A DNA stretch of 64,000 nt. Origin: Malacoraja senta (lineage: Eukaryota). The notes beneath the pieces are model-generated. The model saw only the letters and a list, made by a program, of their open reading frames with translations, ran no database searches and was not told the DNA's origin. Position numbers and translations under genes: made by a program. Position 1 is the first letter of the stretch. Each line of letters begins with the position of its first letter. The stretch lies in assembly GCA_038087875.1 (NCBI GenBank), contig CM075990.1, forward strand, positions 4,156,001 through 4,220,000, given 5' to 3'. Positions 1-64,000 of this stretch are shown here, piece by piece.

Positions 1-2883
1 ACTTGAAGATGTTTGTAAAATAGCTGAGATATTTTCCACCAGTGCAACTTCATTCATCACGATACTGGAAACCCAAAACCAGACCTGGAGTTGGCATTTA
101 GCGACATGCACGGGGACCCTGACGCTAACCTGAACTCTCCATCAAGCCATTAATGAGAGCAACAGCTGGAGGAGAATCGTGAGATGGCACCACCTCAGCT
201 TCCTGAAGCCCATCCCGCCGGGCAGCTGCTCCTACTGGTTTTAAGGAAATCAATCTTAAGCCTCAAACTAAAAACACTCGCAGGAAATACGAACTGACAG
301 CAGACAAACTAAGCCTCAACAACGTCTGCACATCTCATTATTCTTCTGTTTACCCAAGTGTTCAGACACCATGTGTCGTCGAACAATAAAAGTGCATAAG
401 ATCATGCGGGAGGTAGATATGGTGAATGCACAGAGCTTTTTTTACCCAGAGTACAGAAATCAAGAACCAGAGAATATAGGATTAAGGTGAGGGAGGAACC
501 CGAGGGGTAATATTTCCCACACAAGGGTGGTGGATCTGTGGCTGCCAGAGGAGGTTGCTGAGATAGGAACTATAACAATATTTTAAAAATATTTGGACAG
601 GTACATGGATTGGATAGGTTTAGAGGGATATGGGCCAAAACATGGGCAGGTGGGACTAGCATAGATGGGTTTCTTGTTCGTCGTGGATAAGTTGGGCCGA
701 AAGGCCTGGTTTTGTGCTGTACGGCTCCCAAATCATTTAATTTTTGTATTAGCAAAGACGGATGGTGACGGCATGGAGAGTAGTCTCTGATACTTAATCA
801 TGCCTAAATCTGACAGGCACACAAATTTGCTCGTATACAAACGGTAGACAAGGATGCAACCATTTGAAATAACATTTCAAACTCAGCCCAACGGCCCAGA
901 AAAATAAGATGCTGGTGGTCACCACCTTCATCTACCTCCTGATACACATAGTGGAGATACATGTTCATTCGGAATTAAATTTTGGGATGTGGCTCAATAG
1001 TGATGAACGAACCATAATATAGTTCCAAGCCACATCAGTATCCAGTTTGAAGGGGTTTCTGCAATCTCATCTTTCTTGCAGAAACAAGAAACTGCAGATG
1101 CTGGCTTTCAAAACAAGGAGAAAATGCTGGAGCAACTCAGCGGGGGGGTCAGGCAGCATCTCTGGAGAATGTGGACAAGTAAAGTTTCAGGTCGGGACCT
1201 TTCTTGTCATAGGCCTGACCCACTGAGTTATTCCAGCACTTTGTGTACTTATTTGATTTGTCTTGTTATGATCATTTTTATTCACTGGGATTATTTTCAC
1301 ATTTATTTCCTGTCCTAACATGCCCCCAAGCTATTTCAGAGGGCAGCTGACTCAGCTACATGTCAGAGAGCCTGGGGTGGCATCTAATCTAAACCTAGTG
1401 AGAGATGGCTGCTTTTCTTCCTTGAATGAGACAATCAAGAAGTTTCACTGATACTGTAACTGGCATTCTAGCATTTTGCTCTACCCTTTGATTAGTTTCA
1501 ATTGAAACTTAGCTGCCAAGGTGTGGTGCTGCCTGTATGGAGTTTGCACGTCCTCCTCATGACCGCGTGGGGTCCCTCTGGGTGCTCCGGTTTCTTCCTA
1601 CATCCTATTGACGTGTGGGCTTGTAGGTTAATTAGCCTCTATAAACTTTTGGAAGTGGACATATCTAACGTGCACCAAGTGGACTGCAGCTTCAACTCAA
1701 CATTGATGCAGGTGATTTGCAATGGACCAACGCTGGCAGGTGTCCTTGGAACCTTCTCAGGGCTACTCAAGATCCTTGTTTAATTAGTCAAATAAAATAT
1801 AGGAAGTAGCAACATCCACTGTATATTGACTTTCACAACTCACATAAGCCTCACATCTTTCAACCAAAGGGTTATAGAGAATCTTTCAGTTTAGGCTGTC
1901 CGTAGAGTTTTATTGCTGTTCAACACCTGCTGCATGATGACGGGCAAGCTGTGATCTCAACCAACAGCCCACTGCAAATACACCCCCTGGGTGTGGACAA
2001 TGCCGTGCTTTCTTCAACGATCTTTGAAGCAATATTGCATCTCCTCTATAAGACGCTCCTCCGTAAAGGTATAGGATGAACAGAAAACGATTCAACATTG
2101 ATCCCCTTCACTCCAAAGCCATGAACGCCCCAACATCAGTCATCAACTCACAGCAAGCGCACTCCTTGCCTATGTGCACACTAGGAGGCCGAGTTACAAA
2201 GCATTGCCGATCCTTCAGTGAAGCATGCAAGGGAAACCTTGCACTAAAAACTGTCCTCAACAATCAGCCCCGCCACACGACACTACACATCACACACCAA
2301 GCACCACAGATTCTGAATACATGGATAACGTCGCATATCTTGGAGTACACAGAGGCTTCAATACGTTTGAGATAACTTCAATACGTAATTGTCCATGTCT
2401 CCAGAGCAGGCACGAGCAGAGAGATCACAACTACTTTGTGCTGGCATTGTGTTCTTCAGGCACACCTTTCACCTCATTCACTGCCACCAATGCACTGGTG
2501 GCAACTTCAGATGATGAAGGGAACGAGTGAGCCCGAGTAACAAGAACACAAAGCTGACACCAAGACGTTGTAATCCTGGTGCTCTCATATCTTCTGGCCA
2601 TATGAACAATTATATATAGATGCCATTTCAAAGCACTGGAGACATACCACCAATTGTACAAATCTCACCAGCAGGATTCTGCTCAGTCAACATCCCCTGC
2701 ATCGAACTTGTGGGGATGGCTTGCAGCTTGAGGGAGTCTTACCGTGACTCACAAAGAGCACCGTTCATTGCGGTTATGAGTGCAGATAAATAGGAGTCAG
2801 ATCACTTTTAAAACCTTAACTTTAACTGAATGCGGCATCAGCCATCAGCGAAGGATTTAATTTGAAGTTTGTTCCACATTTAC

Positions 2884-3036
2884 CAGAGCTTGTCGTTGTC
2901 GATCCAAATAAATCATCGTCTTCCTCATCAAACAGGCCTCCAGCACTTGGAGCCGGTGGGGATTTGGCTGTCTTTCTCTTTGCTCCCTTCTCATGGGTTT
3001 TCTCAGCAATGGCATCAGAATGGAATATATCTCCAC
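2884..3036 (-). CDS. WASHC2: WASHC2 coding exon (G)GDIFHSDAIAEK...PPAPSAGGLFDEEDDDLFGSTTTSS (gene continues beyond window start)
   Basis: LFa retromer-binding-type repeats GLFDEEDDDLF. cag/GTAAAT splice sites, 153 nt, phase 1-1. Confidence 0.9.
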
Positions 3037-3907
3037 CTGTGCACAAAGAATGAGAAACGTCATAAAGTATCCTCCATCTCAAATCACCCAAGATTAAATA
3101 AAGGTGCTAAATTAAATATATAAAATAGTCTTCACAAAAGGAATGTTATACATTCAGCAGCATTCATCACATTTTCATCCAGAAACTTCAATCTGTTCTT
3201 ACACATCCACATAATGACAAAGCAGCTGTGTGCTGCAGCATCTTTCACAGTTCAGGCCCTGCTCATTTTTGTTCCATCTGAAGACACTTTGATAGACGTT
3301 AGACTTTACTTTATAGTTTAGAGATACAGCATGGAGGTAGACCCGAAACGTCGCCCATTCCTTCCCTCCAGAGATGCTGCCTCACCCGCTTGAGTTACTG
3401 CAGCATTTGGTGTCTACCTTCATGAGGGTATTACTGGGTCTGGAGGGTTTGAGTTATGAGGCTGGGTCTTTTTTCCCTGGAGTGCAGGAGGCTGTGGGGT
3501 GACCATATGGAGGCTTATAAAATCATGAGGGGCAAAGATACAATGAACAGCTACAGTCATTTCCACTGTGTAGGGGAGTCTAAAACTGGAAGGCAAAGTA
3601 AAAGGCAAAACATTTGAAAGGGTCCCGAGTAGCATATTTGTTCTCACGTTAAGGCTGGTATGGAACAAGTCCGAGGAAGTGGTAGAGGTGAGTACAAAAG
3701 GGCACTTAGACAGGTACATGGATAGGAAAGAGTTAGAGGGATATAAATCAGGTGCAGGCAAGTGGGCTTGCTTGTTTGGCACCTTGCTTAACATGGATAA
3801 GTTGGGCTGAAGGGCCTGTTTCCTAGCTGTAAACCTCTGACTTCCTTTAAAATATTTAATCTCAATTCAGTTATGTCTAGGTGTTGAATATTTCAGGAAA
3901 ATTTCGT

Positions 3908-4220
3908 GGGCGGCAGGGTGGCGCAAGGGTAGAGTTGCTGCCTTGCAGTGCCAGAGACCCCGGTTCGATCCTAACTACAGCTACTGACTGCACAGAGTTT
4001 ATACGTTCTCCCCGTGACTGCTTGAGTTTTCCCGGGGTGCTCTGGTTTCCTCCCACACTACAAAGACGTACAGGTTTGTAGGTTAATTGGTTTTGGTAAA
4101 AAATTGTAAATTGTCCCTAGTGTGTAGGGTGTGCTAGTGTAACTGGATCGCTGGTCGACACGGACTCGGTGGGCCGAGGAGCCTGTTTCCGCGCTGTATC
4201 TCTAAACTAAACTGAACTAA
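3908..4220 (+). mobile_element. HE1-like tRNA-derived V-SINE (representative copy)
   Basis: A/B-box head (GGTGGCGCAAGGG...GGTTCGATCC), conserved central domain, CR1-like tail ending in (CTAAA)n. Further copies near 8801+, 9815-, 11870-, 16423+, 19098+, 30041+, 32152+, 32923+, 34640-, 36700+, 48268-, 51150-, 53118+, 54867+, 58153+ and 59090+. Confidence 0.85.
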
Positions 4221-4935
4221 ATAACTTGTTGCATCAAAACTCAATTAGATTTCATAAATTACTATGTGCTCAGATAGTAAAACAGTGTTTAGGATGCAGA
4301 ACGAGGCAATTCTGACAAACAACGGCAGGAGGCACACAGCAGCCCAGAACCTGCTTGAATTGGACACTGCTCATAACAATTGGACTGGCCTTGGAAAATG
4401 GCACCATAACGCACTTCTTGCATGGGGGATCAGTAGACTATTTCCATACAATTTGCTGAGCAGGGATGTGCTTAGATATGGCGATACTCTACTGGACTGT
4501 AGGAAAATAATTTCACCATCCATTTGCACTTTGCAAGTGTGACGGTAAAGTACCATTGAACCATTGAGCACTAACATCCGAGGACTGACACGTTCATACC
4601 TATCACAGCAGCTGGAAACTTCAACTCAAGTAATTGAATACATTTGGAATAAAAAACTCATAACGGTGACCACCGCATAACCAGATGGTAGCAAAAATGC
4701 ATCTGCTTCATTAATGTTCTTCGGGGACTAAAATCGCTCATCCATATCCGATCTGGCCGACACTTGATCTCAGATCTACTCACGCTGTCGACACTTGGCT
4801 GGTACCACAGCTCAGCAGTAAAACATGCCAGCAACAAACAAAAGTGCACAAAGATCATACCTGTCAGGCGAATTGACAATGCCATAAAACACCACACACT
4901 AACACACACACGTTCTGTTATTAGAGGAAACTTAC

Positions 4936-4995
4936 CAGGGTATATTGAAACAGCTCCAATGGGAACCTTTTTCTCACATTTTCTTACAGCAGGCT
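4936..4995 (-). CDS. WASHC2: WASHC2 coding exon (E)PAVRKCEKKVPIGAVSIYP
   Basis: Matches the KKIPAGAVS motif. cag/GTAAGT splice sites, 60 nt, phase 1-1. Confidence 0.88.
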
Positions 4996-7854
4996 CTGAT
5001 TTTAAAATTGAAGAAACAAGTCAAATCCCTAAGAATCTAAACCCTTTATCCCTTGAAGATATTGCAGTGCAAGATCAATGGAAAGGAGGAAATAAAATGC
5101 TGGAGTAAGAGCAGATCAGGCAGCATCTCTGGAGAAAATGGATAGGTTCCATTTCGGAGCAGGACCCTTCTTCTTAAGATTGCTTGGTCCCAAGGCGTTA
5201 CTTACCCATGTTCTCCATGGATGACCTTTTTTTTGTAAACCAGCATCTGCAGTTCCTGGTTTCTACAATTCAAGTATGGAAACTAATTTTGTCTGACCCT
5301 AAGAAAGGTGCCCACCCCGGAAACCAAGTCTGCACAGAGAAACATTAAAAGCACCAGTGATCATATTTTGCTTAGTTTATGACACAGCCGTATGAACGTT
5401 GAATTCTCCAATTTTAGGTGACTTCTACACCTCCCTCCCCCTTCCCCTCTCCACCCATTACTCCAAAAAACGTCTGTTTAACAGTTCCGCAGTTTGCAAT
5501 GATGTATCCCACTTGGACCTACACCTGTTTCTAGCCAACAATCAGCCTATCAGGGAACCTGCTTGACTGAGGTCATCAGTTGCCAGCCCCAATTCGTCCT
5601 GTTTTTCCCCCTTTGCTTCCACAGTTCCCCTCCTCTCTCCTCTACAATCAGTCTGAAGAAGGGCCCCGACCCGAAACTTCACCTATCCATTTTCTCTAGA
5701 GATGTTGCCTGACTTGCTGAGCTACTCTAGCATTTTGGGTCTCTCTTTGAAGCATGAAATGTGCAGAAATAGCTGCAAGTTCGCACGTCAATGAAAGCAG
5801 GTCGGCACGAGCACCACCTACACAGTCACAATTATGAGAAGCAATCTGTAGCAGACAATGCTAATTCTTTGTCATTATCAGAGATGCCAACTATAAATGC
5901 ATGGACATTAGATGTTTTAGACTTTAAGATACAGTGCAGAAACAGGCCCTTTGGCCCACATCGTCCGTACCGACCAGCGATCACCCCATACACTAGCACT
6001 ATCCACACTAGGGACAATTTACAATTTAACTGAAGCCAATTAACCTGCAAACCTAAGATAGACACAAAGTGCAGAGTAATTCAGCGAGTCAGGCAGCATC
6101 TCTGGAGAAAAAGGATGGGTGACGTTTCTGGTCGGAATCCTTCTTCAGACCACAAATCTGTACGTCTCTGGAGCGTGGGAAGAAACTGGGGCACCTGGAG
6201 AAATCCCACGCGGTCGCAGCGAGAGCGTACAAACTCCGTTAAGACAGCACCCGGAGTCAGGATCGAACCCGGGTCTCTGGAGCTCTACAGCTGCACCACT
6301 CTGCCGCACGCTTACAACACGCTGCTGGGGTATAGCTTCTGAACTCCAGCAAAAGTTACTGCTGTGAATGCTGATATCAGTCGGCTCTTTCTTTCTCAGA
6401 AAATGATAAAGGAATGTCAATTATCCTGGATTTCCAATCCTTAACCAGACGCGTGGGTTTCTGATCTCTATCCTGGGCCCTGGAGTTCCAGAATTCTAAC
6501 TGGACTCCTGGTTTCTTTGGTCAACTCCAGGTCAACCACCAGGTCAACCAGTGTTTGATGGGAAAAGTAGAGCTTAGCTCTTAAACACAACTAGAAACCA
6601 GGGCAGTGGCTGTGAACCAAGAATCCAAGCTGTTTATTCCCCTCAACTCCATGAGAAGTGTAAATACTTCCAACTTCCCCTCGCATGTTGACTGATATCT
6701 CCTCAATCAGTGCAGCTCAGGAATGGTGTCGGGACCTTTCCTGCCACAGGGATTTTATTGCACAAATTAACATAACTAGAAAATGTTACTCATCCAAACA
6801 AGGTACTAATTATCTGGATTGTTTTCAAAGCTCGAAAGGAGGTCTGCTGGCAGATCTTGCAATGGTGTCCCAAGGACATGGTCTCACCAGCTGTCAAGCT
6901 TATCTTACTGAAGGACTTAGCTACTAATTGCCGAAAAGACCTCACACTGCCAATTATCTGGGAGCTGGCATCGCAGTGGAAGACTGCCCTTGGAGGTTTA
7001 TGCCAAGGGGCATGCAACCAGCGAGCCTGGGAGATTGAAGAACCAGCTCATTTATAACCAGAAGATAAGCACAAAGTGCTGGAGTAACTTAGCGGATCAG
7101 GCAGCATTTGTGAGAAAGTGGATGGGTGACGTTTCGGGTCAGAACCCTTCTTCAGACTAAGAGTCTTCAGACTCTTCATCTATAATCCAGTGGCCCTCCA
7201 AACCGATTTATGCCACGGTTTGTGCTGGTCACGAATTGAAGAGTACTGAATGAGTCAACTTTTGAAGTAGATCCAAGTCAACGTCGGCATGCACGCCTCA
7301 TCAAGACCATCATGCCCTCCATAAACAGCAGAGACTCTAATTCAAATAGCTCTGGAATATAGGACTAGGCAGAATGAATATTACTCTGTATTTCAATTGA
7401 TTTAAAGCGAGGTCAGTAAGCCAAGTTACTCAACAACCTCACACAGATGAACCATTATTCAGATTCAAGTTATAGAGAACTACTCAGGAGGAAGGAATTT
7501 TGTTAAATTCAAAATCAGCAGTTTAAATTCATTGCCAATTCATAGACAAAACCTTCAATGAACAGCCAATGTTCTAACATAACTTAAAAGTATGTTAAAC
7601 TTAAAGATATCCATCAAAACCTAATTGTAAATAGAGGCATCAGTATCTCACAGCATTAAGGCCCATGTAGAATAAAATGCCACACAATATAATTTTGATC
7701 AAGATTTAAAAAAAAAAATTTAAACACTCCTCCTCAATGTTTGATGTGCGGTTTAACTTGAGACAACTAACACAGTTTAGTAATGATTGGACGTAAGCTT
7801 CTGCAGAAGATGGGCGGTGAATGCTTAGTGCTGTATACTGAGCGTGTAACTCAC

Positions 7855-7924
7855 CTTCATGACGTGGCTTTATTTCCCGCTCCTCATCATTTGTTTCCTT
7901 CGGTGCCTCAGCAAAAAGGTCACC
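7855..7924 (-). CDS. WASHC2: WASHC2 coding exon GDLFAEAPKETNDEEREIKPRHE
   Basis: DLF.EAP motif. tag/GTGAGT splice sites, 70 nt, phase 0-1. Confidence 0.88.
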
Positions 7925-8800
7925 CTAGAAAATGAAGTAGCATTTATGTAAAATTGACAGCTCCAACTGGGACTTGGGATTTAAACTCAGTCCCTTGCAT
8001 CTGATAGAAAAAAGGCACAAAAGTGCTGGAGTAATTCAGCATCTTTGGAGAACATGGAGGTGATGTTTCGGGTTGGGATCCTTGATTGTGATGGGGGCTG
8101 GGGGGAGGGGAGAAGATAGGTGGACTCGAGGAGGGGCATGACAAAGCCTGGCAAACAATAAATAGGTGGATACAGGACAGTGGGATTGTGATAGGTAAAT
8201 GGTTGAATAAAGGGCAGAGATGAAAAGACAAGATGGTGCAGTAACTCAGCAGATGAGGCAACATCTCTGGGGAACATGGATAGGCAACATTTTGGGTCGA
8301 GACCCTTCCTTAGACTAGCGATCTCCGCACATTAACACTATCCTACACTAGGGACAATTTTTTTTGGACATTTATGCCAACCAATTAACCTGCAAACCTG
8401 TACATCTTTGGAGTGGTTTTGTCAAACCACCGGCCAATTAAAAACCTCCCCCACCTGTATCCACCTATCACTTAGCAGACTTTGTCCCGCCCCCACCTCT
8501 TCCAGCTTTCTCGCCCCAACTTCCTCACTACAATCAGTCTGAAGAATGTTCCCGACTCGAAACGTTGCATATCAATGTTCTCTGGCGATGCTGCCTGACC
8601 CGCTGAGTTGCTCTAGCACTGCGCTTTTTTTGTGAACTGCTATCTGCAGTCCCTTGTACCCTCCTTTGCATCCAACAATTAATTCCTTAGTGCACCAAGA
8701 GAGATGACGAGACGGTCCCAGGTGCAATCTGATCAAATCAGCTGTGCTAGAAAAGAAGGCACAAGATGTCAGTGTCTCAAGATGTCAGCAAGATGTCAGT

Positions 8801-9115
8801 AGTCACGGTGGCGCCGCGGTAGAGTTGCTGCCCTACAGCAAATGCAGCGCCGGAGACCCAGGTTCGATCCCGATTACGGGTGCTGTCTCTACGGAGTTTG
8901 TATGTTCTCCCCGAGACCTGCGTGGGTTTTCTCCGAGATCTTCGGTTTCCTCCCACATTCCAAAGATGTACAGGTTTGTAGGTTAATTGGCTTGGTAAAT
9001 GTAAAAAATGTCCCTAGTGGGTGTAGGATAGTGTTAATTTGCGGGGATCACTGGTCGGCGCAGACCCGGTGGGCCGAAGGGCCCGTTTCCATGCTGCATC
9101 TCCAAACTAAACTAA
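8801..9115 (+). mobile_element. HE1-like V-SINE
   Basis: Full-length copy with GGTTCGATCC B box and CTAAA tail. Confidence 0.85.
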
Positions 9116-10393
9116 AGTGCGAATGATGGCCTTTAGGTACATTAATTCTGCTCTTCTCCTCACAGATGCTGCCTGACCTGCTGAGTATCCCCTGCATTTT
9201 CAGTTTGTATTTATTTCAGCGCTTCATGGGTTTTAGGGAGCAAAAGGCGGCCTTTGAATTGCTAAGTGAGAAATCATAAGAGGGAAAAGAAACGGGAAAG
9301 AACACCGAGTAGACAAAAGTGCTGGAGAAACTCAGCAGGTGCTGCAGCATCTATGGAGCGAAGGAAATAGGCAACGTTTCGGGCCGAAACCCTTCTTCAG
9401 GAGAGTCTACTCTCCTTCTTAAACAAAGAACACCAAGTGTCTAGGCTGAAGCAGTGGTGGAACTGGATTCATGCAAGAGAAGAGGGAACTAGGGAAAGTA
9501 GAATTTCACTTCTCAGCTAACAGCATAAAGATATCAAGGTGGGAATGGGACGATCCTAAAAGTAGCCCAAATTCTGTGGTAATTGAATAAATTAGCAGAG
9601 GATCAGCAACAGCAGGTAGGTGAGACATGGAGTAGATAAGACATGTTGGCCGACGTGGGCAAGATGGGCTAAAGGGTTCACTTTTATGACTCCGCCCCCA
9701 AGGTGGAAGAGTAGCACCACTGAACCAGGAGCATGTACAAAAATACTTGCATAACTGAGAGTATTTTTTAAATTGTTTCACAGGAGTACCTTTAGAAAAG
9801 AGATGAGGAGGAGTTTAGTTTTGTTTAGAGATACAGTGCAGAAGAAACAGGTCCTTCGGCCCACCCAGTCCACACCGACCAGCGATCCCCGCACACTAAC
9901 ACTATCTTACACAAGGGACAATTTACAATTATACCAAACCAATTAACCTACAAACTTGTAAGTCTTTGGAGTGTGGGAGGAAACCAAAGATCGCAGAGAA
10001 AACCCACAAAGCTCATGGGGAGAATGTACAAGCTCGTTACAAACAAACACCCGTTGTCAGGATCGAACTTGTGTCTCTGCCGCTGTAAGGCAGTAGCTCT
10101 GCCGTTACGCACCACACCGTTCTTACTTTAGCCAGAGGGTGATGAATCTGTGGAATTCATTGTCGCGGACGGCGGTGGAGGTTGTCATTGGTATTTTTAA
10201 AGTGGAAATTGACAGATTTTTAAAGATTATGGGGAGAAGGCAGGAGAATGAGATTGAGAGGGAAAGAGGGAATCAGCCGTGATTGAATGGCAGAGTAAAC
10301 ATGATGGGCTGAATGGCCTAATTCTGCTCCAATGACCTGTGAACTTGAGCATAATTCAATTTTAAAAAAAACTATGAACAACATGGTACCAAC

Positions 10394-10503
10394 CTCGTCA
10401 TTGTCAAACAGGCCCTTCCCTCCACTGAAGAGACCACCCTTGTTGTAAAATGGAGAGTAGCTGTCACCTTCTTCAACATTCTCAGAGCCAAACAAGTCGT
10501 CTT
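10394..10503 (-). CDS. WASHC2: WASHC2 coding exon (E)DDLFGSENVEEGDSYSPFYNKGGLFSGGKGLFDNDE
   Basis: SPF...GGLFSGGKGLFD motif. The acceptor tctgaag| was chosen because it keeps phase 1. Donor GTTGGT, 110 nt. Confidence 0.88.
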
Positions 10504-12445
10504 CTTCAGACATGCGAAAGGAAGTGTATTATACATCAGACTGTTGTGAACAGGATATTTATCACAGTTTATAAGAACAGGTTGCACCCTTCAAAGCAAG
10601 ACGTGCCTGAAATGGGTAGACACAAAATGCTGGAGTAACTAAGAGGGACAGACAGCATCTCTGGAGAGAAGGAATCAGTGACATTTCAAGTCGAGACCCT
10701 TCTTCACACTTATCTGGATTGGGTATTTGTTGTTTGTTGGCTGTCAAGTATTGTTGGTTGGTTGGCTGGCAATGGGAACAAGAGCTGCATAAAAGCAACT
10801 AAACACAATTGAAGATATGTTGGTGCATAATTCCTCCCCACCACAGTGCTGCCACCTAGGATTGCGGTACCCAGCTACAGTAAAGGCAAGGGCTGCACAG
10901 ACCATCAGTCTTACTTCAGTGGACAAGATAGCAATAAGCAGCACACAGTGAATGACCTAAATGTCTGTGATTTAGCACACATTGGTCTCATCACAAAATG
11001 TTCCCAAATGGCAGAGAATAATCATCACCTCAAGCCACCACTACCACCACCAAAGGAAAAAGTGACAGCTGGTTTCCGCATTATAAAGATAATGCGGAAA
11101 CCAAGATCGACAAAGATACTAGAGGAGCCTTTGATAACAAAGGCAAAGTTGCAGCCACTCAAAAAGCAAAGGATCATACCAACTCCTGCTAAACTGTTTT
11201 AACATCCTCACTCAATCTAGAATATTCTAAGATTGGACAACAATAGCTTCCAATCATAGTGAAGGAATGGGTGACGTTTCGGGTCAAGACCCAAACAACA
11301 AATACCTTTTCCAGACCGGTCTGAAGAAGGGTCTCAACCCAAAATGTCACCCATTCCTTCTCTCCAGAAATGCTGCCTGTCCCGCTGAGTTCGTCCAACA
11401 TTTTGTGTCTACCTTTGATTTAAAGCAGCATCTGCAGTTCTTTCCTACACATGGAGTCATAGAGCGTGGAAACAGACCCTTCTGCCCACACCGGCCAACA
11501 TGTCCCATTTGCACTAGTCCCACCTACCTGCATTTGGTCCATATCCCTCTCAACCTGTCCTATCCATATACCTGTCTAAATGTTTCTTAAACGTTGCGAT
11601 AGTCCCCTGCCTTGACTACCTCCTCCAGCGGCTTGATCCATACACTCACCACCCTTTGCGAGAAAAAGTTACCCCTCAGGTTCCTTGTAAATCTCCCCAC
11701 TTCCCAACCTTAAACCTATTCCCCTACTCTGGGCAAGAGACTCAATACGTCTAATCAATTATTCTTCTCTTGATTTTGTACACCTCTTTAAAATCATAAT
11801 CTCCGAACGTGCAAATCAGTATATCTGATTTAAGAATACATTTCTCAAAATCTCAGATTTTTTTTCCGTTTAGTTTAGTGTTACAGCATGGAAACAGGCC
11901 CTTCCACACCGATCATCTGTTCACACTAGTTCTATGTTATCCCACTTTCACATCCACTCCGTACACTAATAAACCCGCAGGTCTTTGGGATGTGGGAGGA
12001 AACCAGAGCACCCAAAGGAAACCTACGCGGTCACAAGGAGAGCGTGCAGACTCCACACAGACAGCACCCCAGGGTCTCTGGCACTGTGAGGTGGCTGTTC
12101 GACAGCTGCACCACTGTGCTGTCCAAGATTCAGGGTTTGACGTGAAATCTTTTACCCTGAACTTTCCTTGTTTAGGGTTGTCTGAGCCGGCTGACCTTCT
12201 CTGCAGCATTCAGCTCCTGTTCGGGTTTGCTTGCAATGACCAAGGCTGGAGTCACAAGTCCACTAAAGGATGGTTCAGCTGTGAGAGAAACTCCCCAGGT
12301 AAATTATCTCAATACTGTCAATGAAGTCCTTGTTCAGCTTCCTAGTTTACAGAACAACACACAACAGGAATGACTTCAGCCCACAATGTTTGTGTCGAAC
12401 ATGATGCCAAGTTAAACTGATCTCAGTCCAGTTTAATTTGGCATC

Positions 12446-13782
12446 TTTGTCGGGTACGTAGAACAATCCTTGTTCAATGCGTACCAGGGCCCCATCCCCG
12501 ACCTCTACCTCCGCTACATCGATGATTGTTTTGGTGCCACATCCTGCACCCACACACAGCTGACTTCATCCGCTTCACCACCAACTTCCATCCGGCACTC
12601 AAATACACCGGGACCATTTCCGACACTTCCCTACCATTCCTTGACCTCACTATCTCCATCGCAGGTGATAGACTCCTTACCGACATCCACTACAAACCTA
12701 CCGACTCCCATGGCTATCTGGACTACACTTCTTCCCACCCTGCTTCCTGTAAGGACTCCATCCCCCACTCCCAATTCCTCCGTCTACGCTGCATCTGCTC
12801 CCAGGATGAGGCGTTCCACACCAGGGCATCTGAAATGTCCTCATTCTTCAGGGAACGGGGGTTCCCCTCCTCCACCATAGATGAGGCTCGCACCAGGGTC
12901 TCTGCCATACCCCGCAACACTGCTCTCTCTCCCCATCCCCCCACTCACAAGGGCAGAGTCCCCCTAGTCCTCACCTTTCACCCCACCAGCCGTCACATAC
13001 AACAAGTGATCCTCCGTCAGTTTCGCCACCTCCAACGTGACCCCACCACTCGCCACATCTTCCCATCTCCCCCCATGTCTGCCTTCTGCAAAGACCGCTC
13101 CCTCCGTAACTCCCTTGTCAATTCTTCCCTTCCCTCCCATACCACCCCCTCCCCTGGTACTTTCCCTTGCAACCGCAAGAGATGCAACACTTGTCCCTTC
13201 ACCTCCCCCCTCTACTCCATTCAAGGACCCAAGCAGTCGTTCCAGGTGCGACAGAGGTTCACCTGCATCTCCTCCAACCTCATCTATTGCATTCGCTGCT
13301 CTAGTTGCCAGCTGATCTACATCGGTGAGACCAAGCGGAGGCTTGGCGATCGTTTCGCCGAACACCTCCGGTCGGTCCGCAATAACCAACCTGAACTCCC
13401 GGTGGCTCAGCACTTCAACTCCCCCTCCCATTCCGTATCTGACCTCTCTGTCCTGGGTCTCCTCCATGGCCACAGTGAGCAACACCGTAAATTGGAGGAA
13501 ATGCACCTCATATTCCGCTTGGGCAGTCTACATCCTGGGGGCTTGAACATTGAATTCTCCCAATTCTGCTAGCCCTTGCTGTCCCCTCCCCTTCATCAGC
13601 CATCTGGTTGTCTCCTCCCCTCCCCCAGCCCTCGTGCTCCTCCTCCGCCTTTTTCCTTTTTTCCTTTCTTCTCCCCACCCCCTATCAGTCTGAAGAAGGG
13701 TTTCGGCCCGAAACGTTGCCTATTTCCTTCGCTCCATAGATGCTGCTGCACCCGCTGAGTTTCTCCAGCATTCTTGTGTACC
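12446..13782 (+). mobile_element. 5'-truncated Penelope-like retroelement (RT C-terminus + GIY-YIG endonuclease; Neptune-like Cys linker)
   Basis: YLRYIDD RT motif (ORF 12470) frameshifts at ~12560 into ORF ..13572, which has LPFLDL, YKPTD, CNRKRCNTC, NLIYCIRC..CQLIYIGET.R.LGDRFAEH and GLN. 14-bp duplication TTTAATTTGGCATC at 12432-12445 and 13783-13796. Confidence 0.93.
13690..13717 (+). ncRNA. Minimal hammerhead ribozyme-like motif in the Penelope 3' terminal repeat
   Basis: CTGAAGA-A-GGG(tttcgg)CCC-GAAAC-GTT: catalytic core boxes, 3-bp stem II and palindromic stem III. Penelope-like elements are known to carry minimal hammerheads. Confidence 0.65.
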
Positions 13783-14170
13783 TTTAATTTGGCATCATGC
13801 TTGTTCATTATCCATATCCCTCTACCAATATCCTACCAACAACTAGAGAGCAGTCCTGAGATATTATCTACCTCATTGGAGACCCATAGACTATCTTTAA
13901 TCATTTAGACTTTACTAAACGTTATCCTTTTTATCATGTATCTGTGCAATGTGCACAGCTCGATTGTAATCATGTATAATCTTTCCGTTGACTGATTAGC
14001 ACGCAACAAAAGCTTTTCACTGTACACGTGACAATAAATTGAACGCAACTCAGTCTCGAATTCCTGCACTCCCATACGACGGTCCAAAAGCCAAGTTCAA
14101 ATATTGTCAAATGAAGTGAGGCCTGGTCCAAATCTTTGGGTTGGAATTAATCCTTTCACGTCTTTCTTAC

Positions 14171-14245
14171 CTCGTTGTTTAGCTTTTGGGATTTCTTTCT
14201 TCGTCTTTACTTGGGTCTTAGTTGTTGCCCCGTGAGATGTCAAAG
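14171..14245 (-). CDS. WASHC2: WASHC2 coding exon (S)LTSHGATTKTQVKTKKEIPKAKQR
   Basis: Lys-rich linker at the expected position. cag/GTAAGA splice sites, 75 nt, phase 1-1. Weak sequence conservation. Confidence 0.75.
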
Positions 14246-14950
14246 CTGTGGAACAATTAAATACAAACCTCAAGTTAGGCAGAGGGCGAACAAAACTTGG
14301 AAAATAAAGAAACCAATTGTCTTTCACTTAATTCTCTCTCCACGTGTCATGGAATAAAAAGTAATACAAGCAAAGAATTTCAACCAGTTTCAAGATGGCG
14401 CCAGGGCCAGGCGACTCTCTGCGTGCTGATCCCAGAAGTGGGTCTGCAACCATTCATTACTATCACTCCACTTAAATCTTTATATCACTTTACTGGACTT
14501 TATCTTGCACTAAACGTTATTCCCTTTATCCTGCGTCTGTACACTGAGGATAGCTTAATTGTAACCATGTATCGTCTTTTCGCTGACTGAATAGCACATG
14601 CCAAAAATGCCCTTCACTGTACCTCGTTACACATGACAATAATAAACTAATGCCCTCAATCATAAATCATCTGTGTTGCACAAGGTGCCGATCGGAGATA
14701 GACAATAGACAATAGGTGCAGGAGTAGGCCGTTCGGCCCTTCGAGCCAGCACTGCCATTCAATGTGATCATGGCTGATTATCCCCAATCAGTACCCCACC
14801 TCCTTCAAGAGATCTGCTGATGGTTTTGGGACTTCATTCATTGAGCATCAGAGTCAAATATCCATTTACACGGCCTCCACAGCCTTCTGTGACAATGAAT
14901 TCCACAGATTCACCACCCTCTGACTAAAGAAATTCTTCCTCATCTCCTTT

Positions 14951-15415
14951 AGACAATAGGTGCAGGAGTAGGCCATTCGGCCCCGAGCCATTCAATGTGA
15001 TCATGGCTGATCATCCCCAATCAGTACCCCGTTCCTGCCTTCTCCCCATATCCCCTGACTCCACCATCTTTAAGAGCCCTATCTAGCTCTCTCTTGAAAG
15101 TATCCAGAGAACCGGTCTCCACCGCCATCTGAGGCAGAGAATTCCACATACTCACAACTCTCTGTGAGAAAAAGTGTTTCCTCGTCTCCGTTCTAAATGG
15201 CTTACCCCTTATTCTTAAACTGTGGCCCCTGGTTCTGGACTCCCCCAACATCGGGAACATATTTCCTGCCTCTAGCGTGTCGAAACCCTTAACAATCTTA
15301 TATGTTTCAATAAGATCCCCTCCCATCCTTCTAAACTCCAGAGTGCACAAGCCCAGCCGCTCCATTCTCTCAGCTTATGACAGTCCCGCCATCCTGGGAA
15401 TTAACCTTGTAAACC
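14951..15415 (-). mobile_element. CR1-clade LINE 3' fragment
   Basis: ORF2 C-terminus RLGL.TLEFRRM.GDLIETYKI...TRGHSLRI...FFSQRVV..WNSLP, plus (CTATTGT)n-type tail. Confidence 0.9.
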
Positions 15416-15862
15416 CATTTGATAAACCCATAAAGATAGTCCCATTTGCCTGCATTTGGCACATTTCATTTCCTATCCACATACTCATCCAAATGCTTTT
15501 TACGCACTAGTTTTACCCATCTCTACCACTTCCTCTGGCAACTCGTTCCAAATACCCATCCCGTGTGAAACATTTGCCCCTCTCCTTTATATCTTTCCCC
15601 TCTCATCGTTAAACCATGCTTCCTATTTTAGGCGCACCTTCCCTGCTAAAAAGACTGACCAGCCACCTTATCTGTGGCTCTCATGATTGTAAAAACCTTT
15701 CTAATATCACAATTCAGCCTCCTTCGCTCCAAGGGAAAAAGCCCTAGTCTGTGTCGTCTCTTCTTATAACCCAAGCATTCCGGCCCCAGCAACATCGCTT
15801 TGAATTCCTGTTAACATCCATGTCCAATAGTGACAAGAAAAATATAAACACTGAATCATTAC

Positions 15863-15950
15863 ATGCTCTCTCTTCAGCTGGCTTCTCCGCGTTGCATTCT
15901 TGGATCCGTGCTGCGAGTTCTTCTGAGAAGGAAATGTCTTCCGTCCTTTT
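15863..15950 (-). CDS. WASHC2: WASHC2 coding exon KRTEDISFSEELAARIQECNAEKPAEERA
   Basis: SF.xELAARI motif of FAM21. tag/GTAATG splice sites, 88 nt, phase 0-1. Follows an 84-nt intron. Confidence 0.9.
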
Positions 15951-16034
15951 CTATATTGAAGAGCACACGTTACTATTGGAAGGAACGCTTTAACAAGACT
16001 CTGTGTAATGCAAATAAACATAAGAGCCACTCAC

Positions 16035-16130
16035 CGAGCTCGTCAAAACCCCCTCATCATTTTCTTTCTCCGATTCATGGAACAAATCAGAGTCATCATC
16101 TTCATCCTCGTCACTGACCAACTGCTGCTT
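16035..16130 (-). CDS. WASHC2: WASHC2 coding exon KQQLVSDEDEDDDSDLFHESEKENDEGVLTSS
   Basis: Acidic LFa-type motif (DLF..SEKE). cag/GTGAGT splice sites, 96 nt. Confidence 0.88.
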
Positions 16131-16157
16131 CTGCAACGAGAACATTCATTCATTCAG

Positions 16158-16338
16158 CATCGTTAATGGGTCTCCAGGGGGGCCATCTTTAACGGGGCTC
16201 CAGGGGGCCATCGTTAACGGGTCTCCAGGGGGGCCATCGTTAACGGGTCTCCAGGGGGGCCATCGTTAACGGGGCTCCAGGGGTCATCGTTAACGGGGCT
16301 CCAGGGGGGCCATCGTTAACGGGGCTCCAGGGGGCCAT
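16158..16338. repeat. ~25-bp minisatellite (CATCGTTAACGGGGCTCCAGGGGGC), ~7 copies
   Basis: Directly visible tandem units. Confidence 0.95.
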
Positions 16339-17314
16339 CAAGGCAACAATTCAACATATTAATAGGAAGCTAGCTGCGAGGAGAAAGTGAGAAAAGAGGG
16401 AGAGAAAACTTAGACAAATGACAGGCGGTAGAGCTGCTGCCTCACAGCGCCAGAGACCTGGGTTCGATCCCCACCACGGGCATTTGTACGTTTTCCCCGT
16501 GACCGCATGGGTTTTCCCCGGGTGCTCAGGTTTCCACCCACATTCCAAAGACATGCTGGTTTGTTGGTTAATCCTAGTGTATAAGATGCAAAAGAGGGAT
16601 GACAGAACTAATGTATGGGTGATTTGATGGATGATGTGGACTTGGTAGGCCGAAGGGCCTGTTTTCATGCTGTATCTTTAAACAATAAACAGATGCGAGA
16701 TTTAGCATGGAAATTAAGATGTTTTATCCTTGGTACATTAAGGCACATCCAGCAATGATTAATTAAAATTAAGGAAGTCAATTGAGTAGTATTAGACAGG
16801 TAAATGGATAGGGAAGATTGAGAGGGATATGGTCCAAACCCAGGCAAATGGGACCAGCTTAGATGGGCTAAGAATGGACGAGTTGGGCTGAAGGGCCTAT
16901 TTCTGCACTGTATGACTCTATTGGATTAATCCTGACACCTTGTTTGCCTCGTTTAGGTTAGAGAGATACGAGGAACAATGGCATGAAATGAACTGGTTGA
17001 AAATTTTAAATCAAGATGTTTTCAGAGTGCTTAAATGATCACCCTTCCACTGAAAATGTATATATTTGAAGGTAGAAACATGGAACTGCAGATGCTAGTT
17101 TACAGAAGACAGAATGCTGGAGTAGCTCAGCGGGTCAGGCAGCAGCATATCCATGTTCTCCCAGAAGGGTACCGACCCGAAACATCACGTATACAGATTC
17201 TGGTGAGATGCTGCCTGAGATGGTGGGATGGTGCCTGAGATGGTGAGATACTGCTGGGATACTCCAGCATTTTGTGTCTTCTTCTATATTTCAAAGCAAT
17301 CCACGATTGGTTGA

Positions 17315-17509
17315 ATGTTTAAGAATGAACTGCAGATGCTGGAAAATCGAAGGTAGACAAAAATGCAGGAGAAACTCAGCGGGTGAGGCAGCATCTATGG
17401 AGCGAAGGAAATAGGCAACGTTTCGGGCCGAAACCCTTCTTCAGACTATTTCCTTCGCTCCATAGATGCTGCCTCACCCGCTGAGTTTCTCCAGCATTTT
17501 TGTCTACCT
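17315..17509. mobile_element. Inverted pair of short Penelope-like tails (representative of many copies)
   Basis: Both arms match 13686-13782. Flanked by ACGATTGGTTGA at 17303-17314 and 17510-17521. Confidence 0.85.
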
Positions 17510-18510
17510 ACGATTGGTTGACCTGGCAGAAACAAAAATCTTTACTTATCTCCATCTTGGGAGGTGGAGGGCAAGAGTGGCACTCAGTTACACCTAGCCA
17601 TCACCCCTCTGTAAAACATGGTGGCTGCAGAACACTGGATACACTGCCACTGGTGCCACACTGTGGCCCCCCGTGCCCAGTTAACCCACCTCAATGCATT
17701 TCCCCTCTTCACAGTCAACAACAGTGCAACTGGGTGCAGGTCTGTGTTGGGCTTTGACCTATTAAGACATTTGAAGATCCTTTTGCAGTCTTAATTAAAT
17801 GAATCAATATTAAAATTTGTGGGGGATTAACAAATAACAACAGGTAAATGTTATTCCACAACCTTGAACAGACAAGAGCATCCTGATAACCAGAAGTACT
17901 AGAAACAAGGAACTGCAGATGCTGGTTTACAAAAAAAAGACACAAAGTGCGGGAGTAACTCAGCATGTCAGGCAGCATCTCTGGAGAACATGGGTCGCCG
18001 GAGAATAGCTCCGACCGCCGGCCTGCGGCCTACAACATCTGGAAGCCGCGGTCTCCGGTAAGGAGGTGGCCGATTTGGGAGCTCCGGGTGTGCTCGACCT
18101 GCCCCGACGTCGGCGTTCCGACCAGAGGGCTTGAACATCGGGCCGTCCGTAGCTGCGACTACGGAAGGTCAGGGCCCCGACCACGGGTGAACAAGGGAGG
18201 AGGAGGTGGAGGACTGTCTGAACTGTACAGTGAAGAATGCTGTGGTGGATGTCTGTGTTGAATTATGTTGTGTATTGTGTCCTTTTTTAATTGTAACGCT
18301 GCATGGTAAATTACATTTCACCGCACCTTATGGTGCACGTGACAAATAAATTGAACTTGAAATTTGAACTTGAACTAGGCGACGATTCGGGTCGGGTCTG
18401 TAGAAGGGTCCTGACCTGAAACGTCACCTATCCATGTTCTCCAGAGATGCCGCCGGACCCGCTGAGTTACTCCAGCATTTTGTGTCTTTGTGATCACCAG
18501 AAGTACTTAC

Positions 18511-18576
18511 TGGAATGGACTTCGGCAGCTTCTCTTCATCCTCCTCACTTTCATCAGCAAAGTCATCCTCAGACTC
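18511..18576 (-). CDS. WASHC2: WASHC2 coding exon ESEDDFADESEEDEEKLPKSIP
   Basis: Acidic ESDEDFA-like motif. cag/GTAAGT splice sites, 66 nt. Confidence 0.85.
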
Positions 18577-19406
18577 CTGCAGCAGACATTACAAACAGGT
18601 GACTAAGTATTTCAGTGCCACTCATATAACCCCCAATTACATCTACCTTCTAAGATTTAACATATCTTCAGATCAGAAGAATGCTTTCTAAATCAACAGT
18701 TCAATACATGTTGTTATAAGTGCAGTATTTCAAGTTAAATGCAGAGAGTAGCTGAACCCGAGGTGGTGATTAACGATGCAAGATAGGAGATGGTCACCGA
18801 AGTTTCATCTCAGCTTTGATCAAGATGCATGTGGCTTATCTAATGCTATGGGACATCTTCTGAGAGCGGGCATGCTGAGTGGTCGAGGTGGGAGGAATTT
18901 ACAACAACAAAAAATTCCCAGCTTAACTATTCAACCGTAACACAGCAAAGATAGATAGCTGAGCAGGTCTGCAGGTCTGTCCAGGAGCTAGTAAACAAAA
19001 ATGGAAATGAAGGCAACCTTTTGTTCCTTCAGCTGCAGGGGACCAAGATGCCAGACAGCATCCCAACTATAAGACAACAACAAAAAAACTCCCTACACAC
19101 TGTGGTACAGCGGTAGAGCTGCTGCCTCACAGCACCAGAGTTCGATCCTGACCACAGGTGCTGTCTATACAGAGTTTGCACGTTCTTCCTGAGTCTACAG
19201 AGGTATTCCCTGGGCGCTCAGTTTTCCTCCCACATTCCAAAGACTTGCAGGTTTGTGGGTGAATTGGCTTCTGTAAATTTCCTGGAGTGTGCAGGAAGTG
19301 GATGAGAAAGTGGAATAACATGCGGCTAGTGTGTGGCCGATCGATGGTCAGCGTGGACTCGGTGAGCTGCAAGGCCTGTGCAGTAAGTGATCACTTTTCA
19401 ACAAAC

Positions 19407-19471
19407 CTTCTCCTTCTCTCTCTCATCCTCTTCACTCTCGACGATGCTGCCATGTTCACTGTCCACAGACT
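19407..19471 (-). CDS. WASHC2: WASHC2 coding exon (E)SVDSEHGSIVESEEDEREKEK
   Basis: Resembles FAM21 SVGSDRGSIVDTEEE. cag/GTTTGT splice sites, 65 nt, phase 1-0 keeps frame. Confidence 0.88.
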
Positions 19472-19716
19472 CTGCACAAAATAGAAAACACATCCAGACA
19501 TCAGGCAGCGGACACAGATATGTGGAAAGGTAGAATAAAAAGGCATTGAAAAGGATGGGAATAGTTATTATTTAAGCAGGATTCTGGAAGGACTCCATTT
19601 TTTTTCATGACGGAAGTGGGTGAAGCAAAAGTTTATTATCCACAACCAACGTCCAATATCCTGAAATGACAGCTCTTGCTCTCCTGCAGCCAATTCCCTT
19701 AACCCCGGTTGGAGGT

Positions 19717-20086
19717 ACAGATCCACCACTTCCTTGCTTCCAGAGCCTTTCTGGATTATCCGCTCTGCCGGACCAACAGAGGCCACGAGCTCCAAGATGA
19801 ATCCAGTAATACTGGAACTAGGCAGCCGAGGAGCCAAGATACCGGCCCGCAAAGTTGACCTCGGAAGTTGCTATGGGAACAGAACATCCGGCCGGGTCGG
19901 AATTCAAGAGCCCAGGTTGCAGGGGCTAAATTCGATCCACTTATCGGCATGGGAGTCCCCACCCGGCCTAGGTGCCTCATTGTCTGGGGGGGCTTCCAAG
20001 GGAGGGGGGGTGCGGGAAATTGAAGCGTGGTCTTGATTAAATAAGGTACCGGAAAAACAGTTGCCCGAAAATTGGAGGTGGACCTG
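19717..20086. mobile_element. Old Tc1/pogo(Tigger)-like MITE
   Basis: TA-CAGATCCACC ... GGTGGACCTG-TA imperfect termini. Confidence 0.45.
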
Positions 20087-20515
20087 TATAGAGTACAACG
20101 TGAGGACAGGATCACAGCAAACCCATTATGTAACCCCACAGTTAAATTTGAGGTGGCATTAGCAAACCTTTGAGTCATTCGGATCAACAACAAATATTTG
20201 GCAAAAATGTTGCTGTGAACAAAATCTTTGCTGTCAGTTAACAACAGATGAGCAAGTTTGGACAGTCCAAGACTTGCTCACCAGAGTTGATGTTCACATT
20301 TATGTCTTTAACTGATTTGCTGTATCGGGGTTATTTCATAGAACAGACCATGTCTTTATCTCGGAGACACAAGGAATTGCAGATGCTGGTTAACAAAAAA
20401 TGACACAAAGTGCTGGACTAACTCAGCGGGTCAGGCAGCAGCTCTGGAGACATGGATAGGTGATGTTTCAGATTGGGACCTTTCTTCAGATTTATCACCA
20501 TTGACCATTTCCTAC

Positions 20516-20609
20516 CTTCACTGGAGAGATCCCCCAAGCCAACATCCTCCTCTTCCATAAACTGCTGAGACCCTATGAGATACGGCAGCGGCCGATCTAC
20601 ATAAAGATC
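20516..20609 (-). CDS. WASHC2: WASHC2 coding exon [31 protein letters not shown]
   Basis: [10 protein letters not shown]...EDVGLG motif. cag/GTAGGA splice sites, 94 nt, phase 0-1. Confidence 0.95.
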
Positions 20610-22692
20610 CTGCAATCAACACAAAGACACAGTCTTACGATACACTTACATATAAAGAGCCAATTTCTTTCTTCCCTTGAGTGCAATGAGTGTTTTGTTT
20701 AGTGTCACGTGCACCAAGGTGCAGTGAAAAGCTTTTGTTACATATTAACCAGTCAGAGGAAAGACAATACATGATTACAATCGAGCCATCCACAGTGAAC
20801 AGATACAGGATAAAGAGAATAACGTTCAGTGCAAGATAGTCCACTAAAGTTTGATTAAGGATAGTCCGAGGGTCTACAATGAGGTAGATGGTAGCTCAGG
20901 ACTTTTCTCCAGTTGTTGGTAGGATGGTTCAGATGCATGATAACAGCTGGGAAAGAATGATTGTCCCTGAATCTGGTGGTGTGCAATCATGTTAAGAAGC
21001 CTTGTGATAGAAGGACAAGGTAGTCAATTATCTTAATCCAGGCTCAAGTACATCTCCCAACAGTGGATGAAACTTTCAAGCAGTTCATGTCATCCCACGT
21101 GAAGGGAAATTATTCTGCACCTTCACCAGCGTATATTTATGATTACTTTGTGCCCTGAGCTATTTATTCTTCTTCCAACATGACCAACAACGTTTTTGAT
21201 TATCACACCGCCGATGCAAGCTGGTTGTAAATAGACTGCTGTGTAGGAAGGAATTGCAAATGCTGGTTTAAACCAAAGATAGACGCAAAAAGATGGAGTA
21301 ACTCAGCGGGACAGGCAGCATCTCTGGAGAGAAGGAATGGGTGACGTTTCAGGTCGAAACCCTTCTGTCTGAAGAAGGGTCTCGACCCGAAATGTCACCC
21401 ATTCCTTCTCTCCAGAGATGCTGCCTGTCCCGCTGAGTTACTCCAGCTTTGTGTCTGTAGACTGCTGCTTTTTTTTTTTAACCATAGAATCACTCTGGAA
21501 TCATTTCATTGGTATACACGTACAATCCGGCTTCCTTAAACAATGAACTGTGCTTTCTGAATGCAAGTGGCTTTTTATTGTTGGGACGATAGAAATGTGT
21601 GTGGTGGAAACAGCCCTGGCCTTCTTGTTTCTATGCACATTGCCACAAAAAGTACAAAGAGTGGATACACCCCAACAAATGGCTCCATACCTGGAACCTT
21701 CAAGCATTATATTCATCATGAAGGTTCAACTTAGAAGTAGGATTTAATGATCACGATTTGCAGAGGTGGGCATGTGTTTCCTCTAGAACCCTGATAGAAG
21801 ACCATAACATTACAAGAGGCACAGAAAGAGCAGTCAAAACCTTTTTTCCACAGGGTGGAAATGTCAAACACTAGAGGGTACAGGTTAAAAATGAGAGGGG
21901 CAAAGCTTAGCGGAAATGTGTGGGGCAAGTTTTTTTTAAACACTAGGTGTGGTGGATGCCTGGAACACGCTGCCAGGGGTGGTGGTGGAGGCTGAGGGGA
22001 GACTTGATAGAAGTATACAAAATTAAGAGAGGCTTAGATAGGGTAGACAGTCAGAACCTTTTTCCCCCCAGGGTGAAAATGTCCAACACTAGAGGGCATA
22101 GTTGTAAGGTGAGAGGGGGACAGTTTTACACAGATGGTGGTGAGGGCCTGGAATGCATTGCCCAAGGTGGTGGTGAAGACAATAGCAGTGTTCAAGAGGC
22201 TGTTAGATAAGCAGATGGATATAAAGGGAATGGAAGGATATGGATCATATCCATATCCTTCCATTCATATGGATCATATGTAGGCAGAGGAGGTTAGTTT
22301 ATCTTGGCATTGAGTTCAGCACAGACATTGTGGTTCTTCTGCTGTATTTTCCTATGTTCCAAGTGTAGCAACACAAGTTGCTCAACATCACCCAAATGTG
22401 AACATCCACTCAGTCAATGCTTCCCTTCAGGACAGTTTCTGGTGTCTCATTGTGGGCCGAAGGGCCTGTACCAGTGGCTGCCCCATTCCTTGTCTCAACC
22501 CGAAACGTCACCCATTCCTTCTCTCCAGAGATGCTGCCTGTCCCGTTGAGTTACTCCAGCATTTTGTGTCCATGTTTGTCCGAAGATAGACACAAAATGA
22601 TGGAGTAACTCACATGGGCACAAGTGATCTCATGGACACGCTGGAGCGGTCTCTGACAGCCTGTTTAATATTCAGCCCGGCAAAGGAAATCA

Positions 22693-23015
22693 CTCCCCGT
22701 TGGATTGCAACCTCGTCGTGGTCAGGGAGCTTGTGTGTCTCAGTGACCCCTAGAGCTATGCCAGCAGGAGATTTGTCTCCTGTTAGGGTCTCCCATGCTG
22801 GACAGGTCGAATGGTAGAGGTGAGATGAAGAGCGATCCACTGGTCCTCCAGGTTGGAGGTTGAGCACAGGGCTAACAACCCTGTCTCGTAACACAAATAT
22901 GTCACGGAAACAGCAACTGAAGGAATCAACACTACTGGGCGTGATGGAACAGGAGTGGAGGACCTTTGTTGCTGCCCTACATGCCAGGAGGCATAATAGG
23001 CAGTAAGTAAGTAAT
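22693..23015 (+). mobile_element. Internally deleted (bipartite) RTE-clade non-autonomous element
   Basis: RTE-type 5' UTR (CCTCGTCGTGG...GAGCTATGCC...GGACAGGTC...GATCCACTGG...GGGCTAACAACCC) joined to an RTE-type 3' end (GTTGCTGCCCTACATGCC...(GTAA)n). TSD GGAAATCA at 22685-22692 and 23016-23023. Confidence 0.75.
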
Positions 23016-23502
23016 GGAAATCAGTAACTTATCGATCTTTCATTCCAACCTCTCTGCAACATTTTCTAATAAATGTCCTCCCTTCAGAAGTACTAAATGA
23101 CTCTGAATTGCTTTGAGTCTATTGAGCTGCTGTGTAAGTATTTCATGCCGTTTTATTGCTATACTGCTGACAACGTGAATTGGGAAATCAACGAGAATCA
23201 CAAAAACAAAATCAGATATATTGATTAGTTTGCAGTAAGTTAACTGATTGCAATTCAGGCAAGGCGAGTAACCACTTGGGATGTCCAATGTGCTATCTAA
23301 ATCCAGTAGATTTCAAGTCAAGTCAGAAGATCAAGGCCAGGAAATGACAACTGGCCTTAATATCATGATCTTTTGAAAATGCAAATCTCAGATCGAGTGA
23401 TCCCAGCTGAGCTTGCGTGTGACATTAGGTAGGGACAGCCCTTCTGCTCTGAGCCATTTAGTCTCTTCCCCCAGCCAAACACGCGCTTGATTTGTCATGC
23501 GT

Positions 23503-24265
23503 TAGATTAGATTAGATTAGATGTTATTACTTGTCATTTGAACCTCAGAGAGGCTCAAACGAAACTCCGTTTCCACAGCCATACAAACAAAACAATTCCT
23601 ACAAGACACACAAACAATTCAATTTACAGAAAAACATCCATCACAGTGAATCTCCTCCTCACTGTGATGGAAGGCAAAGTCTTTTCTCTCCCCTGCACCA
23701 TTTCTCTCCCGATGTCGAAGCCCCAGGCGGGCGATGGGAAGTCCCACGGCCATTTTAGGCCGCGCCGGGCGAAGTACGGCCCCGCTCCGGGTTGTTCCAA
23801 TCCCGCGACACGAGCTGGAGAAGTTGCATTGCGGGAGCTCCGGAAAGCGGTCTCTCACCCGGACCCCCGAGCTCCCGATGTCCCAGTCCACCGATCTGCA
23901 GCTGGAGCCTCCAAGCTCCGGAGTGAGCAGCGAGCCACCACCGCTCCCCACACTCCGAGGCCGGCCAGCCCCACGATGGTGAGTCCGCAGCTCCGCAGGC
24001 TCCGCGACTGGAGCCCTCAGGTCGTTCCGGTTGGAGGCCGCTCCACGGAGCTAGCCCCCAACGACAACGGAGACCCGACAGGGAAAAGGTCGGGTCTCCC
24101 GTGCAGGGAAGAGATTGTAAACGTTTTCCCCTCCCCCCCCCACATATACACAATTAAAAACAGTACAAAAAAACCACAAACAACTACATTTAACTAGACA
24201 AAAATAAAAGAAAAGACAGACAGGCTGTAGGGGCCGCTGCAGTAATCCCGTGCCGCCGCACTACC
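23503..24265 (-). mobile_element. GC-rich non-autonomous retroelement with 3' hairpin and (CTAAT)n tail
   Basis: Its 3' end resembles 27510-27630. Microsatellite tail, no credible ORF. Similar non-coding elements lie at 17992-18374(+) and 44985-45580(+). Confidence 0.5.
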
Positions 24266-25192
24266 TTAAGGAAACATCCACAAGAAACTGACTCAATAAC
24301 TGTGGGAACCAAACAAGCTCCTATGTTATAACAGTGAGAAATAATTGGCTGTGAACAACTTGAGTCTTCCAATGTGCCATGTGAATGCAAGTGGGTTCCA
24401 AGTCAAGGAAGAAGATCAACTGAAAGAGAATCAAAGAGGGTGGTGGGTATATTAAACCAGCTGCCAGAGGAGGTAGGTGGCAGGTATGTTTTGACACTTA
24501 AAAGACATTTGGACAGGTTTAGATGGATATGGGCTAAATGTAGGTAGGTTGGACTAGCATACATGGGACCTACTGGTTGGCATGGGCAAGTTGGACCAAA
24601 GGGCTTGTTTCCATGTTGCATGACTCACAAAACTGCAGTCAAGACAGTTTACCACCACAATTAGTGTACTTCCAACATGGAGTTAACTCAGTAGACACAA
24701 AAAGCTGGAGTCATTCAGCGGGTCAGGCAGAATTTTCGTGGAGAAATGGAATAGGCAATAGACAATAAGGACAATGGGTGCAGGCCATTCGGCCACAAGC
24801 CAGCACCACCATTCAATATGATCATGGCTGAGCATCCACAATCAGTACCCCGTTCCTGCCTTCTCGCCATATCCCCTGACCGCTATCTTTAAGAGCTCTA
24901 ACTCTCTCTTAAAAGCATCCAGAGAATTGGCCTCCACTGCGTTCTGAGGCAGAGAATTCCACAGAGTCACTGAAGTCTGAAGAAGGGTCTCGACCCGAAA
25001 AGTCACCTATTACTTTTCTCCAGAGATGCTGTCTGACCTGCTGAGTTACTCCAGCTTGTGTCTACATTCGGTGTAAACCAGCATCTGCAGTTCCTTCCTA
25101 CACATGGAGTTAACTCAGCTTTGCATGGTGGTTAAAAGTGAGGTTGCAAGACTTATTCTCCCTCTCCCCTGATGTTGATCGCCTCCATTCAC

Positions 25193-25366
25193 CTTGGGTT
25201 CCAGCAGATGCTCCACTCTTTCAGCCGTTTCTTCGTCCTCCGAATCGGAGTTTCCTGCTTTGATATCCAGCTGCTCAAAGGCAGAGTCCAACACCTGCAG
25301 GCCGTGCCGCACAGCTTCCTGCACCTTGGCAATCAGCTCCGCTTCCTTCTGCTCCCGCGTCCGCTC
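25193..25366 (-). CDS. WASHC2: WASHC2 coding exon [19 protein letters not shown]...[13 protein letters not shown]...LLEPK
   Basis: Near-identical to the vertebrate FAM21 segment [22 protein letters not shown]. cag/GTGAAT splice sites, 174 nt. Confidence 0.96.
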
Positions 25367-26392
25367 CTGCAGCAGGGAAACATCAAAGCCAGTCTTTCGC
25401 GGCTGCGATGAACAATGATCTAAATTGCCACTTAAAGCCACCACTCTGCTTAATTAGATAACAGCTCCAAATACCAAGTAATCCCGCAACAACTGTAAGT
25501 ATTTAAGAAAGAACTGCAGATGCTGGAACAATGGAAGGTAGACATAAAATGCTGGAGAGAAACTCAGCGGGTGAGGCAGCATCTATGGAGAGAAGGAATA
25601 GGCGACGTTTCGGGTCTCGACCCGAAACGTCGCTTATTCCTTCTCTCCACAGATGCTGCCTCACCCGCTGAGTTTCTCTCCAGCAATTTTTGGCTACCTA
25701 CAACTGTAGGTAGTAGTTTCCACAATTTGACCGATGCTGGGAAAGGGCTTGTAATGTGGCAGCATCGATCAATTCTGAGCCACATTTTCGCAAATGTTGT
25801 TGTTGAACATTTCAGTCGGCCAGACAGCCCAAATGCGGGAACGTCTCTTCAAGGGGACTAACAGCAGGTTGGAATAGGAAATCCGTATCTCAACCCAAAT
25901 CCTGCCAGTCTCCTGTTAATTGCAGTCGCACACTGCTCTGCTGGCTCAACAGCCCAGCGTGACTGAGGTAATGAATGCCGGTCGAGTCCACACCACAGCT
26001 CAAAGTTAATTAACACCAAACAATTTTGGTTTAGAACTGTAAATCTTTTTACAAATATCAAAGTCAGTGTTTAAGGACTGTGATGAGCAATTATTAAAAC
26101 TCAGTGTTAAGTAGCTGTAACAAAAAATGACACAAAGTGCAAGATTAGCTCAGCAGGTCAGGCAGCATCTCTGGAGAACATAGATAGGTGACATTTGGAA
26201 TCGAGACACATCTTCAGATGCAGAATACGAAGAAGGGTCTTGACCCGAAACGTCACCTATCCATGTTCTCCAGAGATGCTGCCCGACCTGCTGAGCTAAT
26301 CTAGCACTTTGTGTCCTTCTGTGTTTGAACCAGCATCTGCAGTTCTGTGTTTCTACGGATAAGCAGCTATGAGAAGTTGCCCTGTTACATAC

Positions 26393-26458
26393 CACTTCGG
26401 CTGGCTTGCCTCCAGTTTCCGGTTTAACTGCATCTTCCACCTCTTCATCATACACTCT
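26393..26458 (-). CDS. WASHC2: WASHC2 coding exon RVYDEEVEDAVKPETGGKPAEV
   Basis: RVYDEEVE motif. cag/GTATGT splice sites, 66 nt. Confidence 0.93.
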
Positions 26459-27008
26459 CTGCAATAACGAAGACAGAATTTCAACACAAGCAGCAAAAAG
26501 AAGAGTCAAAAACACTATGCTTCTTCTTTCAAAATTTATGAGCCACATATTGCTAATGAACAGCAACGAAACTGTGCAGGAATAACGTTGTTCACAGATT
26601 TGGTACAGTGTGAATCCCAGGGTTAGAGAAGATCGGACCTTGTACAAATTCTCCCAACCTCTGCTCTTGGGTATTGCACTCAAACATCGGCACCAGGAAA
26701 CAATGCACCCACAGAAAATGCCAATGCTCCCTCCCAACTCTCCTTCATGCAAGATTACATTTACAAACCCTGAGTTTCTAGTTTCCACACATATTTTATG
26801 TCAAACCAGCTTTCTTGCTCCACCAGGGCTGCATTCAGACAAACATTTCTCGCAGTTTGCAATAACTCTGTAAACAAATGCCTGTTGAGCCAACAAAGAT
26901 GGATGCTCTAAAAGCAATCTCCGCGATACGAGATGCTGCATTCTTAGAATACAGTTGCACAAAGCTGCAGGATCTGCGCATGTGTCAAAAGATGCAAGTT
27001 AATAAGGT

Positions 27009-27224
27009 AGACCCAGAAAGCTGAAGTAACTCAGCAAGACAGGCAGCATCTCTGGAGAGAAGGAATGGGTGACTTTTTGGGTCGAGACCTTTCTTCAGAC
27101 CTCGGGTCTTGACCCGAAACGTCACCCATTCCTTCACTCCAGAGATGCTGCCTGTCCCGCTGAGTAACTCCAGCTTTCTGTGTCTATCTTCCTTTTAAAC
27201 CAGCATCTGCAGTTCCTTCGTACA
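27009..27224. mobile_element. Inverted pair of short Penelope-like tails
   Basis: Flanked by CAAGTTAATAAGGT at 26995-27008 and 27225-27238. Confidence 0.85.
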
Positions 27225-28699
27225 CAAGTTAATAAGGTGCGTGTTTACTTTTTTTGTATACAAGAATTTTTATAAGAACAAATTTTATTCCCAATCAGAG
27301 TTCTTTTGGAAGTGATTTGTGAATTCCGCAAAGGTGAATTTCTGTTACGCAAACTACTGTAATACAGGAGCTGCCTTTTTTATGAACTGAAAAATACAAT
27401 CAGAACGTGCTTCATCCAACCTCGCTTCATGCTTTCATTTGTGTATTAACATCCATCACCATGAGTGTAAACAGGTCATAATTTTTTTTTTTAATAATTT
27501 TTTTTTTTTTATTTGTCATTTGGACAAATTTGTCATTTGGACCCCGTTGAGGTCCAAACGAAATATCGTTTCTGCAGCCATACATTACAAAACGAAGAAG
27601 ACCCGAGACACAACATAATTTACACATACATTTATTTCAATACCGGCTAATTATACAATTTAGAATGTCAAAACCGCTCCCAAACTTAAGCTAAGTTGAA
27701 GGCAGCAAATATTTAATTCTGATTTCAAGCTTAACCTATTTAAAACTGAAATTCATTCTAACATTACAACTAAGGATACAGTGCTGGGGAAACTCAGTGG
27801 ATCAGGCAGCATGCCTGGAGAACGTGGACAGGTGATGTTTCAGATGGGACCCTTCAGACTTCAACATTAGAACCAGGCTCAGAAACTGCATGTTACAGGA
27901 AACATTTCATGTTTCCAATCTGGTTTGATACACACACTAAATATCTGCCTGCGTAGCTATAATGATCAGCCTGGTAAAGAAACAGCAACTCACTCTGAAG
28001 CCAAGGGGTGACCTGATGCAGGTATACAATATTTTGAGGAGGAGCGACATGGTAAACAGTGGGAGCCTTTATCACATTGTGGGGGTGTCTGGAACAAGGG
28101 TGAATTCAAGGTGAGATGGAGAAAGTTCAGTAGGGATCAAGGGATTAGAGGAGGAATTTTTCCTCCTGTGATTGGAATCTGCCAACACCACCTGAAGAGG
28201 AGGTGGCGGAAGCAGGGACACACGCAACATTTAAGAAACATCTAAACAACACTTAAGGAAAGACTCAAAGTGCTGGAGTAACTCAGCGGATCAGGCAGCA
28301 TCCCTGGAGAACATGGATAGTGACCTTTCGGGTTGGGACCCATAAGGGATTCTGCCTGACCCGCTGAATGACTCCAGTATTTTGCGTCTTTTCTTGGTAA
28401 ACTGGTGTCTGCAGTTCCTTGTTTCTATTTCTAAACAACACTGAAATTGTTGAGGCAAGGAAGGCTATGGACCGAATGCAAGTAAATGGGATTAGTATAG
28501 ATATGTACGATGGTCGATACGGGCTAATGAGAGCTCACGGGCCTGCTTCTGCACTGTACAACTCTACATGATTCACTGAGTTCTTCAATTAAATCACTAC
28601 TATTGCAAGGAAAGACAGAGTGTTGGAGTAATTCAGCAGGTCAGGCAGCATCTCTGGAGAACACGGATTGGTGACGTTTCGGGTTGGGACCCTTCTTCA

Positions 28700-29205
28700 T
28701 GCCCACAATCTCTTTGAAGAACTTCCCTCTGAAGACGAGCCAGAATCAGGTCGGCTACGAATATTTTAGCACCAGGTTCCCCATGAACATACGGTGTGCT
28801 AAACGGGTGAGAGGCGGCGCACATATGTCCGTATTCCAGGCCAGTAGCAATCGGCACTTCACGCCGACCGCCGCCGCGTGGACGGCGGCCGGTTATCCCA
28901 GGCCAACCAGCGAGCCGCGGCGCTAGGGTATCGTTACGTTTAGACGACTGTCAAAGCCGCCACAGCCGGACATAAAAACAGCTTTTTCCCCCCACGAGCA
29001 ATACCTCTACTCAATAACCAAAAGTCTGTAGCCTCCTTTTGCTCTGGTATTTTATTTCATTCACATGTTTAAACTATAATGTTTTATTATTAATGTTTAA
29101 TGTTTTATTCTTAATTGTTTACTGTATATCGTGTCATTACTTGCAAGCGGAGCACCAAGGCAAATTGGTTGTATGTGTACATACTTAGCCAATAAACTTA
29201 TTCAT
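28700..29205 (+). mobile_element. Rex1/Babar LINE 3' fragment interrupted by a ~200-nt insert
   Basis: HNLFEELPS(G)RR before 28738 and TVKAATAGHKNSFFP after 28947. 3' UTR with AATAAA and (ATTC)n. Confidence 0.7.
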
Positions 29206-29439
29206 TCATGTTCCCACAGATGCTCCCTGACCCAGAGTTACCCCAGCACTGTCCTTTTTTGTAATCCAGCATCTGCAGTTCCTTGTTAGTACAATAGTAC
29301 TATTGCGAGCCTTGCGAAGGGCCTATCTATCAATGGTTTTCACATTTCACAACATTGGCATTCACCATTACTTTGGTTCTTCATCGCAGAGTTTGGAAAA
29401 GCAAGGAAAAACCAGCAAACGATCACCTTTTTCACTCAC

Positions 29440-29604
29440 ATTTTCGATGAACTGGATGTTTGAGAGCATGAGAAAATCGTTGAAGACATTATGGAGACGG
29501 GAGTCTGTGGCCTTTGTGTTCTGGATCAAGCCGTCAAGCTGCTTCTCGATCTCGTGTGTGCGTGAGAGCATCCGCTGAGAGAAATCTTGCAGAAATAGGA
29601 GCAG
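29440..29604 (-). CDS. WASHC2: WASHC2 coding exon [55 protein letters not shown]
   Basis: Highly conserved FAM21 head motif [19 protein letters not shown]. cag/GTGAGT splice sites, 165 nt, phase 0-0. Confidence 0.96.
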
Positions 29605-32586
29605 CTGATGGCAAAAAATAATTATATCCAACTGATGAAGTGCAAAAGCCGGGCACAAACTGCTGCTTGTTACACCCTAGAAAGATCTGTCATTTCTCCA
29701 TTCAAGAGTAAAATACTTTCCACACTCTACCCCACTATGCCTCTGCTCGAAAGGTGAACGTCTTTATGGTTTCCAACAGCAAAAAACAACCTCCGCTGGA
29801 TGTTGCAGAAATCTGCAGGTGGAGAATATCTTCCACCATTCCCATCAATTTCAAATCTTTAAGTATTTTTTTTTATTTTTTATTTTTTATTTTTATTTAT
29901 TAGAAGTACATTACATTACAAGTATTTCTGATGCTCTAATTAATCAAATGCTGCCTTGTCAGGGAAAGCAACTCGCACTTTAACTGCAATTTAACTAGCT
30001 CTTTGGTTGTGTAAGGGAAGAACTGATCTTGGCAGAGATTGGGCGGCACAGTGGCACAGCAGGTGGAGTCACTCTCTCACAGCGTCAGGGACCAGAGTTC
30101 CATCCTGACCTCAGGTGCTGTTTGTGTGGAGTTTGCATGCTCTTCCGGTGACCAAGTGGGTTTCTCCCGGGTATTTTGATTTCCTCCAACATACCAAAGA
30201 CATTGTGAAGAATATCAGGGGGAAAAGAGGGAATTCATGTGGGATTAGTGTAAATGGGTGGTTGAGACTCAGTGGGCTGAAGGGCCTGTTTCCATCCTGT
30301 CTTTCTATGACTCTATACCATTAGACTGTAATAGTCAGTCCTTCATGCGTTCTACTTGATAGAAAGTCTGGCAACTGCACACTCAAGCAATAAAATCTTG
30401 TGGACATGCTGATGGAATGGAGAGCTGGAACAAATATATCCTGCTCTCTGTGTACCTTCCATGGTTGTAGATGATGAAACTAATGGAGATTTCTACCACG
30501 AGTTGCTTAATTGCATCTTATAAAGGGTTTGGACTTTGATCTAAAGATGACAGCCCCATTCATTGCAAATTGTTTTAGTGTAGTTTGGAGATACCGCATG
30601 GAAACAGGGCCTTCAGTTCACCTTGTCCACACTGACCAGCGATCCCCAGATCAGACTAGTTGTGTGTTATTCCACTTTCCCATCCACTACCAACACACTC
30701 AGGGACATTTACTGAGCCCAATTAACCTACACAGGTCTTTGGATGTGGGAGAACCCAAGTCCATCGGTACCCGACGGCAGGATCAAACTTGGGTCTCTGG
30801 CGATGCTAGGCAGCAGCTCTACCAGCTGAACTACCGTGTTCTTGAAGGGAATTCTGCAGGAATGGCATGGCGAAGATTGCCTTCACTGCGTTCAGATGTA
30901 ATGACAACTTGTGCATACAGTTCCAGAGATTCACACAGAGAGTGGTGAATCTCTGGAACTCTCTGCCACAGAGGGTAGTTGAGGCCAGTTCATTGGCTAT
31001 ATTTAAGAGGGAGTTAGATGTGGCCCTTGTGGCTAAGGGGATCAGGGGGTATGGAGAGAAGGCAGGTACGGGATACTGAGTTGGATGATCAGCCATGATC
31101 ATATTGAATGGCGGTGCAGGCTCGAAGGGCCGAATGGCTTACTCCTGCACCTATTTTCTATATATCTATGTATCTAGCTGTACTCTTATTGCATGTTTCC
31201 ATACACTGAAGCAGTAGATGTCTGGGCTACTTTGGAGCTAACTACAGGGTGTGGAAATGCAAGCAAGTGTAGGCAAATGGGTTGTTACAACAATACTGCA
31301 CTTATGGAAACATCAATGACACAATTACGTGTGTTACCAGAGGTCATGGGTTTATGGAAGCAGTAAGAGGTTTGGAGTGGATACAAGGAAGAACATTTTT
31401 CTACCTAGAGTGTGAGTGGAGTTTGGAGCGCACAGCCTGAGAAGGTGTTGGTGGCCAAGGCTCTGACTACGTTTAAGTATCGAGAAAAAGGACACAATGT
31501 ACTGGAGTACCCCAGGACCAGGCAGCATCTCCGAAGAACATGGATAGGTTACGTTTTAGGCCGGAATCCTTCTAAGTACCTAGAGATGCACTTGAATTGC
31601 CAAAGGACGGAGGGGACAGACCACGTGATGGTATATGGGGTTGGTATAGGTAGGTGGTACTAGGTCAGGATAAACATGGTGGTTTGAAGGGCCTGTACCC
31701 GAGCTGTATCGTGATATAAAACTAAGTTTCACTCCAGGCTCCATATAAAACCTCCAAGTAACTCCATGATACTATTGTATCGTTTAAGACACATTTAGAC
31801 AGATACGTGGATAGGACAGGTTTAAAGGGATACGGGTCAAAAGCAGGCAGGTGAGACTAATGTAGATGGGACATTTTGGGCAGTGTGGGCATGTTGGGCC
31901 AAAGGGCCTGTTTCCATGTTGTATGACTCTCTAATATACAATTAGGCCTTGCATCTGCAGGTCATTAGTCCATGTAAATGGATAACACGACCAATAATAA
32001 TCATCATGTATTTAGCTGAAGCTCTAGATGTCTAGAGAAGCATTTGAATCACCTGTACATTGTAGGTGGGATTACAATGGAAAGGTACCCACACGTTGGC
32101 ATGGAGATGATGGCCCAAATGGTCTGGTTCCAGGTTATATGACTTGGTGGAACGGCACGGTGGTTCAGCGGTAGAGTTGCTGCCTTACAGCCGCATAGAT
32201 CTAGGTCGATCCTGGCTACGGGTGTTGCCTGCATGGAGTTTGTACATTCTCCCAGTGACAGCGTGGGCATTTCCTGGGTGCTCCGGTTTCCTCCCACACT
32301 CCAAAGACTTGAAGGTTTGTAGGTTAATTGACTTAGGTAAAGATTGTAAATTGTCCCTAATGTCGGCGTGGACACGGTGGGCCGAAGGGCCTGTTTCCAC
32401 GCTGTAACTCTAAAAACCAAAAAAACTAGACTCTATGACTCATCTCATGTCATCTGAGAGACAAGCATGTCCAGCCACATGAGATGGAAGGCACATGTAC
32501 ACTTGAAGCATGATACAGTACAGGCAAAGCTGTCAAACAGAGATCATGCCCAGGCTGCTGCTGTCCAACGTAATGGCTCTACTTAC

Positions 32587-32724
32587 CCCGGCATCTGCAC
32601 CCAAGGACCAGTTCCCACTGGCTTTATGGATCTCTTCCAACGTCCACGGTCGCTCCCACACAGGCTCAGCCTCACAGCCATTCTCGCCCAGAGCACCGTT
32701 AACTGTTACTGAGGGACCATTCAT
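32587..32724 (-). CDS. WASHC2: WASH complex subunit 2 (FAM21), first coding exon [10 protein letters not shown]...[26 protein letters not shown]
   Basis: Matches the FAM21 N-terminal motif PVWERPWS/T...WSLAADAG. tag|ATG acceptor, GTAAGT donor, 138 nt. Confidence 0.93.
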
Positions 32725-35356
32725 CTAGCAAAAACAATGTGGCGCATTAACACCGCACGCGCAGGAACAGAAGTGATTGGAAGTTAATCTCTGGCAGCAA
32801 GACAGCACATGACAGGATGGCAATTAGATTTTGCTGAACTTACAATGTAGCTATTTACCTCATGAGCGCGGGAAGCTGAGGAAGGATCTTATATACGTGC
32901 ATAAACACATCAGCAACAAAGTCCGTCACAGTGGTGCAGCGGTAGTTTCTGCCTTACAGCTCCAGAGACCTGGGTTCGATCCCGACTACAAGTGCTGTCT
33001 GTACAGTTTGTACGTTTGCCCCGTGACCGCGCAGGTGCTTCAGTCTCCTCCCACACTCCAAAGACGTACAGGTTTGTAGGTTAATTGGCTTCTGTAAACC
33101 GTGAATTGTCCCTAGTGTGTGTAGGATAGTGCTAATGTATGCGGTGATCGCTGGTGAGTGCCGACTCAGTGGGCCGAAGGACTTGGTTCTACATTGTAGT
33201 CTAAAGTGCCTGTATAAAGGCTTACCGTGACCAGGTTTCCATCCAAGTCCACTCCATATTGACTTGGACTGATGCCATTATTCCTTCATAGTTCATTATT
33301 GCCAGGACGTTATTCAGTCATAGAGTGATACAGTGTGGAAACAGGCCCACAACAGCCAACGTGTCCCAGCTGCACTAGTCCTACCTGCCTGCGCTTGGTC
33401 TTTATCCCTCCAAACTTATCCTATCCATGTACCTGTCTAACTGTTTCTTAAACATTGGGATTGTCCCAACCTCAACTAAATCCTCTGGCAGCTTGTTCCA
33501 TATACCCACCACCCTTTGTGTAAAAGAAACTCCTCCTTGGAGTGCGGGAGGCTGATGGGTGATCTTACAGAGGTGTACAAAAATATGAGAATAGATATGG
33601 TGAATGTACAGAGTCGTTTACACAATTGGGGAATCAAGAACCAGAGGACGTAGGATTAAGGTGAGAGGGGAAACATTTAATAGGAACCGGAGGGGCAACT
33701 ATTTCACAGAGGGTGGTTCTTATATGGAATAAGCTGCCAGAGGAGGTAGTTGAGACAGGTACAATAACTGAATTTTAAAGACACTTGGACAGGTAAATGG
33801 ATAAGAAAGATTTAGAGGGATGTGGGCCAAATAGGACTAGTGTAGACAGGGCATCTTGGTCGGCAAGTACCATTCTAAAGACACCATGGCTTGCCTCAAT
33901 TATATGGAAACTGCATTTCCTGTTACTAGCTCCAAGACTCTCCACAAAATGAGAATAACCACCTAATATTATGTAATGACTTGTCTGTATCTTTAGGGGT
34001 TTTGTTGGACTCTGGCAGCACCAGCCATCCAGCGACCCTTGCTGCATCGTACCAGGACTGCTTTCGTGCACCGTAGAATCTGCCACACCGCAGATGCAAA
34101 TGTGAATGCATAAAAAATTTAACTTCCCCTAAGAAAATCTCCAAGCCAAAGAGTTCAGCCTACAATATTATTAATTTTTAATTGCAAGTGCATCTGGCTG
34201 CGCGAGTACGGAAGCTTTATTGCGATTGCATTAGGCTTTGCAGAGACTGTAGTGGTGCCAATTTGATCTCCTTACCCCCCCAAAAAAGAATGTACTTGTC
34301 ATACAGGGTGTGCAACAGAGATTCACTAAACTGGTCCTAAACTGGGAAATGCTCATGAAGTTTCTGAACCACCTCCTTAAAACTACTTTGACAAAGGTCT
34401 GAAGAAGGGTCTCGACCCGAAACGTTGCCTATTTCCTTCGCTCCATAGATGCTGCCTCACCCGCTGAGTTTCTCCAGCATTTTTGTCTACCTTTGATAAA
34501 GGTTCAAGACCTCTGTTCCAATATGGTGTCTCCCTAAATTGCTGGTTGCAACTATGTATAATGTTGCAATGTTGTTCCATTTTGAAGGCACTGTGTATTT
34601 ATTTCATGGAGTCCAAAATTGAACTTTTTTTGGATTAGTGTTATAGAGATACAGCGCGGAAACAGGCCCTCCAGCCCACCAAGTCCCCGCCAGCAGCGAT
34701 CACCCCTTACACTAAAGCTATACTACACACTAGGGACAATTTACAATCTTTACCGATGCTAATTAACCAACAAACCTGTACATCTTTGGAGTGTGTGAGG
34801 AAACCGGAGCACCTGGGGGAAAGCCCATACAGGTCACAGGGAGAACGTACAAACTCCGTACAGACAGCACCCACAGTCAGGATCGAACCCAGGTCTCTGG
34901 CGCTGTACGGCATCAACTCTACCACTGCGCCGCTCTGCCACATCTTTCTTTTCACAATGTTACATCTGGCTCCACCATTTGATGGCAAGGTGTACCCAAG
35001 AATTGTTACTTCCAGATGTGCAGAGGGATGCACAACCACGCCATCACAACCCCCCCCCCCCCCACCTTCAATGCTTCTTCCTGTCATCTTGGGCGGCAGA
35101 GTGGCACAGCGGATAATGTACAAATCCCGTACAGACAGCACCCGTAGTCAGGATCAAACCTGGGTCTCTCCCGATGTAAGGCAGCAACTCTACCGCTGTG
35201 CCACCGTGTCGCTCTATTGCTTTTCTGTATCTCCATCACACAATCTCCAGCTAACCCTCTCCACGATCTATTGCTGCAGTGTAAAGACTTGTAAAGACTG
35301 CGACAAACTAACAGGTTAGGTTGGAGTAATGGATTCATTAAGCTTGTGCTTCAATA

Positions 35357-35780
35357 GACAATCGACAATAGGTGCAGGGGTAGGCCATTCAGCCCTTCGA
35401 GCTATCACCGCCATTCACTGTGATCATGGCTGATCATCCACAATCTGTACCCCGTTCCTGCCTTCTCCGCAAATCCCCAGACTCCGCTATTTTTAAGAGC
35501 TCTATCTAACTCTCTTGAAAGCATCCAGAGAATTGTCCTCCACTGCCTTCTGAGGCAGAGAATTCTACAGATTCACAACTCTCGGGTTGAAAAGGTTTTT
35601 CCACATCTCTGTTCTAAATGGCTTACCCCTTATTTTTAAAGTGTGGCCCCTGGTTCTGGACTCCCCCAACATCGGGAACATGTTTCCTGCCTCTAGCGTG
35701 TCCAATCCCTCAAAAATCTTATATGTTTCAATAAGATCCCCTCTCATCCTTCTAAATTCCAGTGCATACAAGCATTGCAG
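35357..35780 (-). mobile_element. CR1-clade LINE 3' fragment
   Basis: Same ORF2 C-terminal motifs and 3' UTR. Confidence 0.88.
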
Positions 35781-36346
35781 AGTTTAGAACCAGTTCAGTG
35801 AACCTCTGTTGCACACCCTGTATGACATGTACATTCATTTTTGGGGATAAGGAGATCAAATTGGCACCAATGCAGTCTCTGCAAAGCAATAAAGAACATA
35901 AAGACTTCTCCATTTGGTGCAATGAGTCAGCATCAAAACCTTCCGAGTCATGAGCAGCGCTGGAAAATCAAAACCAGTCGCTGGATGGCAATTTTTTTTC
36001 CTTTTACCCCACATCAGCTGTACTTGTGGCAGCTGTGGAACAAAACTGGGGAGAGAGCTGGACTTATTTTACAGTAGTTCTTCCATAAGTTAACATAAAG
36101 GGCTGGAGGAATTAAATAGGTCAGGCAGAATCTGTGGAAGGATTGGACAGGCCTTCTTCAGATGATCAATTAGTCTGAAAAGGGGCCCCGACCCATCATA
36201 TGCTGACCCTCCGATTTCCTCTAACACTTTGTGTTTTGTTCAAGATTCCAACATAAGCAGTTTCTTGAGTCTCCGTGAGTTAACACGCTTCATTATTTAA
36301 ATGGGATAAATAGTATATATGGGGAAACAATACTTCCATGCATAAC

Positions 36347-36688
36347 TGTGTTAAAGAAGGAACTGCAGATGCTGGAAAATCGAAGGTACACAAAAAAGCT
36401 GGAGAAACTCAGCGGGTGCAGCAGCATCTATGGAGCGAAGGAAACAGGCAACGTTTCGGGCCGAAACCCTTCTTCAGACTGATAGGGGGTGGGGAGAAGA
36501 AAGGGAAAAAGGCGGAGGAGCCCGAGGGCTGGGGGAGGAGAGGAGACAACCAGAGGGCTGATGAAGGGGAGGGGACAGCAAGGGCTAGCAGAATTGGGAG
36601 AATTCAATGTTCAAGCCCCCAGGATGTAGACTGCCCAAGCGGAATTTGAGGGTGCATTTCCTCCAATTTCCGGTGTTGCTCGCTGTGG
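36347..36688 (-). mobile_element. 3' fragment of the same Penelope-like family
   Basis: Reverse-complement match to ~13468-13782. Flanking duplication CCATGCATAAC at 36336-36346 and 36689-36699. Confidence 0.88.
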
Positions 36689-37276
36689 CCATGCATAACA
36701 GTGGCACAGCAGTAGAGTTGCTGCCTTACAGCTCCAGAGACCCGGATTCGATTGTGACTACAGGTGGCTAGCTGTATGGAGTTTGTATATTCTCCTTGTG
36801 ACCGCGTGGGTTTTCTTCCGGATGCTCCGGTTTCTTCCCAAGTTCCAATGGTATGTTAATTGGCTTCTCTAAATCGTTCCAAGTGTGTAAGATGGAATTA
36901 GTGTAGGGTGATGATCAGTTGATGCAGACTTGATGGGTCGAAAGGCCTGTTTCCAATTTGTGCGTCTAACTAAACTAGATTTGTTAATCTATTTAACCAG
37001 CTCTTAAAGGAAAAACAGCAAGATTAGTGGATCAAGGTCAATATATTTTCCAGAAAATACCAGTATAATACATGAAAAGGAATGTGCTTAGCAGAGAGGT
37101 GCAAAGGTTTCAACCCAAGAGTCGGACGGTGTAACTGGGATGGAGCTGGAGACGTCGGACGCAGGGAGCTTGGGTCTGCAGGAGGGTGAACTGGGATAAT
37201 GCCTCCAGCGCCTTCAAGGTCAGCTGCAGGACGTGCCCCCGGGACACAAAGATGGCTGGGCAAGGAGAATTGGTTC

Positions 37277-37725
37277 ATAGAAACATAGAAAATAAGTGCA
37301 GGAGTAGGCCATTCAGCCCTTCTAGCCAGCACCCACCATTCAATATGATCATGGCTGATCATCCAAAACCAGTACCCCGTTCCTGCTTTCTCCCCATGTC
37401 CCTTGATTCCGTTAGCCCCAAGAGCTATATCTAACTTTCTCTTTAATACATCCAGTGAATTGGCCTCCACTGCCTTCTGTGGCAGAGAATTCCACAGATT
37501 CACAACTCTCTGGGTGAATTTTTTTTTCCTCATCTCAGTCCAAAATGGCCTACCCCTTATTCTTAAACTGTGACCCCCTGGTTCTGTACTTCCCCCAACA
37601 TCAACATTTTCCCTGCATCTGGCCTGTCCAATCCTTTAAGAATCTTATATGTTTCTATAAGATCCCCTCTCACCCTTCTATATTCCAGTGAATATAAGCC
37701 TAGTCGATCCATTCTTTTCATCATA
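37277..37725 (-). mobile_element. CR1-clade LINE 3' fragment
   Basis: RLGLYSLEYRR.RGDLIETYKI motif and (CTATGTTT)n-type tail. Confidence 0.85.
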
Positions 37726-38440
37726 TTCATGGCAACTGCTCCAGTAGACCGAGCTAGTGGGCCGACACGACTTTGGACTTTAAATAATGGCGCCCGCATG
37801 TGTAATATTTGCAGAAGATCTCACCGTGCAGTTGCATATGTGACAAATAAAAGACCATTGACTGTCAACATTGAGCAATATCCTCACTTTACTTCCTTGC
37901 ACAATGATCAGTCGGTACGAGAGCCAGACAACCCAAATGTGATCTCCACCACCTCGTTCTTGTGACAATATTGCTTGGCAAATCTTAATTCTACACAATT
38001 GACATGATGGATTTTGGGTGACTAAAATTGTAACATCAAAAGAACCCAGAGGACAGAAAAACTAAGACCCAGAGCAACACCAGGAAGTCACAACTCACTC
38101 ACTGGACCAGAATAAGACTCAGAACATCCCGCTACCCACTGAAAATCCAGGACAATCCCAACACCCCACCCCCCCCAAAGATAGGAGGCCCACTCCACAG
38201 ACCCACCCCCTTTCCTCCCCAAACCCAACTACCCCCTCTCCCAGACAGACAGCCCACCCCCCAACAGCAGATCCAATACCCCACCCCCCTCCCTCCCAAG
38301 ACCCACAGTCCCAGTGCCCGGACTTTTCCCTCATCACCAGACCCGGTGACATACCTCCATCCCTACATCCCATGCCCACCCTACCCGCCATTCCCAGACT
38401 AGGTGCTCCCCAGACCCAGATCCAGATCTCCCTGCCCACC

Positions 38441-38612
38441 AGCCCACCTCCCTCTCCAGACCCAGTGCCCACCTCCCTCTCCAGACCCATTGCCCACCTC
38501 CCTCTCCAGACTCAGTGCCCACCTCCTCTCCAGACCCATTGCCCACCTCCCTCTCCAGACCCAGTGCCCACCTCCCTCTCCAGACCATTGCCCACCTCCA
38601 GACCCATTGCCC
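38441..38612. repeat. ~23-bp C-rich minisatellite (GCCCACCTCCCTCTCCAGACCCA(G/T)T) in WASHC2 intron 1
   Basis: About 7-8 directly visible units. Confidence 0.9.
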
Positions 38613-38845
38613 AGCCTACTTCCCTCCCCACCCACCCACAAGACCCGATGCCCAGACCAATGCCTCGCCAGACCCCCTCTTCCCCCCACCCACCTCCCTC
38701 GGGCCTCACTCACAGCCGATACCCAGACCATTCCCTCCCCGGACCCGGTTCCTCCCTCCGACCCTCCCTGCCCATTCCAGGCCGCGCTGAGCCCCCGGGA
38801 AACCCCCCCCCCCCTCCCTGTCCGCCGGCCGCGGGACAAACCTAC

Positions 38846-38889
38846 CCCGAGGCTCCGCTCGCTCGGCCCCGCCGCTGCACCTGACCGCC
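38846..38889 (-). other. WASHC2: Probable non-coding exon 1 of WASHC2 (5' boundary approximate)
   Basis: GC/CpG-rich segment ending in a minus-strand donor CTCGGG|GTAGGT (GTAGGT at 38845-38840). It lies directly downstream of the E-box/GC-box cluster. The next exon begins with acceptor + ATG. Confidence 0.55.
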
Positions 38890-39227
38890 CACGTGACACA
38901 CGCGCACGTGACCAGACGGCGGGGCGTGTCCTCCTTACGCACGTGACTAGGCGGCGGGGCGTGTCCTCCTTCCACACGTGATGTGGCTGCTGGAGACGTG
39001 TATTTCCCCCGACACGTGACAAGACTGTGGTCCTCCCCCCGACACGTGACGAGACTGTGGTCCTCCCCCCGACACGTGATGAGACTGTGGTCCTCCCCCC
39101 GACACGTGATGAGACTGTGGTCCTCCCCCCGACACGTGATCCGACTGTGGTTCCCAGCCATTCCCCCCCCGACACGTGATCGTGTAGAGGGCGTGTCCTT
39201 CTTCTTGCCCCCGCCCCTCCCCGGAAG
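38890..39227. promoter_or_regulatory. CpG-island promoter of WASHC2 with 10 CACGTG E-boxes, GC boxes and an ETS motif
   Basis: CACGTG at 38890, 38905, 38940, 38975, 39013, 39043, 39073, 39103, 39133 and 39173. GGCGGGGCGTGTC occurs twice, CCCCGCCCC at ~39208, CCGGAAG at 39221. Confidence 0.75.
39005..39150. repeat. 30-bp tandem repeat, ~5 copies (GACACGTGAYGAGACTGTGGTCCTCCCCCC)
   Basis: Units start at 39011, 39041, 39071, 39101 and 39131. Confidence 0.95.
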
Positions 39228-39264
39228 AGCTGCGAGAAGTATCAATGTGCAGAAACAGAGACAC

Positions 39265-39444
39265 GGATTAGGCAATAACACTGAGGTGGAAGAGAAGGAG
39301 GATTTCCTGGAGTGTATTCTAAGCCAATATGTAGAGGAACCAACTAGAGGGCAGTCCATCCTAGACAGGGTATTGTGTAATGAGGAAGGATTAATTAGCA
39401 AGGTAGACACAAAAAGCCCCTTGTGCAACAGTGACCATAATATG
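39265..39444 (+). mobile_element. CR1 endonuclease-domain fragment
   Basis: FLECI.SQYVEEPTRG..ILD.VLCNE...PL..SDHNM, typical of the CR1 APE domain C-terminus. Confidence 0.75.
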
Positions 39445-39999
39445 TTAAAGAAGGAACTGCAGATGCTGGAAAATCGAAGGTACACAAAAATGCTGGAGAA
39501 ACTCAGCGGGTGCAGCAGCATCTATGGAGCGAAGGAAATAGGTAACGTTTCGGGCCGAAACCCTTCTTCAGACTCAGTGCCCACCTCCCTCAGTGACCAT
39601 AATATGGTGGAGAGACACAAATGCTGGAGCAACTCAGCGGGACAGGCAATATCTCATAGAACATAGAAAATAGGTGCAGGAGGGAGGTCATTCGCCCTTC
39701 GAACCAGCACCACCATCATTGTGATCATGGCTGATCGTCCCCTATCAATAACCCGTGCCTGCCTTCTCCCCATATCCTTTGGACTCCACGAGCCCCTAGA
39801 GCTCTATCTAACTCTCTTAAATCCATCCAGTGACTTGGCCTCCACTGTGGCAGGGAATTCCATAAATTCACAACTCTCTGGGTGAAAAGGTTTTTTCTCA
39901 CCTCAGTCTTAAATGACCTCCCCTTTATTCTAAGACTGGCCCCTGGTTCTGGACTCGCCCAACATTGGGAACATTTTTTCTTCATCTAGCTTGTCCAGT

Positions 40000-40538
40000 T
40001 GTGAGAAAGGGGTTAATAGGTATGTTGATTTTAGACAAGAACCCTTTGTATAGTAGGGAGTATAGTAGGGAGGTTAGGGGAGTGAAGGACAAGTACAGAT
40101 GGTGACTTTTTCAAGGATGAGAACAGAGAAGATAGCAACAGCCCAGCCAAGAACTAGGGTAAGGGTCATAAGAAACACTCAGTGCGCATGGGCAATGAAC
40201 TTACATGAATATGTACACACACCCACTATGACAAGATGTCTCATTTAAATGCACATGCGATGCATGATATGGGAGGTGTCTTTGACGTCGGGTGGACGCT
40301 CCAGGGCGTTCTCGTGGGAATGTGGGCTTTATGTTATGATTGGAAGAAGCACAATGGGGAGGGATGAGGGTGTGACAATGATACCCATGAAATGTATAAA
40401 GATGGAAGTCATCCCGATCCTCAGTGTGCCTCTAGGGGACATCAGAGGAGAGGCACCTATTCTGCAGAATATGATTTTGAATAAAAAGCTTCTTTGCTGA
40501 CTTTGTCTCTAAAAGCGTTTGTGATTTTGAATCTCACA
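40000..40538 (+). mobile_element. Solo LTR (Gypsy or class I ERV type)
   Basis: TGTGAGA...TCTCACA inverted termini. 4-bp TSD CAGT (39996-39999, 40539-40542). TATAAA at 40395, AATAAA at 40480. Splits a CR1 fragment. Confidence 0.85.
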
Positions 40539-42132
40539 CAGTCATTTTATAATTTTATATGTTTCTATAAGATTCCCCCTCATCCTTCTAAACTCCAGTG
40601 AATACAAGCCTAGTCTTTTCAATCTTTCCTCATATGACATTTCCCCCATCCCAGGGATCAATCTCGTGAACCTCATGAGAGAAGGAATGGGTGACGTTTC
40701 AGGTCGAGAGATATCGATGGTGAGAGAGATATAGAACATTTTCTCTTTCATGTAAGGTACAATAACAGTATTTAAAGGATACACAATGGCCTGTTTCCTT
40801 TATCATCGTTACATTTTTGCATATCTTTCATTCATTGTTCTTTATCTCTTCACAAAGAGTCTCACCTGACTCTCAGTCTGAAGAAGTGTTGACCAGAATC
40901 GTTTACATGTTCCTTTTCTCCAGAGAAGCTGCCTGTCTATCTCCAGTTCCTTGTTTCTGCTTCATTGCACCCACTTTTCCTCTTCATCTTCCTTTCTATT
41001 CTCACTGTCTAAAACCTCCAGTGCCTGCCTTATAACTTCACAACCATCTCGGGCGATTTCCCCCACCCCTGTCTGGGCAACCTTCCACACCGCCTCTCCC
41101 GCTGGCAGTACAGGTGGAGTCTGTGAGGGATGTTTCAGGTAACCGTCGAATGTGCCTCTTGCCCGAACGTCCCCGAAATGCCAGATCTACGGTAGTTTAA
41201 CACCCCCCATTACCTACAGAAGCCCAGGAGAGCTGGTATCTAATCCCGCAATCTCCAGCTGCCATTCCCTTGAAATTCTCGCTTCTCTCTCTGCCCAAAG
41301 ACCAGGCTTGTCAATAAATGTCAACGCTATTCTCTACCGACCTGTCCCCCCTAAAAGTGTAGGAAGATGGGCGCAAAATGCTGAAGTTTCCTCGATCGAC
41401 GTCTGCTTTGATCTGTGTAGGAAGCAACTGTAGGTGCTGGTTTGAACCCTAAATGGACACAACATGCTGGAGTAACTCAGCAGGACAGGCAGCATCTCTG
41501 GAGAGAAGGAATGGGTGACGTTTCGGGTCGAGACTCCGCTTCAGACCTGTCGTTTTCACACCTTACCCTTCCATATCTATTTGTCTCTCCCCCACTGACT
41601 CTTTGTCTGAAGAAGGGACTCAACCCGAAACGTCACCCATTCCTTCAGAGATGCTGCCTGTGCCGCTGAGTTACTCCAGCATTTTGTGTCTATCAACGGT
41701 GTAAACCAGCATCTGCAGTTCCTCCCAACACGTCCGTTGAGCCATTCTGGCGACAATTTATTGCTTCGGCTCATCTGCTGCCTTCGCCTCTTCATTCAGC
41801 GGCCCACCGAGGGTTAGTGAGGGCAGGGGTCACAGATGAGGGGTCGCCCTGGATAGAGTGCACCCTCCTCTCTTGCACGGTTATAGTGGCATCCAGACAG
41901 GGTCCCCGTCACCTCCCCCATAGCCTAGCTCCTCTCCCCTGGTCCCACACGGGGATAAACACCCATGTGTGAAGAGTGAGTGCAGAGAACAGGAACCCAT
42001 GGACAATATCATCCGGTTTATCCGTCATTGGAGCAGAATGAGGCCATTCGGCCCATCTACTTCCCCATTCTATCTTTCCCCATCAACCCCATTCTCCTGC
42101 CTTCTCCCCATAACCCATGACACCCGTACTAA

Positions 42133-42420
42133 TGGCCCTGTCTCACGGTGCTAGTCCACCCACGAGTGATCCCGAGTTTAAAACAAATCAAACTCGTGGT
42201 AATCATGTAGAATTAACGTAGCGGGAACGTCGGAACTCGTAACGCCAACGGCAGGTACTCGGGAAACTTGTTGACTCGTGAAAATCTTTCAACATGATGA
42301 AAGATTTCCACGAGTCAAATTTACTCATGAAGTAAACATTTTAAACTTTTAAACTCGTTGCAAGAACGTAGTAGCCCGTGAGTTTACCGTAGTGACTCGT
42401 GAGTCTACCGTGGGCACTCT
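42133..42420. mobile_element. Degenerate Harbinger-like MITE
   Basis: Left end GGCCCTGTCTCACGGT, right end ACCGTGGGCAC. Multiple internal ACTCGTG motifs. Confidence 0.5.
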
Positions 42421-42559
42421 TTAACTCAGCGGGACAGGCAGCATCTCTGGAGAGAAGGAATGGGTGACGGGATGACGTTTCCAAAATTCTGCTGCGTCTT
42501 TGTGTTACTCCAGCACTGTGTGTTCACTTTTTGTCCCATTTACGTAATGCTCATAAAAA

Positions 42560-42859
42560 TATTTGTCTCTCTCTTTTTCCTCTTTCTCTTTCTCTTTCTT
42601 TTCTAGGGTCTATTTCTTAACTCTTTTTCTTTTGTTTTTAATTTTGCTCTTATAGGGTCTTCGTCCTTTTTTGCTGTCACATTTTCTACACTTTCACTTT
42701 TTCCTTCACTTTCTTCTTTCTTTCAATCTTTTCCTTTTCTAGTGTAAAAAATAAATGGAGTACATTAATTGTAAGAAGATATAAATGACGAGTACTAATG
42801 TATGCGGTTGTAATGTAATGTACTTCTAATAAATAAAATTTAAAAAAAAAAAAAAAAAA
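42560..42859 (+). mobile_element. L1/Tx1-like 3' UTR with poly(A)
   Basis: T-rich UTR, AATAAA and A-tract. The same terminus occurs reversed at ~29866-29920. Confidence 0.55.
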
Positions 42860-45800
42860 ATTTTTTTTTGTCAACCAGCATCTGCCCTTTCTTGTGTATG
42901 ACATTATTTGTATCCGTGGCAGTTGATTGTCGCTCCCTTCAGTTTCCCAGGGGGTCGGAAAGGGGGGGGAGGGGGGAGATGCTGCCTAGTGACGATCACA
43001 TTTATCCAACAAGTTACGCTCTCATTAAGCCGAAACATCACCAGTTGGTTGGACAAGCATCACCTCTGGAGAGAAGGAATGGGTGACGCATTGGGTCGAG
43101 GCCCTTCAGATATCAAGTATACTCAGTGTACACTCAATGTTTTCTTCAGCAACAGGAGATGCCCTGGATGATTGATCACACTGAGCTGTGCTGCCACCTT
43201 GTATGTTCCACTGGCCATTGCACCCAGCACACAGCACCAGCTTCCACAGTCAGAGACCACCCTCCCACATCCGCGGCACAGCGCCAGGAATGTGGACGGC
43301 ACCACGATGGGTTTTCACAGTTGTCACGGAGACAACATGTGGGACCGAACTCTGCCGGCTGTGGCGGGCTGTTTCAAACAATCACCAGGGTTCAGTATTT
43401 GCATGACGGCACACAAAATCCTGATTTCATGAGGGATCCCACAGTCCGATTCCAATCCTTATCTCACACCTTCTCTCCTTTGTCCAACCATCTGTCTCTC
43501 AAAAATCCACCCTCACCTGTATCCACACATCAGGAAGGGTCTCGACCCGAAACATCACTTATTCCTTTCCTGCAGAGATGAAGTCTGATGTTTAGGACCA
43601 GGGGGAAGGTGTCAAACATTAGAAGGTACAGGTGGCGGATCCAGGATCGGAGCAGCCATTTTGTTTTGGGGGAAGTGGGGGTGCAAATGGCTGCCTCCTT
43701 CTCTCAGTTCTCACCCACTCATGTTACTGGGGTTAACTGGATTGGGGAATCAAGTGGCTGGAGATTGTACCATACTGTGGGAATGGGAGGAGAAATAACG
43801 ACAATGCTTACCCGTGGGGAATGGAGCCTCACCAACCAACCTTAGATGGTGATAACTTAGGTGTTCATAAATTCATTAGTTCTAGGAGCAGAATTAGGCC
43901 ATTTGGCCCATCAAGTCTCTTCCGCAATTCAGTCACGGCTGATCTATCGTTCCCTCTCAACCCCATTCTCTTGCCATCTCCCCATAACCCCTGACACCCG
44001 TACTAATCAAGAAGTTATCAATCTCTGCCTTAAAAATATCGAATGACAGGATTTCTTTTGGCAGAGGGTGGTGAATCTGTGGAATTCATTGCACAGCCGT
44101 CTGTGGCAATGAATTCCACAGATTCACCACCCTCTGCCAAAAGAAATCCTTCCTCGTCGCCTTTCTAAACGTCTTTTTGTCTGAAACTATGACCTGTGGT
44201 CCTGGGCTCTCCCATAAGTGTGATTCCTCAGAATAAGAGATACCTTAAGAAAGGAAATGAGGAGAAAAATCCTCAGCCAGAGGGTGGTGAATCTGTGGAA
44301 TTCATTGCCAGGGACTGCCGTGAGGCCAAGTGCATTTAAAGCGGAGACTGATAGGTCCTTAATTAGTACGGTGAAATGTTATGAAGGCAGGAGAATGGGG
44401 TTGAGAGGGAAAGATAGATCTGGCATGATTGAATGGCAGAGTAGACTCAATGGGCCGAATGGCCTAATCCTGCTCCAATAACTTAGAACATGATTCACCA
44501 GGACAATGGTCCCATCACTTGGTTCAAGGTGAAGCCAATCCCAATGGAACAGCTCTCTTCTTCCTCCTTACTAAGGCCAGTGTCCCATGAATGGAACCCC
44601 ATTCCAGCACACCATGCTCTTAGCCACACGTTCACCTCTCGAAGGGTTCGGCCCGAAATGTTGCCTATTTCCTTCGCTCAATAGATGCTGCCTCACCCGC
44701 TGAGTTTCTCCAGCATTTTTGTCTACCTTCACCTCTCGAAGTCTGTTTCCCCTTTGCCACTTTGGACATGCTCAGCTACTAATCGAAAGTGTCACTTTTG
44801 TGGCTCTGCTCTTCAAGTTTGCCCCATTCTCCTCAGAATCCAAACTCATCTGCAAACTCTTGGCCCTTGGAATCATATGTTTATAAGTTCTGTGAGCAGA
44901 ATTAGGCCATTTGGCCCATCAAGTCTACTCCGCCATTCAATCATGGCTGATCTATCTTTCCCTCTCAACCCCTTTCTCCTGCCGTGTCCTCTGGCAGCTC
45001 GTCCCATGTACCCGCCACCTTGCAGTAGGACAGGAGTGGGATTGCCTTGGGACTCCCCTGGTACATGCAAGGCTCACAATCAAACCCAGCCTGGCACGTG
45101 CCAGAAGCTGCCAGGCCTGCAGGGGGGAGCCGCCGAGCCGCCGGACATGGAGCGAGGCCGGTGGGAGAGGAGAGGGAACCGGGGTCTGACCCACCGCTTC
45201 CTCGAGGTCGGACCCCGGGGAACAAAGATGGACGGGCGAGGAGAGGGACGTGGGTTCGCTGGACGATCCAGACGTCCAAGGGAAGGAGACGGCTGGAGGC
45301 CCTGCAGCAGCCTGGGGCTCGCCTGGATCGGGCCCCCGCTCACAACACCTAGAGCGCGGACTGGACTCTGAAAATGGCGCCAAAACACGGCACCTCTTGC
45401 GTGCAAGAGGTGCCGTGTTTTGCCGCCATTTTCTGAGGACTATTTCTGTGGATCAGTGGACTATTTCTGTACACTTGCTAATCGGGGATTGTGCTTAGAT
45501 ACGGCAATACTTCACTGGACTGTTTGTCGGAGAAGAATTTCCCCAGTGCGTTTGCACACGGGACAATAAAACACTATTGAACAGAAAGGTTGCAAGTTCA
45601 GGAAAAGAATGGCGGACTGGGTCAGACACAGGCCGGGCAGGAGTAGAGACAGGCCCTCACATACCTGTGCTAATGTGGATAGAGGACGGGGTCCCCGCCT
45701 GAACCATCCTCTGCCCATTTCTCTCCACAGATGCTGGCTGACTCACTGAGTAACCCAGCTGTCGACTAGCCGGGGGGGGGGGGGGGGGGTGGTGTGGGAG

Positions 45801-46761
45801 AGAGCGAGAGAGAGAGAGAGAGAGAGATCACACACATGCTGTGAACCAGCTGTGTGGACAAGTCACCCTGTTACATTGAGTGATGGGACATTCTGTTGGG
45901 GTGAATGTATGTGGCCAGTGCCCACAATAACCAGCGTAGCCATGTCCCCAGCTACCACTCCCTCTGTCCACTCTGGGGGACAACCCAGAGGAATAGATCA
46001 GGTAAATGCACATTCGAGCGTAAGGGAATTAAGAAGCAGAGGACACAGGTTTAAGGTGAGGGGGGGGGGGGAGATTTAATAGGAACCTGAAGGACAACTT
46101 TTTCATACAAAGGGTGGTGGTGTATGGAACGAGCTACTGGAGGAGGTAGCTGAGGCAGGGACTATTGCAAGGTTTAAAAAACATTTAGACAGGTACATGG
46201 ATAGGATAGGTTTGGAGGGATGTGGGCCAAACGCAGTCAGGTGGGACTTGTTGGTTGGTGTGGGCAAGTTGGGCCGTTGGGCCTATTTCCACGCTGTATC
46301 ACTCTCTGAGCCCTTAGACAAGCTGTTCTTTGATTCCAGCCCCCAGTGTACAATCCTCTCCCTGGTCGGTGTGAATGAATGGTCCTGCTCCAGAGATCCT
46401 CAGTCTGAGGAGGGGTCTCGACCCAAAACATCACCCATACCTTCTCTCCAGAGATGCTGCCTGTCCTGCTGAATTACTCCAGCATTTTGTGTCTGTCTTC
46501 AGTGTAAACCAGCATCTGCAGTTCCTTCCTACACCCGGAGATTCAGCTGTCATTTAACCTTGGCCCAGAACTACAACAATGTTCTGTTGCATTCTTACTT
46601 TCAATCCTTCCAAATCCCAAAGCCCTGTCTTATAATCACCCCATTATATGGTCTGATCTAATCACAGGGCCATCCGTGCCCTTTCACCAGACACAGGGTC
46701 TCTTCGAGGGTTTACCTCAGAATCCAAACACACAGCTCCTCCGATAACCTGAACCATTGGC

Positions 46762-47605
46762 AAAGTAAGCATGCAGGTACAGCAGGCAATGAAGAAAGCG
46801 AATGGCGGTTTGGCCTTCATAACAAGAGGAGTTGAGTATAGGAGCAAAGAGGTCCTTCTGTAGTTGTACAGGGCCCTAGTGAGACCACACCTGGAGTATT
46901 GTGTGCAGTACTCCTGCACCTATTTTCTTCCTCCTGCACCTATTTTCTATGTTTCTATAGGCACGGGTTATTGATTGTTGACGATCAGCCATGATCACAA
47001 TGAATGGCGGTACTGGCTCGAAGGGCCGAATGGCCTCCTCCTATACCTATTTTCTGTGTTTCTATGTTTCTAAGTTTTGGTCTCCAACTTTGAGGCAGGA
47101 CATTCTTGCTATTCAGGAGTGCAGCGTAGGTTCACGAGGTTAATTCCTGGGATGGCGGGACTGTCATATGCTGAGAGAATGGAGCGGCTGGGCTTGTATA
47201 CTCTGGAATTTAGAAGGATGAGAGGCGATCTTATTGAAACATGTAAGTTATTAAGGGTTTAGACACGCTAGAGGCAGGAAACATGTTCCCGATGTTGGGG
47301 TAATCCAGAACCAGGGGCCACAGTTTAAGAATAAGGGGCAAGCCATTTAGAACGGAGATACTTTTTCACACAGAGAGTTGTGAGTCTGTGGAATTCTCTG
47401 CCTCAGAGGGCGGTGGAGGCCGGTTCTCTGGATGCTTTCAAGAGAGAGTTAGATCGAGCTCTTAAAGATAGTGGAGTCAAGGGATATGGGGAGAAGGCAG
47501 GAACGGGGTACTGATTGGGGATGATCAGCCATGATCACATTGAATGGCGGTGCTGGCTCGAAGGGCCGAATGGCCTACTCCTGCACCTATTGTCTATTGT
47601 CTATC
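46762..47605 (+). mobile_element. CR1-clade LINE 3' fragment with a nested CR1 tail
   Basis: LYRALVRPHLEYCVQ ... GVQRRFTRLIPGM ... 3' UTR. Confidence 0.88.
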
Positions 47606-47689
47606 TATACCTTGCCTACCCAACAGGAGTCAACATGAGTTCATGTGCTCCATTGTATCATTTGCTCATCGCCATCTGCGGTTGTGTTA

Positions 47690-48181
47690 AGGGCCTGTCC
47701 CACTTGGCCGTCATTTGCGCCTCATTTACGCGACATATGTAAAATAGGTCGACGCGATGTGATGTGCGTCGTCGCGCGCAAATCACGCGTCATCACATGT
47801 CAGCACAGCCATGTGACGTCATTAGAATACCCTGCGGCGTGCGGCGGGACGTTGACGCAAGGACGTAAGGACGTTGATGCACGGTGACGTAACAATGCGT
47901 CGCCACGCGATACACATGAGACGTCGGGACGCCAGCATACGACGCCAATGCGTCAGCGTGCTTACCCAACGCGTCAGCATGCATACTCGATACGTCACGG
48001 GTGGCGCGCGAGAACTAAATCCTGGAGCGCCGCGCGATACTGCATACTACCACGCCACCGCATACGATTCCACGCCTCACCATGCCCAACGCATACGCAC
48101 CCCACGCGTCACAACGTGTCAACCTAATTTACATATAATGCGTAAATGAGGCGCAAATGACGGCCAAGTGGGACAGGCCCT
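47690..48181. mobile_element. PIF/Harbinger-like MITE
   Basis: Long TIRs AGGGCCTGTCCCACTTGGCCGTCATTTGCGCCTCATTTACGC. TTA on both sides. CpG-rich, so probably young. Confidence 0.85.
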
Positions 48182-50729
48182 TTAGTGATCTTCCATTCTC
48201 CAACTGTAAGCATTACCTTTCTTTCCCCCCCTCACAGTTCCATGGTATGGTACAATTCCGAGCTCTTTAGTTTAGTTTTGTTTCAAGATACAGCGTGGAA
48301 ACAGGCCCTTCGGCCCACCGATTCCGTGCCGACCAGCGATCCCCGCACTCTAACGCTTTCCTACACATTAGGGACAATGTACATTTTTACCAAGCCAGTT
48401 AACCTACCGACCTGTACGTCTTTGGAGGAAACCGGAGCACCCGGAGAAAACCCCCGCAGGTCACGGGGAGAACGTACAAACTCCGTACAGACAGCACCCA
48501 TAGTCAGGATTGAACCCGGGTCTCTGGCGCTGTGAGGCAGCAACTCCAGCGCTGCACCGCCGGGCCACCCCATATAACCACTCCTATAACCTCAATAATA
48601 GGCATCGATTCCTTGCCTGTCAATTAAGAACCAACATGAGTTTATGTGTCGGAAGGAACTGCAGATGCTGGTTTAAACCGGAGGTGGATACGAAATGTTG
48701 GAGTAACTCAGCGGGTCAGCCAGCATCTCTGGAGAGAAAGAATGCGTGACGTTTCGGGTCGAGACCCTTCTTCAGACTGCGTTCCATTGTATCATTTGCT
48801 TATCACCATCTAAGGTTGTGTTAGTGTGCTTGCATTCCCTGTAAGCAGTACTGTAAGCAGTACCCTTATTTCTCGCTACGGTACAATTCCTAGCTGTTTG
48901 ATTTCCCAATCCATACAACCCCAGTAACATGAGTGGGTGGGAAATGAGAGAAGTACGGAGGTTGTACCTTCTCCCAGTGACCGCGTGGGTTTTCTCCGGG
49001 TGCTCCGGTTTCTTCCCATGTTCCAAAGACGTGCGAGAACTAAATCCTGGAGCGCCGCGCGATACTGCATACTACCACGCCACCGCATACGATTCCACTC
49101 CTCACCATGCCCAACGCATACGCACCCCACGCGTCACAACGCGTCAACCTAATTACAATCAGTCTGAAGAATTGTCCGGCCCGAAACATCACCCAACCAT
49201 GTTCTCCAAAAACGCTGCCTGAACCGCTGAGTTACTCCAGCACTTTATAGACAATAGACAATAGGTGCTTGAGTCGGCCATTCGGCCCTTTGAGCCAGCA
49301 CCGCCATTCAATGTGATCATGACTGATCATCCCCAATCAGTACCCTGTTCCTGCCTTCTCTCCGCTACCTTTAAGAGCCCTATCTAGCCCTCTCTTGAAA
49401 GTATCCAGAGAACCTGCCTCCACCGCCCTCTGAGATGGAGAATTCCACAGACTCACAACTCTCTGTCTTTTTCTTTTAGCTTGTGTATTAATTGGAGTAA
49501 GATCAAAGGATCTGGGAAATCTATGGGTCTGCAATGACCAAAAGCCCAGATTGTTTTATTCTGGGGCGGTTTCACCGATCTTCCATCCCTGGTTCAAATA
49601 ACATCTTTCATGTAGAAATAAAGCCTTGTCCTTTGAATGCAGTGAAATGCTCGAATAGTTTAATATTGCGTGCTGTTTAATGGCATCAACAGCAGTGATT
49701 GTAGCCAGGATGAAACATAATTAACTTTACAGCAAATGGCTTCAGTAGAGAGTTTATTATCATAGGGTTGCAAGCTATTAATCGTGTTTCGGGTCGAGAC
49801 CCTTCTTCAGACTGATGGAGTGGGGGGGGGGGGGTAGAGGGTGGTGAAAGCAGGGAAAGAGATGACATGGCAGATGTAGGAAGGAACTGCAGGTGCTGGT
49901 TTACACCGAAGATAGATACAAAATGCTGGAGGAACTCAGTGGGTCAGGCAGCATCTCTGGAGAGAAGGAATGTTTCAAGTCAAGATGCTTCTTCAGACTG
50001 AGAAGGGTCTCGACCCAGATCGTCACCCATTCCTTCTCTCCAGAGATGCTGCCTGTCCCGCTGAGTTACTCCAGCATTTTATGTCCATCTTAAGTGATAG
50101 GTGGATACAGGCAAGGGTGAGGGTGATTGGCAGAGGGGTGGAGTCAGTGACAAAATCTAGAGGTGTAAATTTCATAAGTTCGTAATTCATAGCAGCAGAA
50201 CTTTTTAGTCTGAAGAAGGGTCCCAACCCGAAATATCATCTATCTGTTCTCCAGAGATGCTGGTGACTTACTCCAGCTTGTCTATCTTTGGTATAAACCA
50301 GAATCTGCAGCTTTTGTTTCCACATTAAGTTGTGATAACTGATAACTGATTTACCCAGGCACTGCCAATTTAATAAGCTGTTAGATGTGTGTGGCAGAGA
50401 ATTCCGCAGACTCACAACTCTCTGTGAGAAAAAGTCTTTCCTCGAACGGAGACGAGGAAACACTTTTTCTCACAGAGAGTTGTGAGTCTGTGGAATTCTC
50501 TGCCTCAGAGGGCGGTGGAGGCCGGTTCTCTGGATACTTTCAAGAGAGAGCTAGATAGGGCTCTTAAAGATAGCAGAGTCAGGGGATATGGGGAGAAGGC
50601 AGGAACGGGGTATTGATTGGGGGTGATCAGCCATGATCACATTGAATGGCGGTGCTGGCTCGAAGGGCCGAATGGCCTACTGCACCTATTGTCTATTATC
50701 TATTGTGTGTGACTTAAATTAGGAGTGGA

Positions 50730-51125
50730 TTCAAGGATCAAAAGTGTTTAATTGTCAAATGGACTGATAATGTCATTCTTGCAGCAGCATAACAGATACA
50801 AATAAATAGTATATGGTAAACAAAAATTAATCAAACTAAAAATCCCAATACTTGTGCAAAACACTCAACGTCCTTCGAGCAACCAAAGACAGTCCATAGT
50901 TCCTAGTTGAACATAGTGTTGTGCAGTGTTCAACAGTCTCTTGGTTGTTTGGAAGAAGCTGTTCTTGAACTTGATGGTCATGGTTTTCAGACTCCTGTAG
51001 CTTCTTCCCGATGCCAGGAGCGAAATGAGAGCGTGTCCACGATGGGGTGGGTCTCTGATGAAGCTGGCTGCCTTTTTGAGGCAACACCTCTTATAGATCC
51101 CTTCCAAGGTGGGGAGGTTGGTACA
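50730..51125 (-). mobile_element. Rex1/Babar LINE 3' fragment
   Basis: IY..RC.KKA.S.I.DP.H.GHAL.SLL.SGR.YRS.....FKNSFF motif. Confidence 0.8.
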
Positions 51126-51768
51126 TATGCTAGTACTGACTCAAGACTTTAGAAATACAGAGTGGAAATAATTCCTTCAGCCTACAGAGTCCGCACCGAC
51201 CAACGATCACCCCACACATTAACACTATCCTACACGCCAGGGACAATTTACAATTTTACCAAAGCCAATTAACGTGCAACCCTGCACGTCTTTGGAGTGT
51301 GCGAGGAAACTGGAGCACCCGGAGGAAACCGGAACACCCGGAGAAAACCTACGCGGTCACGGGAAGAACGTACAAACACCGTAGAGACAGCACCCGTAGT
51401 CAGGATCGAATCTGGGTCTCTGGTGCTGTGAGGCAGCAACTCTACTGTTGCACAATTGTGCTGCCCATAGATGTTTGATGATGATGGCTGCCCTTTTTAG
51501 GGAACGCCTCATAGATGCCTTCGATGGTGGTGAGGCCGGTACCTATGTTAGTACTGACCTCCCCACAATTCCATTCAAATTGTTCAGCTCTCAGTTTTAC
51601 TGTACGAACCGACTTGTAAAGTTGTGACCTTGAAGGGAATGGTATGGACAGTGTGATGGAAGTACGTCAATGATCATGCCGACAACAAGGCTGGGAGTCC
51701 TGGTCAGGTTCCCAAACAAAGTTATCACCTCAGTGGGGTGCGAGCTTGTGGCCAGTTGCAGTGAGAAC

Positions 51769-52168
51769 CAAAGATCCTACAGCGGAGCAAGATAGACCAC
51801 TCCTGCTAAATGCAATGGGCTGACGTGTAGTATGCAACGGAGCGGAACGTGGGCCTTTTTTTCATCCATTTCCATAACCGGACCCGACCTGACCCGACTT
51901 GCAGTGTAGTCAACGTTGCAGGGAAACAGTTTGTGTTAATGAATTAAAATTCTGAAAATGAGGAGAAGATTTTTACCATATAACTTTTATTTTTACGAGG
52001 ATGTTTCCGTAACCGGCTTCCGTCTCCACACTATTATCCTATGGGATCTTCGGTGCGGAGACGGAAGCCGGTTACGGAAATGGGGCCGAAAATTACCCAT
52101 GAATCTGCCCATGACCGTACTACGTCTTTTTCGTCGAGTGGACTATCTTGTTCGCTATAGGACCTTTG
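51769..52168. mobile_element. MITE with 8-bp TSD (P or hAT superfamily)
   Basis: ~33-bp imperfect TIRs CAAAG(A/G)TCCTA...CAAGATAG..CACTC. TSD GTGAGAAC at 51761-51768 and 52169-52176. Confidence 0.85.
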
Positions 52169-53117
52169 GTGAGAACCATGTACCATGATTGTTCCTTCAA
52201 GTGTTCTGGCTGTTAGAAGCAGCGACAGCCTGCAAAACCAAACACAAGCCCAGCTTGCCAGGACAATAGACAATAGGTGCAAGAGTAGGCCATTCGGCCC
52301 TTCGGGCCATTCAATATGATCATGGCTGATCATCCCCAATCAGTACCACGTTCCTGCCTTCTCCCCATATCCCCAGACTCCACTATCTTTAAGAGCCATA
52401 TCTAGCTCTCTCTTGAAAGCATCCGGAGAATTGGCCTCCACTGTCTTCTGAGGCAGTGCCAACAACATCACCTCTTCACTGGGAACTAACGTGTCCGATC
52501 AGAGATTACAGTGACTCCAGCACATTACTGAAGTCACTGCAGATAGACTAGAACCAGCTTTGTGTTCCATCTACGCCACAGGAGCAGCGGTGGGAAGTAC
52601 CAGGATGCAAGGTCAAGGTACAGATGTACTGTCAGTCAGTAGTTCATGTGATAGGAGCAGAATTAGGCCATTCGGCCCATCAAGTCCACTCTACCATTCA
52701 ATCACGGCTGATCTATCTCTCCCTCCTAACCCCACTCTATCGCCTTCTCCCCATAACCCCTGACACCCGTACTAATCAAGAATCTATCTATCTCTGCCTT
52801 AAAAATATCCATTGACGGCCACCACAACCTTCCGTGGCAATGAATTCCACAGATTCACCACCTTCACAGGAGGTCTTTCCTCATAACAAGTTGTGCATCT
52901 TCTTCTGTAGATTAGATTCCCTCGGTAGGATTTTGTCATTATCTTGCATTTGAGTGATGCAACTGTTAGTCGCCACGTACCAGCCCTTGCCTGAATGCAC
53001 CATGCAAGCATGGACAGCATCATCTCCTGAGAACATCTTGACTCACCAGGGGGAAAAATATAAAAGGGATGCGAGCTTCAAAGCAGATTTTATTTTAAAA
53101 TACCAATTCAACTTGTA

Positions 53118-53420
53118 CGCAGCGGTAGAGTTGCTGCCTTACAGCGCTTGCAGCGCCGGAGACCCGGGTTCGATCCTGACTACGGGTGCTGTCTGTACAG
53201 AGTTTGTACGTTCTCCCCGTGACCGTGTGGGTTTTCCCTGGGTGCTCCAGTTTCCTCCCACATTCCAAAGTGTGCAGGTTTGTAGGGTTAATTGGCTTGG
53301 AAGAAATGTAAATTGTTTCTCGTGCGTGTAGGATAGTGTTAGTGTGCAGGGATCACTGGTCAGCACGGACTAGGTGGGCCGAAGGGCCTGTTTCTGCGCT
53401 GTATCCCTAAACTAAACTAA
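53118..53420 (+). mobile_element. HE1-like V-SINE
   Basis: Near full-length copy. It interrupts a sequence whose paralogue at ~58045 lacks it. Confidence 0.85.
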
Positions 53421-53530
53421 ACTTGGCAAGGAGTGAAGACAAACTTTAGCATTAAAAGTACAAACCAGGCTACCAAGCTTGTTGGCCGGTGTGGGCAAGT
53501 TGGTACGAAGGGCCTGTTTCCCTGCTCTAT

Positions 53531-54120
53531 CAAGTCAAGTCAAGTCACTTTTATTTCTATAGCACATTTAAAAAACAACTCTCGTTGACCAAAGTGCTTT
53601 ACATTGGTGGAGGTACTAACGTTATACAACAATGGTTCATAGATTAAGTACAGACATAAATACATACATATAGCGCTCCCTCAGAGGACGTCAAGAAAGG
53701 CTTGAGAGTAAAGATGAGTTTTAAGTCTCAACTTAAAGGAGTCGATGGAGGGGGCAGTTCTGATGGGAAGAGGGATGCTGTTCCACAGTCTAGGAGCTGC
53801 AACCGCAAAGGCGCGGTCGCCCCTGAGCTTACGCCTAGACCGCGGGATGTTCAGTAACCCCAAGTCGGCCGATCTGAGGGACCTGGAGGTGGTGTGGTGG
53901 GTTAGCAGATTTTTGATGTAGGTGGGGGCAAGCCCGTTAAGGGCTTTGTAAACATAAAGAAGGATCTTGAAATTTAATCTGAACTGCACAGGGAGCCAGT
54001 GGAGAGAGGCCAGAATTGGGGTGATGTGGTCCCTTTTTCGGGTGCCCGTCAGGAGTCTCGCTGCGGCGTTTTGGACCAGTTGCAGGCGGGACAGGGAAGA
54101 TTGGCTGATGCCAGTGTAGA
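53531..54120 (-). mobile_element. L2-clade LINE 3' fragment
   Basis: FRLNFKILL.VYKALNGLAP.Y...RSLRS...RAFAVAAPRLWNS.P..IR...FK..LKTHL, with a (TTGAC)n tail. Confidence 0.9.
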
Positions 54121-56280
54121 GGCTCTATCACTCCATGTCTCTATCTGGTGGGGATTGAAAGGGTTAATTCCTTCCCCTTGCTGCTTGGACAACTGCCCCT
54201 CCTCCATGGCCATCCGTCAATGCTCACAGGCTATGCATGGTCTCCCAATCAGCCTGTCAACAAGTTTGTCTTGCCCACTACAGCGCGGATGCCAGTGCTA
54301 GTTTTAAACCCAGTGTCTTCATGTACAAAGTATGGATCATTACAGCAGGCAAAGAATCCTTCCAAGCTGGTTATATTTTCCATTCAGTTTGTCCACAGTT
54401 TCTCATTTCTATTTCTACACCCCTCTCACTAAATGAAAATGTTCCACTACGCCTCACAACGGGTGATGTACGTTTGAAATGTGTTCACTGTTGTAATGCA
54501 GGAATCATTCTGACATCTATCGTGCTGACATTCAGATAATTCTAATTAATACCAAGGCATAGAGGGACAAGCGCTTGTCCATCTACAACGGCTTATAGGT
54601 CCATTATTTATTCCCTGCCATTCAGTCAGTCGGGATCTATACCAATGAATCCGTGCTGAATGACTGAAGAAGGGTCTCGACCCGAAACGTCACCCATTCC
54701 TTCTCTCCAGGGATGCTGCCTGCCCCGCTGAGTTACTCCAGCTTTTTGTGTCTATCTTTGGTTTAAACCACCATCTGCAGTTCCTTCCTACACTAACTAA
54801 TTACCACATGTGCTTACAAACAACTCTGACCCATTTACAAGTTCAGCTATTTCAATACCACAGTTCGGGCGGCACGGTGGCGCAGTGGTACACTTGCTGC
54901 CTTACAGTGCCAGAGCCCCGAGTTTGATCCTGACTATGGGTGCTCTCTGTATGGAGTTTGTACGTTCTCCCCCGGTGACCATGTGGGTTTTCCCCGGGTG
55001 CTCCGGTTTCCACATTCCAAAGACATAAAGGTTTGTAGGTTAATTGGCCTCGGTAAAAGATTGTAAATTGATCCTAGTGTGTAGGAGAGTGCTTGTGTAT
55101 GGAGGTCGCTCGTCAGCACGGATTCATTGCCAATATGATCAGCCATGATCATATTGAATGGCGGTGCAGGCTCAAAGGGCCGAATGGCCTACTCCTGTAC
55201 CTATTTTCTATGTATCTATGTAAACATCACCCCTTCCTTCTCTCCAGAGATGCTGCCTGTCCCTCTGAGTTACCCCAGCTTTTTGTGTCTATCTGAGGTA
55301 ATTAGTGGCTGGTCTTACATGGAAGGTTAGCACTTGCTCTGAAGCATCCTGTGAATGCTAGAATGTATCGAATGGAGCCTGCGTTCGCTTTACAACAGTG
55401 ACGTACAGAATGCCTCACGATATGTTCTGACAAGGATTTCAAGAGCACCAAACCGTGAAGCCTGTCGAGGCCAGAAGGGAAAAGCTCTTTGAAAGGAGCA
55501 GGTGGGGGGAGCTGAGAACTCCAATCTGAGGGGAGACACAGAAACCGGGACATCGAGGGGCCGACAGCCTTTGACTTACAAACATACACTTAACAGGAAG
55601 CAGCAGATGAGACAGCCTTAGTTATCAACAAGACTATGAGAGGCAGGGAGTCATAGAATCGCACAGCAGCGATACAGGCCCTTCAGCCCGACTCCATATG
55701 CTGACCAAGACATCAAAACAAAGAATTACAGATAGCATCTGCCTCAACTACCTCCTCCAGCAGATCCTTCCATATACCTACCACCCTTTGTGAAAAAAGT
55801 TGACCCTCAGGTTCCTATAATACCTTTCCCCCCTCAGCTTAAACCTATTTCTTCTGGTTCTTGATTCCCCTACTCTGGGTAAATGTCTGTGCATTTACCC
55901 TTCTATTCATCTTATGATCTTATTCACCTTTATAAAATCATCCCTCATCCTCCTGCGCTCCATGGAATAAAGCACCAACCTGCCTAACCTCTCCCTATAG
56001 CTCCGGCCCTCGAGTCCTGGCAACATCATCGTAAATCTTCTCTGCATCCTTGACAGCTTAACAACACCTTTCCTATAACAGGGTGACCAAAACCGAACAC
56101 GATTCTCGTACGTGGCCTCAGCAATGTCATGTACAACTGTAACATGAACTCCCAACTTACATTAAAATAGATAATTCCAAAATAAGCTTGAACGCAAAGC
56201 AATGGCTCAATATTATTGGATTGAACTAAAATAAGATTGTGTAAAAGCAAAAGGCATAATGTTGCCAATTGTGGTATTAA

Positions 56281-56800
56281 AGGGGCTGTCCTACTTGGGT
56301 GACCTAATTGGCGAGTTTAGAAGAGTTTGAAAAAAAGACATGCTAAAGACCTCCTTCAACTATGTTGAAGACCAGCTACGACTAGCTATGACTAACTTCG
56401 GGAAAATTGGACACCGAATAGTGGAGAGTGAAGACGACTTCCTTCGATCTCCTTCGACCTCCCTTCGACTATGTTGAAGACTATCTACGACTACCTTCGA
56501 CTACCTTTGACTACCTTTGACTACCCTCGATTACCTACGACTAACATGCCGACCTACTACGACTAAACCTACGTGTAAAAAAAGTATTGATTTTTTCCAT
56601 GGCGACCTTTTTTTACTCGCGGGCATTTGTTAACATATTGAAAAAAACGCCGTGACCTAGCTGAGGCCTCGAGTACGAGGAGACCACTCTCGAGCATGAA
56701 GGAGAGTTACGAAGACCTCGTGTCGACCATGCTGCGAGTATGAGTCGAGGGCAAACTCGCCAGAACTCACGGATTAGGTCGCCCAAGTGGGACAGGCCCT
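56281..56800. mobile_element. PIF/Harbinger-like MITE with internal (CGACTA)-type microrepeats
   Basis: TIRs AGGG(G/C)CTGTCC(T/C)ACTTGGG(T/C)GACCTAAT. TAA/TTA flanks. Confidence 0.78.
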
Positions 56801-59447
56801 TTAGTATTTTGTTTTGGGAAATCAGTTGGATTGTACTATTCATTTTGGACATACTGTTTGTGAGCACGTTGTTAGATGGGCCATATTATGTCGAACGATC
56901 TCCCTCTCTACCCCCCTCCCTCTCTAGGGATTGAAGAGGGAGGGTGAAGAGAAGGTGGAGGGAGTGCTGGGGGATGAGGAGAACTGAGCCATGATGGCGC
57001 AGTTGGGGGCTATGCGTGAGTGGTGGAATCTTGCATTGGGGGATTGGGTGAGTGGTGGAACCTTGCATTGGGGGACAGACCCAACGGGTCTGCACTTGGT
57101 CTAGTTAACTATTAACAGCCTGTGCATTCCTAAATATGCACAGGCTGAATTTTAAACTGTTTTTTTATTGTGTGCTTTAACTCGATTTCCCCAGCTGGCA
57201 ATCTGCAAATAGGAAATCAACATTAAGAGGCTTCAGGATAAACCCAAGAAACTATGAAGATTGGACCAAATGATCAAAACTATCTATCATTGAATATCAT
57301 GCTTCATTCTGCAGAGCCTATTGCTCTGGACAGACACTGTGGTCAAAAGAATACAGGCATCAGAAGGGACAGTGTGTGTGCAGAAGTCAAGACCCATGCG
57401 GACAACCCTCTGAAGCCTGTCTTCATTAGTGATAAGAGCAGAATTAGGCCATTCGGCCCATCAAGTCAACTCTGCCATTCAATCATGGTTGGTCTATCTT
57501 TCCCTCATTCTCCTGCCTTCTCCCCGTAACCTCTGACACCCGTACTAATCAGATTCAGGGACAGTTTCATCCCAGCTGTTATCAGACAACTGAATCATCC
57601 TACCACTACCCAGAGAGCAGTGCTAAACTACCATTTACCTCTTTGGTGACCCTCGGACTATCCTTGATCAGACTTTGCTGGCTTTACCTTGCACTAAATG
57701 TTATTCCCTTATCATTTATCTATACATTGTGAATGGCTCGATTTTACTCATGAATTGTCTTTCCGCTAACTGGTTCGCATGCAACAAAAGCTTTTCACTG
57801 TACCTCAGGTGAGGTCTTTCCTCGTAACAAGTTGTGCATCTTCTTCTGCAGTGGATTAGATTCTCTCTGTAAGATTTTGTCATTATCTTGCATTTGTGTG
57901 ATGCAGCTGTTAGTCGCCACATACCAGCCCTTGCCTGAATGCACCATGCAAGCATGGACAGCATCATCCTCTTGACACACCTAGGGTAGAAATATAAAAT
58001 GGATGCCAACTTCAAAACAGATTTTATTTTTAAATTGCAATTCAACGTGGCAAGGAGTGAAGACAGACCTTAGCATTAAAAGTAAACCACAATCGCGAGG
58101 TTACTTCGCTTGGATATTATATTTTGTGGGAGCTTAAATCCAACTTTGCAGATTGCTGCCTTACAGTGCCAGAGACCCGGGTTCGATCCTGACTACAGAC
58201 GATCCGGTCTGTACCGAGTTTGTACGTCCTCCCTGTGACCTCGTGGGTTTTCTCCGGGTGCTTCGGTTTCATCCCACACTCCAAAGACGTGCAGGTTTGT
58301 GAGTTAATTGCCTTCTGCAAATTGCAAAATGTACAGGTGATCAGTGGTTGACATGGACTTATTGGGCCAAAGGGCCTGTTTCAATGCTGTATCTCTACAG
58401 TCTGAAGTAAAGTTTAGTTTAGTTTATTGTCACGTGTACCAAGGTACAGTGAAAAGCTTCTGTTGCTTGCTATCCAGTCAGCGGAAACACTATACATGAT
58501 TACAATCGAGCCGTTCACTGTGTACAGATACAAGATAAAGGAAATAATGTTTAGCGCAAGATGAAGTCCAGTAAAGTCTGATTCTAAACAATTGCAACAG
58601 AACTCTTGCAAACGCAATTGCGTTTAAAAGTTCATAAGTTATAGGAGCAGAAGAAGATAATTCGGCCCATCAAGTCAACGCCGCTATTCGATCATGACTG
58701 ATCTATCTTTCCCTCTCAACCCCATTCTCCAGCCTTCTCCATAATCCTTGACACCCTTACCAATCAAGGTCTCGACCTGGAACGTCACCTACTCCTTTTC
58801 TCCAGAGATGCTGCCTGACCCGCTGAGTTACTCCAGCATTTTGTGTCTATTACCATTGAAGTATCTGTTAAATTCCCCCTTAAAAATACCCAATGACTTG
58901 ACCCTCACAGCTGTCTGTGGCAACGAATTCCATAGATTGTCCACCCTCCAAAGAAATTCCTCCTCGTCTCCTTTCTAATGGTACGTCCTTTCATTCTGAG
59001 GCTATGCCCTCTGGTCCTAGTCTCTCCCACTAGTGGAAACATCCTCTCCACATCCATGTACAGTTGGTGATCTCAGCTTATGAAAAGAGGCAGCGCAGTG
59101 GCACAGCGGTAGAGTTGCTGCCTCACAGCGCCAGGGACCCCGGTTCCATCCTGACCTAAGGTTCTGTCCGTGTGAAGTTTGCACGTTCTCCCCGTGACTG
59201 CGTGGATTTCCTCCGGGTGCTCCGGTTTCCTCCCACATTCCTAAGACGTGTGTGTTTGTAGGTTAATCGGCTGCTGTAAATGGCCCCTGGTGTGTGTAGG
59301 ATAGAACGACTCTACGGGTTATCGTTGGTCGGTGTGGTCTTGATGGGCTTGTTTCCACACTGTGTCTGGGGATATGGGGAGAAGGCAGGAGAATGGGGTT
59401 CGGAAGGAGAGATAGATCAGCTATGATTGAATGGCAGAGTAGACTCG

Positions 59448-59586
59448 ATGGGCCGAATGGTCTAATTCTACTCCTATCACGTATGATCTCTAACCTAAAC
59501 TAAGCTCAACACGCATGGGCCGAATGGTCTAATTCTACTCCTATCACGTATGATCTCTAACCTAAAACTAAGCTCAACACGCATGG
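59448..59586. repeat. ~67-bp direct tandem duplication
   Basis: ATGGGCCGAATGGTCTAATTCTACTCC...AAGCTCAACACGC occurs twice. Confidence 0.9.
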
Positions 59587-59669
59587 ATACTTGGGCTTAT
59601 GGAATCTGACTCCATTTCAGAAGACCTTAACTCAAGCGTTGTACAAATTACAGCAGGAATGTTATTCAG

Positions 59670-59990
59670 TTGTTCTTGGTTCTTGGTTTCTTGGTCCTCC
59701 AAAATATTCCAAATGGAATTTAAACTGGAGGTGGTGGAGGGAGGACTTAAGCCAGAAAGGGTTTTTGGGAAGAAAGAGCTACCTTAAATTTAGTTGCATC
59801 TGGTTGGGTAACTATGGTAGGGTGAAGATTAGTCCATGCTTTAATTGTGCGGGGGAAGAATGAATTGCTGTACACATCTGTCTTGGTAGCTGGAATCTCA
59901 AATTGGATCGAATGTCCTCGTCTGCTCCTAATTGGTTTGGGTTTGGTGTAGGTCTTGTAATCTATGTCGAGCTGACCATTTAACATTTGG
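59670..59990 (-). mobile_element. CR1-group LINE 3' fragment of a different lineage
   Basis: RSRRGHS..F......TDVYSNSFFPRTIKAW..L motif, with an (AAGAACC)n tail. Confidence 0.7.
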
Positions 59991-60710
59991 TCTTACATAA
60001 TGTTGTGCTCTTACATACTTTGAGAAGGCAGAGGTAGCAGCAATACCTGGGCAAAGCTTGGCTCTGTCTGTGGGAAGGTCCTCCTTGCTTCACCCACCTC
60101 AAGCTGCCGGCTGTCTTTGCCCATCAGCTGACGTCAGGCACGGAGCTGCGAGCTGATAAATGCGCTTACTGCTAGTCGGCTGCTTCAGCAGACGGAGGCG
60201 AGCAACGGGGACGGGGTATGGAAAACAGTCTCTTCTCCCCCCCCCCCCCCCCCCCTTCCCACGCATGCCTTTTTCTCGTCTGTCTTTGCACCGTTGCTTT
60301 TCCAGCCCGGCGATGCGTTTGCATGCAGCGGTTTTGTAGGTTTTTCCCCCATAAAGGTTAAGGATTGATCTGCTTGGGTAGTTTGCAATGGAGATGGGAC
60401 ATACTGCGGGGGTTAGAGTGGGTGGGGGTTAATGCAAGGTTTGCTGGTTCAAAGACAGACAGAGGAAGAAGGGGAAGGGAAGGGAAGAGGGAGGGGGAAG
60501 AAAAAAACAAACCGGCTTTGAAATTAGTTTTTGTAAAAGTCCTGGACTTTTGGTCGATTATTACACCTGTCGTTTGAGCGTTTGCCTGTAGGTTTTAGTT
60601 TCAGCTGCTGCAATTGTAGTGACATTTACAATTACAGCCTCGCTTGTTCGGGGGCTTTAAACAAAATATATATATAATTTCTGCAATTGTAAATGTCACT
60701 TACCCCACCC

Positions 60711-60780
60711 CCCCTTCCCCTTCCCCTTCCAATTCCCCTTCCCCTTCCCCTTCCCCTTCCCCTTCCCCTTCCAATTCCCC
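60711..60780. repeat. (CCCCTT)n microsatellite
   Basis: Directly visible. Confidence 0.9.
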
Positions 60781-61356
60781 GGACAATCAGGAAACTGGTG
60801 GATCTATTGACTTGCCATGTGAAGCTTTTTAAACTTGTGATTTGCCACTGCACTGGCGAGCCGAGGCAGCAGAGAGACTGAGATGTGATCGCATGATTTT
60901 TCGTTTTGCCCCTTTATTATTGCTTGGATATTTCCGCAAACCCGGCGTTTGGTGGGACCGTGACCCAAGAACAGTTTAACGTGTCCGGGTGACCGGCCCG
61001 CAGTGTAGAGGCGTTTGGCTTCAGTCTAGTTCTTGTCAAACCAAGTGGCAGAGTGTGACAAATTTCTGCTCTCCTGTTATTTGGCGGGGATTTCGAAACT
61101 TAAAAACCTCGGTTACCGGTTTTTTGGGGGGAAAACATTAAATAAAATCTGTGACCAGTTAATATTAATTACCGTTGACAACCAAACATTGTAATTATTA
61201 TTTTTTTTTAGCAGTTTAATGTTGAAATGTCTTATTAACAAAAATTTGTGCCAACAAATAACGCGTGTGATAAGATTGTCCTGGCTTCTACATATTACAT
61301 CGAAGTATTTTCTCAAGAGGTTTGGGGATAGATTTGGGGAGCCTAGAAAAATCCTT

Positions 61357-61423
61357 CCTATATTGGGTGATATGAGTCACACAATCCTAGCATATCAGGT
61401 GTAGTGTTACCACCCTTATATGG
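61357..61423. promoter_or_regulatory. Pair of perfect CArG boxes (SRF sites) upstream of the LDB3 start exon
   Basis: CCTATATTGG at 61357-61366 and CCTTATATGG at 61414-61423. TGATAA at 61268. Confidence 0.55.
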
Positions 61424-61692
61424 CTCACTCTGCCTGTGGTCTCTTCACTTGGTTCTATTCTTGGGTACCACTCTGATCCCAATCAGTAATTCAGTGGCTT
61501 TAAAAAAAATATATATATATATATTTATTCACTAACTTTTTTTTCTTGTTTCTTCTCTGTCCTCCTTGCTCCCACTCCATACCTCTCCCCCCTGTTCCCA
61601 CCCCATACCTGTCCCTCCTGTTCCCACCCCATTCCTCTCCCCCGAAGGCCTTTCCCGGTAGCGTTTTGAAGCGGCTGGTTGGAGCGTGAACT

Positions 61693-61787
61693 ATGTCGGC
61701 ATACAACGTGTCCCTGACGGGCCCAGCACCCTGGGGCTTCAGGCTGCAAGGAGGAAGGACTTCAACATGCCTCTGACCATCTCCAGA
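61693..61787 (+). CDS. LDB3: First coding exon of LDB3 (ZASP/Cypher)-like PDZ-LIM gene, [32 protein letters not shown], with a 1-nt deletion
   Basis: PDZ N-terminus [20 protein letters not shown] followed by a GTAAGT donor at 61788. Upstream acceptor at 61660-61661 after a long pyrimidine tract. The ...LTISR ending favours LDB3 over PDLIM5 (...LTISS) and PDLIM7 (...PLSISR). Confidence 0.82.
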
Positions 61788-61854
61788 GTAAGTCGGCTGC
61801 ATCTCCACGCCCCGAGCGGGCGGCGAGCTTGGTGTTGCCAAGTTGGGGAACGTG

Positions 61855-62492
61855 GCGTTTCATTTTAACAAGAGGAATCGAATATAGGCGCAAAGAGGTC
61901 CTTCTGCAGTTGTACAGAGCTCTAGTGAGACCACACCTGGAGTATTGTGTGCAGTTTTGCTCCCCTAATTTGAGGAAGGACATTCTTGCTATTGAGGGTG
62001 TGCAGCGTAGGTTTACAAGATTAATTCCCGGGATGGCGGGACTGTTGTATGCTGAGAGAATGGAGCAGCTGGGCTTGTACACTCTGGAGTTTAGAAGGAT
62101 GAGAGGGAATCTCATTGAAACATATAAGATTGTTAAGGGCTTGGACACGCTAGAGGCAGGAAACATGTTCCCGATGTTGGGGGAGTCCAGAACCAGGGGC
62201 CACAGTTTAAGAATAAGGAGTAAGCCATTTAGAACGGAGACGAGGAAACACTTTTTCTCACAGAGTGGTGAGTCTGTGGAATTCTCAGCCTCAGAGGGCG
62301 GTGGAGGCAGGTTCTCTGGATGCTTTCAAGAGAGAGCTAGATAGGGCTCTTAAAAATAGCGGAGTCTGGGGATTTGGGGAGAAGGCAGGAACGGGGTACT
62401 GATTGGGGATGATCAGCCATGATCACAGTGAATGGCGGTGCTGGCTCGAAGGGTCAAATGGCCTACTCCTGCACCTATTGTCTATTGTCTAT
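61855..62492 (+). mobile_element. CR1-clade LINE 3' fragment in LDB3 intron
   Basis: ORF 61829-62344: LYRALVRPHLEYCVQF.SP...VQRRFTRLIPGM...TRGHSLRI. Confidence 0.92.
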
Positions 62493-64000
62493 TTCAACCC
62501 TCTCGTAGACCCGGACTGATACGGGCTGTTTGGGTCTGGGGCCTGCTCCAGCCTTGGCTTGTTGTCAAACGTCTCGCCCCCGTTGAACAGAGCGATTTCT
62601 GGTTTGCCACCCTCTGGCTAAAGAAGTTCACAGGTTCTAGGAGCAGAATGAGTCCATTATTCACCCCATCAAGTCTACTCAGCCATCCAATCATGGCTGA
62701 CTATCTTTCCCTCTCAACCCCATTCTCCTGCCTTCTCCCCATAACCCCATTGACACCATTACTAATCAAGAACTTGGCCTTAAAAGTACCCATTGACTTG
62801 GCCTCCACAGCATCTGTGGACTTCAGGCGACTTCAGATTTGATGGTGTAATGAGATAGTGATCTGGTAGTTAAAGGGAATAGCGCAAGAAGCAGGAGAGG
62901 GAACAGAACATTCTGTTCCTTGGATTTGCTTCGCCATTCACGAAGATCAGACATGACTTCAACCCTGCTGTACTTCCCATCTCCCTTGCTCAAAGGAGTC
63001 TCCACCCTGAATATATTGACCCTGCCTCCACAGCTCGGTGGGATGGAGAATTCTACCACATTCCACCTATCTATCTCATTGGAGACCCTTTGGCTATCCT
63101 TGATTGGACTTTACCGGACTTGATCTTGCATTAAACAATATTCACATTGTTCCCTTTATCATGTATCTGTACTCTGTGGATGGCTGAATTGTAATCATGT
63201 ATTGTCTTTCCACTGACTGGTTAGCACGCAACAAAAGCTTTTCACTGTATCTCAGTACACGTGACAATAAATTAAACTGAACTCCAAATATTCACAACCC
63301 TCAGAGAAAGAAATTCTTCACTCTTTCCGAAACAGGCACCAAGCTGGTGTACATAAGCCAGAGGAGCTGAATTAGGCCATTCGGCCCATCAAATCCGCCT
63401 TTAAATCATGACTGATCTATCTTTCCTCTCAACTCCATTTTCGCCGTAACCTTTGACACCCTTACTAATCAAGAAGCTGTCAATGTCCGCTTTAAAAATA
63501 CCCCATGACCTGGCCTCCTCTACTGTCTGTGGCAATTAATTCCACAGATTCACCACCCTCTGGCTAAAGAAATTCATCCTCATCTCCATTTTAAAGGGCC
63601 ATCCTTTTATTCTGAGGCTGTGCCCTCTGGTACCAGACCCTCTCGCTAATGGGAACATCCTCTCCACATCCACTCCATCCAGGCCTTTCCTGTTATTGGA
63701 GAGTGCGACTGGACTGACGGACCCTGAAGCCCCAGAACCTGGTGGCCAATATGCTGCGGAGATGGTGGGTGCACTTGGTGGCATCTGCCAATGTGCCACA
63801 GATTCTAGAACTACGTCCACAGACTGAACAATGGCAAAACTGATTCCACACTTTAACTAAGAAAGAAAGAAGAGAGAAAATCAAGGAAAAATGAATTAGT
63901 TAACTAGCCATCAGTAGTAGTGAAAGTGCTGCAATCTTCTACAAAGGAAGTGGCAACAGCAGCCGATGGAGTTGCTGCCAATCCGGGTGAGACCCAGATT

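What the first reader, a model, noticed from the sequence alone, without database searches (positions are those of the whole stretch)
28739..28941. Foreign-looking, CpG-rich, highly structured ~200-nt insert inside a Rex1 fragment
Seen: a Rex1 ORF tail (HNLFEELPS-GRR | TVKAATAGHKNSFFP) is split by 203 nt, flanked by AGACGA at 28733-28738 and 28942-28947. Comparison with the Rex1 copy at 50865-51107 implies only about 2 codons should lie between the halves. The insert has ~23 CpGs (counted by eye) in a CpG-poor intron and resembles nothing else in the window. It can form a nested multi-branch fold. GGTCGGC (28749-55)/GCCGACC (28863-69) closes a domain that holds TTTAGCAC (28765-72)/GTGCTAAA (28796-803) with inner GTTC/GAAC, and a GTGA (28807-10)/TCAC (28859-62) arm. 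Three hairpins follow: GCCGCCG (28870-76)/CGGCGGC (28883-89), GGTT/AACC and AGCG/CGCT. There are no TIRs, poly(A) tail or Pol III boxes. Inference: a recently inserted copy of an unrecognised structured RNA or mini mobile element. An assembly or read artefact is the main alternative.
Basis: partly seen in the sequence, partly recalled or inferred. Interest (0 to 1): 0.78.

Follow-up and report, generated by a model that had tools for sequence, protein, structure and literature searches.

The report
28S rRNA scrap inside Rex1 relic
The odd insert is a backwards 205-base piece of the animal's own 28S ribosomal RNA gene, likely pasted into a dead retrotransposon by reverse transcription of rRNA, so it is an ordinary rRNA pseudogene fragment and not a new RNA or mobile element.

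Summary
The insert is real as described: 203 nt, 23 CpG, AGACGA on both sides, splitting a Rex1-type LINE tail. It is not foreign. It is the antisense strand of the 3' domain of the host's own 28S rRNA (about 283 to 73 nt before the mature 3' end), 204/210 identical to tandem rDNA units that carry 18S, 5.8S and 28S. CpG richness and stems are inherited from rRNA; neither strand folds better than shuffles (z -0.32, +0.03). Six differences are private to this copy against 29 array copies, which argues against a fresh assembly chimera, but no read or contig bridging a junction was seen. Best mechanism (inferred, 0.7): LINE reverse transcriptase copied a broken 28S rRNA, primed by 2 matching bases, giving a tailless rRNA retropseudogene. 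Other dispersed 28S pieces in this genome stop exactly at the mature 3' end with A-rich tails. Whether AGACGA is a true target-site duplication is unresolved, because 7 Rex1 bases are also missing. Main rival: break repair copied from rDNA (0.2). Known kind; low interest.

The parts
28737..28943 (-). Fragment of host 28S rRNA 3' domain (variable expansion region and flanking helices), sense on the minus strand; the match can be extended to 28946 with one mismatch
   Evidence: 204/210 identity to rDNA units over 28737-28946; the matching stretch lies inside Rfam RF02543 on the minus strand
28733..28738 (+). Left AGACGA; its last 2 nt (GA) also match 28S (microhomology at the 3' end of the RNA)
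28942..28947 (+). Right AGACGA; possible target-site duplication; first 2 nt (AG) match 28S exactly and 4 of the first 5 match
28701..28738 (+). 5' half of a 5'-truncated Rex1-type LINE tail (start approximate)
   Evidence: aligns to 27 of 29 sister copies upstream of the site
28948..29209 (+). 3' half of the Rex1-type tail: end of ORF, 3' UTR and (TTCA)n tail; 7 nt present in sisters are missing at the junction
   Evidence: 89-92% to sister copies; sister L093 has RVT_1 and PF09004 upstream; the name Rex1 for this architecture is recalled
28615..28699 (.). Left arm of a very high-copy palindromic repeat (MITE-like, inferred) that hosts the Rex1 piece; TTCATG at 28696-28701 recurs at 29205-29210
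   Evidence: depth and opposite-strand joints; sequence
29211..29286 (.). Right arm of the same palindromic repeat

Best explanation
The insert is an antisense fragment of the host's own 28S rRNA gene sequence, likely written into an old Rex1 copy by a LINE reverse transcriptase that used a broken 28S rRNA as template (a tailless, 5'-truncated rRNA retropseudogene). Shown: donor identity, orientation, both boundaries, 2-nt microhomology at each junction, the 6-nt repeat, the nesting (palindromic repeat > Rex1 tail > 28S piece). Inferred steps: the plus strand was nicked or broken after AGACGA; its 3' GA paired with UC in the rRNA 73-75 nt before the mature end; about 205 nt were reverse transcribed; the cDNA end (AG) annealed to the other target end and the second strand was filled in. 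If the second nick lay 6 nt away, AGACGA is a target-site duplication and the 7-nt loss between two GACT repeats is a separate deletion; otherwise the event removed 5 target bases and the repeat is partly chance. The piece has no promoter or tail and is predicted to be inert.
For: Donor: 34 of 40 scored matches lie on unplaced contigs at 95-98%, most in tandem at 15-20 kb spacing; one unit fetched holds 18S, 5.8S and 28S. RNA route in this genome: 27 of 31 fetched dispersed loci hold a 28S piece beyond the probe; 2 (L067, L070) stop exactly at the mature 3' end and run into A/T-rich or A-rich tails, and none of the 4 that come within 20 nt of that end continues into the spacer. Three other pieces end 77, 79 and 83 nt before the mature end, near this one's 73, around the linker before the last helix. 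L1-type ORF1 is present (109 matches among 150 scored). Both repeat copies carry the minority letter A (2 of 27 sisters) where the 28S has G; a 6-nt repeat across both junctions arose in 0.9% of simulated insertions without duplication. The same 7-nt deletion exists in 2 other Rex1 copies. Precedent: ten 5'-truncated tailless 28S retropseudogenes in human, with 2-18 nt target complementarity (PMC5322556, passages).
Against: The 7-nt deletion is rare: 2 copies against 2996 with the full site (the patterns differ and the first undercounts), so the duplication model needs an event about as unlikely as the chance repeat. The target is not the T/A-rich L1 site given in PMC5322556. The 3' end lies 2-4 nt inside a helix of the Rfam structure, not in a loop. 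Most other dispersed 28S pieces show no clean duplication flush with their ends, even at 94-96% identity. Nothing in this one fragment (no tail, no mature end) distinguishes RNA from DNA as template. The enzyme is not identified.
Confidence: 0.7

Rival explanations
1. Break repair by templated insertion from DNA: a double-strand break in the Rex1 relic was patched by copying 205-210 nt from an rDNA unit or extrachromosomal rDNA, with 1-2 nt microhomologies and loss of 5 target bases; the AGACGA repeat is chance plus one later G>A change.
For: The 28S match runs to 28946 with one mismatch, after which Rex1 resumes with no further deletion needed. No tail, no mature RNA end, non-L1-like target. 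DNA-level rDNA pieces that cross into spacer exist on unplaced contigs (L073, L074).
Against: Needs a chance 6-nt repeat (0.9%). Dispersed 28S pieces on large contigs look RNA-derived as a class.
Confidence: 0.2
2. One-step chimera: the 28S piece was captured by template switching while this Rex1 copy was being reverse transcribed.
For: Insert and Rex1 divergence do not differ significantly (p 0.23). 28S/LINE-1 chimeras are described in mammals (bioRxiv 10.1101/2025.02.02.635956, passages).
Against: The piece is antisense and has sense Rex1 on both sides, which needs two switches with a strand change; described chimeras carry the RNA at the 5' end and 83% are sense.
Confidence: 0.04
3. Assembly or library chimera with abundant rDNA.
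For: rDNA is high-copy; the locus flank is single-copy in the assembly, so there is no second haplotype to compare.
Against: Six substitutions are absent from all 29 array copies compared, and three of them are absent from the rDNA contigs of 3 public runs. The two Rex1 halves are collinear around a 205-nt piece.
Confidence: 0.03
4. One reading: a copy of an unknown structured RNA, or a member of a mini mobile family (for example a 28S-headed SINE or a Rex1-28S composite).
For: Perfect stems are modestly enriched; SINE28 shows that 28S 3' pieces can be called SINEs (PMC4994717).
Against: Donor identified as 28S; no fold signal; 0 of 29 Rex1 sisters carry the piece; no other scored match shares both ends.
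Confidence: 0.03

Closest known systems
Tailless retropseudogenes, 5'-truncated 28S rRNA type (Noll et al. 2015, PMC5322556)
   Same: Internal rRNA fragment, no A-tail, short complementarity between RNA 3' end and target, short flanking direct repeat.
SINE28 (Longo et al. 2015, PMC4994717)
   Same: Derived from the last 500 nt of 28S; median size 171 bp; can sit inside another element.
   Different: No A-rich tail, stops 73 nt short of the mature end, single copy of its kind. L067 and L070 elsewhere in this genome resemble SINE28 anatomy better.
28S rRNA/LINE-1 chimeras (bioRxiv 10.1101/2025.02.02.635956)
   Same: 28S piece of 50-482 nt joined to a LINE.
   Different: Here antisense and in the middle of a Rex1-type relic; likely a later, separate insertion.
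Templated insertions at double-strand breaks / orphon rDNA (recalled)
   Same: Short distant template, 1-2 nt microhomology, small target loss.
   Different: A 6-nt direct repeat is not expected.

Membership tests
28S rRNA-derived sequence (RF02543) | High identity to the host's 28S inside a full 18S-5.8S-28S unit | tested here: met
   204/210; Rfam on units
Tailless retropseudogene | 3'-truncated cellular RNA without oligo(A) tail | tested here: met
   ends 73 nt before the mature end, followed directly by target DNA
Tailless retropseudogene | Target complementary to the last 2-18 nt of the RNA | tested here: met
   2 nt, the minimum, so weak
Tailless retropseudogene | Target-site duplication | tested here: inconclusive
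   6-nt repeat present; needs a 7-nt deletion seen in 2 of about 3000 sisters, against 0.9% chance repeat
Tailless retropseudogene | Truncation in a single-stranded region | tested here: inconclusive
   2-4 nt into the last helix, next to the linker
Tailless retropseudogene | L1-type T/A-rich target consensus | tested here: not met
   target is GAAGACGA/CT against TT/WAAAAWW in PMC5322556; so 'works like', not strict L1-type membership
Tailless retropseudogene | Mobilised by a relaxed L1 | not testable with these tools
   L1-type ORF1 exists in the genome; the enzyme of this event cannot be assigned
SINE28 | A-rich or simple-repeat 3' tail | tested here: not met
SINE28 | Pol III transcription of the copy | not tested
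   no RNA runs examined
Novel structured ncRNA | Fold better than shuffles | tested here: not met
   z -0.32 and +0.03
Mini mobile element family | Several dispersed copies with shared ends | tested here: not met
   none among 40 scored matches of 48 candidates and 31 fetched dispersed loci
Rex1/Babar LINE (host element) | RT followed by the PF09004 domain and a short tandem-repeat tail | tested here: met
   sister L093: RVT_1 and PF09004; (TTCA)n tails; link of this architecture to the name Rex1 is recalled, a paper search for it found nothing

The most novel reading that the evidence does not exclude
This genome holds a population of tailless and tailed 28S retrocopies made by a relaxed LINE outside mammals and lizards, and their ends are a fossil map of rRNA: 3' ends pile up at the linker before the last helix (73-83 nt from the end) and 5' ends just downstream of the uridine that is N3-methylated in human 28S (m3U4530), where reverse transcriptase would stall.
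Probability: 0.25. Interest if true: 0.35.

Novelty: new member of a known kind. Interest (0 to 1): 0.12.

Why it matters
Little as it stands: rRNA pseudogene fragments are common (109 28S fragments in the human reference, PMC4994717 section 9). Practical value: a variable 28S segment escapes an Rfam scan when isolated (one search found nothing real) and looks like an unknown structured RNA; a search of the own genome settles it. The side lead, that retrocopy ends may record rRNA structure and base modification in a lineage where tailless retropseudogenes were not reported, would be a modest, testable addition to retroposon biology.

Tried and rejected
Rfam on the insert region alone: one chance hit (P18, E 5.9); the family appeared only after fetching the genomic donors. 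Folding both strands: no signal. tRNA scan: 0 genes. Read support: 23 runs listed, none holding half of the words; 4 of them laid twice. All are contigs; no listed piece bridges either insert junction or the empty site of this locus, and 28685-28695 had no cover in any run. Run X15 matches the unique flanks (209/209, 83/83, 98/99); X1 and X5 have pieces reaching over the Rex1 tail junction, but with under 31 letters on one side, so dating against relatives failed. Search for a second haplotype of the flank: only the window itself. Modification-stop idea: probe counts either side of the site did not drop (9 against 13 matches on large contigs); in the first set 7 of 8 informative loci began 452-471 nt from the end, but 0 of 4 new independent loci from a second probe did (434, 478, 496, 614); overall 7 of 15 independent events. 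The control probe near 1000 nt was not clean because it lies near the R2-type site. Host gene: 20 of 122 ORFs scanned, only a sub-threshold GIY-YIG hit. Earlier findings: nothing by sequence, place or words. Paper searches with no or no useful result. Supplements were not opened; the tables of PMC5322556 and PMC4994717 may list 28S end positions that bear on the side lead.

Full report
Observation. The structural claim does not survive controls: minimum free energy is -70.9 and -74.1 kcal/mol for the two strands, z -0.32 and +0.03 against 200 dinucleotide shuffles. Perfect stems of 7 bp or more are somewhat enriched (5 against 1.1; 9 of 1000 shuffles), as fits a GC-rich rRNA segment. An Rfam scan of the region alone gave only a chance hit.

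Donor. A search of the own genome scored 40 of 48 candidates: the window itself, 34 matches at 95-98% on unplaced contigs, most in tandem at 15.4-19.9 kb spacing, and 5 older matches on large contigs. Rfam places the matching stretch inside eukaryotic LSU rRNA in 5 of 5 array loci scanned, and a whole unit carries 18S, 5.8S and 28S. The window matches 204 of 210 nt over 28737-28946, antisense, 283 to 73 nt before the mature 28S end, across the variable region that the Rfam model leaves unpaired. This explains the CpG content, the stems and the Rfam miss. Six differences (28754, 28784, 28825, 28832, 28834, 28944) are absent from all 29 array copies compared; only one is a CpG decay.

Target. 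The flanks are two halves of one LINE tail with thousands of relatives (3465 candidates, 40 scored at 89-92%); a sister carries RVT_1 and PF09004, the architecture I recall as Rex1/Babar. None of 29 sisters has the 28S piece; 27 cover the site and have about 7 more bases than the window's right side. The Rex1 piece itself sits in the centre of a very abundant palindromic repeat, with TTCATG on both sides. Order of events (inferred): palindromic repeat, then Rex1, then 28S. The insert is 5/205 from its donor and the Rex1 tail 13/259 from the majority of its sisters; the difference is not significant.

Junctions. GA at 28737-38 and AG at 28942-43 belong to both 28S and target. Two readings fit. 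(a) True 6-nt duplication plus a separate 7-nt deletion between two GACT repeats: both hexamers carry A where 25 of 27 sisters and the 28S have G, and 2 other Rex1 copies show the same deletion, but 2996 copies match the full site. (b) No duplication: 28S runs to 28946, five target bases are lost, and one G>A change completes a chance repeat; a 6-nt repeat across both junctions appeared in 0.9% of simulated insertions. These are about equally unlikely, so the point stays open.

RNA or DNA template. The fragment alone cannot tell. The class can be sampled: I fetched 31 dispersed loci found with the insert or with four 22-nt probes; 27 hold a 28S piece beyond the probe and 4 do not; three pairs are duplicates. 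L067 and L070 end exactly at the mature 3' end and run into A/T-rich or A-rich tails; none of the 4 pieces that come within 20 nt of the end enters the spacer. Three end at 77, 79 and 83 nt, beside this one's 73, around the linker before the last helix. Clean duplications are rare among them. Two loci on unplaced contigs (L073, L074) do cross into spacer and are DNA-level remnants. L1-type ORF1 is abundant (109 of 150 scored), and Rex1- and R2-type reverse transcriptases are present. I therefore favour reverse transcription of broken 28S rRNA (0.7) over DNA-templated repair (0.2).

Artefact. The private substitutions and collinear flanks make an artefact unlikely (0.03).

Known systems. PMC5322556 (passages read) describes tailless retropseudogenes with 2-18 nt target complementarity, including ten 5'-truncated 28S copies in human, and found them among vertebrates only in therians and the anole. 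PMC4994717 (passages and the first part of section 9) describes SINE28, tailed copies of the last 500 nt of 28S, and 109 LSU fragments in human. bioRxiv 10.1101/2025.02.02.635956 (passages) reports 28S/LINE-1 chimeras, 83% sense. The insert works like a tailless 28S retropseudogene; strict L1-type membership fails on the target consensus and is open on the duplication; SINE28 membership fails on the tail.

Side lead. 5' ends of dispersed pieces cluster 452-471 nt from the end, just downstream of GGGUUU at 465-463. I recall this uridine as the counterpart of human m3U4530 (its existence near the peptidyl transferase centre is in bioRxiv 10.1101/2023.11.23.568509, one passage; the positional mapping is from memory). 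The cluster held for 7 of 8 informative loci of one probe but 0 of 4 new events of a second probe; 7 of 15 overall. One paper search for such a link found nothing. It is a lead only.

Verdict. Ordinary: a 28S rRNA pseudogene fragment nested in a Rex1 relic. New member of a known kind; interest 0.12.

Noticed in passing
L031:2282-5210 (G000:C3656, about 29280-32210), minus strand: The 28S gene of this unit is interrupted right after ...TAACTATGACTCTCTT by a 2.9-kb A-tailed insertion with a long RVT_1 frame, the site I recall as the R2 target. Unit spacings of 15.4-19.9 kb on C3656 suggest many units with insertions of differing length.
   Followed up: partly
L067:1829-2278 and L070 (G000:C1:21.81 Mb; C3:49.91 Mb): Dispersed 28S 3' pieces that stop exactly at the mature end and continue with A/T-rich or A-rich runs: SINE28-like anatomy.
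   Followed up: partly
L067, L068, L070, L113, L114, L115, L117: 5' ends of dispersed 28S pieces at 452-471 nt from the mature end, just downstream of the uridine recalled as human m3U4530; not reproduced by 4 new events from a second probe.
   Followed up: partly
L138, L140, L141: Dispersed 28S pieces that begin at or near the R2-type site; L138 also holds R2-type sequence outside the arrays.
   Followed up: no
window 61880-62492, 47073-47609, 30934-31173 and others: A common repeat of the window also occurs in the rDNA spacer of contig C465 (76-95% identity).
   Followed up: no
window 12526-13572 +: 348-codon open frame with a weak, sub-threshold GIY-YIG match (E 0.0007); possibly a Penelope-type relic (inference).
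   Followed up: no
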